Below are positions 1 through 64,000 of a stretch of 64,000 bases of DNA, one piece after another (positions within the stretch are counted from its first letter, which is position 1; every line of letters begins with the position of its first letter). The position numbers and the translations under genes are program-made. The notes beneath the pieces were generated by a model. The model made no database searches, was not told the DNA's origin, and was given only the letters and a program-made list of their open reading frames with translations. This DNA comes from Oculina patagonica (Eukaryota): assembly GCF_052425735.1 (NCBI RefSeq), contig NC_135761.1, forward strand, positions 38,688,001 through 38,752,000. Reading direction: 5' to 3'.

Positions 1-569
1 CCCTCTTACTCCAGGGTACAGCCACTGGTTTTTGCTTTTCCGGTGAAATTAGCTGCTTAGGACTTCTTAATGGTCTGATAAGTCTAGCTTGTTGTAGATG
101 TCGATGACTTGCGTTAAACATAAAATAAACATGTGTGTTACTTTAGGTTATTCTTGGTCTTGCCATATTAATTGACCCTCACTTTTCCTCTTTCTCTTCT
201 TTCTCTTCTTCCTGAGCTCTTCCCACTTTTTGGGATTTTGAATGAAGCATTGGTGTTGGTGGAAATTAAGGTATCTCTTCCATGACGGGCACTCACTAAA
301 TCCACATCTGTAGCATTCCCAGTGTTAAGTTCTTGTAGGTAATGTGTCTGAGGCCAAATGCTGATAAGCCTTCATTGTCACCAGGGCCCTGGCACAGCAC
401 AATTGGTCTGTTTATTTATGTCTCGTTGTAAGGCCGAGTAGTTCTGGTGCAGTTCTTTGCAATAATTGTTTTATTATTTTCTGATCAGTCATTACAAGAA
501 AACCAGTACAGGTGTAGCTAAATTAGGGATATTACTTATGAAATGCATATAGTGAATTTTACTATTAAA

Positions 570-890
570 TTAAAAATAAGCAAATGAATACCATGCATTC
601 CAAAATTTAAGGTTTTTTCTTTTGTGTGAAAGAGATGGGAACATTTTCTTGGTAGTTCTCTTGTGTGCTGATCCCACAGTTTGTTGTACAAAGTCAGCAG
701 CTTTGTTCCAGTACTTATGCTGGTCACCAAATGTAGGCCATTCACCGCTCACCAGCTTGTTGAATAATGTTATAAATTGGATCAACGCGATCTTTTCCCT
801 CTTACTCCAGGGTACAGCCACTGGTTTTCGCTTTTCTGGTAAAATTCGCTGCTTAGGACTTCTTAGTGGTATAATAATAATATAATACAT
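570..890 (-). pseudogene. Myb/SANT-like DNA-binding domain exon, probably TE-associated
   Basis: PWSKREKIALIQFI...WP...YWNKAADFVQQTVGSAHKRT has Myb/SANT tryptophan spacing; its 5' part is duplicated at 1-160. Confidence 0.45.
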
Positions 891-945
891 AATATTTTAA
901 GAGGAGGCCTCCAATCACCTAGGGGTGATTTTCAGGAGGGTCCTC
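870..945 (-). mobile_element. LINE 3' tail remnant inserted in a local duplicate
   Basis: Sequence absent from the paralogous 1-160 copy; ends in (TAT)n on the minus strand. Confidence 0.35.
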
Positions 946-2405
946 TTGTCTACAACAAGAGAGGTCTTGTCAAGAGAGGTCCTCTTGTCTACAACAAGCA
1001 TAGCTTGTTGTAGCTGTTGATGACTTGCCTTTAACATAAAATAAACACACGTGTAACTTTAAGTTATTTTCAAATCAAACTACAAAATTGTGATTTGCGC
1101 AATCCTCTGCTGAAATGTTTATGGTGTACATAAATGTACAGCTATCTAATATGCTGGGTTTCTCTTTTTAGTATAAGACATCAAAAAACATGACAACTAA
1201 AGAATTTGAAGACACTTTCAATGCAAACGCCTGTTACTTCTGTTCAGATCGATCCCCTTGTGATCTCTGAGAGCTTAACATTAGACAAGCTCTCCTAGCT
1301 ACTTATATAAACTAATTCCTGTACTGTAGCCTGTATCTCCTCAACACCACATGTTCTTCTTGTACTCTTTTTCAGTGTTTGCATGCAGTTTTATTGCCTC
1401 CCCAGTGTTTTCGTAATGTTGTGGTAAACGCATTATTAACCTTGAAACAGATAAAACTACAGTCTCACCCACAATTTGAGCTCTTCAATTTAACGAAAAC
1501 CAACTTTCAAATATGGTTGATCTTGTTCTGGTATTTGTTGACAGGTATTTCTTTATTCAACATGGTTTTTAAAAGATTTTTGTGACAACAAGAACATGCA
1601 TTTAGAAAATGGTCATAGTATAGTAACTAGGCATTAAACTGGACAAGAAAATGGAACTACGTCAAGAATGAACAAGCAAATGCGAAAACGTTTGTTATTG
1701 TATGTGGCTATGATAAATAACTTTCCTTCTAAAAGGCATCTCCTTTTTGGGCATAGTGAAGGCTGGCCTCATAATCTTTGTTATACTTGGAGCCACTGCC
1801 CATGACTTGCACATTTCTTCAACTGTAATTAGCAGCTGAGCAAGGCTTTCTGTTGCTGATTAGGCATCAGATTGTTCCTCTGTTGACAAATTGTATCATT
1901 CCTGTTTGCTATGAGCACCATCTCAGTATTAGACCCTTGCTCCCAAATCTGTAGAAATGAACTTCCTGAGCTCCTCTGCTGAAATGCTTTGCTTTTTTTG
2001 CAGTGTACATGCAACTGTCTAATATGCTGGGTTTCACCTGTTAGTATCTGAAACCAAAAAATATGACAAGTGAAGATTTAAAGTCTTCAAATGCAAATGC
2101 AAATGCTTTTACTCATGCAGACTAATGGTCGGCCATTGGTTAAAAAACAATTTGCTTACAATAATGATGATGATGATGATGATAAACACAGTGTTAGTGA
2201 CAGAGAAGTTCATTTGCAAACAACGTCAACAGTACAAGTAAGACTTAATGACTACCAGTTATTCTTGTTCTTTCTCCGTTTTTTCTCTGACTCTGGTCAA
2301 ACTGAAAGGGTTCACAAGTTAAATGCCACAAGAAATGGTGTCAGCTGGGTTACGTGCTGACTTAACATGCTGCAGGGAGATTGCCATGTTAAGGTCCTGT
2401 GTCAT

Positions 2406-2690
2406 CTAAAAAAGATCTTTTGTAGCAATGCGAGTCTTCGGGCTTGTCTTCTTATAGCTTTTGGTTACATTTTTGTCGACAAGTGTCACATAATCCTTGA
2501 CTTCAGTCTTGTAATAGTTGGTCGTTTTGTCTGCTTTCACAAAGATGTTCTTCTCTTTAATTTCTTTGACGTCTTTACTAAGCTTTTTCTGAAGACCGTT
2601 GGAGTGAATATAGGTCTTGAATTCCACTTGCTGCATCATGCCAAGCATGCACTCCTCAAATTTGTTAAGTTCTTTGACGTGTGGTGGTGA
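2406..2690 (-). mobile_element. Penelope-like element, pre-RT region fragment
   Basis: FVKADKTTNYYK...Y..L...NVTKSYKK, the KADK motif that precedes PLE reverse transcriptase. Confidence 0.65.
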
Positions 2691-2818
2691 CTGTTTCGAT
2701 TCTGATATATATATATTTTCTTTACTTTATGCTTTTATTCTCTAATGCATACCTACAGAGTGATATAATAAACAAACCATTTTAGTGCTACGGGGTAAAA
2801 AAGAGAAAAAAAATGACA

Positions 2819-3184
2819 TCACTGGGATTTGGACTTACAACATCCTGACAACTTCTCGAGTGTTTTCATTTTGCATTTAACTCCTTCGCCATATCTTTTC
2901 TTCTGTGGGCTTACGTTCTTGAGCCACATTTGAAATTTGGCTTCCTTTCGTTTCAGTTCTTCTCTCTTCTCTGCCACAAAGCAAATAACTCGTGATTCCT
3001 CCTCATTTTCTTGAATAGTGAAGGTCATGAGCCTTGAAGACTTTGGATTTGCTGGTATCTGGAACTTGGAAACATTATGGACGTACCTTTGTACGTCTCT
3101 GTATTGACCAGATGAAGCAGATTTTGCTGGAGAATTTGAGGCCATCTTGAACGGTCTTGAACACGTTTTGACAGTGAGATGCAA
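2819..3184 (-). pseudogene. Uncharacterised, possibly OB-fold-like, TE-associated protein fragment
   Basis: YVHNVS...FTIQENEEESRVICFVAEKR; protein-like composition, truncated. Confidence 0.3.
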
Positions 3185-3475
3185 ATGTCAGGCTAATATG
3201 AATTGCCTGTAGGCTGCCTTACAGAAGGACTGTGAACTGCTGTCCTTGTCCGTTACTAATATCACCTGTGTTTCAAATAGAGAACTACAACACATCCTGA
3301 TCTAAGCAAAGTCTGTTAAAATGTACTGTTGATGCGATGCAAGTCCTTTGACGACAACATTCATTTTCAATCTCTTGTGGCATTGGCCTGCAATGGCAAC
3401 ATACACACCATTTAGGAACTGATATACTTCCTGATGGGCCAGGATCTGGCTAGGGGTTCTGTTGTTGGAGTGAAT

Positions 3476-3565
3476 AAGTGTATAAATAGGTACCGGCGAC
3501 ATAATGCTGGGGGTAACCCTGCAATGGACTAGCATCCCATTCAGGGGGGAGTAAAAATATTCCTA
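3476..3565 (+). mobile_element. SINE central-domain fragment (V-SINE-like)
   Basis: GGTACCGGCGAC..GCTGGGGGTAACCCTGCAATGGACTAGCATCCCATTCAGGGGG resembles the conserved CCTGCGATGGACT..CCAGGG SINE core; no tRNA head seen. Confidence 0.55.
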
Positions 3566-5219
3566 TTCCTAAATTTATTCCATTGGTAACTGATTTGTAG
3601 CTTCTAAACATCGCGTGACCTGAAGCCTTCATTTCGGCGGCTGTTGTTTTCTGACTGAACTCAACCTTTTTCACTTCTCCCACTTCGGTCAACTCATCGT
3701 AAACTTTTTTGATCTGCGCTGCGCCCAGTAATGCATCAACATAGACGAAACTTCTAAACATGGCTTGTTTTGTAATGCCTGGAGCTGCCATTCTTACAAG
3801 AACGGAAACAGATAGCAAGAGAACTGATTATAACCAGTGAATGGATCAAACAGCGTCCTTCTAAAGTTTATAATTGAAAAGTGAAATCTCCTCAAGCTAT
3901 GGCATGTTTAATGTCCAGTTCTGTGGTTAATAATGCTCACTTCTGATTGGTCATTCTTCGACACATTGAGAAAATCAAATTAATAAGTGATTATCAGGGT
4001 TGATTTATATTCAATACAGTTTGACTGCAGACACTATCACTCTCCAGCACCACTGGTATTGCCTTGTCTTCCAGTACTTTTCTTAATGGTTCAGGCATAT
4101 CCTTCATGACAAGCTGCCAAAATAATGTTTAAGAATTATAGAGACCTTGCTCTGCCAACATTGCAAAAACGCAACCCAAATTATTCAACTGTGCAGTTGC
4201 TGCATCTTTCAACAGAGTTCCATAGAAACTTTTATCTCAATTACTTTGATTAATAGCTAGAACGTCTGAAGGGGTCATCTTATTTAGCTTAAATCCAGAC
4301 CTGAATAGGCTTTTTTGAAGCACTTGCAACACTTCTGATTTTTTGCGAGAGTCACTTTTTAATCAACAATCTCTTTCCCTATTTTTAACGCTTGCAACCC
4401 TTGTCTTGATTCGTAGCTTGCCGAGAAAAACAGAAAATTGAACCATAAAATTAAAATTACAGTAGCATCTAGATATACCGGTATTTATCAAAACCAGGCA
4501 TCTCCATCATCAGTTCAATTTTTACTTCCTTCTTGGTTGATGAAGAATCGTCATTAATCTTAACAAGAAGATCTCTTAATCATTATAACTAGGTGTGCCT
4601 TCTCAATATTAGAAAGCACATACAATGTTGTTAATGGAAGGTCAGCTCCTTGTTTACCATTGATAAAAACCTCTCCAAGCACCATTGCTCTGCTCACACT
4701 GGCAATATCAGTTGGATCCACCAGACTTGTCCAAAGGCGTACCATCAAGAGACGTGGGCCTTCTTTTCAAATGGGTTGATCAAATACAGTTACTGCAAAT
4801 GGAAGGAAAATAGTTTTGGTTAAGACAATAATTCTAAAATGTTAAACAAAAGCTTAAATTTGTACAGATTAGATTCAAACTCAACAAACAAAAGTATGTC
4901 TGCTAGGCCGTAATGAAGCAGAATATTAAAGTCTAACCCAAATCTAGTTTATTGGGTTCATATAATAGGAGGTGTTTTGTAAAGCCCTTATACCCAACGT
5001 TTAATTCATAAGCAATTTCTAACCTTTAAACATCGTAGTTTTACACACCAGGCCAAAATTGAGCTTCTTCTTAAAGATCCTTCATTTGAAACGAGGAGAA
5101 AGTAGTACTCCTGAACTGAAATGTAAACACTTAGACTGTTTAACACCAACTTATCTCATCAAACAGTTAACTGGCATTGACTTAAAAATTAACAAGTAAG
5201 ATAGGCACTTTCTTTCCTA

Positions 5220-5640
5220 GGTCGCACTGGACCCAGCCTAAGATGTTGAAATCCCTTAGTCAGTGGGTTTATTTTTTCTGCATAAGTACCTGTGTGCTAT
5301 GTATAGTTGCACCATCAAGCCAACCATGTGGGGACATAATCAGCTGATAATCCTGTTCATCGAGATTTCGAAGTGAATGATGTCCTTTAGTGTCACAAGT
5401 TGTAACCATAGTAATAATATCATCTGCACTTTTTCCTTCACTGTCAGAATGATGTGCATTGTACATGTCAAGTTCAATAACCTCAGTTCACTAACATGAG
5501 ATCGAGAAGAACAAGGGGTAATTGATACTGGAACTGCAGAACTGTCATGCAATGACTTCGCATTGCTTTTCTTGCAGTTGGTGCATTTCCAGGTGATCTT
5601 GCTATTGTTCAGCATTCTCTTGTAACAAGGTCATGCCAAG
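5220..5640 (-). pseudogene. PHD-like finger remnant plus Ulp1/C48-like protease start (MULE C-terminal cargo)
   Basis: WKCTNCKK followed by DYQLIMSPHGWLDGATIHSTQVLMQK (WL-D..I motif of Ulp1-type peptidases); frameshifted. Confidence 0.45.
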
Positions 5641-6416
5641 TGAAAAAGAAATTTCCACTTTGATAAACTTCACTTTGGCACACAAGTTATTTGTCAGATT
5701 GTCAAGTCAAATATTAATTACATAAAAATTAATACAAACACTGTCAAGACTTAAAACTCAGCCTTTCTGTTGAGAACTTTGCTTTACTTTTCTTGAACAC
5801 TTAAACAGTCCAAGCCTGCAGCAATACAGGTATGGGTTATACCACTTCTAGAAGTGGATTGAAATTACCAAACTGGATAGAGAAAACTTAACAAATTGGG
5901 CATTCGCCTAGTAGCATCTCATCAGCATATCATTCTTCAGTAAAGTAAGTCAAAACAGCTTTCTGCGACGGTTTGGTTTATCTTGTTGACTGTACCTCAA
6001 AGCGTTTTAATTTCCGAAGCAATAAATTCTAACTTTTTAAGTTTACTGAGTATTTTATCCATCTTGTCAGTATCATGTTGCGCTTTTTCCATTGCTTGTA
6101 ATCCTGACAAGGTGCTGTTGTCACTTTCTTCACACTGTTCACACTCAACAACTGCAATCCTGAGCGCCTTGTAGGCGTCGTGCTGACACAGTTCCTTTTC
6201 TCCGTCTTTCAAGCGTTTGCTTTTCAGGAGAAAAGCTTTCTTCTGAGGATGAGTTTCTTTCTTTTCTTTTTGCACAGGACTGCAATTCCATAAAAATGTG
6301 AAAAGTACCAAGAAGGTAAAAGGTAGTTTACAGTAGTCTCTATATTACAGAGTAATGATAATCATTTCTTAAAAAAAAACACAAATGTTTTAAATAAAAG
6401 TTGACACAGCTATCAG

Positions 6417-6627
6417 TCAAACTCTCCTAGCTGGAAACCAGCTGACTCCTTTCCCCGTCAGTTCTAAATGTACTTCTAATAGCAAAGCAAGCACAAGCAG
6501 GAAGAGGAATTCTTTTCTGTCCAAGTAGCCATATACAAGCCTGGTAAATTCCCTGTAGGCTACATAAGTACCTGCACGTATAAGATTGGAAAGTGTCCTC
6601 TGACTTGCACACACTTTGTAATATCAT
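6417..6627 (-). pseudogene. KolX / P2X7-ballast-like C-terminal fragment (Kolobok-derived)
   Basis: Two frames join into YVAYREFTRLVYGYL-GQKRIPLPACACFAIRSTF. Confidence 0.65.
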
Positions 6628-8169
6628 TTTGTGGTAGATTTTTTAAGCCTACAAACAGAAAACCCCACAAAAATCTGTGGAAATTCTAAGAAGATAAGTG
6701 GTGATCCCATAAAGCCTGGTGCTTGCTCATTGAGAGGTTGCTGATTTTGTGCACCTCAATTGACGTAAATACGATAGGGAATCTTGAATATTCGCCGTTT
6801 TTGTTAAGCTCCTTTGATAATAAGCTTGACAAATACTGTTCTTCCTCCCACTTTAAAGGTCTCTGAATGTGCTTGGGCGTGCGATGCATTCTTTACCTGC
6901 CCTCTATACGCTTGTAGCTTTGTCTCCTAGACCCACAAAAGAAACCTATTTAGAGAACACATATTTTTAAAGAGAGCAAACTACTGGAAATTTGACTAAT
7001 TAGGACGGATCTCTGCCTAAATGTGCTACATTTATCTTTTAAAACGTCATGTTTTTTGTAATAATTGATCAATAAAACTGCATTGTATAGATTAAACTTT
7101 TCATTTATAAACATCTGTTCTTTCACCATTCTTTAACCACAAGGTAGGAAAATTAATAATATAATTAAAACCAGGCTTGCTCTCCAAAAAAACACCTAAA
7201 CAGGTAATAGGCATTCAAACACTCCTCTATGTCAACACCTCTTACCTAATAAGTAAAGTGATATGCTCATTCTCTCAATTGTAAAGATCTGCGATTCCTA
7301 CTAAATATTTCATATCTCACTTACTTCCTCTCAACCTCTTTCCAGTTTCCTTCTGGTCTGCTTTATGAAGAAATGCTCAACTTCTTTATCTTCTTTAATT
7401 CCTCCTCTAAATCAGTTAATAGTTCCTCGATTTGGTTTTTTATCAAGTCTCCACGTAGAGGCCTAAAGTGATAGCTTTGACAGACCACTGTTGTTGCATC
7501 TTTCCTTTCTGTTAGGTGTTTTTTTGTGGCTCTTTGGCCCTTAAGCTGTAGACGCCCATGCTTCTCTTGTCTTCTCTATAAAGGCCATTGAGTTGACATT
7601 TTGAAAGATTTTGCCTAGCCAGACCTGCTACAATTTATTGATTTCCGACAGTGGGAGAGTCAATTAGCTGGCTTCTGGTGATATCTTTGAAGGGGGTTGA
7701 GGCTATAAGTGGTTGTCCATTGTGTTTGATGCACTCTGCAATCTTCATGAGTGAAATTCTGGTCTGGAGGACTGGGTTTTCAATGAAAGGTTTTTGCTGT
7801 TGTGGTCTTTTCTGCGATTTCTTTAATTTCGAGGCAGCAGGCAACAATGACTTTGTTTGCTCTGATGTGTTTAGCGTATCGTGTTTGCGCTCACAGTGAG
7901 ATGAACTTCCTGTGGGTCGGAGTCAAGCATGTAAGAAGAGTGGACCTATTGTGAGGTGGGCGCCTCTGCTTTAATTTGGGAACTTTTAACTCTGGCAATT
8001 CTAACTCCTTTCCTATGTCTTTTTCCAACTGGACATCTTCAAAAACTAAGCTTAGCTTTCACTATTGTGGCTATCTCAGCTCTTGAGGTACTTGTGATTG
8101 ATGTCCCAGCATTGAAGGTTACTTAAAATATGTAAAATATGCGAAGGAAAATTAATTGATTTGGTGCTA

Positions 8170-8600
8170 CTTACTGACATGGTTCCATATTTCTTCTGCC
8201 TTATATCGCCTGAAATACTTTGAAAAACAAGGCTCTTCAGGTGATTCTGAAAATTGCTGTTCGTGCCATTTCTTAGTTAAACAATCCAACGTTGAATTAT
8301 ATTATTCATAAGAACCAAGCCACCACTGCCAAAAATATCATTTATGATATCATTTTATCATTTGTGAACGATTGTGAAAATCACAGTTTGCGACATTTGT
8401 CCTTGATGTTTCTTTGAGCGTGAACTTTACATACCGGTAACAATGACACCGAACTTGGGAAAACTTGGGCTAGAGCTTGTCGCGGTGCTTCTTCTGAATC
8501 AGTGCAATAACCCTTTAGGCTGACTTGCAAGCCAGGTACTTGAGTGAAGAGCTTTTGGAACAAAGTCAGGTGAGAAATCAATTCAATCATTTGGTAAAAT
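8170..8600 (-). mobile_element. MULE (Mutator) DDE transposase fragment
   Basis: YCTDSEEAPRQALAQVFPSSVSLLPVCKVHAQRNIKDK matches the MULE D...CxxH motif. Confidence 0.7.
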
Positions 8601-9149
8601 AGATTAAGATTACACATGTTCTCTTTGACCTCTAGGAGGAAACTCTTGAATTGGTTACCCTCTGACCAAAGGAACAAAATTGTATAATACCGCTTTCACC
8701 TCATTCTTTCCAGTAAGTGTCCAGAAATGGTTTGCTACCTCCTTAAGGCTCAACATCTTGGAGCTTCTAAAATCTTTTACTGGGAGGAAACCATAGAGTT
8801 TTCCACTTTAAGATGGGGTACATGTACCAGGTAAATATTATTCGATTTAATACAGGATTAGGAAAAAGTCAAAAGATAGATGCCTCGCGAGCAAAGACCG
8901 CATATTTTAAACAATTTTCAATCTGGTGAAGTTTTTTAATTATTTTTTGGTGTTGAAAAGAAACATTGGTGCTACCCACCCCTCCCCTTGAGTGGCCTGC
9001 AAGCAGGCTCACCTTGGAACACTGCACAAATAAAATGGGGCATGTGCGACTTCCTAGCAAAGCGATAGGTCCGGGAGGAGACTGGTGAAGAGGTGCCAAT
9101 AAAGTGAGCCTGCTTTGATTTTTTTCTGCTTTGATTGCTGTAAATGTTT

Positions 9150-10366
9150 CATTTCTGCTTTGCCCATGTGAGATGCCATTGGCCAAAAGGTGAGAAGGGT
9201 GAGAAAAATGTCAATCTGTTTTGTTTGATGAGGTGCAATCAGATCCTCAAGGAGTCAGTTTGCTGCAAGTTGTCCCATGTCGGGCGTAAAAAAACATCAA
9301 TATGGAGAGAGTTGAGTGCGTGTATTTGTAATTTTTTGTTAAAGTTGCAATCTGTTTCTGGTGTAATTTACAAGCTAAAAAAGATGATTGCTGAGCGACG
9401 ACAGCTTGTCTCGATCAGTTCCTTTCAGTACCGAATCTGATCGGCAATACTCTTTAAACTCCACGGAGACTTTTTGCTTCAACGCCGCCGGCAACTCTAC
9501 TGCGAGTTCAGCATGATTAAAAATACCATTTGCTGCAGCTTTCCACTCTGTAAAAGCAATTATTTTGACAATTGAAATGGTACTTGCTTCTTCCCGTGTT
9601 CTAACTTTTAACTTCCCACTTGGATACAGAATCAAAACCTTTACTCAAGTTTAACTTTGTGAGACAATATCTTCAACATTTAAAAGGTCTAGTCCCCAAT
9701 TGTCATTTGTTGCGTGAGTACTAGCTGTCCACCGGTGGATTTGTTGTTATCACTTGAGTCAAAAAGAATCTTTCTCAACAAAGGCTTTGGTCGTTTACGG
9801 CTTTCAATCCCCTCAGGATTGTCCAGGATCCCTTGCCCTTTTTGAGAGGTTTCTTCAGCAGAATTTTTTGACACTTTTCTTTGAGCAGGGCTTCGTTTGG
9901 GTGAAGAAACAGTTGAGGGAAGACAAAGCTTGAATAGGTCTCCACTTTCTTCATACTCCGTTCTGTAGCACATCAGCTAAAAATGAATACAGCTGGTGCA
10001 TATTTCTTTTTTTTTTTAAATTGCAACACAACAACATTCTTACAAAAGAAACTTACATTACTTACAAACACTAATGGCACATGCTACATTATTTCTTATT
10101 TTACGTGCACAAGCTTGGCAAACTCTGTCAGATTTATTCATGGAGAATGTAACTTTTAAACCAACATGTTTCCACAGTTTTGCGAGTATTACACTGATGA
10201 AACCTTTCTGCTTTGACGCTTGAAACGAATTTTCAGTTGCGATTGCATGAGTAGATTCTCCATATAGTACTTTCAATGAACACCCACACAGTCGGCAGAA
10301 ATCTCTAATCGAAGGAAGAAGAGGTTTTCTTCCACCCTCGTTGGTTTTCTTTAGTGTAACATTCAC
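9150..10366 (-). pseudogene. ZAD-like zinc-finger N-terminus of a decayed multi-exon TE protein (possibly Academ-type transposase)
   Basis: FCRLCG...SDRVCQACARKIRN (C4), followed by ORF pieces 9689-9973 and 9375-9635 with stops; family assignment tentative. Confidence 0.35.
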
Positions 10367-10545
10367 AACCGACGTTATGTCCCCATGTTAAAGTGCATGT
10401 TGTTGTGAAAGTTTGCATTTTCCCGGGACATCTAAAACTTAGAGTTATCCGCTTTCAATGCTTGTCACCTTTCCTGTCAAACTTCTACTTCCGTTGAACT
10501 TTAATTGGCTTATCAGTATTCCTGCGGTTTGCGGGGTTGGAAGTG
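10322..10545. repeat. Dispersed repeat; second diverged copy at about 20244-20400
   Basis: Shared GTGTAACATTCACAACC...TGCATGTTGTTGTGAAAGT...GACATCTAAAACTTA. Confidence 0.8.
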
Positions 10546-10589
10546 GAAAATTAGCAGTGATAAATTCAGGCTCACTTGCAACTGACGCC

Positions 10590-10770
10590 CTATCATTCAA
10601 TAACAAACAAATGCATTATACAGTGAAAACAATGAGAAGTCATAATCATCAAATAGAAAGTTATGAAATAAACAATGTATCACTCAGTTGCTTCGATGAT
10701 AAAAGGCATATATTTGATGGTATAAATACATGTACCAGTACATATACTTATGGCCATTACAAAAATATCA
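10590..10770 (+). mobile_element. Polinton/Maverick protein-primed DNA polymerase B, extreme C-terminal fragment
   Basis: KTMRSHNHQIESYEINNVSLSCFDDKRHIFDG...YTYGHYK, the LS.FDDKR...YGHY terminus of Polinton PolB. Confidence 0.75.
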
Positions 10771-10920
10771 AGATGGGGCTAAAGTACATTTCATTTTCAC
10801 AAACTTGTTTTTAATTTTTAAGCTTTTAGCAAAACATTTCTGCTGTAACTCACACTTAAAACGTCTAGGATAAGTTGTGACAAGTTAAAAAAAGCCACCA
10901 GAAACTTGGTGTGAGAAGAA

Positions 10921-11375
10921 GATATTTACATACATACATACATAAACTTTATTTGATTGTTCTAGTATCTCCGAATAACATACACTAATCTTAAGTATAA
11001 AATAGAAAAACTAACTGACATAAATAAATAGATATAACAAAAAGAATAATAATTCATTTTTATCTACAAAAGCGAAGAGATTGTCTATTTGTTCTAAAAT
11101 GTTTTGAATTTCTGGTAGTTTGTTCCATACTTTTGGGGCAAGATGACGGAAGGAGCAAATACCAAAGGTTTCTGTCCTAATGGCAGGTTGTTTGAGTTTG
11201 GCAAAGCTTCTAAGAAAATGGAAACCAGCATCACGCATCTGTAGATAAGGTCACAAATTGGACGGTGCAGCACCATTTAAGCATTTATGGACTGTAACTA
11301 ACATGTTCTGTACTCTTCTTTGTTCCAATGTAAGTATACGTAGTTTGCGCAGTAACTGATCATAGGTACTAGATT
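10921..11375 (-). mobile_element. 5'-truncated LINE (L2/CR1 group) 3' end
   Basis: STYDQLLRKLRILTLEQRR..HKCLNGAAP; FGICSFRHLAPKVWNKLPE; AATAAA followed by a (TATG)n tail near 10925-10950. Confidence 0.75.
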
Positions 11376-11377
11376 TC

Positions 11378-12212
11378 ACTTTCACTTTGTTTATAGCTCT
11401 TTCCACATGAATTCTTCCTGAAGCTATTTCTTGAGTGGCAATAACTTCTGAAGGGGTCTGTTGACTTCGTGAACCAAGAAATGGGGGGATATTCAGGCCA
11501 ACACCAATATGTTCAAGCAGGTCAGAAATGGTAAACCCCTTGTCAGCCGTCACCACATCACCTTGATCAAAAGGCAAGTCGAGAAACCCTGACCTTACTG
11601 TGAGCTCCCTATCTGAAATACTTCCTGCATAGAGTTGGGAAATAAATGTTATAGGGGTGCGATCCCAATCAGACTTTTAAATGTCGTATGGCTCTTGTAC
11701 GAAGAATAGGTTTCACTGTGTAAAACTAAGGAAGAAGGGGTCTGTCATTTGATCTCTTTTCCATGAATAATGATTGTTGTTTTAGGGAACTTATCCCTGG
11801 GGCATTGCTTTGTCTATTGCCTCTCTGTTTGGCCTGATGTTAAGAAAGCCAAAAGTACAAAAGCCAAAAAGCCAAAAGTACAAAAAAATTGATCCAGGAA
11901 ATACAAATCCTGTTTACTGTAGAAACATATATCCTGAATCTGTGAGCTAAATCAAGTTTAAATAAGCCAAGTCTCATTCTCTCAAGCATCAGGAAAAATT
12001 TGTCCAGGGTACTAAGTTCTCGACATGGGCTGGGTTCATTTTCCAAAAAAGCCATCTGCATTAATTGATGATGTAAACTGTAGGTCCTCCTTCGTACTGT
12101 TAACATAACAATGTAAGAACCATTCTCACCTGGGTTAAAAAAATTGTAGCAGGCCAGAAGGGTTTGGAAATTAGGAAATCCCATGTAAAAAGTGATATTT
12201 CAGTCCAAGTCT
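11378..12212 (-). pseudogene. ISL2EU/PIF-Harbinger transposase, HTH and DDE_Tnp_4 part (3' half, split by piggyBac)
   Basis: FYMGFPNF; LERMRLGLFKLDLAHRFRIYVSTV; GDVVTADKGF..LNIPPF..IASGRIHVERAINKVK; several frameshifts. Confidence 0.85.
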
Positions 12213-12888
12213 TTAACTCTTTCGGTGCGGTTGTCAAGTAAACTCGACATTCGATTTCGTGACTCCCAGTGCGGTTGTCGAGTTTTCTCGACAAAATAAA
12301 CATTCCCAAACTCCTCTTCGAAATTGGCTTCTATAGGGGGATTTGAGCATTGAATTCGCTGTGTATACCCTCCCAAACTGCAAGCGTGACTAGATGTGCC
12401 AATTTTTGACTGAGTGAACCAGTTTGGGCAAATATTTCGCTGGAGTTCAAATTTCAACCGAAGCGAAGGCGAAGGCGTGATTTGGACGCCATGATGATCA
12501 TGTTTCGCTTCGTCATAACAATGAATGTTAAGCTTTTAACTGCTATCTTTATCGAGCACGTACGCAAATGGAGTCGTGGGATGAAATTGCTTGCGAAACC
12601 TTATGATTCAAGGCATAGGTATGTTCTTCATTCCTTTACTAGGAGTGTTTATTGCGTAGAGGAACTTGTGAGAGCATAATTTTTGTGTTTGCTAATTTTA
12701 GCTCATAAACTACAGGCTATATAATCTGTTGATTCACCTCAATAAAGTCATTTGACTTCAAGTATTAGCCAAGAGAGCTGTTTACTGTGTGAAATACCTT
12801 AGCTTAGTCCTTTCAAGCGCCTATCGTGCGTAAATTCGGTAAAGCAATTTGCAACCTTTTCTTGTTTACATTTTGCTGAGATTTAAAA

Positions 12889-14667
12889 ATGGCGACAGCA
12901 AGGTCAAATCGAACCTACACCACCGAAGAATGTGCAGCGGCGGTTATGGGTGACTCTGACTCCGAAATGAGCGATTTTGACCCAGACTCGAGTGGCGATG
13001 AAGAAGAGATTGAAGCAGAGGATTTGCACGAGGAAAACGATGACGCTAGCGCGACTGATTCGGAAGAAGACGATGAGACGGAATTAGAACAACAACCAGC
13101 AGGTCACACACGACACCAACGAATTGTTTGGGAGAACGTGAGTATTTATGATAACATAGATCAGACCTGGACTCCCCCATTTCAGCAGAGGACTGGTGTT
13201 CTAGTGGACACTGTTAATTTCCAGCCCGTGAATTATTTCAAGCTGTTCTTTCCTGACGATCTTTTTCGTCTAATCTCTGAGCAAACAAACCTGTTTGCAG
13301 AACAGTTCTTTGACGACCCGTCAGATTTTACCCGACACTCTCGATTTCAAAAGTGGACAGATACAAGTCCAAATGAAATTCAGGCATTTGTAGCTTTACA
13401 AATCGCGATGGGACTAAATTGCAAACCATCAGTAAAGGATTATTGGCGCAAATACTGGCTTACTGAAACCAAGTTTGGAAATGTGATGTCCAGGGATCGC
13501 TACCTTCTTTTATCCACTTTTTTGCATTTCTCAAACAACGAGCACCGTGTTCACCGTGGAGAGGAGGGTTTCAATCCATTATTCAAAATACAACCAGTCT
13601 TGGACATTGTCAATCCCTTGTATGAAAATGTCTATGGCCCTGGCAAAAACCTGTGCATTGATGAGAGCATGATCAAATTCAAGGGGCGAATTTATTTTAG
13701 ACAATACTTACCTGCAAAGCCTACCAAGTGGGGCATAAAAGTTTTTGTTTTGTGCGAGTCTGACAGTGGCTATGGATTTAAATTTGAAGTCTATACAGGC
13801 AAGGAGAGTTTTATGAGACAAAAAGGAGTCCCTCTTTCTGAACAGGTTGTTTTGTCATTACTGGACGGCTATGAAAACAAAGGACATGTCGTGTACATGG
13901 ATAATTTCTACAGTAGTCCAAACCTTTACCTGGCCTTGAAGGAAAAGGGAATAGGGGCATGTGGTACAGTTATAGCAAACAGGAAACAAATGCCTGAAGG
14001 CTTGAAACCAAAAAATCTTCCACTAAAGAAAGGTGACCCCCCAAAGTTTATGCATTCGGGTGACCTTGTGGCTTGCGCTTGGCATGACACTAAGCGAGTA
14101 AATTTTCTAAGTACCGTGCACAATGACTTAACAATTGACAAGGAAATCAGACACAAAGGTTCTGAAGGAGGCAAGCGGACAGTGGAGAAACCTGTTGTGG
14201 CTGAACAATACAACAACAACATGGCAGGCGTGGACAGGATGGATCAACTTCTTGGAAGTTATGCATATCCTCATAAATCCCAGAAGTGGTACCAACCTAT
14301 TTACCACAGAGTCAGAGAGATTGCTCTTGTCAATGGTTACATCCTCTATAAGAAGGATAAAAACAACAGGGATGAACAGATTTTGCCTCCAGAGAAATTC
14401 AGAGAAAAGGTCATTGATGGCCTGCTTTCAAATTGGAATATGACACAGAAGAAAGGGAGACCATCTCTGCAGCCAGAGGATAGCCGCCTGACTCAGCGTC
14501 ACTTTCCTGGAAAGTATGATGATACAAAATACTTTCCAGACTGTATTGTTTGCAGTGACAGAAAGAACAAAAAAAGGAAACAGACTCATTTTTATTGCAA
14601 ACAATGTGGTAAACCCATGTGTGTGGTTCCCTGCTTTGAGAAATATCATACTATTCAAAACTTGTAA
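12889..14667 (+). CDS. piggyBac transposase (PGBD4-like, DDE_Tnp_1_7), 592 aa
   Basis: Acidic N-terminus; IDESM (D258), KPTKWGIK, YMDNFY (D338), GVDRMDQ (D449); C-terminal Cys-rich domain CIVC..CKQC..CVVPCFEKYH. Confidence 0.97.
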   Translation: MATARSNRTYTTEECAAAVMGDSDSEMSDFDPDSSGDEEEIEAEDLHEENDDASATDSEEDDETELEQQPAGHTRHQRIVWENVSIYDNIDQTWTPPFQQRTGVLVDTVNFQPVNYFKLFFPDDLFRLISEQTNLFAEQFFDDPSDFTRHSRFQKWTDTSPNEIQAFVALQIAMGLNCKPSVKDYWRKYWLTETKFGNVMSRDRYLLLSTFLHFSNNEHRVHRGEEGFNPLFKIQPVLDIVNPLYENVYGPGKNLCIDESMIKFKGRIYFRQYLPAKPTKWGIKVFVLCESDSGYGFKFEVYTGKESFMRQKGVPLSEQVVLSLLDGYENKGHVVYMDNFYSSPNLYLALKEKGIGACGTVIANRKQMPEGLKPKNLPLKKGDPPKFMHSGDLVACAWHDTKRVNFLSTVHNDLTIDKEIRHKGSEGGKRTVEKPVVAEQYNNNMAGVDRMDQLLGSYAYPHKSQKWYQPIYHRVREIALVNGYILYKKDKNNRDEQILPPEKFREKVIDGLLSNWNMTQKKGRPSLQPEDSRLTQRHFPGKYDDTKYFPDCIVCSDRKNKKRKQTHFYCKQCGKPMCVVPCFEKYHTIQNL

Positions 14668-14860
14668 TTTTTTATTTTTTTCCTCACAATCAGTGATATT
14701 TCACCAGTAGAAAAGATAAAAGTGATACCTTAGACAAGTAATGAGTCAAAGACAGTTAAAATAAGCTAAGAGTGTTTTATTTTTCATGTATTGAGTGTGC
14801 AGCTATTTTTTATTCACATATTTCCCATTTTGCAAAAAAACATGATTCAGAGGCCACACC

Positions 14861-15579
14861 CATAACATAAATATTGGTGGCATTTTAAAGATTAAAACTA
14901 CAATATATTCTTATAACCTCTTTATTCACAAACATTATTTAGTATTGTATTAGGTTTTAGGTATTTTAACCAAATTATCAATTTTTACTAAAATAATTGT
15001 GCCAAAAAAGGACTTATAATTACGAAATATATCCTCGTAGCATTTTTCATGGTGTCACGTGACTGATCATGTGACTAATTAGCACAAACATCACATGTAA
15101 CGATGCGAAATTTTATGTACTACCACTTCTGTAAAAATCATATTAATACTTCTAATAGAAAAAGAGATATAGTCAAATTACTAAAGGTGTTTTTTTCGGT
15201 GATTTTTTTGGGAAAGAATTCACATAACATAAATATTGGTGGATTTTTATAGGTTAAAAAACTACAATATATTCTAATAACCTTATTATTCACAAACATT
15301 ATTTAGTATTGTATTAGGTTTTAGGTATTTTAATCAAGTTATAAATTTTTACTGTAAGAGCTGTGCCAAAAAAGGCATTATAATTACAAAATATATCCTC
15401 CTCACAGTTTTCATGGTGTCACGTGACTGGTCATGTGACTAATTAGCATAAATATTACATGTAACGAAGCAAAATTTTATGTACTACCACTTCTGTAAAA
15501 ATCATTTGAATACTATTAATAGAAAAAGAGATATAGTCAAATTACTGAAGGTGGTTTTTTCTGTGATTTTTTTGGGAAA
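14861..15579 (+). repeat. Two diverged tandem copies of a ~362-bp unit in the piggyBac 3' region
   Basis: CATAACATAAATATTGGTGG starts at 14861 and 15223; colinear to GATTTTTTTGGGAAA. Confidence 0.92.
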
Positions 15580-15635
15580 AAAGTCAGCACTGGGAGGGAC
15601 TTGCACGAAAAAAAAGTCAGCACCGAAAGAGTTAA

Positions 15636-16011
15636 ATCGTGCTATGCCAAACTGGCTTTAGAGAAGTTTGTTGACGTTCTTTAAAAGTTGTTTGTTTTCG
15701 AGCTCAAGTGAATTGACTTGTTGCTCTAACTTCGCGATGTGCGCACGTAAATTGTTGATTTTATCAGCAGTGGAAGTATCACTGTCTGCCTCACTCACGC
15801 CACTGAAGGATGGCATTTCAGCCGATGAAGATGGAGGTTGTGACCGCTTATGTGGCGATTTCCTCTTGGGAGATGGTGCAAACCATTGAAAAATTGAGGG
15901 AACAGCATGATGTTTTAAAACTCGGCAACCTGCTAAGTCTGTCTGAAAATCATTTGGCTTGAAATGCCATGAGCAGATCTTAGTTCGCTTCGTGATCTGG
16001 AATGGAGCCAA
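15636..16011 (-). pseudogene. THAP domain plus coiled coil, 5' half of the ISL2EU/Harbinger transposase
   Basis: ICSWHF...AVPSIF THAP signature; in frame with ORF 11840-12184 once the piggyBac is removed. Confidence 0.85.
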
Positions 16012-16481
16012 GTCTATGTGAGGGACAAGCTTTTAAACTAGATTGATAGGTAAATAACATTCTACAATACGCTCCAATTAATGATTAAAGACATGAACAA
16101 CGAAATGTCAAAAATGATAAAGAAACTTAACAAAGCTGTAATACTTGAATCGTAATGTAAACGAAATGATTTCTTAAAGTTCCTTTTCTTTGTTTTTCTT
16201 TGAACATTCATAACACTTTCATTACACTTTTCGGCACATCCGCACCTTACAAAAGTTGATGTAAAATCACTCCTGATGGACTTCTGATAAGTGTCCCTTC
16301 AAGTTGTGTGCAGTGTAATGGGCCAATAAAGTACCCCCGATACCCATGAATTACATGCCTATAGGTATGTGTATTAGTACGTAAGCCAATCATAGAAGCT
16401 TTCAAAAGCTGGTGTACTACTGCTTCTTGTACCCCCCCCCGTCTGTCTCCTTTTCCAATCCTTTGCTTCTTTATATTTGTG

Positions 16482-18296
16482 ACCTTGCACGGGAAAATGT
16501 ACTTTAACGATAATTCGTTAAACGGGCAAAAACTAACGTCTAACTAACGAGTAACTAACGACTTTTTCCAACGCTCTAACGACTTTATTAACGAGTTGAA
16601 CGCTCAAGCAAAAATATCTAACGACTTGCAAGAACATTCTAACGAAGTACCTAACGACTTTTTAAAACGACTCTAACGAGCGGACTAACGAATTGGCTAA
16701 ACAACATAAGCAACTAAACGTTCAAACTATCGACTGGCTTACTAAACTAAAACGTTTGATCAAAACATCCACCTTGTGAACTCATTCTAAAAGATGAAAA
16801 TTTTTGCCAAGTAAAGCTTTAAATCATAAGTTATCATTTCGCGCCGAGATCGAGAAGGCATTACTGAAACGTGCTTTGAGCAAAACAATTGGACGAGAAA
16901 TGATACACAGCTAGTCTTAGAACTAGTCTAGCTTATTAGAAGGACGCCAAAACATTTCCATATGATAAAATCTTTATTACTTACCGAAAGTTCCAAACAG
17001 TGCGTTCGCAAAACATTCACGGAAGGATCTCGCTGACATCGAAAGTAAAATTCGCTGCAGATGTAAAATAACTGTCGCATATTTTCGACTCTTCGACCAC
17101 ATCAGATTAAAGACGAGCATTGCGAGGAAGTTGCTTAAGGTTTTTTTCTTCTTAACTTTAAGAAGAAACCGCATTGGAGTTAGGTCGGTCCCACCGAATC
17201 ACAAACATAACCTGCGATCAGGCGATCTTCGGACAAAACATGAAGCACGTGTGTAATGTCACGCGTACGAATTGTTTGGGTTATGACGCTTTAGGACGCA
17301 AATATTAAACCTTAAAGTTCAATCTGTCATTTAGTTTTCTTTAAAAAAACACAGTTAGATGTGTATGAAAGAATATAAATCGGATACTTGCGTGCGGCGT
17401 TGTGTTACATTTATTTACGATGGAGTTTATTCAAAAGGTTTCAAATTACTTTTGACATATGCAAATTTTGCCAACTTTTTAGACTCTTTTGGCTGCGCCG
17501 CTTTAAAAAAGCAAAATTTGTATATCTCCTCTACAGCTGTAATTATAATTGACGCCATTGTCTGTGTTATAAATGAAGACAAGTTTCATTCAAGAAAAAA
17601 TTAGGTTTTAAGAATTTTATGCCAAATTCACAAAAAAATAAAACAAGTTCATTTCAAGCTAGACGCGATGGCGCGACACAAGTCTGTCTTTCAATTTAAT
17701 ATTCACGGAAGGCTTAACGGCTCCGATGTTTTTCATGTAAAATGTTTCGTTTGTCGACTACAGATATTTTACAAGTCAAATTTAAGAACCGGTTTTATTT
17801 ACGGAAACTCTTGTCTGAATTCCCGACGTTTCGGCAACGCTGCCTTCTTCAGGGGGACAAAACTAATTCGTGTTCGCATTTCTCCAAAACACAAGTCGAA
17901 TACACTGATACGTTTGAGGTGCGTTTATAAAACAATTGGACTAACATAACGATTTAAACGATAACAGAGCGATAATGTAACAAGTATTACTTTCTTTAGC
18001 GTTCAAAACTACTTGGAAGGTAATTCTAACTGATTTTCTAAAGTTTCAAACCACTTGAACAGAGATTCTAACGATTTTTACTAACGATATGAACGACTTT
18101 TCTTGATACATCTAACGACGTGCATGATCTTTTTTAACGATTTTTCTAACGCTTCTAACGACAAAGAAAATTTTTCTAACGACTATTCTAACGCTTCTAA
18201 CGATTTTCTTAGTCGTCCTAACGGTAATCTAACGACTAACAAACGATTTAAGTCGTTTAACGAAAAAGCGTTAAAGTACGTTTTCCCGTGCAAGGT
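16482..18296. mobile_element. Non-autonomous TIR DNA transposon with CTAACGA subterminal arrays
   Basis: 28-bp TIR ACCTTGCACGGGAAAAYGTACTTTAACG at 16482-16509 and 18269-18296 (1 mismatch); exact ends and TSD ambiguous. Confidence 0.85.
17822..17855 (-). ncRNA. Minimal type I hammerhead ribozyme (Penelope-like element type)
   Basis: Minus strand CCCCUGAAGAAGGCAGCGUUGCCGAAACGUCGGG: CUGANGA box, GGCA/UGCC stem II, GAAA box, palindromic ACGU stem III, GUC site, CCC/GGG stem I; AAUAAA about 25 nt downstream. Confidence 0.75.
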
Positions 18297-18323
18297 TACA
18301 TTTTTCAATTAAGTGCATTTTCT

Positions 18324-18475
18324 TTATACACTTCTTGTTGGTCTCGCTGGATTCCATGCAAGAGTTGAACTCATCGCAGCTCTCAAGCCACTCGTGATTA
18401 TTGGTCTGTAACTGGACAAGTAATTTCTGCTCGCCTTGGAACCATGTTTCATACTTCTTTTTTTTCTTTTGGTTG
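18324..18475 (-). pseudogene. Myb/SANT-like (Harbinger ORF2 type) fragment
   Basis: Alternative frame reads KKKYETWFQGEQKLLVQLQTNNHEWLES. Confidence 0.35.
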
Positions 18476-19035
18476 CGCTTCTTCTGCTAGCTTCTTCATT
18501 TGCAATCAAAGGAGATTGTTCCATCCTTGCAACAGAAGATATTCTCCCAAATGCAGAACGAGACCCAGGGTTCAAAGAGATTCCAATAGAAGCCGTGCTC
18601 ACATTCTTTGTTTGTTGTTAAATAACTGTAGAAAGAGTGAGATGGACTGGGTAAAAAAGTCATTTTGTCCTGTCATTGCACTTGCCAAACTAGACTAGCG
18701 ACAAACTATTTCCTGCCATAAGTTTATCCAAACATGTTTTGTATAATGTGGTAGTTTAATAGTTAACTGGTTTTTTCAAAATTTGGAAGCCTCAGAGGCA
18801 GGGCTTTGGCTTCTTTGAAGATTGGCATAAAATCGTTAGCGGCCTTGATTTCCTTCTGGTTGTCATTTATTTTATGTCGCAGTTCATGTACTTCGGTGTT
18901 GAGATTAGTAAGCCCCGCGTCCATCTCGTCGGTCGCTTCTTTGATTTAAGTAGTCTAGGTTCGGAGCGAGTTTATCTCAGACTGAACACCGTGACACTTT
19001 TGACTGTTGCCCCTGTCCTGTGAACGCTTAATTCC

Positions 19036-19701
19036 TTAAAGAATAAGCTGGAGACAAAGGAAATTAGATAAGACAAGGTCATAGCCATGGCTGGAATGTT
19101 TTTTTTTTACTGCCAACAAATAGTTCTTGATAGTGAAAGGAGCCATTGCGACTGAGAAATTGATTGAAATATACTCCCTAATAGTGAGTTGCAGATTGAT
19201 AATCATTTGTGAACAGATATTGAAACATTGCCGCATACCAGAACCATATGTCTTTTTGGTGCTCTGGGCAAAGGACATCCTCAGGTAACTCTCAGCTTCC
19301 TTTGCTAGAGCTTGTACAGATAGGCTAGGATGGGGTCTGGTGTTGTGTGAGATTGGAGTGCTAGCTGGTGGAAGTGTTCCATCAGATAGGATTTCCTTGA
19401 CCAGTTTGACAGGCAGCTCATGCACAGAATCCATTGCTGTGTCTTTGGCAGAATGATTTACTGGACTTGCACTTCTCCCTGGTAAAGATATTTGCAGCGC
19501 ATCATTCCCGAGGGAACTATTGCTTTGATCGTTTTGGTTTTCCACATGCTCGTTCCCATGTTGAACAGGGGGCTGAGTGCCAGGAAGGTTTCCTGTGTTT
19601 TTCCGTGCCTCTTTGATGCATTTTATCAAGGCAGCATGTCCTCCAGTCGTTGCGAGGTTTAGCCTGCTGCACAGGGACCGCAGATCCTTTACCTTTGCCA
19701 A
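19036..19701 (-). mobile_element. Internally deleted DIRS/Ngaro tyrosine-recombinase retrotransposon
   Basis: SAP-like KVKDLRSLCSRLNLATTG; gag-like ELPVKLVKEILS; YR N-terminal SFAQSTKKTYGSGMRQ..TIKNYL.AVK..H. Confidence 0.65.
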
Positions 19702-20401
19702 GTTCGAGATCTGCAGGTATAGGGCTGGGATTAGCCAGCGTGGAAGCGTTCCTTGTTCAGCGAGTTGGAGGCATGTTTAAAAGACATGTTCTCAACGCAA
19801 AATGGAAGGTCAAAGGGTTGTGGCTGGACCTGCGTAAATTCTGGCAGACTGCTTTCAGATAATGGACGAGAAAGAATAGAAAATTTTCCTGGCAGAATGG
19901 ACACTGTTGCTTATCTCGCATCAGAGCAAAAGACAGCGGTCGAGTTTAGCACTGGCGTATCAAGATGCCAAAGTTCGCTTTTTTTGGATGGATTTCATGA
20001 TTCTCAGGTGAGATCATCCAAGGACAATGGTCGGCTAATTAAGCAAAGCTCATACTCAAAATAGAAACAAGAGCTGTTGATTAACTAGAATTACAATACA
20101 ATACAACAATACAATACAATGTTTAATGTGGTCATTACACTTAGCCATGTGAGTTCAGTTCACTTAGCCATGTGAATTTATCTCACATGTTCAATACAAG
20201 TTTGGAGTCAATACTGAATGCAACAATTTTAAGGACTTTCTAGGAGTTTTCTTCCACGTTCGTTTGTTTTCTTTGGTGTAACATTCACAACCAACGTGCA
20301 TGTTGTTGTGAAAGTGTGCATTTTCCCGTGACATCTAAAACTTACAGGGTTATTTGCTGTTAATGTCTGTCAACGTTACTGGTTTCCGGGGTTGAAAGTG
20401 A

Positions 20402-21895
20402 CTTTTTTTTTGGCTTAAATAAATCTTCTCATTATTAAAACTATTTCTGGGAAAAATGTTTTGAATTTGGTTGAATTTTCTATGGCCCATCGAAATCTCG
20501 ATAAATTCCCTCAAATTGGCGCCATTTTGTTTCACAGCCGCGTTCTAGGGGAATAGGTCCAGCTTATTATTGTGACGTCTCTACCCAGGAAAGAAACGAG
20601 TTTCTGGCACTAGCAAATTCACTGGAAAGCTGTCTTTTTCGGAAAGAGTTCGCTTCCAAATGCGGAAATTCTTTTCTAATGGCCGCATAAGCACACGCAG
20701 GCAGGGGAATTCTCCTGTTTCCAGCCTTGAAAACTCACGATAAGAGACACCACGCAAAGACCTACAAATTATAAATAAAATAAAATTTAATTATAAATAA
20801 AATGATAAGCAACAGAATATTGATTGCGAAATAAAATAGAAAGGTGTTATTTCCGTGCTGATGTCGATCAAAATCACATACACAATGAAGCGAGAAAAGT
20901 GCAATAATGGACTGAATGTATAATGCGGCTTACTTTTCTTCAGATCCTGTCTGACGGTACGTTTGCCTGCCTTTCGTTCTGTATTTATCTGCTGCTAGTC
21001 GGAGGCTCCATTTCTGCAAGCAGACTGCATTGAAGCCAGGGTGTGCTGTGATACACAGAAAAAATCATTTCTGGCCATCGGCAAGGTCTTGCATGACAAG
21101 TTCGCTCCTCAAACTTTCCACACAACCTTCCAGTTCCTGACAACAGCAACACTCGCTTATGTTTTGTATATTAGCGATGTCACAGTTTCCGCATAAGCAC
21201 CTCAAAAAGGAAACGAACAATTGATACGAACTCAACATTAGTATCAAGACCAAAATTGCAAGGAAAGCGTTGTTTTCAATACTAGTAAGAGGTGACGAAA
21301 ACCGTGAGAATAGCTTACCATTCACTGACATTTACAGAGCCATCAAGTTGATCTTTAAGCTTTCTTTCAAGCTCTTCATTGGCCTTCACTTTCCACTTGT
21401 GGTCCATTCTTCGTCTGCAAGCGGCTCGTCATCGAATAAGTTGTCTTCACTTGACAAATAATTATTACTCTTGAGTGCCGCGCGTTGGCGCGCGTTCTCA
21501 ATTTCCACCTCTGGTATAAAGTTGATTTCCGAGTCATCGAAATCAATACTCTTCTCCAACATCTCTGACTCCGAAGAAGAAAACATTATGGTCTTTTAGA
21601 CGAAAATTTAGACGCTAAAGCGTGAAAACAGGCAAAACCCAGTATTCTACAGTACGACCTCCCAAGAAAGTAAAGAGAAATGACTGAGGCGCTGTTTTGT
21701 TTGGTTACTGGGTATACGTCACAGCCTTGCTCGACCCAGACTCCCTGAAACGCAGTCACGCAACATCGCGAGCACGACTTTGGCGGGCCATAGAAAATCG
21801 AGCATTCAACCAAATTTAATTTTTTTTCGCAGAATTAGTTTGAATAATGAGTACATTTATTTTAGCGAAAAAAAAAATTGGGGGTTAGGTGCACT
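20402..21895 (-). mobile_element. Non-autonomous Kolobok-like element with a KolX pseudogene
   Basis: Imperfect ~90-110 bp inverted repeats (20402-20489 vs 21786-21880); intact terminus AGTGCACCTAACCCC (minus strand) next to TTAA at 21896-21899; the other terminus has lost its outer ~20 bp. Confidence 0.7.
20630..21586 (-). pseudogene. KolX / P2X7-ballast-like Cys-rich protein, 3 exons
   Basis: Exons about 21586-21319, 21200-20934 and 20761-20630 with GTAAG/AG sites; CLCGNC..ECCCCQE, CITAHPGFNAVCL, SYREFSRL; stops and frameshifts. Confidence 0.75.
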
Positions 21896-21899
21896 TTAA

Positions 21900-23466
21900 C
21901 CCATTGACGCCTGAAGGTTTTACGCACGCACCCACCCCTAAATACCTGGCTCTTTTACGGCTTTGAATGCAAACGCACAAGTGGAAAAAATAAACCATAT
22001 GCGCAGTAAATTCAGACAAACAAGTAGTTTCTGAAGTAAACTTTTATTAAAACTAGACATGTTGAAAGACCAATTTATGACTTAAAGAGATCATCAGCCT
22101 TGATTAATTGATCTCAAACCAAACTAAAGACAGCGATAAAATTTTATTCACCTCCGCGCGTCATTTTGGAGCTCGAAAACACGGAGATTTTGTACAAATC
22201 CTTAAGAAAAATCATAAAATAGTCTGGTAAAAGATAGGTTTACAATCTGTACAACTGACTCTGTCATTAATTCAATAACACTTAGCTTTTTTCTTGGTGC
22301 AGAAAACCGGTTATTCAAGATGATAAAATTATCTTCAAATCACAGCGGCGTGGAAAAGCATAAAAAACGCTTACAAAATTACAGAATTCAGACTACTAAA
22401 TCAACACTAGGACCGCTTTCCACGCGTTCCTTTACTATTAATGTTAATAGACATACTCCTTTGTGTATTTTGAAGCACTGTTGTAATTTTCAAAAGCGAT
22501 AGACATAATTCAAAACAAAGCTAAGCTAGACAATGAAGAAGCAAGTCTCCCGAAAGATATAGATCTCAGATAACAACACGTGCGCAACAAATCTGTTCTC
22601 CTTTAAAAGCCTAAAATTCCGGACTCAAAATGGATTAATGAGAGAACCTTGAAAGAAACTTTGTTTATAATTTATTTTTAGTTCGGATGAAGTCAAGAAA
22701 TGTGTTAACAAGCGTTACAATATCGAAATTTTTCGAGCCGTGCTGTACTGCACGGCAGAATTAATTATTCACATGTTCATGTTGAAAGCGAAGTTTTAAT
22801 TTTAGCAGGCAGCTTTTGGAGTCAATTGTACACTAAATGGATTTACCGATCGTTCAAAAAATTACATCCAAGTTCGAAGCAATAACAGTACATTACCATT
22901 TCGTTCTCAGAAGACTTGAGAAGCCGCATTTAGTCCGTTTTCAAGTCCGTGATTTGAATTCAAAACACATTTGTAAGCGCCATTACACCATGTCTTCACG
23001 GCGGTGGAAGGAAAGATAAATCCTTCATCAACAAGGTTTTAGCACTCTGTACTCCATGGTTTTCCGTTTTAGGGCCACTTTAAAATTCTATAGTGTTTCT
23101 CCTTTCCGTTTTAAGTCCCAAAGATGGTATTTTTCTTGTTCAGAATCAAAAACAAGGCCTTGGAAGTTTGTAAATACGTGCCGCGCGGCTCCATGATTTC
23201 CATGTACATTTTCAACGCACGGAATAAGACGAAAAACCTTCTTTCTAGGACCCCTAGAGTTCCCTAAATATATGCGCAGAAAACAGATTCTGATTGGTTT
23301 ATTTGCCCTTATTATCTATAGAACAATAGGAGAACCAAAAAAACTCAAGGGAGGGAGGGAAAGGGCATTTGCCAACACGTGGTTTTCAAGGCCGGCTGAG
23401 GCCGGCACAGGCATTTTGGGGGTGGTTTTCGCGCGGCCGGCTATGGCCGGCACAGGCGCCAATGGG
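21900..23466. mobile_element. Non-autonomous piggyBac (MITE-like, 1567 bp)
   Basis: TTAA at 21896-21899 and 23467-23470; 14-bp TIR CCCATTGRCGCCTG (1 mismatch); no transposase ORF. Confidence 0.92.
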
Positions 23467-23645
23467 TTAAGAGAGTTTTGAATGTACAGAAAAATACCCC
23501 CTCTCGTCCCTTTTTTGTAAGAATCACTACCAAAGTTCAGTTTACTGTGGATCCTGATCATAAACAAATCCCCAAAGCAACCCATTAGTATTAGTCAGGA
23601 GTTAAAAAATTCATTGTCTTGACAGTTGCAATACAAGACTTTACT

Positions 23646-23850
23646 TCAGCGTTTACAGCAATTCAACGTCGCGTTGGGAACATCTTCCTTTGCTAACCAG
23701 ATGTTATGACTGTCATCATTACCATGAAAAGTAATTTTGTAGCTTCCACAAAGGTAACGCAAGATGCTTCCTATGAACCATCCCGGATATCCTTCGTTTT
23801 CATCTTCCAATTCGACGTTCACACGTCGCCCAACTAACCTCTGCGGACCT
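23646..23850 (-). pseudogene. Tudor-like domain exon
   Basis: LVGRRVNVELEDENEGYPGWFIGSILRY..YKITF pattern. Confidence 0.3.
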
Positions 23851-26800
23851 GTAATGAGAATATATGGCAGCAATTAAATATGATATAATATTCCTTTTTT
23901 TTCGTTGGATTGCTTAAATTTCTTACGCTTCTTATAGTAGATAGAATGAGAATAACATACTGCAAACTAAAATAACAAATGAGGTAGTTATCAACCATCT
24001 GACTTTCCACCATTGTTTAATTTACCTTTTTATGGTCCTGTGGTCAGGAAAATGGAAATGCGACTCATGGAATGGAATAAAGTTACAACTCAATAATATG
24101 TCAACTTGATTGTCATTGCTTTCTTACTGATAAAAGGCTGTAAATGCGCTCCTAAGACTGGTACATTTCATGTCATTGTATAAAAAGAAACCTTACCACA
24201 TTTCTTCTTTTTCGACGGCTCTGCGTTACTTTCCTCTTTTTCTGGGGCACCTGTTTTACGCTGGACGGCCTTGCTGCTGTCTGGAGGACCTTATAAAAAA
24301 ACAAGAAGTGTTTAGCTACTTAAAAAAGTTTGTAATGTTTCTTTTTAAATTGTTATGTTACAACTTTTTAGGAAAAAATATAATAATGAGGTTGAAGATT
24401 GATTTTTTAAAATAAGGTACATTCTGCTCGTACAGTGTATACAAACCTTGAGGATCGTTTGCCTCTGAACTTGTTCTTCGCCACTTCCTTTTACGCTTTC
24501 CTCCTTGGCTGGCCCGGTATGTTACTGTCACATTCTCACCAACCCCTACTTGTTTTGCTGCTTGCAGCCGGTCCTCGCGATGAATATTTTCTAATATAGC
24601 TTTCAGAGGTTTTTAGTATCACAAGGTCGAGTTCTTCATGTGATAGTTCTAAGCAGTTGTATAGATTAAACAGCACAGTTATCTCCTGAAATTGCTGGGA
24701 ACATTGCCCTCCTTCTATACCTTGAGAGCAGCCCCATCCATCTTGTAAAAAACGTTTTAACTTTAGCTATGATCTCTTCACAATCGAATGCGTCAGCTTG
24801 ATCGCGTTCCGCCATGATTGTTGGTTTGTGAAGAGTGTGATAATGCTCGTGGACAAGCACTCAAGCTTATAGCACAGTATCAGTAAAAAACAGAAATTAA
24901 AAAGAGATACTAAGATAAATATAGAATTGAAATATAAATCCGAATAATTGTAATACTAAAATCTTAAGCTTGCACTAGAGTACATACAAGATTGCTTCAA
25001 AAGACTTTTGTGGACTTTTGTTAACTGGAAAGTCACCCTCCACTGGGATAATCTAGAATGAAAAGATATCAATCTTACATTAAGGAAAGACTGATAGATA
25101 ATAGTTACAAATTAGACTGGCAGCCGGAGTTTTCTATGAGGGAATAGTCAAGAGGTGTAGTGGCCAGCCTTGATATCGATAGTGAAAAGACTGTTATATA
25201 GGCTCTCGGTTGAAGCACTTGTGCTGACAATAACAATTGTGCTGACAAGGCTGCAATTTGTTCCCTCAGGAACTCTTCAGTTGTTGCAGGCTCAGTATTA
25301 ACACTTGATGTAGGCTAAAGATCAGGGATGTTAAATTCTTTATTGGTGTCATCTAGTAACCACATTGAGCAACTATCAGCATATTCTTCGATTTGGTTAA
25401 CAGGATGTAGTGAAAGGCAAATAGGACAGCTCATCAGTCTTTTTTGCTCCACTTCTTCATTCTGAACAGCAGAATCTGTTGTTAATGGTGCCCTCGCTGC
25501 GCGAGGAATGCAGTGACACTCTCTAATACCGGATCTCTGCAGATCTCAGGGCTAGCTCTTGAGGCAGTTTTTTTTTATTAATTCTCACACGGTACAATTC
25601 AGACAAAAAAGGAAAGTGTACATTGATAATAAATAAATGAAATGATAAGAAACAATGCTTTACAAAGCTCTGCACTGCTAAGCAATAAAAAAAGTAATAA
25701 GCACAAAAACAGCAGAAATATATGATCGCAGAAAAATGCAGGACTGTTGGAGACATTTCCAATGCAAGTGGCGGCATAGTCAGGGGAGAAGTTGCAAGGA
25801 AATGATGAGCTGATTTATTTCGCATTTGACTGTTACAAGCTCCAGAAAGGAATCTACCACTTTGACAATGGCAGATTTTCTGCTGCCCTCGATGTTGATG
25901 TCAATACTGTTGTCAATACTGTTGCAACTTGTTGAAGTTGGCTGCACTCGGGTTCGAACGTTTCCTAGCCAGGCACGATTGTCGTGCATGGCCAAAGACA
26001 TTCTGCAGTGAGGACGTCGTCAAATCGTCGACTCCAACCCTCAAAGGCAACCTTGTACCCATCGACTTGGAACAACGTAACTATCGACTGTCACGAAGAC
26101 CTTTGCATTTAACTCCACTCTCGAAAGACATTTTAGAAGTTGTTTGTTTACGTATAGCATACACATAATGATACAGATCGTAAACAAATCTACCTATATA
26201 ATTGTTTATTGTCACTATGGATTCTGAGTTTCTCCCATAGCTTGGTCTGAAAACATTCCACTGTGTTATTTGTGTGGATTACTGAATATTCATTGATTCC
26301 TATACTCATAAATATTCATTGATTCCTATCTTTTCAGGTGCCTCGTGCTCCGCCCTTTATATCTCAAGTAATAGAAATACTGGTGTTTTGTACACAAAGG
26401 AATAGTTTGAGTGTTGGTTAAGATTACTTACATCACTGTTTGTGCACCAGGCTGCAGTGAAAAGGTGCAAATGGTTGAAAACCATAGATTGAAATAACGA
26501 CTGCACCTTACATGGAAAACAGAAAGGGAAATATTGATGCCCCCACTATGTTTGTTTAGTTTATTCAAATACAGTTGCAACAGAGCAGCGTTGGAGTAAT
26601 TAGACTTCCTTGCCCTGTACTAATGCAGCTAGCTTAAAGAGGATCACAAACGTTTTTCAAACAGGAACAACTGATACGCCATAAAATCCTCGTCAAAAAG
26701 GAAGCGTCAATTCAACATCTTAAAGGTCTTACCTTAAGTTTTCTATTGATAAAGGCATAAAGCGAGTGTACCCCCAGAATCATTCCCCAATGCAAGTCTG

Positions 26801-28500
26801 TTCTGCTTAAAGGAGATGCACTCCCACATAAAGTTTACCCCAGAACACTTTCTTGGAAACCATGAACACCTTACAGAACCTGAAGAACACCTAAAACATA
26901 CCCCTGGAACACAATGCAGCAATGTTGAGCAATGTTGTTAATATTTTTGCAACAATTTTTTTAATACATTCTGTAAGTCATCTGCATTCAGATGTTAAAG
27001 AAGGATAGACGCACCACAAGAGGTAATTGTGTCAGGAGTAATCAGCAAATAACATCTTCACTGAATGGGACGTGGCACTTAAGGTTTCTTGTAGATTTTA
27101 GGAAACATTTCTTCCAATATAGCCATCTTACGCGAAAAAAATTTTAAAAAGAGGTGAGCACAGACGAGAAACTCAACAATATAAACAAGAAACATGAACT
27201 TTTTTTGAACGATTCAATGTCAGAAGGTAGGGGCTCAGAGGTAAGACTGTCAAATGTCCCTGCCAAATAAAGTTAAATCACTGGCATCAACACCAAACTC
27301 TGCCCGTAGCATTCCATGAGGGGCAGACCTTCAGGAAGGCTCATGTGCATGAATACACGCCACACAAGATGGTAGTTCACATCCGTTTCCTGAGAATCTG
27401 GCACCGACCAGGTCCAACTCACTTTCCCCCAATGTTAAAGACAAGGCCCTTCTCCACCTCTTCATCATGCCTTTTTATTTCGAATACTCTGCCAGACTTT
27501 AACAGTAGAATCACTTTCTTTGACCACATGGCCGATGTATTGTAAATCCCGTCCATAAGATATTGCAATCCACTCCTCTCCTTCCTCTCCTGTTTCAGTT
27601 CCGTACAAGAAAGGGCCAAAAATATGAAAAATTACGTAATATTTTAAATTTAGCTGGGGAATGTAACCTAACTTGGAATTGTCATATTGAATAAAAAATA
27701 CTTGTGCATCATCGTCATTTTGTATATTTTCATGGCCATCCCCCTTTTTAGCAGCCTTGTTAACAATTCCTTTCATTATCTGTATGTGAATAACTCAGGG
27801 TTGGGAAAAAGCACTCGTCCAATCAGGCGAGTACAACACACAGATCACTCCTTCCATTTTAGTGTGCAGTCATCAAAGGTGGGTGGAGCTGCCTGTTTCA
27901 TGGTCTCTGAATGGACATTGTTTCTTTTGGGCGATACAAAAATGGAAAGGAGGACTGCTTATCATTCCTGATGTTGATTTAAGTAAACCTCTGTCAATAC
28001 CCTTGACAAGTCTTCCAGGTTTTTGCTGTTTCAGGTGTTCCAGAGTGTTCTGGTGTTCCATTGTTCCTGGAAGTACTACATGCCACTCGGATATGATCAT
28101 AATAGAGAGTGTGTTTGGACATGCAGAGTTCTTGCTCAATCCTATTGAGTGCCTGCTGATGGAGGGGCTCCAAGCTAAAATGGATGGCTTCTTCTTCTTT
28201 TTTTAGTGGTGAAGTTAGAGGTCGGCTAGCTTTGTCAGAAAGTAATTCAGATAGTTTTCCATGTCCAGGATGGTCTGAAGCTCCCCCATGTTGGATGGGC
28301 TCTTCATGTTGTGAATTGCCTCAAGTTTGTCTTTCAGTGGTTGGATTCCATTCCCAGTCAGAATGTGCCCATAGAAGTCAACTATTTTATTATTCTTGTA
28401 TTTTTGATGTCACTCTTTGTACAGCATGAAAAGGATCAAGCTTTATGAATACACCATCAAGGACAGAGCTCAGTGTCTGCCTGACAACAGTTATCAACAT

Positions 28501-28640
28501 TTCTCTATTTCTTAAGTTAAACTCTATTTTAGTACTTTGTTTTTAGTCATTTTAATTGTATAATATAATGAGGGCCACTAGTTTTTCAGTTTTTAACTGT
28601 AAAGTGTTTTTACCCTCGTTAAATAAAGTTATTATTATAA
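28501..28640 (+). mobile_element. LINE 3' UTR/tail remnant
   Basis: T-rich UTR ending AAATAAAGTTATTATTAT. Confidence 0.35.
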
Positions 28641-29599
28641 ATGGTGTATTAAGCAACCTTGAGCGGCGAGTCTGTCCTTCAGCTGATGAGATCCTTAACT
28701 TTATGGGAACCTGTGCCCTTGCAGAGTTTTTATGACAACACTACTTCAATTACGTTCATGACTATGAATAAACTGTCATACAACTGTATCCACTTTCCTT
28801 CAGGCTAAAAATCAATATTGGATGATACTTTGAATGTGTGGTCAACACTTAATGGAAAGCTCGCATCTGACACATTCGCCTGTGGTACAACTGTTCTTTT
28901 TCAAAGTATCCTTGTGTGCAACGGGCTGTTGCAACTTTTTCCACAACCTTTCTGCCTTTGGCTGAAAACCTTGTAAAGCTTTGTAAGATTTCAAGCTTTT
29001 TGTTCAGAAAACACATCTTTCTTATCCCATATTCGTCAAACAGACTTTGATACCAAAGGACTTGGACAACTGCGATTGTCATTCCTGCACATATATGCGA
29101 GGTAAAAAAAAATACACAACTCTCGCTTGACTCCACTCTTGTGAAATAAAACAAATGGCAGTTTAAAATAATCTTTGGGTTGAGATAATATACCTTGATC
29201 GTTACTAAGGATTAGTTCCGGAAAATATAACAGGTGATCCCACAACAACACATCTGGCACTAAAAAACCTCTGGGTGAACAATCAACTGCATTCCTCATA
29301 CATGTTCCAAGAAAGAACCACTCTGTTATGCCAGATCCAGTATCAGTTGCAACCAAGCCATTGGCAAAATGCTGAGATCCAACATTAACAGATTGAGAGG
29401 ATGATGTACTGACAGTGGAGTGTAAGAAGTTACATGTACTGGTGTTGATGTACTCGGTGCAGTCAAACAGATATAATTACAAGTACTAGGGGATGGCGAA
29501 GGTAAAGATTTTGTCACTGGGCTTGCAGCTGTGCACGATGCGGTACCGGAAGTTGCGTTGGATGTCTGTCCAGATGTTGAAGGACATGCAGGAGGATTG

Positions 29600-29880
29600 G
29601 CTACTCCAAGTGAAGGAATTTCACCTGCACTTTGGAGGTCTGCTGCCATTCTTTCCATCTCTCGCTTTCGCTTTTGGTGGTATGAGCCCAACCAACTTTT
29701 AATTTGACTTTCCTTCAAAATCTTTAATCCCCTCTCTCTCATTACTGCAATACATTCTGGGTCTGCACGTATTCCTTGGTTGGCCTTCCTGTTGTAAAAA
29801 TAAATCATAAATTCCTTTTGTTCTAAGGAAAACACTGTCCGTTTTGCTCCACCCGATTTTATACCAAAGCCAGACTTCAG
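29600..29880 (-). pseudogene. Homeodomain-like helical fragment resembling the C-terminus of Sola-type transposases
   Basis: FSLEQKEFMIYFYNR..GIRADP..LKESQIKSWLGS. Confidence 0.35.
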
Positions 29881-29949
29881 GAGGTCCTCTTTCAGCTCCC
29901 ATCATGTCGAGGGAAGCTGAGCTACTGTACTGAACTGCTTCATGCTGGA

Positions 29950-30975
29950 TGAACGCAACGCTATAAACTTCATTATTTGGATTTCTGTTCTTGGACAAAA
30001 CAGTTAAAACATGTAAACTTCTCAGCGGCAGATAAATCTGTGCCATAGACATGGTCCAAAAGGCTGTTGTCAATTTGCTCTGTCAACGATTCATATCGAA
30101 TGACGTTTTCTATATTTAGTGATTGATTTTATGGCAAAATAAAACATTTCTCCGTCATTTCTTCTTCCACTGTTCTGTTACTTGTCCAGGCATTCACAAC
30201 AATAGCATTTATTCGTTCGTTTGAAACACCAGAATTCAGGAGCAGGGCATAGTCAGCAAAAATGTCAGGAATGTGAAGGACCATATGGTTGTCGATGGAT
30301 ACATTCCATTTCATATCATGGTCCTCAACTCAGAACAGTCATTACTCTTGAGTTAAAAAGTGCTGTGAGGCTTTGTCTATGATTTCACATAGTGTTCGCA
30401 TGCATTCAAAGGCAGGCTGGCTAATCAGACCTGGCAGGCAAGAGCGAGCATAGATGATCACATAGTTTTTCCTCTGCGTGGCAGTTGAAGCTTTTAAGCT
30501 GTTCTTCTCCAATTGGCTAGTAGGTAATCTTCCAATATCATGTGGAACTTGTAAGTTGGGAACTCGTAAATAAAATGTCTGCTGTTTGTTGAGTGGTATG
30601 GCGTGTTAAAAATGAGGACTTCTGGTGTCTTGACGTAATGCAATATTGTTTCTTTTTCAATAAAGCCTAAAAAGTAGGCCTGCATTGTGTCTCTTACACA
30701 CATTCTTTGCAAGTTGAAGTTAGGCAGTCTTGCTAATTCTGAATATCACACTCTATTCTTCTTGGCAATTCCTTGGGCTTCTGTTTTTTGGTTCGCCCTC
30801 AACCATTCTTTCCCTTGTTTCTAAATGGTCACCTTGCTTCTAGACGTTTATCTTTTTATTCTGCTAAAGTAGCTCATCCTTCCATTCTGTCCTCTACAAT
30901 CATTGCATGTCTTGTGCCCCAGCAATTGCGATATTTTCTTAATGGTGCTAATTACCTGAAACGCAAAGTAATGTT
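29950..30975 (-). mobile_element. CACTA/EnSpm transposase pseudogene, copy A
   Basis: Nucleotide similarity to 33000-33730 and 63320-63760; RMCVRDTMQAYFLG. Confidence 0.7.
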
Positions 30976-31179
30976 GCTTGCATGTCAAGAAGCCCTTTCA
31001 ACTTTAAATTTGAATTCCATTCGAAAAAAGCAGCAAATCGTCCACAAGAGATCACAGAAAGGTGTTTATGTTTTGCTGACTCAAAATAAATAATAAAACA
31101 AATAAAATAAATAAAACTTTGTGAAAACAGCTTCAAATTTCGCACACAAGTTCGTTTACATAGTATATATTTTTTGTTT

Positions 31180-31262
31180 TTAATTACATTTCTGTAAAGC
31201 GCTTTTGATCAAAGTATGTAAAAAGCACTCTATGAATTATCAAATTATTATTACATTATTTA
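31180..31262 (+). mobile_element. L2-type LINE 3' stem-loop tail
   Basis: TGTAAAGCGCTTTTGA...AAAAGCACTCTATGAAT..ATTATTATTA. Confidence 0.45.
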
Positions 31263-32399
31263 TATATCAGAGTTGATGGGTGACATGCACATTACAAAAG
31301 AGAACACTGGAGACCAAATTTAGTGCGGGTGTAACAGACATTTGGCATACACCTTTGAAGGGTTCTGGCAGGTACTGGTCTTTGCTTGGCGCTGTCCACA
31401 ACTTGTTCGAAGAGAACACATTTAGAATTCCCTGCTAACTTGACATGTCCCTCCATGTCAAATAGCTGTAGCTGTGTTCCCTTTGGAGATAATCAAGCAA
31501 ACAGGTTTCCCGTTAGAAGTTTATTCTTGGCTTAATTTGTCCTTAATCATCCTTGTTTCTTTAATCAGCAGTTTTTAAGTTAAAAAGACCCTTTGTGGCT
31601 ATGCAAAATGAGTAAACTTTAATTATGAATTATCAAGTTAAATGTTCAGATTGCCTTTGCACTTAAGACCCAAAGATCGACAAACAAGATAGGACAGTTA
31701 TGGGACGCATTGTTTTTCCTAACAAGTTTAATTTTCTCAACAATATTGGGCGGAACTACATGGCAATCAAAGGCAGCAGGCCGAAAAAGATCAAAAAATT
31801 ATCTGCAGTCTCTTTCTCCAAGCAGCTAGTGGCTTTACCGCTTGTCGCTCAACGTTTTTCTTTTGCTTCACATTTTTGAATTTGCATTAAATGCTAGGAA
31901 AAGAATGAGACTTTTCAGTGTAACTATAGATGCGGGTACGTTATGCAATCCAAAAAATTATCACAAACCTTAACACCCTTTGATACACTGTTATGTTAAA
32001 GTAATTAACTTAAATAAGCAACTGAAAGACATACCCTGTGTTGCTATCATCATCCTGTGTCGCTATCATCCTCCAAATCCGTATTTACGCAGTTCTTCGG
32101 TATGACCCGAAGAAGAAAGCCATTTGCACTCGTACCACCTAAGTGGTTAACAACATAGCCAATGCAATCCAAAGCAAAATTGGTCATTGGGTAGAAAACG
32201 CCTTTTCTGTCAGCTTTTTGGAGTCTTTACTTGAGCTGGGAGTAGATTCAGCGTTAGTCGAATTGCTTTCTTCTTTTAGTAGAGAGTCATTCATATCTTC
32301 ATCAAGTTGCGCCATTGTTACTTCAACTTGAAAAGACACTGCTTGTATGATTGCTGGAGTTATAATGGGATCCTCGTGTCTATAGGCTATGTTATATTA

Positions 32400-33735
32400 C
32401 ACAAGTATGGTGAAATACAGTTGCTAAAATCAATTGTGATTAAATTTTATTGGCTTGGCCCATGTCTTGTGATATCCATGCCATCGGTTGATGCTCAATC
32501 GGCTGTGCATGATAAAAACTACTGTGAAATTACTGACCCATTCTGTTTTCGGCTTGAGTGTCATTCATGGTCATCATTATCTCACCCTGCAGGGAAAATG
32601 TGCTTGCGTTCATTGTTAACCTTCACTGACCGTTTTTAAAAGGAGTATCAACCACTACAACTGGATGCATTTATTCACCTTCTTTACCGTGTTGGTGCAC
32701 TATTCATTTGGAATCCTACTTAATGATGCAGACAAGTCAAGCGCAATGAAAAATTCCAGGGGAAGCCTTAAGATTTTACGTTCTCATCAGTTATACATCC
32801 TCCATATCCAATTGATGTATCATCCTTCAGAAGGTGCTAATATGGAGCCCTCAAGAACATTTCGGGATTCAAATGAAGTGCATAAATCATGGCAATAATT
32901 TACTTCCTTATAAGTGGACCAATACTGTATCGGGAAAGAAAGACCACAACACCAGACTTGTGTATGACATTCAAGGTAACAGTAATTTGGTTAAAGGAAT
33001 ATATTAGAGTAAAGTTTGCAGAACATATCATGGTGCTCTCCTAGTTTTTGACCCAGAGCAGTCAAGTCGTCTTAAGTTTAAAAGTACTGTAAGGCTGTCT
33101 GTGATTTCACAGTGTCTGCATGGATTCGAAGGCAGGCTGACTAATCAGATCTAGCAGGCAAGAGCGAGCATAGATGATTGCATAGTTTTTTCACTGCTCA
33201 GCAGTAACACCTCTTAAGCTGTTCCTGTCCAATAGACTAGTAGGTAATCTTCCAATATTGTGCGTAAGTCACAATCTTGTCAGTAAAATGTCTCCTGCTT
33301 GTTTAGTGGTATGGCATGTTAAAAATGAGGACTTTCCATGTCTTGACTTAATGCAATTCCATTTCTTTTTTAATTAAGGCTAAAAAGAAGGCATGCATTG
33401 GGTCTACTACACACATTCTTTGCAGGTTGAAGTAAGGCAGTCTTGCTAATTCTGAATATCGCACCCCATTCTTCTTGGCAATTTCTTGGGCTTCTGTTTT
33501 TTTGTTTGCCTTCAACCATTCTTTCCCCTGTTCTTAATGGTCACGTTGCTTCTAGACGTGAATCTTTTCATTTTGATAAAGTAGCTCATCCTTCCAGTCT
33601 GTTTTCCACAATCGTCACATTCTCTTTTGCCTCTGAGCAGACATCTGCTGCATCCTAATAATGCCTCTTGCCCCAGAAATTGCGATATTTTCTGAATGGT
33701 GGGTATATTACCTGAAACACAAAGTAACATGTCCT
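32400..33735 (-). mobile_element. CACTA/EnSpm transposase pseudogene, copy B
   Basis: LLCVSGNIP..GCSRC; GVRYSELARLPYF..VVDPMHAF; GVTAEQ; many stops. Confidence 0.75.
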
Positions 33736-33913
33736 AAATACTGTAAAAGGAATGCTACGTGTGTGAGCAATCAATCGATTAAAAAAGAACAAAGACAACC
33801 AAAATCATTTATTAACAAAATGTAGAAACACTTATAATACACATGTTTGCTGTTGATAAGAAAACAAAAATATTGTATCCATGCATGGATGACATTCTAG
33901 TTATGATGTTATT

Positions 33914-34032
33914 ATGCCAACAAGAAAATGCCAGGTAGCAAAGTCGGATGCCTTGTACATCGTTTTGTACAGATGTTGGAGGTTGTGTTCACATCAAGAC
34001 AGAAGTTTCATGGCTTCTCACAACTGGCAGGC
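33914..34032 (-). pseudogene. KDZ-type transposase fragment (short copy)
   Basis: Near-identical to 44204-44322; NICTKRCTRHPTLLPGIF. Confidence 0.55.
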
Positions 34033-34819
34033 TTTTACGTATCAAAAGTATAAACAGTGGCAAAGAAGCTTACCTCATTACCGCCCAAGTTTCAACAGTA
34101 TGACTTTCGTCTACAACAAGGCCGGCTAAATTCTGATTGAACACAGAATTCTTCAACTTAAGGGAATCAAGAAATCGCTTGTCCATAGCGGCTTCCGCTG
34201 AAGCCTACACAATATTAAATTTGCCTCTGTGTATGTCCTCTAAACAATCCAAATTGTCATTTAAATCACACGCCGTAATCCCCATGGATATAATCTCCTC
34301 TACTTGATCCCTGATTAAACTTTGCAATGGACAGATGACAATAATACTCGCGAAGCCTTTTCCTCCTAGCCTTTTACTTCGCACACCACACATTAAAACA
34401 AATAACTGGAAAATTTAACTCTTGCCGAAACCTGTCGACAAAACAGCCAGGACATCTTGCCCGTTAAAAAGATGTCGCATTGCTTTTTCTTGTTCGGGCT
34501 TTAACGTAAACGCAAGCCCAGTAGCGCTCAATTCCGATAAAACTTCGCCTAAGCAACACTCAAAATCGTCCGCCATGTTGATCTTGTTCCTTGATATCAA
34601 CAAGGACGAATCTGTCAAACTTGACAATCAAAATAACCAAGCCGCACTAATCAGAGACCCGGTTCGTGGGCGAGCGGGTTTTTCAGAATCGTGGGATTTG
34701 CTTGCAAGCATTACCTTCTTTCCCCACCCCCTCCCTGTTACTTTTCCTTTTTTGATCTCGCCCCAATTCTCGCGCGGGTAAAATCTCTCGCGCTCGCGGA
34801 ACGCTTGCTTTGCAGGCTA
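34033..34819 (-). mobile_element. Academ-H-like DNA transposon end fragment
   Basis: Putative terminus TAGCCTGCAAAGCAAGCGTT (minus strand, from 34819) about 240 bp upstream of the RecQ ATG; other end absent. Confidence 0.6.
34074..34576 (-). pseudogene. RecQ-like DExH helicase first exon (Academ-H type)
   Basis: LKPEQ Q-motif, STGFGKS Walker A, VICPLQSL, VVDESH Walker B; two in-frame stops; GTAAG donor at 34073. Confidence 0.85.
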
Positions 34820-35239
34820 CTCTTTGGCTGGCTCTACGATTCCCTCAGCAAGTTGCTCTTTAAGGATAGCATCATACTGCATCGTCATTTGCTGTCATCT
34901 ATGTCGAGGACTGAGATGTGAAGCTGCTCCTGGGCGGAAAGCTTCAAAACTTGCAAACAGGTGAACATATTTATTGAGTGTTACCATGATTAAAAAAATT
35001 GACATCGCTGTAAAAAGCCCCAAAAAATAAAACGTACAATTTAAAACATTAAATTTTGAACGTCGTGTATAAAATCCTTAGTTCACAGGAAGTGTGTTCC
35101 ATTGTTTTGTGGCATAATAAGTAAAACACTTTAGGCCGTATTGGGTGCTATTCATCTAAGGTAATGACAAGACATTAACACCTCTCAGATTGTAATTACT
35201 TCTTCTGACATTTATAAGATGTTCAATTTTTGCCGGCAC

Positions 35240-35800
35240 GATCAGGTGGACAGTGCTCGCTATAGATTCTCTGAAGTGCCCGACTAATACCTACTGAAAT
35301 TATCCATTACGCTTAGAACATACTTGTACACGTGCCTGTTGTGGTTGACAGCCTCTTTGCTTAAGTCCATCAGGTCAATTTGATGTTGACCTTGAATGGT
35401 CCTGGCGGTTACTGGCCTTGGCGTGGCTTTATTTGTGAATTTGACATTGTGTATGCGATACTTCGCTTCGTTGTTTGTCACTCGTAGGATATTTCTTTTG
35501 CTCAGACCTGCAAAGCCATCTGCGGCTCGATTTCGCAGTTTTTTACATCCACCAGCTTTTGCTTGATCAAACGTTTTTGCAACAAGACTTGCCATCAAAG
35601 TACAGTGTTGGGGTAGACTGAGGTCCAAGGTGTAACCTATCACGTTGGCGCCAATAGCGCACTACTGCATTCCTCTGTTAGTGTGTGCGTTCTGCCACGG
35701 GCACGTTAAAATTTCCTTGTACCAGCAGCAACAGCATCTTGTAAGCCTTGTCGCTTAATGAATGAAAATATCTCCCTTTCTTTTCTGCTCCGAAACTGCA
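35240..35800 (-). mobile_element. Ginger-like retroviral-type integrase fragment
   Basis: PRPVTA..QHQIDLMDL..YKYVLSVMDNFSRY, the first catalytic region of an rve integrase; broken. Confidence 0.65.
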
Positions 35801-36328
35801 AAAACACAGCATAAGGCAGCTCATAAAGGCTAAGATCCATTTATATGCCATACCGGCTTTATCAAAAGAAAAAACTATGAGGTCGCACAATAAAAGAATA
35901 GTCTTATCACAATAGAGAAGCCAGCTCCTAGGTGTCAAAATTGACACAAAGTTAAATGACGTTTTTCTCCAAGACCGCCCATAAGCGGAAGAGCCTATGG
36001 TGGAGTTGTTCATATGGTCACTATCCATGTATTAATTAACTTTATCATTATTTGTTTAGCTTTATTATTATTATTATTATTGTTCTTATAAATATTAACC
36101 CTCCAAGTTACGACCAGTTTAGGCGCCATGGCGACTAAAATTTTGCCTCTGGTGACCAGGCCTGAAAATGGGTTCCCAACGTGGCGACCATGAGATGTCG
36201 TGGGATGCCGTTCGAGTAGAACCGAAAACGAATCTGTACACTATTATTTAGGTAAACGGATGAACACACTTTTTAGTACATGCAGTTGTCATTTAAAAAA
36301 AGAATAAAGTAACTTCATGAAATCGCGA

Positions 36329-37375
36329 TTAGGTTAAAATAACGTTTGATTTGACATGAAAAGGATGTGGCTCCTTGTCATTTCCGTGAAATATATATTT
36401 AAGTCTCATTCGTCTGGCGAATTCTTCGAAATCACGCAACAATTGTTGCCTGATTTTATTTTCATTTGTCACGGGTGTTTCGATAAATTTAAGCCCTTTT
36501 GCTAACACGCTGACTTGGTGGTCAGTTAATGTGTTTTCTGAAAGGTTTTTAAGGTATTTTTCATTTTTCTCCCTTTCTGTGGTAATACATTTCTGTATTG
36601 TATTTTTTCTACGTTTTTTGCGTTTGATATTTTTGGATAGCCTTTTTGCTTCAGTGGGTTTAGCGGCTGATTGTTCAGAGATGACACTGTTGTACTGTTC
36701 AACATGTTTATTATCACTCTGAAAACGTGTACAAATGATTTCTGTCAATTTCTCAATTTTATGCTCTAGTTTATCGAGCCTAGTGACATGAGTATTTGCA
36801 ATGTTTCGCAGGGGCGAACGCGATCTCTCACGTACATTGTTTTGTGATCGAGACTTGGCAATACTAGCCTTTTCAAGCTTTTTAGTGTGACTAATAAGTC
36901 TACGCTTATGGTAGCGCACTAGGGCGCTAACAAATTGTTCTTCTGCGTGACTTTTGATAGCGCTAATTTCCTGTCGGAAAGTTTCGTCCGGCGTTACGTT
37001 CGCCTTTGCCTTATATTGAAGCGACTTAGGGCAAGTCTTTTGTTCTAAATGTCTCTCCAGTTTAAGTATGGAGGTTTCTGTCTTTTGCTTCTTGAATTCA
37101 ACAGCGCTGGTGGCGTCTTCGTGTTTCCTTTTCCTTGGCTGCCGTGACTGGCTATTCCTTGGAAGGTTTTCTTGTGGAAGGTGTTGGCCTTCGTTGTTTG
37201 ACTGCTTGGCTAGTTGAGCTTTGTGCCTTGGCTCAAGTTGTGATGCTGGAGGGCTCGCCTCTATTTCTGGCTCCGAGTCTAGGTTCGGATCAGGGAACAA
37301 GGTTATGTCCTCGTCCGGATTTGGACGGTATTCTGGTGTTTTTGGTGCCCGCAATGGTGTTTCATAAGCTGACAT
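36329..37375 (-). mobile_element. Penelope-like element ORF N-terminus (348 aa, truncated before RT)
   Basis: KNLSENTLTDHQVSVLAKGLKFIETP...DFEEFARRMRLKYIF..HPFHVKSN. Confidence 0.8.
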
Positions 37376-37383
37376 CTTTGCAG

Positions 37384-38271
37384 ATAAAGGAAGTTAGAAA
37401 ACGCATACAAGAGATTATCGACGGACCTGGATCAATGGGAGGGTAACGGACAGTCTGGCACACATTGGAATTAGAGGGATTCAGAGTCCCAAGAATGGTG
37501 GCACAGGAAATTATTAGAGAGCTTGATCCTGAAGGAACAGAATTGCGTAAGAGACATTGCTTAAAAAGGAGAGAATACCATAACCCAGGTCCCAACTATG
37601 CGTGGCATGTCGATGGTTACGATAAGCTTAAGCCCTGGGGATTCCCAATTCATGGTTGTATAGATGGCTATAGTTGACGTATCATGTGGTTGGAGGTGGC
37701 ACGTTCAAATAATCTACCAGAGTACCCAGCAATGTATTATGTAGACGCAGTGAGGGATCTAGGAGGCTGCCCTGTTGAAGTTGTAACTGACTTGGGAACT
37801 GAAAATGGTTTACTGGCATCTATTGAGGGATGGTGGTCATTCTATTCCAAGAACAGATCATCATGCTGGAGAAATTTTTTTCAAGATTTGGAAACGGATG
37901 GCAAAATTGACATGACCTCTGAAATGAATAAAGAATGTTTGTGGTATTGTTTCTCTGGGGTGCTCCAAGCAGATTGCGATGCTGTCAAAGAACATTGGAA
38001 CACTCATTATATTAGACGTTCTAGGCATAATACAGTAAGAGGCAGACCAGATTCATTATTTTTTTTGCCAGAGTATCATGGTGCTGTAAACAATCTTTTG
38101 TCAAGTGTTGAACCTAATGAAATTGAGTGTGTGTCCCAACAAATCATTGTCACACAAGGCACTGACGAATATCAAGAATATTTCGACTATGTTGTTGAAG
38201 GTCTCGACATTGAAGTTCCTACTACTTGGAAAGAAGCTTTGCAGCAATATGAAAAGTTGACACATTGCTGA
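37384..38271 (+). pseudogene. IS3EU-like integrase-core DDE transposase, 5'-truncated, 2 in-frame stops
   Basis: RREYHNPGPNYAWHVDGYDKLKPWGFPIHGCIDGYS*RIMWL..SNN.P..TDLGTEN..WNTHYIR. Confidence 0.85.
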
Positions 38272-39152
38272 ATTCGGATTCTCTCCATAAATCTGCGCCC
38301 TTATCCAAGCAAGGTACACATTATTTTTACTACAAGATCTGTTTCATAGCAGTATCTCTTACCACACACATGTATTTCAAAGAACACTTGAATCATACTG
38401 GCTGTAAATGTGCTGTCAAAAATGTAACTATTGTGGATGGTTTTGAGATTTTATGCTGACTGACGATGAGCCACAAATAATTTGTAAGAGGAGTACTACA
38501 GAGGTACTACATATTGTAAAGTTACTACATATTACAAACTGGCCTTAGTGATGCCCTTGTTTACATTGACCCTAAAAAAAGAAACTGATATATGTAAAAG
38601 GCTGATAATGTACATGGTTGGGAAGTGACATTCTGATTCTAAATTTAAGGCCTTTGAAACTGTCAATGAAAATAATTCTTCTTTAATAAATATCATTTAT
38701 TAAATCAACAATAACACTATTAATTTATTCTCACGTATATTGGGTGTCTTCCCTTTTGCAACTTAACATTTAGCAGTTAAAATTGTACAATGTTGTTCTC
38801 AACCATTGAAAGCACACTGGTATTATGCTCTCCTTTTACTGCTATAGTTTACATTCATCAACGGAAAACAGGAACAAAACTAATAATAGGTGCAATTATA
38901 CCACAAATGCATCTGCAAATGACTTACTTCATTGTCAATACATCAGTTGACAGAACAAAACGCAGCTGAACAGCAGCTTCTCTATTAAACGCAAACATAA
39001 GAAAAACTTTCAAACGACTAGTGGTCAGGTAGAATCTCAAACCTGTCCCTTTTTGTGGAGTGCACAAACATGGTAACACAAAACCTCTCATTCAAGGGCA
39101 AGAAATGCTGTCAAAAGTAGTAAAGACATGGTAGTGTTGCAACAATTATAAT

Positions 39153-40817
39153 TTATCGTCGCCCAAAAGCCTGGCCCTTGCAATACGCTAATAGAAAGAC
39201 ACGTGTAAAATCTTCAGGCACCTCCATATGCTTCACTGGAAATGTCACAGTTCTCCCGCAAGCAGAGACAACAGGGAAACATATGGTGTGACGTGGATTT
39301 CTCTGCGCACAGTCATGATCAAACATAACAGTGATGGAAAGATCATCGCCATTAACTGGCTTGTGTTGCTGTCCTGTGAGCCACCCTAGAACATCTGGTG
39401 GGTTAAGCACTGCAGACTGAAAGTTCCCAGGGAGCTCGTCTGCCTCTGACTGGTTTGTTTCTGTTGGTTCTCTTTCTTGAAGCTTGTCTTTGTTATTCCA
39501 AGCCAGCATTTCGGAGTAGCCCGACAAGTTTTCATCCTCAAATCTCATAAGCAAATCATGGAAATTATCAATGACTGCTTCCTCGATTTCTCTCCTGGAG
39601 CTGCCCTCTTGTGAATATTCAGGCTTCAACACTGAAACAATGTAATTTGCATCAACAATGTTTGCATTAGAATGTTTCACAAAAAGTGGCTTGCAAAGAT
39701 CAGCATTGCCCTTTACCAGACTCTCCAAACCATAGAGCTCAAGACCTTTTCCAAACTCTTTGAGAAACAAGGACCTTCTACTGATGAGACTCACCATCAC
39801 TGTACCAGTTATGTCATTTACATGCTCTAAATCAACAATGCCTGTATAGCCATGCTCCAAAATGGTATCCTGATGGGTAACTGGATTTTCTCTGATACTT
39901 TCCAACAATGATTTCTCGCTAGGGGTCAAGTGGATGTCTTCCTTCAAGTCATTCACATCAATATCAGGACTGACCAGCATCTGAAATGCACACTCAGTTA
40001 AAAAGCAGGGAGGTGGTCCTCCTTGCACAAGACTGACTGCTACAATTTGCCCACAGGCTAGAAAAAAGCCATTATGAACATGTAACATGGAGTCTATGGG
40101 CACACCGTCCGGGAAAAAAACCTTTCCCATTTCACGTACGGCATTTCCTAGGAATTCTTTGGCCATAGCACCGCTGTCAATGCCGTCTTCCCCTGCAAAG
40201 TGTACTCGCAAGAGTTTTGCGGGAGAGCTTTTTTTTGATTCCCGCTGCCAAATCTTCAGTTGCCTCTGGAAAGATGAACCTCTCCTGACTACAAGAAAAA
40301 ATTGATCAGATTCGTCCACAGAGCTCCCAAGGGATCTTAAAAGCTGTTCGATACTTGTAAACTGTGTCAGCTTCTCTTCAGGGAACTTTGGTACTGTTGT
40401 TGTATTGGTCATAGCAGCAACAGGGCCAATACTAAGCATGGGTGAATCCTCTTGGATCCTAACATGGCCACTTGTAGGATTTGAAGCACTTTTGCTATCA
40501 TCTATTCCAGCATCAAAATGGCCTGCTTCCTGGTCAAATTCAAACTGGAGGCTCTTTGCTAGCTCTTCGTCTCCATCGATTTCTGTTTTTGCCTTCTTTC
40601 CTGGTCTCGACTGCAACTCTTCAACTGACATTTCACTTTCACTGCTGTTCCCCTCTTGGTGACTCTTTTCAGCACTATTGATGTCTGTGGTTGTACATAG
40701 GTAGAGGACAATTCTCTTGTAGTCTTTTCCTATTTCTTCGTGATACCTTTGAAGGATGAAAAATTCAACAGTTCCTGGCAGGAATTGGGCTTGTTTCCCA
40801 TCTTCAAAGACCAGCAT
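39153..40817 (-). CDS. HECT-domain E3 ubiquitin ligase-like (G2E3-type), large terminal exon, 554 aa open
   Basis: VHFAGEDGIDSGAMAKEF, GQIVAVSLVQGGPPP, FPVVSAC (catalytic Cys position), C-terminal FG; DEELAKSLQ MIU-like motif. Confidence 0.8.
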   Translation of the reverse strand: MLVFEDGKQAQFLPGTVEFFILQRYHEEIGKDYKRIVLYLCTTTDINSAEKSHQEGNSSESEMSVEELQSRPGKKAKTEIDGDEELAKSLQFEFDQEAGHFDAGIDDSKSASNPTSGHVRIQEDSPMLSIGPVAAMTNTTTVPKFPEEKLTQFTSIEQLLRSLGSSVDESDQFFLVVRRGSSFQRQLKIWQRESKKSSPAKLLRVHFAGEDGIDSGAMAKEFLGNAVREMGKVFFPDGVPIDSMLHVHNGFFLACGQIVAVSLVQGGPPPCFLTECAFQMLVSPDIDVNDLKEDIHLTPSEKSLLESIRENPVTHQDTILEHGYTGIVDLEHVNDITGTVMVSLISRRSLFLKEFGKGLELYGLESLVKGNADLCKPLFVKHSNANIVDANYIVSVLKPEYSQEGSSRREIEEAVIDNFHDLLMRFEDENLSGYSEMLAWNNKDKLQEREPTETNQSEADELPGNFQSAVLNPPDVLGWLTGQQHKPVNGDDLSITVMFDHDCAQRNPRHTICFPVVSACGRTVTFPVKHMEVPEDFTRVFLLAYCKGQAFGRR

Positions 40818-41410
40818 ATATTCTTCTTCTTCTATGTAGAGTTGGCTTTGGTATTTTCAATTTTACTTAGCGTGCTATAACGTGCTGTTCAACAGATGTA
40901 ACATTTATTCCCTGAAGAAGTGTAAAATTATTGGAGACGAAAAGCGACAAATAAACAAAGAGATGTTAACAATCATGAAATGAAGGTTCTCTTTGGCTCA
41001 CTAGTTCTAATTAAAAAAGAAAATTACATCTAATTGGCCATAGGTGAGTGCAGGTGAGCGATAACGAGGGCAATACCTCACACTGATGGAGCATGGAGGT
41101 TTCTTGAGTTACACCAGCCCACAAGTTTAATACAGATAGCAATTGACAACGATGGCTTTTCTGTCGTGTGTTCTACGTGTCTTTGAGCAAATAAGTATGG
41201 CCTAACCTTTTACATCCTCTGATATTCGTGACTGATCATGAGCTGACGATGTGGAAGCAAACCCTTGAGGCACAAATAAAAGACAAAGCACACGGTAAAT
41301 TTAACATTTAGCGTTGTCATGAAGCGAATGAAAACAGGCTTCTTGAGATTAAAAAGTATAAGAAATATCAATTTTCGCATCATATGCAAAGTAATAGTTA
41401 TCAAATGTTA

Positions 41411-41499
41411 CCTTGACCACATCTGGCACAAAAGTTTGCCGTTGACACAGCCTCAGCGCCACAGTTTGAACAAAACATATTGGAGCTGGACGCGGCCAT
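41411..41499 (-). CDS. Probable first exon of the HECT gene: zinc ribbon
   Basis: MAASSSNMFCSNCGAEAVSTANFCARCGQG followed by a GTAAC donor. Confidence 0.55.
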
Positions 41500-41558
41500 G
41501 TTGGATTCATTCCCAACAACTCGTGCAAACTCAACACAGGTAGTGTCCAGGGCCCACG

Positions 41559-41926
41559 GCCGTGAGCTGTTTTTGTTTTTGCCGTGAGCTTTTTGTTTTT
41601 GCCGTGGAGTTTTTGTTTTTGCCGTGTGCTTTTTGGTTTTGCCGTGGCTTTTTGTTTTTGCCGTGGTGTTTTTGTTTTTGCCGTGGTGTTTTTGGTTTAA
41701 CCGTGAGCTTTTTGGTTTTGCCGTGAGCTTTTTGGTTTTGCCGTGGTGTTTTTGGTTTTGCCGTGAGCTTTTTGGTTTTGCCGTGGTGTTTTTGGTTTTG
41801 CCGTGAGCTTTTTGGTTTGGCCGTGAGCTTTTTGATTTTGCCGTGAGCTTTTTGATTTTGCCGTGAGCTTTTTGGTTTTGCCGTGAGCTTTTTGGTTTTG
41901 CTGTGAGCTTTTTGGTTTTGCCGTGA
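41559..41926. repeat. Subterminal minisatellite, about 18 copies of 20 bp (GCCGTGAGCTTTTTGGTTTT)
   Basis: Directly visible; ends 18 bp from the element terminus. Confidence 0.95.
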
Positions 41927-42223
41927 CAGTTATGGGCCACCGTACCATCTCCCTTACTAACCCTTGGACTCAACCCTCTCGCATTTCTTTTTATTTTTTA
42001 CCAGGAGTTATTTGCCCTCTGTTCACTTATTGCATTCCATCGTTGCTAAGCAAGTTGTGTTATCTCCAAAATAACAATTGTGAGAAGCGTGGGGGAGAAC
42101 AAGTTTCATTTTTGTCCTGTCAGTTTAGTATGCAGAGCAAAATATCAAGAAAGAACGTATTTGTGCCTTGGGGGATTAGTTATAATTTCTACCAAATTTC
42201 CTATTCAAAGGAAATTTGAAAGC

Positions 42224-42328
42224 TTATTACAAAGTGTGACAACTTGTTATTACAAAGTGTGACAGTTTTATTACAAAGTGCGACAGGTATTACAAAGTGC
42301 AATGATTATTATAAAGTGCGACAGAACA
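42224..42328. repeat. Five TATTACAAAGTGYGACA-like repeats ending in ACA, probably a TGT..ACA transposon end
   Basis: Visible ~20-bp repeats ending GTGCGACAGAACA. Confidence 0.6.
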
Positions 42329-42669
42329 GTCCTCCTTGATCATTCAACAAATGCCATCCAGTTTTGAACTGCGACTCGGAGATCGGTTGGTTTTCATCCA
42401 TCATTGTTGGAGATTTTCTGTCGTCCTTGTTTCAACGAACCACGTTTTACAACCTCTACTTTTTTGAACATTCTCTTTTAACTTCTCTCCGTCGGCTAGT
42501 ATCTCTATAACTGCTAACAATTTGCCCTCACAGTGCTTGTAGTTTGATAACAACCTACAAGATACATGACCAATGGTCATAATTAGATTTTAGCATCACC
42601 TTTATGGATAAATTTTTTTTGTTAAGAAAACTGTTTAACCTGCCATGTAACTTCGAAGTACTGTTTGAG

Positions 42670-43080
42670 ACTTTGAGACATGCTTCTTATATTCCTCTAC
42701 CATAAACCACGCAGAATCTGATTTATCGGCAAGAAGAATGTGCTTTTGTCTTTTGACAAGTAATTTCTCACCTTCCTCCAGGTCTGCTTTAACTTTGTCT
42801 AGCTGCAACTTATGAGCGGAAGACTTGGCGTCGTTGAGTTTCCACTAATTTGAGGTTGAATTTGTATTGATACTCATTAGCTTTACACTTAAATGTGCGA
42901 GGCTCACTGAACTTGAGCTTTTTTAACTCCTTCATTTGAAGGTCCGCGGCATTCTCAAAGGACCGTTTAATTTGGCTGACGGTGTCCTGCAGGAGATCCT
43001 TGAAGGAACTCTTCAGCTGCTGGTTGTTAGCGCTGTTAACAGCCAAAACTTTGTCCTTAATAATCAACATAGCGAACACA
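42670..43080 (-). mobile_element. DIRS-like ORF1 (gag) fragment
   Basis: FKCKANEYQYKFN then, frameshifted, LEEGEKLLVKRQKHILLADKS..VEEY. Confidence 0.6.
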
Positions 43081-43620
43081 ATATTAAAACTGAGAGGAAG
43101 CTCATTTGTCAGAAATTACATGACAGAGCACAGTTCCAGCAGCTTGTAAGGATGCCATGGCTTCCTGGACTGCTTTGCTGCTGGGACGTAGGGATAGCTC
43201 CTCACCTCCGGGTCTAAGGAATGGCTCCTCACCACCCTTCTTATGCTAAAAAATGGCCAGAGAGAAATAGAATTATTTTTTTGATGTCTTCACATAATAC
43301 TTCAACCTTGAGTCCGGCTGAGGACTCAAGGTTGGAGATTGCAAGATTACAAAAAACCGTTCACCTAATACTCCTACCTTGAGTCCTGCTGAGGACCTCT
43401 GCAGACGGCAAGACTATAAAAAAAACATTCAGCACAAATCAAAAACTGTTTTGAAAAAAAGTAAGCCAAAGATAGTATTGGATTATTATATTTACAAAAT
43501 GTGCTTGTTTTTTTTGTTTCCACCCTTAAAAAAGATGTAGAAGTGACTCCATCATAATTACATCAAACCTGCTGAAATGTATACAAATATTTGACCATTC
43601 AAAAATAACTAAATGTTCTC

Positions 43621-44025
43621 TTTCCATGTCTTGACTTAATGCAATTTCATTTCTTTTTCAATTAAGGCTAAAAAGAAGGCATGCATTGGGTCTACTACAC
43701 ACATTCTTTGCAGGTTGAAGTAAGGCAGTCTTGCTAATTCTGAATATCGCACCCCATTCTTCTTGGCAATTTCTTGGGCTTCTGTTTTGTTTGTTTGCCT
43801 TTAACCATTCTTTTTCCCTGTTCTTAATGGTCACGTTGCTTCTAGACGTGAGTCTTTTCATTTTGATAAAGTAGCTCATCCTTCCAGTCTGTTTTCCACA
43901 ATCGTCACATTCTCTTTTGCCTCTGAGCAGACATCTGCTGCATCCTAATAATGCCTCACGCCCCAGAAATTGCGATATTTTCTGAATGGTGGGTATATTA
44001 CCTGAAACACAAAGTAACATGTCCT
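43621..44025 (-). mobile_element. CACTA/EnSpm transposase pseudogene, copy C
   Basis: Highly similar to 33335-33735. Confidence 0.75.
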
Positions 44026-44203
44026 AAATACTGTAAAAGGAATGTTACGTGTGTGAGCAATCAATCAATTAAAAAAGAACAAAGACAACCAAAATCATTT
44101 ATTAACAAAATTTAGAAACACTTATAATGCACATGTTTGCTGTTGATAAGAAAACAAAAATATTGTATCCATGCATTGATGTCATTCTAGTTATGATGTT
44201 ATT

Positions 44204-44830
44204 ATGCCAACAAGAAAATGCCAGGTAGCAAAGTTGGATGCCTTGTACCTCGTTTTGTACAGATGTTGGAGGTTGTGTTCACATCAAGACAGAAGTTTCA
44301 CGGCTTCTCACAACTGGCAGGCATGGAAAATACTGGAAATCCTGCAAATTTCCATTTTCTTTTGGCTCATTGTCTGTACAGGAGTCTACATTTAAAGGTA
44401 CCATGGCTTTCTTCAACATGTCCTTTATAAGGTTACATAAAGCATTTGGGAGGTGATCTTCTATTAGGCTAATTATATCAAACACTAGTGGACAGGACTG
44501 TTGGAGAAGAAGAAGATCATGGCGTGACTGTTTGACAGGTACATTATTCACTAGTTTTTTATACAATGGTTCTGGTGACTTGCATTGTGGAAGAAGAGCA
44601 CAAACAGGCGACGATTTGCTTAAAGCTATGTAAATAGCAGATAAAGGTGGAGGAAAGGCATGATCAATGCCATAGGTGGAGATGCACCAAGTGAGGAAAT
44701 TATCTAATGTAGGAGAACAATGCTGCAACTCTACATGCAGTGATTACATAGTAGTTTCATCAACACTACTGGTATCTTTTCCAGTTTAATCAAGCAACTG
44801 TCTGGAGTACTTTTCAATAAGATATACTTG
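44204..44830 (-). pseudogene. KDZ (Kyakuja-Dileera-Zisupton / HMGXB3-like) transposase fragment
   Basis: ALSKSSPVC..LLQQSCP..YFPCLPVVRSR then CTKRGTRHPTLLPGIF. Confidence 0.6.
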
Positions 44831-44919
44831 TTCACGGTGACTAGTAAAGATGAAAAGAAAGCATTTTAATTATGTAATATCAATGATTATTTGCCATAAA
44901 AAATATTTCATGACACTAT

Positions 44920-45320
44920 TTTTATTATTATTAAATAAGATTATCTTAAATTGCTAGAAAAAAAAATGCCATTTAGTGTTAAAATCTTTTACTTTATCAG
45001 ACGTGGCTGCGATATATTCTCTAGTTTCATCTTTTCCCGCACAAGAGAGATGAAATCTTGAAACTGGAACTTAATAGTATCTAATGCTTTAATATATATA
45101 AAATACTTGCCTAAGATGATGAGATGGTTGAGAGCTAAACAGTGAGTGTGACTGCGAATAATTCCAAACATGACGTCTCACTCCGAAAGACTCAATTTCG
45201 TGTTACTTAAAAACGAATACCAATCTTGGAATTTATTCCAAAAAGAGGTTGCCTGCGGGCAGTGAACAAACATATGCAATATGGTTTGACACTCAGAAGG
45301 ACAAAAAGGGACAATTGTAT
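44920..45320 (-). mobile_element. L1/Tx1 LINE ORF2 C-terminal fragment
   Basis: CPFC..QTILHMFVHCPQATSFWNKFQDW (zf-RVT like), LNHLIILGKYFIY. Confidence 0.75.
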
Positions 45321-46594
45321 ATTTAAGTCATTATTATATTCTTTTGGGTTGTGTATGTGTTTGTGTATCAACCATTTAGGTTTTGCCCAAATATTGTATG
45401 TACTAAATGAATCAAAGATAGTTAGCTTAAATAAGGAATTAGATGTTGAATTGATGCTAAACAATTATAGTTGCACTGGATATTGCAAACCAATATGCAT
45501 GCATGTTGCCAGTGTTAAATGCTGAAGAATTTTGTTAGATAATTACCCGTTGCAATGCAAAGGGCTATCCATGTTATCACTGGCTTTTTCCAAAATTCCC
45601 TTTATTATGGCCACCATAACTTGGACCTCATTTCGCAGCAAGACAACACTGCTATACTTGTTTTTTTCATTCAGTGACTATTTTAAATGTGACAAATTAG
45701 CAGAGGAACTTCAGGCTTGTGAAGTTTCCCTTAGAGAAAAGAAAAATATTTAGATTGAAAGCTACATATGGTTTGATTTTGCCTTCACTAATGGTATGAC
45801 CTGATTCACAATTAACTCTGATGAATCTTCTTAGCACAATTCCTTTGGTATCCAGAAGATACTTGTGGCTGGTGGTGAAAGTGGCCTCTTGTATTCGTAA
45901 AGCAATGGTGACAGGAGTGTGATGGCACAATGTCGAACACCGGCAACAAAGACAACTTGAAGGAAACCTTTTTTTGGACATAAAAGCTCACAATTAACAA
46001 TACGTATCCCCTATGATCAATTCACACAACTCACAAGACTTCTCAAACTAAGTAAACATAACCTCCACACATAAAGCAACAAGAACCAAAACTGGACTTT
46101 ACAATCAACCCCAAAACGTTTTAATTTAAATACACGCCGAACCACGGTCAAATAATTAAACGCAGCCATTTTTTTTGCATTTTTTTAAGAAGTATTTCAA
46201 AATTTCTTCTGCGCTACACGTAAGAGCTGCAACATATATGCATCTTATGGCTCATGTGCCTTTAAGCAGTATGAAAGTTAGTTGTTCCCATCGTCAGGGA
46301 GTATTGCGTGTTTTTTTCCATTTGGAAATTCCCTGCAAAAATTGCAAAACATTTTGTTTTCTTCTTATCAATGTACTTGGTTTTTGTTTCCACTTTTATT
46401 AGATAAACAACCGAAATACCCCAATAACAGCATCATATAAGGTTCCATTGTTTTGGCAAGGTTGGGTTAAATTATGAGGAATTGAGGAAAACAGGTTTTA
46501 AGGTGGAAGGTAAAATTTAAGCTTCTGGCAAACTGAGGCAAGAAAGTTCTATTAGAATGATGATCCTGACGAAATCAAATTAGTAGATTCAACT

Positions 46595-46960
46595 CAACAA
46601 TACAATACACATTTTATTGACACCTCCCCATGGGGGCTTTTCAGACACAATAAAAAAAATATAATAAAAAGTCTAAAAAATTATTGATAAAACTATGTAC
46701 AATAATAGAATAAAAATTCTCAGAAATGCTAACAATTGTCTATAAAAAGAAACTGCTAAAACTAATTACATGTAGAGTTTATGACATAAAAAACTGATTT
46801 AAAAGATAAGCTTTCATTTTGCCTTTAAAAATAATAAGCGATTCACTCAATTTAAAATGGGTTTCAGTGCATTCCACTAAGTTACAGTTCTGTAATAAAA
46901 AGATCAATGTCACGACTTGGTCTTAAAAAGCAGTATGTAAAGCTGCATAGAAGATGTAGT
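46595..46960 (-). mobile_element. LINE (L2/CR1 group) 3' end
   Basis: SFYYRTVT*WNAL; AATAAA plus a (TATTG)n tail on the minus strand. Confidence 0.55.
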
Positions 46961-48699
46961 CTCTGGACCCTTCCGCTCTGGAGATAAACAAACTACAAAA
47001 ATTCTGCCTCAATATTGAGAGGATCAATGTGACCCACAGAAAATACAGGAAAGATAATGTATGTCCTTTTCACAATGGTAACGAGGAACACAGACAACAC
47101 TGTTTATAGGTCAGCAAAATGCACTTTGAAGGTGAACAATAGAGATTGTTTTAGTTGTTAATACATGCCGAGAGGCCACAAAACTCGTTAAAGCCTCTTG
47201 CACTTTGGTGCATTAATATCTCATTAACATTCTGGCAAATTTGTTAATACCCTATTAATTTTTTTAACAGAATTAACTCATGCAAAAATAAACCTTGAGT
47301 TTTCGGCCTCAGAAGAAATTCACAGTTTTTACATCTCAGGTATCTATGCGGTCAGTGCTACTCTTGGAGTGGAAATGAAGTCTGTTCTGCAATTTAATAA
47401 CAGCAATGCAAGGCCCTTGATCGATGTTCTGTCGTTGATGACTGAGTTCATAGCTTCAGTTGGCATAGGGCTGAGAAGGAGCGTTTGCAACTGATGCTTC
47501 CGACAGGCATGATTAGAAAGATCGACAGCACCTTCTAAATGGTAGGAAATTGAGGGCGTATCTTGTCTATATAAACTCAATCGTATTCATTGAAATCCAA
47601 TTTGTTATCAGAAGGTAGACTGTCATTACATTTAGCCGATTCAGAGTCTTCATCTTCCTACTTGCCTGTGCGTGCATTGTCAACATTTCTGTTAAAAAAT
47701 GTAACAATTAAGGTTTAGTTACAGGGAGTAAAATCATTAACACAAACCAAGAGAGCGGATTTTTCAAGCACTTACCACCATTTGCATCGTTACGCGACAC
47801 CAGAGATCAAAACACCCGCAGAAACTTTTCCAAGATTCCTGTCAATCAAAGTTTGAAGGAGTTTCAATTCCAACGTTTTGCTCAATCGCTCTCGAAAGCG
47901 AACGGGTCATAAATAATATTTATTCCGTGGCTAGATCTCTTTCAACTGTTTTTAACAGGTCGAAATTAATACTTTTAATAGCTAAGTTGTCAAAAAGGGC
48001 TTTGTCTCGCTAAACCGAATAACTGCATTAAAAATTAAAAAGGTTTGAAACTTAATGTTCAGGGAGCAGTAAAACGTATAGCAGCACCGTCTTCATCGTG
48101 TAAAATTAATTTTTAGATAAGATTCGTAAACCTCTTACTTTCATTCGGTTCACAATTGCAAAAGACTTGAAACTGAATCGGAAGTCTTGATGAAATCTTC
48201 AAAAAGCCTTTGCTGTGTAATAAAGTAAAATTTGAACATTTTTGTGTAAACTTTGATTAAAGGCAATCTTGAAAACGTCTTTGATTTCTTGCATAGCATA
48301 TCAATGCAAACGGTGATTAAAAGATGGTCATGAACTCTGGTTGATAGATTCTAAAAGTGGTTCTCTTCCATCTCTTATTATTTATCCTTACTGTCAATCA
48401 ATCATATATAAGGGTGTAGGGTTCTACTTAAAACTATATGGACATACAAAATTTCAGGGTATTAGGGATAACTCATTAAATTAAATAATTTTAGGGAAAA
48501 GGGTCTAACTTCTTGAATTTCTGGATAATGACATTCAAAAATAAATAATAGCAATATTTTTGTATACGAAACAATAAGGAGAACAGCAATTTGTCTATTT
48601 ATGGAAGTGGTGGGCTTACTTGCTTTGAAAGGCCACAAGGGTATGACTGCAGTATTTTGAAGTTCTGGATACCCATCCTCCTCCACTGTCGCTGCCAGA

Positions 48700-49560
48700 G
48701 TCGTCATCATCTGTCGACATATGACGCTTATTCAAGCTAGTGAAAGCTCGGGCCTCTTAATCAAATCAGCTGAAGTAAGTCGTGCACCTCTGACACCACC
48801 ATGATATGAAATAGCTCTTCTTAGATCATCAGCATTTTCCACATCATATCCTTCATCAATGTAGCGGAGAACAGGTGCCTTGGTGGTGGCCTATTTTCTG
48901 TTGTATGAACCCTTGCCACCTTGCGCTTTTATATCAGTCACTTACTTTGTGCATTGACAAGCAGGTAACATGATGATACTATGGGAACTACCTGCATTAT
49001 CCTGTTGAGGAAAGGTGGATGGTATTTCTTGATGCTCTTTCTTTATCTCCTGCAGTGTGTGTCTGTTACAGGGACAACTTATTTTACCTGCATCTTCCTG
49101 TGTTGGGCACATGTAGGAGATGTGCCCCTTACCATTACATTTGAAGCATATTTCTGTCAACAATTTTGAAAATATATTGAAGCAAATTTAGTAATTGAAG
49201 AAGAATGAAATTGTTTTAACTTTGTAACATATGCACTTATAATCCACAGCAGTGTGTCGTATTATGCTGACCACCACATTACTGTCTTGGTTACAATTCT
49301 CGAATATGTTAACATAGGATTGATGCTGCAGTTATAAACCCTTGCCATTTTGCCTCGACTGTGGCTCCTTCTTTGCTGTATGAACCATTGCCACCTTGCG
49401 GGTCGCTAAGTCCCCTCTCTTAACTTGTGTCTTATTAGGCTAACCACCACATCATATGTACACAGACTTGATGCTGTCTTCATGCCTATGCACAACAACA
49501 CTGATGTGCCATGAGATGCCCCTTTTTGCAAACCAATCAGCCAACCAACCAATTATCTTT
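48700..49560 (-). mobile_element. Sola-type (probably Sola3) transposase, shuffled fragments
   Basis: DWFAKRGISWHISV; QDNAG; GGKGSYNRK..TKAPVLRYIDEGYDV. Confidence 0.65.
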
Positions 49561-52234
49561 TCTTTGTAACTCTCATCCTTTAACTTTTAACTTTTAACTC
49601 TCATCCTGAAACTTTTTTTAGTTGAGTGAATATTTTTATTTGTAAAAAACATCTTTTACATTTTCAGTGAGTTACAAATGTTCATGGCTAGACTTATGCA
49701 GCATTTCATCCCTGCCAAGGGGGTTGTATTAAAGATGTTTAAGTTCACTCAACACCAATGTATGGCCATTCGTACATAAAAGCCTTCATAAATAATATCA
49801 CCTAATTATACAAAAACGGAAACAAGTGCTCTTCCTTAATAGTAATTCAAATAAAAACTTGAATCATCATGGTCTTCATCCTCATCTCGTTCAGAAAAGA
49901 GCCACTTTTCTGTGATTCATTTTTACATTCTCTATCTTCTTCACTTTCCCTGTTGGATTCTCTTTCGTTCTCCTCATCATCATCACTTTCAAACTGTTCA
50001 CCTGAAATGTACTGGCCATCATTCACAGAGTTGGTGTCTGATGTGTCTTTCTGTTCCCCGTCTGTAGTATTGCAGTCCTCATAAATGCATAATAATTAAA
50101 TAAATAACTGAACAAATAAAATAGGAATTTACAGTGACATCTCCACGTAGTGGCTGAATCAGTGGGATCAGACAAAAATGTTACTTTTTGTTACCCAAAA
50201 CAAAGGGGTGAGCCTTTAGTTTATTTAACTTAAGCTGCTTAGTTGACCAATCAGCAGAACATGCAAAATGTTACCAAAATGTTGGCTCTTTATTAATTGT
50301 ATTGTTAATTTAATTGAATGAAAGGGTCCAAATCAAGTTGTTGTTGTTGTTGTTGTTGTATATTTAATTTTACTATGAGAAATCTTCTGATAAATATTTT
50401 TAAAATGAAATATATGAAAATTTAGAAAAAAAATATGAAACTCTGCATGTTGTGTACATTTTTGCAAATCCAATCTTAAACTGATTCATCAAACAAATAA
50501 CAGGCAAATCAAGAGAATATTCATATTTTAAAACAACTCATTTATAGGGTTAGGACGCTATTGTATTTGTTGTTCGGGTCATTTTTTTCCCATTGTCCTT
50601 TCTTTGTTATGGATACTGCGTCATAATGCCTGAATGCACTGACTGCCTGTATCCACTGTCTCTTAATATAGTTCAGCTTGCAAGTTATTATTTCGTTCTG
50701 TCTAATGGCCTTGGTTAGTTTTGGGATTTTTTTCCACACCACAACATCCTATTACTTGTCAGGCAGCAAAATATAGTACTTTAAACTTTATTGCATTTCT
50801 CTCATGTCTCTCAAGTTGTCAGTTTCAAAACAAGTTCCCACTTGGACATTTTCCCCGTTTGCTTCAAGTTCCATACATTTTACAAGCGATTCTTGGTATC
50901 TCCCCCTCCCAATACGATTTTGCCTCGACTGCAAAAGTTTCAGTGAAATATTAAATCTTGTCGTGTTCATAAAGCAATCTTTACCTGCAGAGCAGTCCTC
51001 TTCGCTCAATACAGTACTTTCGCAGGGACTCTCGGACTCTGCATCTTCGCTGGCGATAGCAGCGACGTCCTGACTATCCTTGGAAGTACTGTTGGCAATC
51101 ATCGAAACTAAACAATTGCCTGTAAAATTTACACAACTGCAACAACATGCTGATTCCATAATGTCAGCGGTTGGAAAAATAATGATCAAGGGGAGATTTT
51201 TTCATCGGAACTCTCGGTCTCACAAATTGTGCAGCTGGTGCAGGTACTATTTCAAACACCCAGAGCAATCTAGCACTGTGACCTTCATTAGTCAGGTTGT
51301 TTGGGTCAAGGATCTGTCCAAGAAAGGTAAATTTCCATGCGATGATTATTTACAATACAAAGCGAAAAATAGCCACAAAAAACTTAACTTTAATATGAAA
51401 AGCAACGCAACGTGAATGCTCTTACAGCTGTCCGTCAATAAAAATTACTTTCTATTTTCACAACTTACCATTATATCACAGGACGAATTTACTTGAACAA
51501 GCAGAGGAGCTATACGTCCTTCTAAAAGAACATCAGTAGATTTTCCATCACGTCAGGAACAAGACAATGCTGTCGTTCACTTAAGTTTTCACCTTGCTCA
51601 CATGTGTTTCTCTGCAAACCAGGGTAACGCAAGTAAAACCTTTTAGACAACTTGCATGTTCAAGCTCAGATTCCATTTCTTTATGCAAAGCATTTAATAG
51701 ACGAGGCAATCAAATTTCCCTTGGTACTTTCGGAGAAAAAGTGTTCAGATAAAAAGTGTTCAGATTTGCGTTAATTAACTTAACTTAATATTTTCATAAT
51801 TTTGTATACTCCTTTTTTACAAAAATATTTTAAAAATGTACAGCTAAAAATTAAATAAAATTATCCTTACTATTATTAAAAGAGCTACATATAAAATGGT
51901 TCTATGAATCCATAAAATCCATAAAATTCTTCTTTCTTGTTGCTGTTGACATCTTTATAAAAACGGCTATGCTTCCCAACAGCTTTTTCTGAAAGGTCTT
52001 TGGAAGTTATATTCAGCATGACGTTTAAAGGAAGTGAATAACCCCTCTTGACGTTAAGGGTGCTGATTGACAAATCAATTACCTCACTTGGCACCTATAA
52101 CGCAAGATATACAAGGGAGGGGGGGGGGGAAATTCAGAGGAAGAGGTAGTAGAAATTCCTCGTGTACTAAACAAACTTGTTTGGTTCCTGTGTCAGCAAT
52201 CCTGAGAACATCAAGAGAGCACAATTTTTTAAAT

Positions 52235-52705
52235 TCTTTTTGTTTGGTCTTTACCACTTTCTACTCCAGGATGTTGGCTGTAAATAGTCCATCCGAGCAT
52301 TGTGAATTCTGCACCAGGGTCCTTGTCTGGGTTAGCTCCCTAGATTAAAGGCTCAGTTGTCCGTATTCATTGGTAGTCAGTTGCTCCAAGGATGATGTGC
52401 ACGGGCGTAGATTCGCCTGTTGTCTCCTCTTCAGTAAAAGGTAGTCGTCTGAACCGGCCATATTGTTTCTTCAAGTTGTGGATATTGGGGTTGGGCAGCG
52501 ATGTAAGCACGTTCTTTTCAGCATTGATGCATTCCACATCAAAGGAAAATCCCTCCACTGCTAGTGATTCGACTCTCAAGTTCTATACCTCTACATTTTG
52601 TTGTGTAGTTCGAACATTTGTTTAATGCATCTTTGTTCCTTTCTGCTTGGCTTCAAATCGAGTTTAGTGATGATGTCCATGCTCAAGTAAGAGCTGTCTG
52701 CCTTG
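52235..52705 (-). mobile_element. BEL/Pao LTR retrotransposon protease-region fragment (again at about 57457-57927)
   Basis: DSSYLS..ITKLDLKP; LTSLPNP; PVHIILGATDY; AEFTMLGW. Confidence 0.75.
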
Positions 52706-52749
52706 TGAGTTTTTATGTCCCCTCTCTCAACTATTATATCAATCACTTC

Positions 52750-53837
52750 ATCCATGTGTTGACAAGCAGCTAACATGGTGTTACTATTGCAACTACCTGC
52801 ATTATCCTGTTGGGGAGAGGTGGAAGGTATTTCATGATGCTCTTTCTTTATCTCCTGAAGTGTGTATCGTACTATGCTGACGACCACATCACTGTCTTTT
52901 GTATAAATTCTCAAGTATGTGTACATAGACTTGATGCTGCAGCTTGTCTTTATGACTGTGCAAACAACACTGATGTGCCACGAGATCCTCTTTTGGAAAA
53001 CCAATCAGCCTGAGTATCACTGTAGCCAACTCCAGATCAGGTGCCTTTCCTAAAAGGGCATATGCTAGGGGGAGCAGCATTGATCTAGTCTAACAAGCCT
53101 AATGCAAGAAAATAATATGGGTTGAAAAAAATGTGCATGGATAATGTTTTTTATTTATTTAGGCAGGCTTGCATACATGTACATTATGTTCTGTACATTT
53201 TAAACCATAATAAGTTTTGGTTATGTAACTTAAATTAAATTCACTTATGAAAAAGTTGACATACGTCACAAGGTGAAAACTTTTCATTCTTTTGGGTGTT
53301 ACTTTGGTTCCAATCCCTTTCCATTGATAGATCTTTGTCCTAACTACTCATTCCTTGCAAAAAAGGATGTCACAGCGGAAACACCGTAAGCCAAAATTTA
53401 CCAAGATTGCAGTTCCTGCATGGTTATTGATCGCTTGCTTCAATAGTGGCAGAGGGTAGTTTTGATCCGCTTAACCTTGTCCTCTGGCTGCCTGGCTTTC
53501 ATTTTATGTGAATCTAGAATGATTCCCATTAACTGAATAACTTTGGAATGGGAATGTTAAGATTTTTGAACGAAAAGATCATGCTAGATAGACTTTGGGA
53601 GCAGGAGGTTTAATTATAAGAAAGTCATCCAAGATGCAGCTTGTCTTCATGCCTATGCACAGCAATGCCGATGTGCCATGACATCCTTATTTTAGCAAAC
53701 CAATCATTCTGAATTTCCCTGTACTTTTGTGGTAGGAACTTCATCGCCCAGTCTATTGTGATGAGAACTGATGTTCTGTCCAAGCTTTCTTGCCTTGTCC
53801 TGCTGAAATTATTGACCCCAACTGATAAGCATTCCAC
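52750..53837 (-). mobile_element. Sola-type transposase fragments (again at about 57970-59059)
   Basis: IDWAMKFLPQKYREIQNDWFAKIRMSWH; KRISWHISV..QDNAG. Confidence 0.7.
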
Positions 53838-54949
53838 GATTAAATTGCCTTACAGGCTTGCTGAAATGTGTGCACACAGACTAAATCAGGAAATAATATA
53901 ATTTAACTTCATTTGGCTCTGATCCATAACTTTTACTCATTCATAAAAAGAAATCTGTCTAACGTATAAAAAATGGAAAACAAAGTGCTATTTTTAACAG
54001 TCATTCAGCTGTAATCGTTGTTTTCATTGTCATTATCTTCAAAAAAAGGAGTCACTTTTCTGAGCTTTTACATTCTCTGTCTTCTCCACTTTTTCTGTTG
54101 GTTTTTCTTTGCTTCTCCTCGCCCTTACTTTCAGCTTCAAACTCTTTACCTGAGTTGCACTGACGATAATTCTTCAGAGTCAATGTCTGATGTGTCACTC
54201 TGTTCCCCTTACACAGTATTGCTGTCCTCATCCTTTAACAATTCCTATAACACGTCAAGGAAAGGAAAAGGTTTCAGGATTTCTGTCTTTCTGAATCACC
54301 TGCTTTTTCATTAGCATTTTTACTCGGGAAGTCTGGAAAGTCAGAAGTGCCTTCGTTGGCATCTCCCTCAGTCTCTAACCACCTAATCACAACAGCAAAA
54401 CTTCATTGAACCCATCCTTTGTCACTCACTGGTTTTGCGTTTGTCAGAAGCTGCCTGAGGAATGCAGTGTCACTCTCTAATACTGGATCTTCTCGAATCT
54501 GATGGCTAGCTCTTAAGCCAGTCTGGCACCCAAAAGTGTATGCTGCCACATCTTCCAACTCCTGAACTTCTTCTTGAAGCGTTTCTTCATATATTCTGCT
54601 CCAGCTGAAGCAGTCTTTGCTGAAATTGACTTCACCATATTAAAAGCCCAATGCATTCTGGTTGGGTTACATTGAATTTTCTTTTTTTTTCCTTTATGAC
54701 GTGGGTGAAGGGGGAGGGGTGGTTAATTAAACCGAGCAGCACAAACATATTTCCCTTCCAGGGTTTTTTTAGACTAATGGAGACTTGATCTTGGACATCT
54801 TCAATTTAACATGACATGACATGCCCATTGTAGTCAAAATGAATACTATTAGGTAGTGTATATAACATTCTACTTTAAAGAAGTTTCAATTTCAAGAGTT
54901 TCAAATCTAGAAATGCTGCAGGTGCTCGTAGAGCCAGGAGTCTGCCAAG

Positions 54950-55520
54950 CAACAGATGAAATGGGGGGGGGGGGAAACGGACTCCCCGTAGCAAAACAAA
55001 CTGTAGGCACAAAGGAAGGAAATACAAGTGACTCACCAGGCGTCGAGGCGACAGACGGCACTGGAAATTGGCTGGACGAAGCGAGCGTCGAAGCATGTGA
55101 TTGACTTGATTCACTCGTAGCAACTGACGAAGAAGGAACTTGAGGAATCTGGCGAAGGGCTTGTACCGCGTTATTAATCATCGGCTGGAGCAGGGCATGA
55201 AGGCTTACCGATGTCACCGGCCGAGCAGGAACAGCGGAGCTGGACGAAACGGCGGCCATTGAGGTCTGCAAGGAAGGCATTGTGGCGTACGATACCACAC
55301 AAGACACTTGTGGGGCTTGAGGTACAGCTGGGGCGGTGCTGGACGCCTGTGACATTGTAGAACACCTGAATAGCAGAAAACCGTAAAGGACACAGCGAAA
55401 AAGTGGACTACAGAGAGTACGAACCGGCGCAAAGAACGATAGAACGAAACGATGCTTGTACCAGGCACTAAAGCCCGCTGTGAGCCCGCGGGCGAGAGCG
55501 AGGCTAGGCCGAGCCCGGGG
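54950..55520 (-). mobile_element. Possible DIRS/Ngaro 5' region and Ser/Pro/Ala-rich ORF1 start (again at about 60170-60740)
   Basis: GC-rich island with low-complexity ORF MSQASSTAPAVP..VFPSFVPTVC; no diagnostic domain. Confidence 0.3.
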
Positions 55521-55828
55521 TCTGAAAGCTCCGCTAAACATTAACTTATGCCAACGAACTTGACACCAAGTGACCACTGAGTTTGTAGCTTGGTTACCAA
55601 GTCCTCAAGCATGCTTCATATCGCTACAAACTTTGTTTGTCGAGTGTTTTTCAAAGATTCTCAAGCTTTTTTGGTGTTTTCCTTGTCTTCTAAAGTCATT
55701 TTCCATGCTTAGAAAGGTTTGTTTCAAATGAGTATGCTTGGTTTTCTTTGTCTAATTTCAACAAAATGCTGGCATATACAAATGTTACTTAAACTTGTTT
55801 TATATCAGCGATAATAAACTTTGCATTT

Positions 55829-56328
55829 NNNNNNNNNNNNNNNNNNNNNNNNNNNNNNNNNNNNNNNNNNNNNNNNNNNNNNNNNNNNNNNNNNNNNNNN
55901 NNNNNNNNNNNNNNNNNNNNNNNNNNNNNNNNNNNNNNNNNNNNNNNNNNNNNNNNNNNNNNNNNNNNNNNNNNNNNNNNNNNNNNNNNNNNNNNNNNNN
56001 NNNNNNNNNNNNNNNNNNNNNNNNNNNNNNNNNNNNNNNNNNNNNNNNNNNNNNNNNNNNNNNNNNNNNNNNNNNNNNNNNNNNNNNNNNNNNNNNNNNN
56101 NNNNNNNNNNNNNNNNNNNNNNNNNNNNNNNNNNNNNNNNNNNNNNNNNNNNNNNNNNNNNNNNNNNNNNNNNNNNNNNNNNNNNNNNNNNNNNNNNNNN
56201 NNNNNNNNNNNNNNNNNNNNNNNNNNNNNNNNNNNNNNNNNNNNNNNNNNNNNNNNNNNNNNNNNNNNNNNNNNNNNNNNNNNNNNNNNNNNNNNNNNNN
56301 NNNNNNNNNNNNNNNNNNNNNNNNNNNN
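55829..56328. other. Assembly gap (500 N)
   Basis: Run of N. Confidence 1.
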
Positions 56329-59300
56329 AACTAAACAATTGCCTGTAAAATTTACACAACTGCAACAACATGCTGATTCCATAATGTCAGCGGTTGGAAA
56401 AATAATGATCAAGGGGAGATTTTTTCATCGGAACTCTCGGTCTCACAAATTGTGCAGCTGGTGCAGGTACTATTTCAAACACCCAGAGCAATCTAGCACT
56501 GTGACCTTCATTAGTCAGGTTGTTTGGATCAAGGATCTGTCCAAGAAAGGTAAATTTCCATGCGATGATTATTTACAATACAAAGCGAAAAATAGCCACA
56601 AAAAACTTAACTTTAATATGAAAAGCAACGCAACGTGAATGCTCTTACAGCTGTCCGTCAATAAAAATTACTTTCTATCTTCACAACTTACCATTATATC
56701 ACAGGACGAATTTACTTGAACAAGCAGAGGAGCTATACGTCCTTCTAAAAGAACATCAGTAGATTTTCCATCACGTCAGGAACAAGACAATGCTGTCGTT
56801 CACTTAAGTTTTCACCTTGCTCACATGTGTTTCTCTGCAAACCAGGGTAACGCAAGTAAAACCTTTTAGACAACTTGCATGTTCAAGCTCAGATTCCATT
56901 TCTTTATGCAAAGCATTTAATAGACGAGGCAATCAAATTTCCCTTGGTACTTTCGGAGAAAAAGTGTTCAGATAAAAAGTGTTCAGATTTGCGTTAATTA
57001 ACTTAACTTAATATTTTCATAATTTTGTATACTCCTTTTTTACAAAAATATTTTAAAAATGTACAGCTAAAAATTAAATAAAATTATCCTTACTATTATT
57101 AAAAGAGCTACATATAAAATGGTTCTATGAATCCATAAAATCCATAAAATTCTTCTTTCTTGTTGCTGTTGACATCTTTATAAAAACGGCTATGCTTCCC
57201 AACAGCTTTTTCTGAAAGGTCTTTGGAAGTTATATTCAGCATGACGTTTAAAGGAAGTGAATAACCCCTCTTGACGTTAAGGGTGCTGATTGACAAATCA
57301 ATTACCTCACTTGGCACCTATAACGCAAGATATACAAGGGAGGGGGGGGGGAAATTCAGAGGAAGAGGTAGTAGAAATTCCTCGTGTACTAAACAAACTT
57401 GTTTGGTTCCTGTGTCAGCAATCCTGAGAACATCAAGAGAGCACAATTTTTTAAATTCTTTTTGTTTGGTCTTTACCACTTTCTACTCCAGGATGTTGGC
57501 TGTAAATAGTCCATCCGAGCATTGTGAATTCTGCACCAGGGTCCTTGTCTGGGTTAGCTCCCTAGATTAAAGGCTCAGTTGTCCGTATTCATTGGTAGTC
57601 AGTTGCTCCAAGGATGATGTGCACGGGCGTAGATTCGCCTGTTGTCTCCTCTTCAGTAAAAGGTAGTCGTCTGAACCGGCCATATTGTTTCTTCAAGTTG
57701 TGGATATTGGGGTTGGGCAGCGATGTAAGCACGTTCTTTTCAGCATTGATGCATTCCACATCAAAGGAAAATCCCTCCACTGCTAGTGATTCGACTCTCA
57801 AGTTCTATACCTCTACATTTTGTTGTGTAGTTCGAACATTTGTTTAATGCATCTTTGTTCCTTTCTGCTTGGCTTCAAATCGAGTTTAGTGATGATGTCC
57901 ATGCTCAAGTAAGAGCTGTCTGCCTTGTGAGTTTTTATGTCCCCTCTCTCAACTATTATATCAATCACTTCATCCATGTGTTGACAAGCAGCTAACATGG
58001 TGTTACTATTGCAACTACCTGCATTATCCTGTTGGGGAGAGGTGGAAGGTATTTCATGATGCTCTTTCTTTATCTCCTGAAGTGTGTATCGTACTATGCT
58101 GACGACCACATCACTGTCTTTTGTATAAATTCTCAAGTATGTGTACATAGACTTGATGCTGCAGCTTGTCTTTATGACTGTGCAAACAACACTGATGTGC
58201 CACGAGATCCTCTTTTGGAAAACCAATCAGCCTGAGTATCACTGTAGCCAACTCCAGATCAGGTGCCTTTCCTAAAAGGGCATATGCTAGGGGGAGCAGC
58301 ATTGATCTAGTCTAACAAGCCTAATGCAAGAAAATAATATGGGTTGAAAAAAATGTGCATGGATAATGTTTTTTATTTATTTAGGCAGGCTTGCATACAT
58401 GTACATTATGTTCTGTACATTTTAAACCATAATAAGTTTTGGTTATGTAACTTAAATTAAATTCACTTATGAAAAAGTTGACATACGTCACAAGGTGAAA
58501 ACTTTTCATTCTTTTGGGTGTTACTTTGGTTCCAATCCCTTTCCATTGATAGATCTTTGTCCTAACTACTCATTCCTTGCAAAAAAGGATGTCACAGCGG
58601 AAACACCGTAAGCCAAAATTTACCAAGATTGCAGTTCCTGCATGGTTATTGATCGCTTGCTTCAATAGTGGCAGAGGGTAGTTTTGATCCGCTTAACCTT
58701 GTCCTCTGGCTGCCTGGCTTTCATTTTATGTGAATCTAGAATGATTCCCATTAACTGAATAACTTTGGAATGGGAATGTTAAGATTTTTGAACGAAAAGA
58801 TCATGCTAGATAGACTTTGGGAGCAGGAGGTTTAATTATAAGAAAGTCATCCAAGATGCAGCTTGTCTTCATGCCTATGCACAGCAATGCCGATGTGCCA
58901 TGACATCCTTATTTTAGCAAACCAATCATTCTGAATTTCCCTGTACTTTTGTGGTAGGAACTTCATCGCCCAGTCTATTGTGATGAGAACTGATGTTCTG
59001 TCCAAGCTTTCTTGCCTTGTCCTGCTGAAATTATTGACCCCAACTGATAAGCATTCCACGATTAAATTGCCTTACAGGCTTGCTGAAATGTGTGCACACA
59101 GACTAAATCAGGAAATAATATAATTTAACTTCATTTGGCTCTGATCCATAACTTTTACTCATTCATAAAAAGAAATCTGTCTAACGTATAAAAAATGGAA
59201 AACAAAGTGCTATTTTTAACAGTCATTCAGCTGTAATCGTTGTTTTCATTGTCATTATCTTCAAAAAAAGGAGTCACTTTTCTGAGCTTTTACATTCTCT

Positions 59301-61048
59301 GTCTTCTCCACTTTTTCTGTTGGTTTTTCTTTGCTTCTCCTCGCCCTTACTTTCAGCTTCAAACTCTTTACCTGAGTTGCACTGACGATAATTCTTCAGA
59401 GTCAATGTCTGATGTGTCACTCTGTTCCCCTTACACAGTATTGCTGTCCTCATCCTTTAACAATTCCTATAACACGTCAAGGAAAGGAAAAGGTTTCAGG
59501 ATTTCTGTCTTTCTGAATCACCTGCTTTTTCATTAGCATTTTTACTCGGGAAGTCTGGAAAGTCAGAAGTGCCTTCGTTGGCATCTCCCTCAGTCTCTAA
59601 CCACCTAATCACAACAGCAAAACTTCATTGAACCCATCCTTTGTCACTCACTGGTTTTGCGTTTGTCAGAAGCTGCCTGAGGAATGCAGTGTCACTCTCT
59701 AATACTGGATCTTCTCGAATCTGATGGCTAGCTCTTAAGCCAGTCTGGCACCCAAAAGTGTATGCTGCCACATCTTCCAACTCCTGAACTTCTTCTTGAA
59801 GCGTTTCTTCATATATTCTGCTCCAGCTGAAGCAGTCTTTGCTGAAATTGACTTCACCATATTAAAAGCCCAATGCATTCTGGTTGGGTTACATTGAATT
59901 TTCTTTTTTTTCCTTTATGACGTGGGTGAAGGGGGAGGGGTGGTTAATTAAACCGAGCAGCACAAACATATTTCCCTTCCAGGGTTTTTTTAGACTAATG
60001 GAGACTTGATCTTGGACATCTTCAATTTAACATGACATGACATGCCCATTGTAGTCAAAATGAATACTATTAGGTAGTGTATATAACATTCTACTTTAAA
60101 GAAGTTTCAATTTCAAGAGTTTCAAATCTAGAAATGCTGCAGGTGCTCGTAGAGCCAGGAGTCTGCCAAGCAACAGATGAAATGGGGGGGGGGAAACGGA
60201 CTCCCCGTAGCAAAACAAACTGTAGGCACAAAGGAAGGAAATACAAGTGACTCACCAGGCGTCGAGGCGACAGACGGCACTGGAAATTGGCTGGACGAAG
60301 CGAGCGTCGAAGCATGTGATTGACTTGATTCACTCGTAGCAACTGACGAAGAAGGAACTTGAGGAATCTGGCGAAGGGCTTGTACCGCGTTATTAATCAT
60401 CGGCTGGAGCAGGGCATGAAGGCTTACCGATGTCACCGGCCGAGCAGGAACAGCGGAGCTGGACGAAACGGCGGCCATTGAGGTCTGCAAGGAAGGCATT
60501 GTGGCGTACGATACCACACAAGACACTTGTGGGGCTTGAGGTACAGCTGGGGCGGTGCTGGACGCCTGTGACATTGTAGAACACCTGAATAGCAGAAAAC
60601 CGTAAAGGACACAGCGAAAAAGTGGACTACAGAGAGTACGAACCGGCGCAAAGAACGATAGAACGAAACGATGCTTGTACCAGGCACTAAAGCCCGCTGT
60701 GAGCCCGCGGGCGAGAGCGAGGCTAGGCCGAGCCCGGGGTCTGGAAAGCTCCGCTAAACATTAACTTATGCCAACGAACTTGACACCAAGTGACCACTGA
60801 GTTTGTAGCTTGGTTACCAAGTCCTCAAGCATGCTTCATATCGCTACAAACTTTGTTTGTCGAGTGTTTTTCAAAGATTCTCAAGCTTTTTTGGTGTTTT
60901 CCTTGTCTTCTAAAGTCATTTTCCATGCTTAGAAAGGTTTGTTTCAAATGAGTATGCTTGGTTTTCTTTGTCTAATTTCAACAAAATGCTGGCATATACA
61001 AATGTTACTTAAACTTGTTTTATATCAGCGATAATAAACTTTGCATTT
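56329..61048 (+). repeat. 4.7-kb near-identical direct duplication, copy 2
   Basis: Starts exactly at the gap; matches 51106-55828. Confidence 0.97.
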
Positions 61049-61129
61049 AAACTTTGTTTCTTATATCTTTAGTAGAAAAGTCAATAAACAACATTGTGTT
61101 TTCATTTCTCTTGTTTTAACTGTAAGTTC

Positions 61130-61269
61130 CGGTAAAATGGCGGTCATAAGATTTTGTTGGGCGAAAATACTCCGCTATAAGACGCACCCCAATTTTGGCA
61201 TGAACTTCCCACAGAAAAACTGATTTTTCTCGAAAAAACCGTGCGCCTTATAACCGAATAACTACGGTA
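61130..61269 (-). mobile_element. pogo/Tigger-like terminus
   Basis: Minus strand TA|CCGTAGTTATTCGGTTATAAGGCGCAC, with an internal inverted TATAAGACGCAC copy. Confidence 0.6.
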
Positions 61270-62289
61270 ATAAGTATAGAAGGTTATGGGTAAACAATAA
61301 ATGTTGGTTTGCAAAGGCTTCTCATGATAGCTTAATTTAGTACTAGTGGGATACTAATATTTTTGTTCAGAGTTCTAATTAACATCCCTTTTGCATAATT
61401 TAAAAATTATATTAAACAAATTCTTCTACTTACCTCTATGGGAGTTTCAGCTGCCTTTGAAACAATGCTGTTTAGAAGGTCCTCTGTGTCCTTTTCATCG
61501 TGAACATGTTTTGTGTGCTTATTAGTATAGGCAATCACAGCTGTTCCTTTCCCCAACGCCATTATCTGTTTGTGGTTTGGAATTACAGCTTTGACCATCC
61601 AATCCTTTTAAACGGGAAAATACTCCTCTTTCATCCCAAGCTTTGCAAGAATCTGTAATTCACATTGTAAAAGAGGAAGTGTTCAGTTTCTGTGATACAA
61701 AAACTCATTTACAACTCATGTCCAGAAACTAAAAAAGAAAATAATGTTTGATAAGTGTCTTTGTATCTGCTAAAGCCATGGCTAAATAATGTTACGTTAA
61801 ATTTTCTAGGCCAAAATTTCCCCAACCCCAAGTCTAAATACTAGTGCAACTGGATGAGTCTATCTACATCTCGCTGCATTTCGGATAGGGCTGTGCCACT
61901 AAGGTTATTAAACCCTGACCCTATTTAACAAAAAGAAAAGAAAAATACCCTTTTCATTGCCTAATACCGGAAAAACATCACCCAACTCAAGGGGAAGAGA
62001 AGCATTGCATGACGACTCACATAACAGCTTATAACTGGGCATGCAGGCAAATCTTTTAAACATTGCTTTGCTTTTACATGAACGGACATGTACAGGTCAT
62101 CTTTACAGTACATTTTTCTTTATTTAGCTGGGTGTTGAAAATGTAAAATGTAAATGTTGTTTATAGTGGTCATGCACTGCAGGCATGCCACTGAAACAGC
62201 GGAAACAAATATTCTAAGTGAACATAACATGATTAAAAATCCTGGGAGCAAAATTATCTATTTTTGCATTCACAAACTAAAGCTTTTTT

Positions 62290-63760
62290 TCATAAAGTAA
62301 TTGACAGTAGTCCTTTATTTTGCTGCATAAATTGTGGTCTGCGAGAATGCCACAACGTGATGGTGGTAATAATTCAAAAGGCCAGTTGGTAGTACTTGGG
62401 TCCTCCTCTGCTGCAGTAATAACTTAAGAAGTCTGATATTTTTGGATTTGTCAAAGTCTTAATTGCCACTATTACTTTTGTTGGCGGTCTTCAACTTCAC
62501 ATGTAAACTTCTCAGCTGTTCAAGTTTTTCTCTACAACGTGCCCTGAACTGGTGCCAGACATTGCTACAATAATGAAACTGGTTGTATGAGGGCGTTATT
62601 AACGTCTTTTTTCATGTAAAAACACGAGAAAGAAGTTCCTGTTTGCCACTAAAGTGGAAGATCATTAACCAAAAGCATGCTTTTACCAAATGGTGCCAAT
62701 GCAACTCTACACACAAGCCGTCTGACCCTTAACTAGTGGCCTCTCTTATATCTACTGGAGATAACCAAAGGCAGCCCGGACAATTTGTGGTTTGTGTGAT
62801 CTTTATTAGAGAAGCGAAACCAATTAATACGGGCCAAACATGTTTCTTTCATTTGACGTTTTGGTCCAGTGTTGCAGCAGCACTCGCACTTTAAAATTAA
62901 AAACAAACAGATCCATAAAACATAGCATATGACTCTTCTATTCCCCCAAATGCCATAATGTTGCTGGAACAGTCAACTTGATTTAAATCAGAATTAAACA
63001 TGCTGCCATTGATGGAACAGCGAGCGAACTTATCTATTCTTGCATTCACAAACTGAAGCTTCTCTTCATTAAGTAATTGACTGTATTCCTTTATTTTGCT
63101 GTATAGCTTCTGGTCTGTGAGAATGCCACAACGTAATGGTGGTAACAATTCAAAAGGCCAGTTGGTAGTACTTGGGTCCTCCCCTTCGTCGATGTGGCAG
63201 TAATAACTTAAGAAGCCTGATATTTCTGGATTTGTCAAAGTCTTACTTGCCACTATCTGCTTTTGTTGACTGAACACCGACAAATGTCAGGAATGGGAAG
63301 AACCATATCGTTGATTGATACATTTCATTTTGAGAGTAAAGTTTGCAGAGCATATCATGGTGCTCTCCTAGTTTTCAACCCAGAACAGTCAAGTCTTGAG
63401 TTAAAAAGTGCTGTGGTGATATGTCTATAGTTTCACATAGTTTTCGCATGCATTTGAAGGCAGGCTGACTAATCAGACCCAGCAGGCAAGAGCGAGCATA
63501 GATGATTGCATAGTGTTTCCACTGCTCAGCAGTAACACCTCTTAAGCTGTTCTTCTCCAATAGACTAGTAGGTAATCTTCCAATATTGTGTGGAACTTGT
63601 AAGTCGTGAACTCGTTGGTAAAATGTCTGCAGTTTGTGGAGTGGTATGGCGTGTTGAAAATGGGGACTTTCTGTGTCTTGACTTAAATACAATTCCATAT
63701 CTTTTCATGCATTGGGTCTACTACGCACATTCTTAGCAGGTTGAGGAAGGGCAGTCTTAA
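62290..63760 (-). mobile_element. CACTA/EnSpm transposase pseudogene, copy D (internal duplication 62290-62480 vs 63070-63265)
   Basis: VDPMH; LQVPHNIGRLP..GVTAEQWKHY; FARCSING..YGSVCF. Confidence 0.75.
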
Positions 63761-64000
63761 ACTACTTGCAAGCACAAATAAGAAACAATGCATACAAACA
63801 CTAAAGCATGTAACCAAAAAATACAGCAGAATAAAAAGTAAGTTATCCTAATAACAATGGTACTGGAGCCGAAAAAGGACAATCCAAATATAATTTTCAA
63901 ATCTGAAAAAAAAAATTAAATCGCAATATATTTTGCAAATCCTTGTTGGAGAGTTTGTCAAGTCTAAAAACACTTATGAAAATCCAAAGAAAATTATTGG

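Follow-up and report, generated by a model that had tools for sequence, protein, structure and literature searches.

The element and its insertion site

We analyzed a 64-kb stretch of the Oculina patagonica genome (C4:38,688,001-38,752,000 of the 529-Mb assembly), referred to here as the window. Its positions 12213-15635 hold a 3,415-bp piggyBac-like element (PBLE) lying between two copies of TTAA. The element splits a decayed minus-strand gene of Harbinger type. The features are listed below, where L052 is an assembly that carries a full-length relative of the element and organism B is a sister taxon.

11254-12184, minus strand: downstream part of the decayed Harbinger-type gene (DDE_Tnp_4 at 11254-11577, HTH_Tnp_4 at 11840-12184)
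12213-12216, no strand: left TTAA of the target-site duplication (organism B, in which the site is empty, has a single TTAA)
12217-12228, plus strand: left terminal inverted repeat (TIR) CTCTTTCGGTGC, 100% complementary to 15620-15631
12225-12293, plus strand: pair of subterminal direct repeats of 25 nt at the left end, 84% alike, with a short palindrome in each
12229-12888, plus strand: 5' untranslated region and presumed promoter, without an ORF; 83.9% identical to the L052 copy
12263-12272, plus strand: left inner inverted repeat CTCCCAGTGC, 34 bp inside the TIR
12889-14667, plus strand: transposase gene, 592 aa (ORF, Pfam, structure alignment, relatives and AlphaFold2 model)
13660-13662, plus strand: codon of D258
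13900-13902, plus strand: codon of D338
14233-14235, plus strand: codon of D449
14542-14649, plus strand: Cys-rich domain, C552 to H587
14861-15557, plus strand: tandem unit of about 364 bp in the 3' untranslated region, two copies, 90% alike
15577-15623, plus strand: right subterminal direct repeats, AAAAAAGTCAGCAC twice
15587-15596, minus strand: right inner inverted repeat CTCCCAGTGC, 23 bp inside the TIR
15620-15631, minus strand: right TIR, pairing with the left 12-nt end
15632-15635, no strand: right TTAA of the target-site duplication
15658-16011, minus strand: upstream part of the decayed Harbinger-type gene with a THAP-like N terminus (a weak match, 22.4 bits, below the cut-off of 23.9)

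Both TTAA copies were located and the 12-bp TIRs are perfect at both ends, as the original prediction had proposed. Across the 64 kb, TTAA joined to the 12-nt end CTCTTTCGGTGC is found at only two positions, inverted relative to each other, against a chance expectation of 0.05. Similarly, the only two occurrences of the 10-bp inner repeat CTCCCAGTGC in the window form an inverted pair (expected, 0.06). A search of the literature for the 12-nt end returned only chance matches to primers.

The transposase ORF is the sole long ORF of the element and the longest of the 64-kb window, and it is uninterrupted over its 592 codons. In Pfam searches, the DDE_Tnp_1_7 profile matched with an E value of 1.6e-89 over positions 2 to 349 of 349, and zf-Tnp_2 scored 25.3 bits against a cut-off of 24. 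We aligned the protein with the T. ni piggyBac structure 6x67 using HMMER. In this alignment D258, D338, and D449 lie opposite the catalytic aspartates D268, D346, and D447 (native numbering), and D452 lies opposite D450. In the C-terminal domain, C552, C555, C570, C573, C582, and H587 are invariant across 31 relatives. Among the columns conserved at 90% or more in the 31 full-length relatives, 94 of 95 are kept, the sole change being Y136F. The AlphaFold2 model has a mean pLDDT of 80.9, with a disordered acidic N terminus (residues 25 to 75). Its best fold matches in the PDB are piggyBat (9c0f) and piggyBac (6x67), with target-normalised TM scores of 0.73 to 0.74; Tn5 transposase follows in the ranking, far behind both. 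The unbroken 592-aa ORF, the DDD triad, and the full Cys-rich domain had all been read from the DNA beforehand, and each of these readings was upheld.

A PBLE is defined by two TIRs, two untranslated regions, and a transposase (Bouallegue et al. 2017, PMC5381638). The element has both TIRs, the TTAA target-site duplication, the DDE_Tnp_1_7 catalytic domain with its DDD triad, and the C-terminal Cys-rich zinc finger. Together, the termini, target-site duplication, domains, catalytic residues, and fold support the assignment of 12213-15635 as a complete piggyBac, and every detail of the earlier description that could be checked was correct. We put at about 85% the probability that this is an autonomous PBLE with all parts intact, recently inserted at a TTAA in a dead THAP/Harbinger-type gene.

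We compared the element with the known systems, the closest being piggyBat of Myotis lucifugus and the PGBD4-like clade of PBLEs. The best sequence match among solved structures was piggyBat (9c0f, E value of 2.9e-58). The piggyBat transposase shares with that of the element its fold (target-normalised TM of 0.74), its domain order, and the C-terminal Cys-rich finger, although the two proteins are only about 29% identical. The named relatives in the databases are labelled "piggyBac transposable element-derived protein 4-like." T. ni piggyBac (IFP2) likewise has a TTAA duplication, a DDD transposase of about 590 aa with a Cys-rich C terminus, and short TIRs accompanied by unequally spaced inner repeats (34 and 23 bp in the element; PMC5381638). 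It differs in protein sequence (24% identity), in its CCCT terminus as opposed to CTCT, and in length (2.5 kb compared to 3.4 kb). The greater length of the element is due to a 676-bp leader and a trailer of about 960 bp that contains the 364-bp tandem duplication.

As to the surroundings, the statement of the original prediction that almost everything else in the region has decayed was roughly right. The 64-kb window contains only 17 ORFs of at least 130 aa, and the neighbours of the element are Harbinger-type fragments. With regard to the piRNA cluster that the original prediction had raised as a possibility, the observation concerns orientation: thirteen of the 17 ORFs are on the minus strand, and the element is on the plus strand. 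We did not find an empty version of the site elsewhere in the genome; the left flank has no second match there, and that on the right matches only an unrelated repeat (384-519).

Copy number, CTCT termini, and the MITE family

The 529-Mb assembly contains no full copy of the element other than that of the window. After this copy, the best DNA match, at C4:41.566-41.573 Mb, is to a broken relative that is 77 to 85% identical in pieces. At the protein level, three decayed relatives (59 to 63% aa identity) lie on the same chromosome, and the remaining piggyBac genes of the genome, about 30 of which are open, are 29 to 37% identical and belong to other families. This answers the question of copy number and identity that accompanied the original prediction: there is one full copy, and its nearest in-genome relatives are broken. 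Near-identical sister copies, by which the insertion could be dated, were absent from the assembly. The read data contain additional pieces that are likewise absent from it, namely, 91 to 97% identical pieces of the ORF in runs X2 and X7 and a rearranged piece of about 200 bp (13700-13899) in run X1. These pieces may represent further segregating copies.

The element had been described as ending in CTCT rather than in the CCCT of T. ni piggyBac. We found this terminus in the window element, in the L052 copy, and in 37 ends of miniature elements (MITEs) or fragments. A pattern search for left ends of the form TTAA followed by CTCTTTCG[G/C]TGC gave 38 matches genome-wide, compared to none for the reversed control. 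From these 38 ends against 0, CTCT is the true and functional terminus of the lineage, and the description stands. The closest unnamed relatives, L061 and L063 (55 to 57% aa identity), carry the canonical CCCTTTCA ends, in contrast to CTCTTTCG in the lineage of the element. Since these relatives have the CCCT type, CTCT is the derived state.

Published accounts differ in the weight that they give to these bases. CC[C/T]T has been called a hallmark of piggyBac (PMC2872659), and the CTCT element departs from it. Another study found only the first C to be highly conserved at the terminus (PMC5381638), and this C is present in the element. The termini in a further report include CACTA, CCCTC, CCCTT, and CCCAT (PMC10813416). 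Given these published variants, we treated the terminal motif as a variable, non-defining feature of PBLEs.

The same ends are carried by about 37 MITEs, a family of elements approximately 690 bp long and flanked by TTAA. About 35 short elements are 77 to 85% identical to the window element over its first 126 bp and its last 65 bp. We cut out 22 of the MITEs and aligned them; the figures for length, flanks, and divergence come from this set. TTAA was present on both sides in 19 of the 22, and one TTAA was mutated in the other three. The MITE ends read CTCTTTCG[G/C]TGC and fall into two subtypes: CGGTGC, as in the element (9 of 22), and CGCTGC with a matching change at the other end (13 of 22). 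The aligned MITEs diverge by 1 to 7.4% from their majority sequence, and the two most similar ones are 99.4% identical (n = 22).

As the only intact enzyme of its lineage in the assembly is that of the window copy, the element is the sole visible candidate driver of the MITEs. The shared ends suggest that the element, or a near relative, could mobilise them. However, beyond the first 20 nt or so the MITE ends are only 78 to 85% like the element, and the CGCTGC subtype is the younger one; both points raise the prospect that a different variant may have driven the amplification, at least partly.

Coral PBLEs have been reported before. AmiPB1-6 of Acropora have TIRs of 13 to 16 bp and ORFs of 543 to 602 aa (Wang et al. 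2010, PMC2872659), and the Acropora CMITEs are also flanked by TTAA, with one family sharing its TIR with an autonomous element (PMC2872659). In this comparison of ends and published descriptions, all AmiPB ends start with CCC[T/A]T as opposed to CTCT here. The CMITEs are about 100 bp long, compared to about 690 bp for the MITEs of the present lineage. For Oculina patagonica itself, our literature search found no genome paper bearing on transposons.

Occupied and empty sites in read data

Four sequencing runs (X1, X2, X7, and X11) were mapped to positions 11700-16100, with Logan contigs taken as evidence of presence and not of absence. In the preceding run search, X1 contained 95% of the words and is probably the sample from which the assembly was made. 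The search also returned several runs of low coverage that a 2017 study had generated from the same species, as well as runs of other taxa that contained only 5 to 8% of the words.

In X1, both junctions of the element were covered with 0 differences. The depth was 19 to 23 over the flanks and 19 to 21 over the element, and this equality gives no sign of an empty allele in the X1 individual. In X2, which derives from an independent study of the same species, a contig crosses the right junction (15602-15752) with 0 differences. X7 contained identical inner pieces of the element. Hence, at least two independent samples of the species carry the insertion.

The picture was different in X11, which comes from organism B. 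The distance of this sister taxon from the species of the window is judged from flank identity alone. Both flanks were covered, and nothing was found across 12288-15521. Two contigs run to position 12216 and continue directly with ATCGTGCTATGCCAA, which corresponds to window positions 15636-15650; two more start at 15632. In X11, therefore, the site is precisely empty and has a single TTAA. Two haplotypes were seen. The first has 2 substitutions and 1 indel in 775 bp relative to the window flanks (about 99.6% identity), and the second, which is about 8% diverged, is empty too.

The simplest reading is that the element was inserted after the split from the near-identical organism B haplotype and hence very recently. 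As the same site is empty in organism B, the insertion should be younger than the haplotype split of about 0.3 to 0.4%. The original prediction had called the insertion probably very recent from its condition and had pointed to presence or absence in resequencing data; the occupied sites in X1 and X2 and the single TTAA of X11 on flanks about 99.6% identical are in agreement with this view.

Excision of T. ni piggyBac restores a single TTAA without a footprint. The empty site could, in principle, be the product of precise excision of an older insertion shared by both taxa, for either history leaves an identical single TTAA. Both haplotypes of organism B are empty, including the one that is about 8% diverged, and ancestral absence explains this more simply. 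We regard excision in organism B as improbable; were it true, it would itself prove mobility. Although it is of an ordinary kind, the element has a rare combination of properties: it is whole, it exists as a single copy, and a very close relative demonstrably lacks it at this site.

History of the lineage and possible activity

A word search identified a 346-aa protein that is 86% identical to the N-terminal half of the transposase. The contig that encodes this protein, in L052 (ENA assembly ERZ25067872, coral-like), has a full-length relative, 85% identical, at 7324-11129. This copy is bordered by TTAA at either end, its termini are of the CTCT type (the right repeat has one mismatch), and its flanks are unrelated to those of the window element. 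A 1-bp deletion opposite window position 13905 interrupts its reading frame, and it contains three copies of the 364-bp tandem unit, compared to two in the window element. The L052 flanks match C2:43.0435-43.0444 Mb of the Oculina patagonica assembly at 71 to 76%, and no element is present at that place on C2. By these alignments, the L052 and window genomes carry non-orthologous insertions of one family. Mobility of the PBLE is thus visible in the empty allele of organism B, in the L052 copy at another position, and in MITEs at 37 sites.

Identity between the window and L052 copies is 89.4% in the ORF, 83.9% in the leader, and 76.2% in the trailer. The dN/dS ratio is 0.136 for the ORF and 0.086 for the catalytic core, with a dS of 0.41. 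This is an old lineage that has persisted at very low copy number under purifying selection. The silent divergence is about that of the one host flank that we could compare, which fits long vertical persistence of a working lineage.

We considered recent horizontal transfer into the species as an explanation for one intact copy without close relatives. The broken state of the nearest in-genome relatives and their distance (59 to 63% aa or 77 to 85% nt) would suit such an origin. On the other hand, the divergence from L052 (dS of 0.41; untranslated regions 76 to 84% identical) is close to that of the single compared host flank (71 to 76%), as expected from vertical descent, and both old broken relatives and the CTCT-ended MITE family reside in the genome. 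Transfer finds no support at the one comparable host locus, and we consider it, too, an improbable origin.

A domesticated host gene of the PGBD type with a cellular function would be recognized by a single copy, an orthologous position across species, and a selected ORF (PMC5381638). The element is single-copy and its dN/dS is low (0.136), as such a gene would require. However, the same low ratio is expected of a live transposon lineage, which propagates only through copies that work. Moreover, the TIRs and the target-site duplication are intact, the site is empty in organism B, and the L052 relative is frameshifted and located elsewhere. The original prediction would have been overturned by a single-copy, fixed, and orthologous element, and of these properties only the first was found. 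The orthology test having failed, we rejected domestication, to which we assign hardly any probability.

If the transposase works as those of T. ni piggyBac and piggyBat do, its Cys-rich and DNA-binding domains would recognise the terminal and inner repeats of the CTCT type, and the enzyme would cut at the TTAA borders by DDD-catalysed hydrolysis with hairpin formation. The excised element would then reinsert at another TTAA, and the donor site would be restored. One copy in a new place is what would be expected of a cut-and-paste element whose copy number seldom rises. We tentatively propose, at somewhat less than even odds, that the element is a live autonomous piggyBac with CTCT ends, kept at about one copy per stony coral genome, and the present driver of the young MITEs of about 690 bp.

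Alternatively, the element could be structurally whole and yet immobile, either silenced in its repeat-rich region or crippled by changes invisible to sequence comparison, in which case it would be a young fossil. Intact-looking but inactive piggyBac elements are on record, among them Yabusame-1 (PMC5381638). The element is present as one full copy in the assembly, with no burst of near-identical copies that would be a sign of activity, and the run search returned no RNA run that contains it. It also sits in a repeat graveyard in which 13 of 17 long ORFs are on the opposite strand. Against this, no conserved residue has been lost except for Y136F, the ends are perfect, the insertion is younger than the haplotype split of about 0.3 to 0.4%, and the 91 to 97% identical pieces in X2 and X7, outside the assembly, hint at further polymorphic copies. 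We consider immobility the unlikelier state, while giving it appreciable weight.

Taken as a real, complete, and recently inserted PBLE, the element has a modestly unusual terminus and otherwise represents ordinary transposon biology that would not surprise a specialist. Stony corals are without native genetic tools, and the intact transposase, its defined ends, and the evidence that the element moved recently make a concrete candidate for testing; judged by its sequence, the element is a reasonable choice for a transposition assay. If it is live, it would provide a native cnidarian transposase and a pair of ends usable for coral transgenesis, as well as a natural test of how much piggyBac transposases need the CCCT terminus. 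The comparison with L052 points to a cut-and-paste lineage that persists over a long divergence (dS of about 0.4) with about one intact copy per genome under purifying selection. The case also provides an example of a CTCT terminus that works, in a clade in which the relatives have CCCT.

Genomic setting of the element

Matches to the transposase of the piggyBac-like element (12213-15635, plus strand) were distributed unevenly in the 529-Mb genome assembly, with 48 of the 77 places lying on C4, the chromosome that carries the window, alone. Nearly all of these C4 matches fell within about 24-54 Mb, the window itself being located at 38.69-38.75 Mb, and most of them were broken. This one chromosome arm (C4, about 24-54 Mb) is a very large graveyard of piggyBac and other transposons. 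Other genes and open reading frames (ORFs) in the window included the following.

11254-12184 and 15658-16011, minus strand: decayed Harbinger/PIF-type gene whose HTH_Tnp_4 and DDE_Tnp_4 domains follow a THAP-like N-terminus
36329-41973, minus strand: long ORFs of 348, 554 and 190 aa
37684-38268, plus strand: integrase-core fragment, adjoining the minus-strand long ORFs

The Harbinger/PIF-type gene contains stop codons, and its stretch from 11700 to 12216 occurs only once in the genome assembly. For the three long ORFs, the sole Pfam match was a zinc ribbon.

Tandem units and the target site of the L052 relative

The 3' untranslated region of the element carries a tandem repeat, which is also present in the 85%-identical, frameshifted relative at L052, a locus in another coral-like assembly (ERZ25067872).

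Window 14861-15557: unit of about 364 bp, 2 copies, 90% alike
L052 9973-11080: unit of about 364 bp, 3 copies

Every unit displays a CACGTG-containing palindrome adjoining TCATGTGAC. The duplication of the unit is older than the split of the window and L052 copies.

At L052 7100-7330, the target region is present as a tandem duplicate of about 126 bp. The first unit corresponds to an empty site, consisting of the left flank, a single TTAA and the first 31 bp of the right flank, which differ at 2 positions. The second unit carries the L052 relative of the element. This arrangement could be a genuine duplication of the locus, or else the assembler collapsed an insertion that was heterozygous.

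MITE subtypes and diverged ORF-like contigs

The TTAA-flanked MITEs of about 690 bp that share the CTCT-type ends of the element (loci L004-L027, e.g., L008 934-1626) comprise two subtypes, distinguished by G or C at terminal-repeat position 9 with a corresponding change in the opposite end. The C subtype is the younger, with a mean pairwise identity of 96.5% versus 93.7% within the G subtype. No autonomous element with a C-type end was found in the genome assembly.

Three sequencing runs of the window's own species (X1, X2 and X7) yielded contigs matching parts of the ORF at 91-97% (window 13700-13899, 12858-13055 and 14149-14494) that were not found in the assembly and may represent additional, diverged copies that segregate in the population. 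In one of these contigs, a stretch of 58 bp is replaced and 5 bp are inserted.
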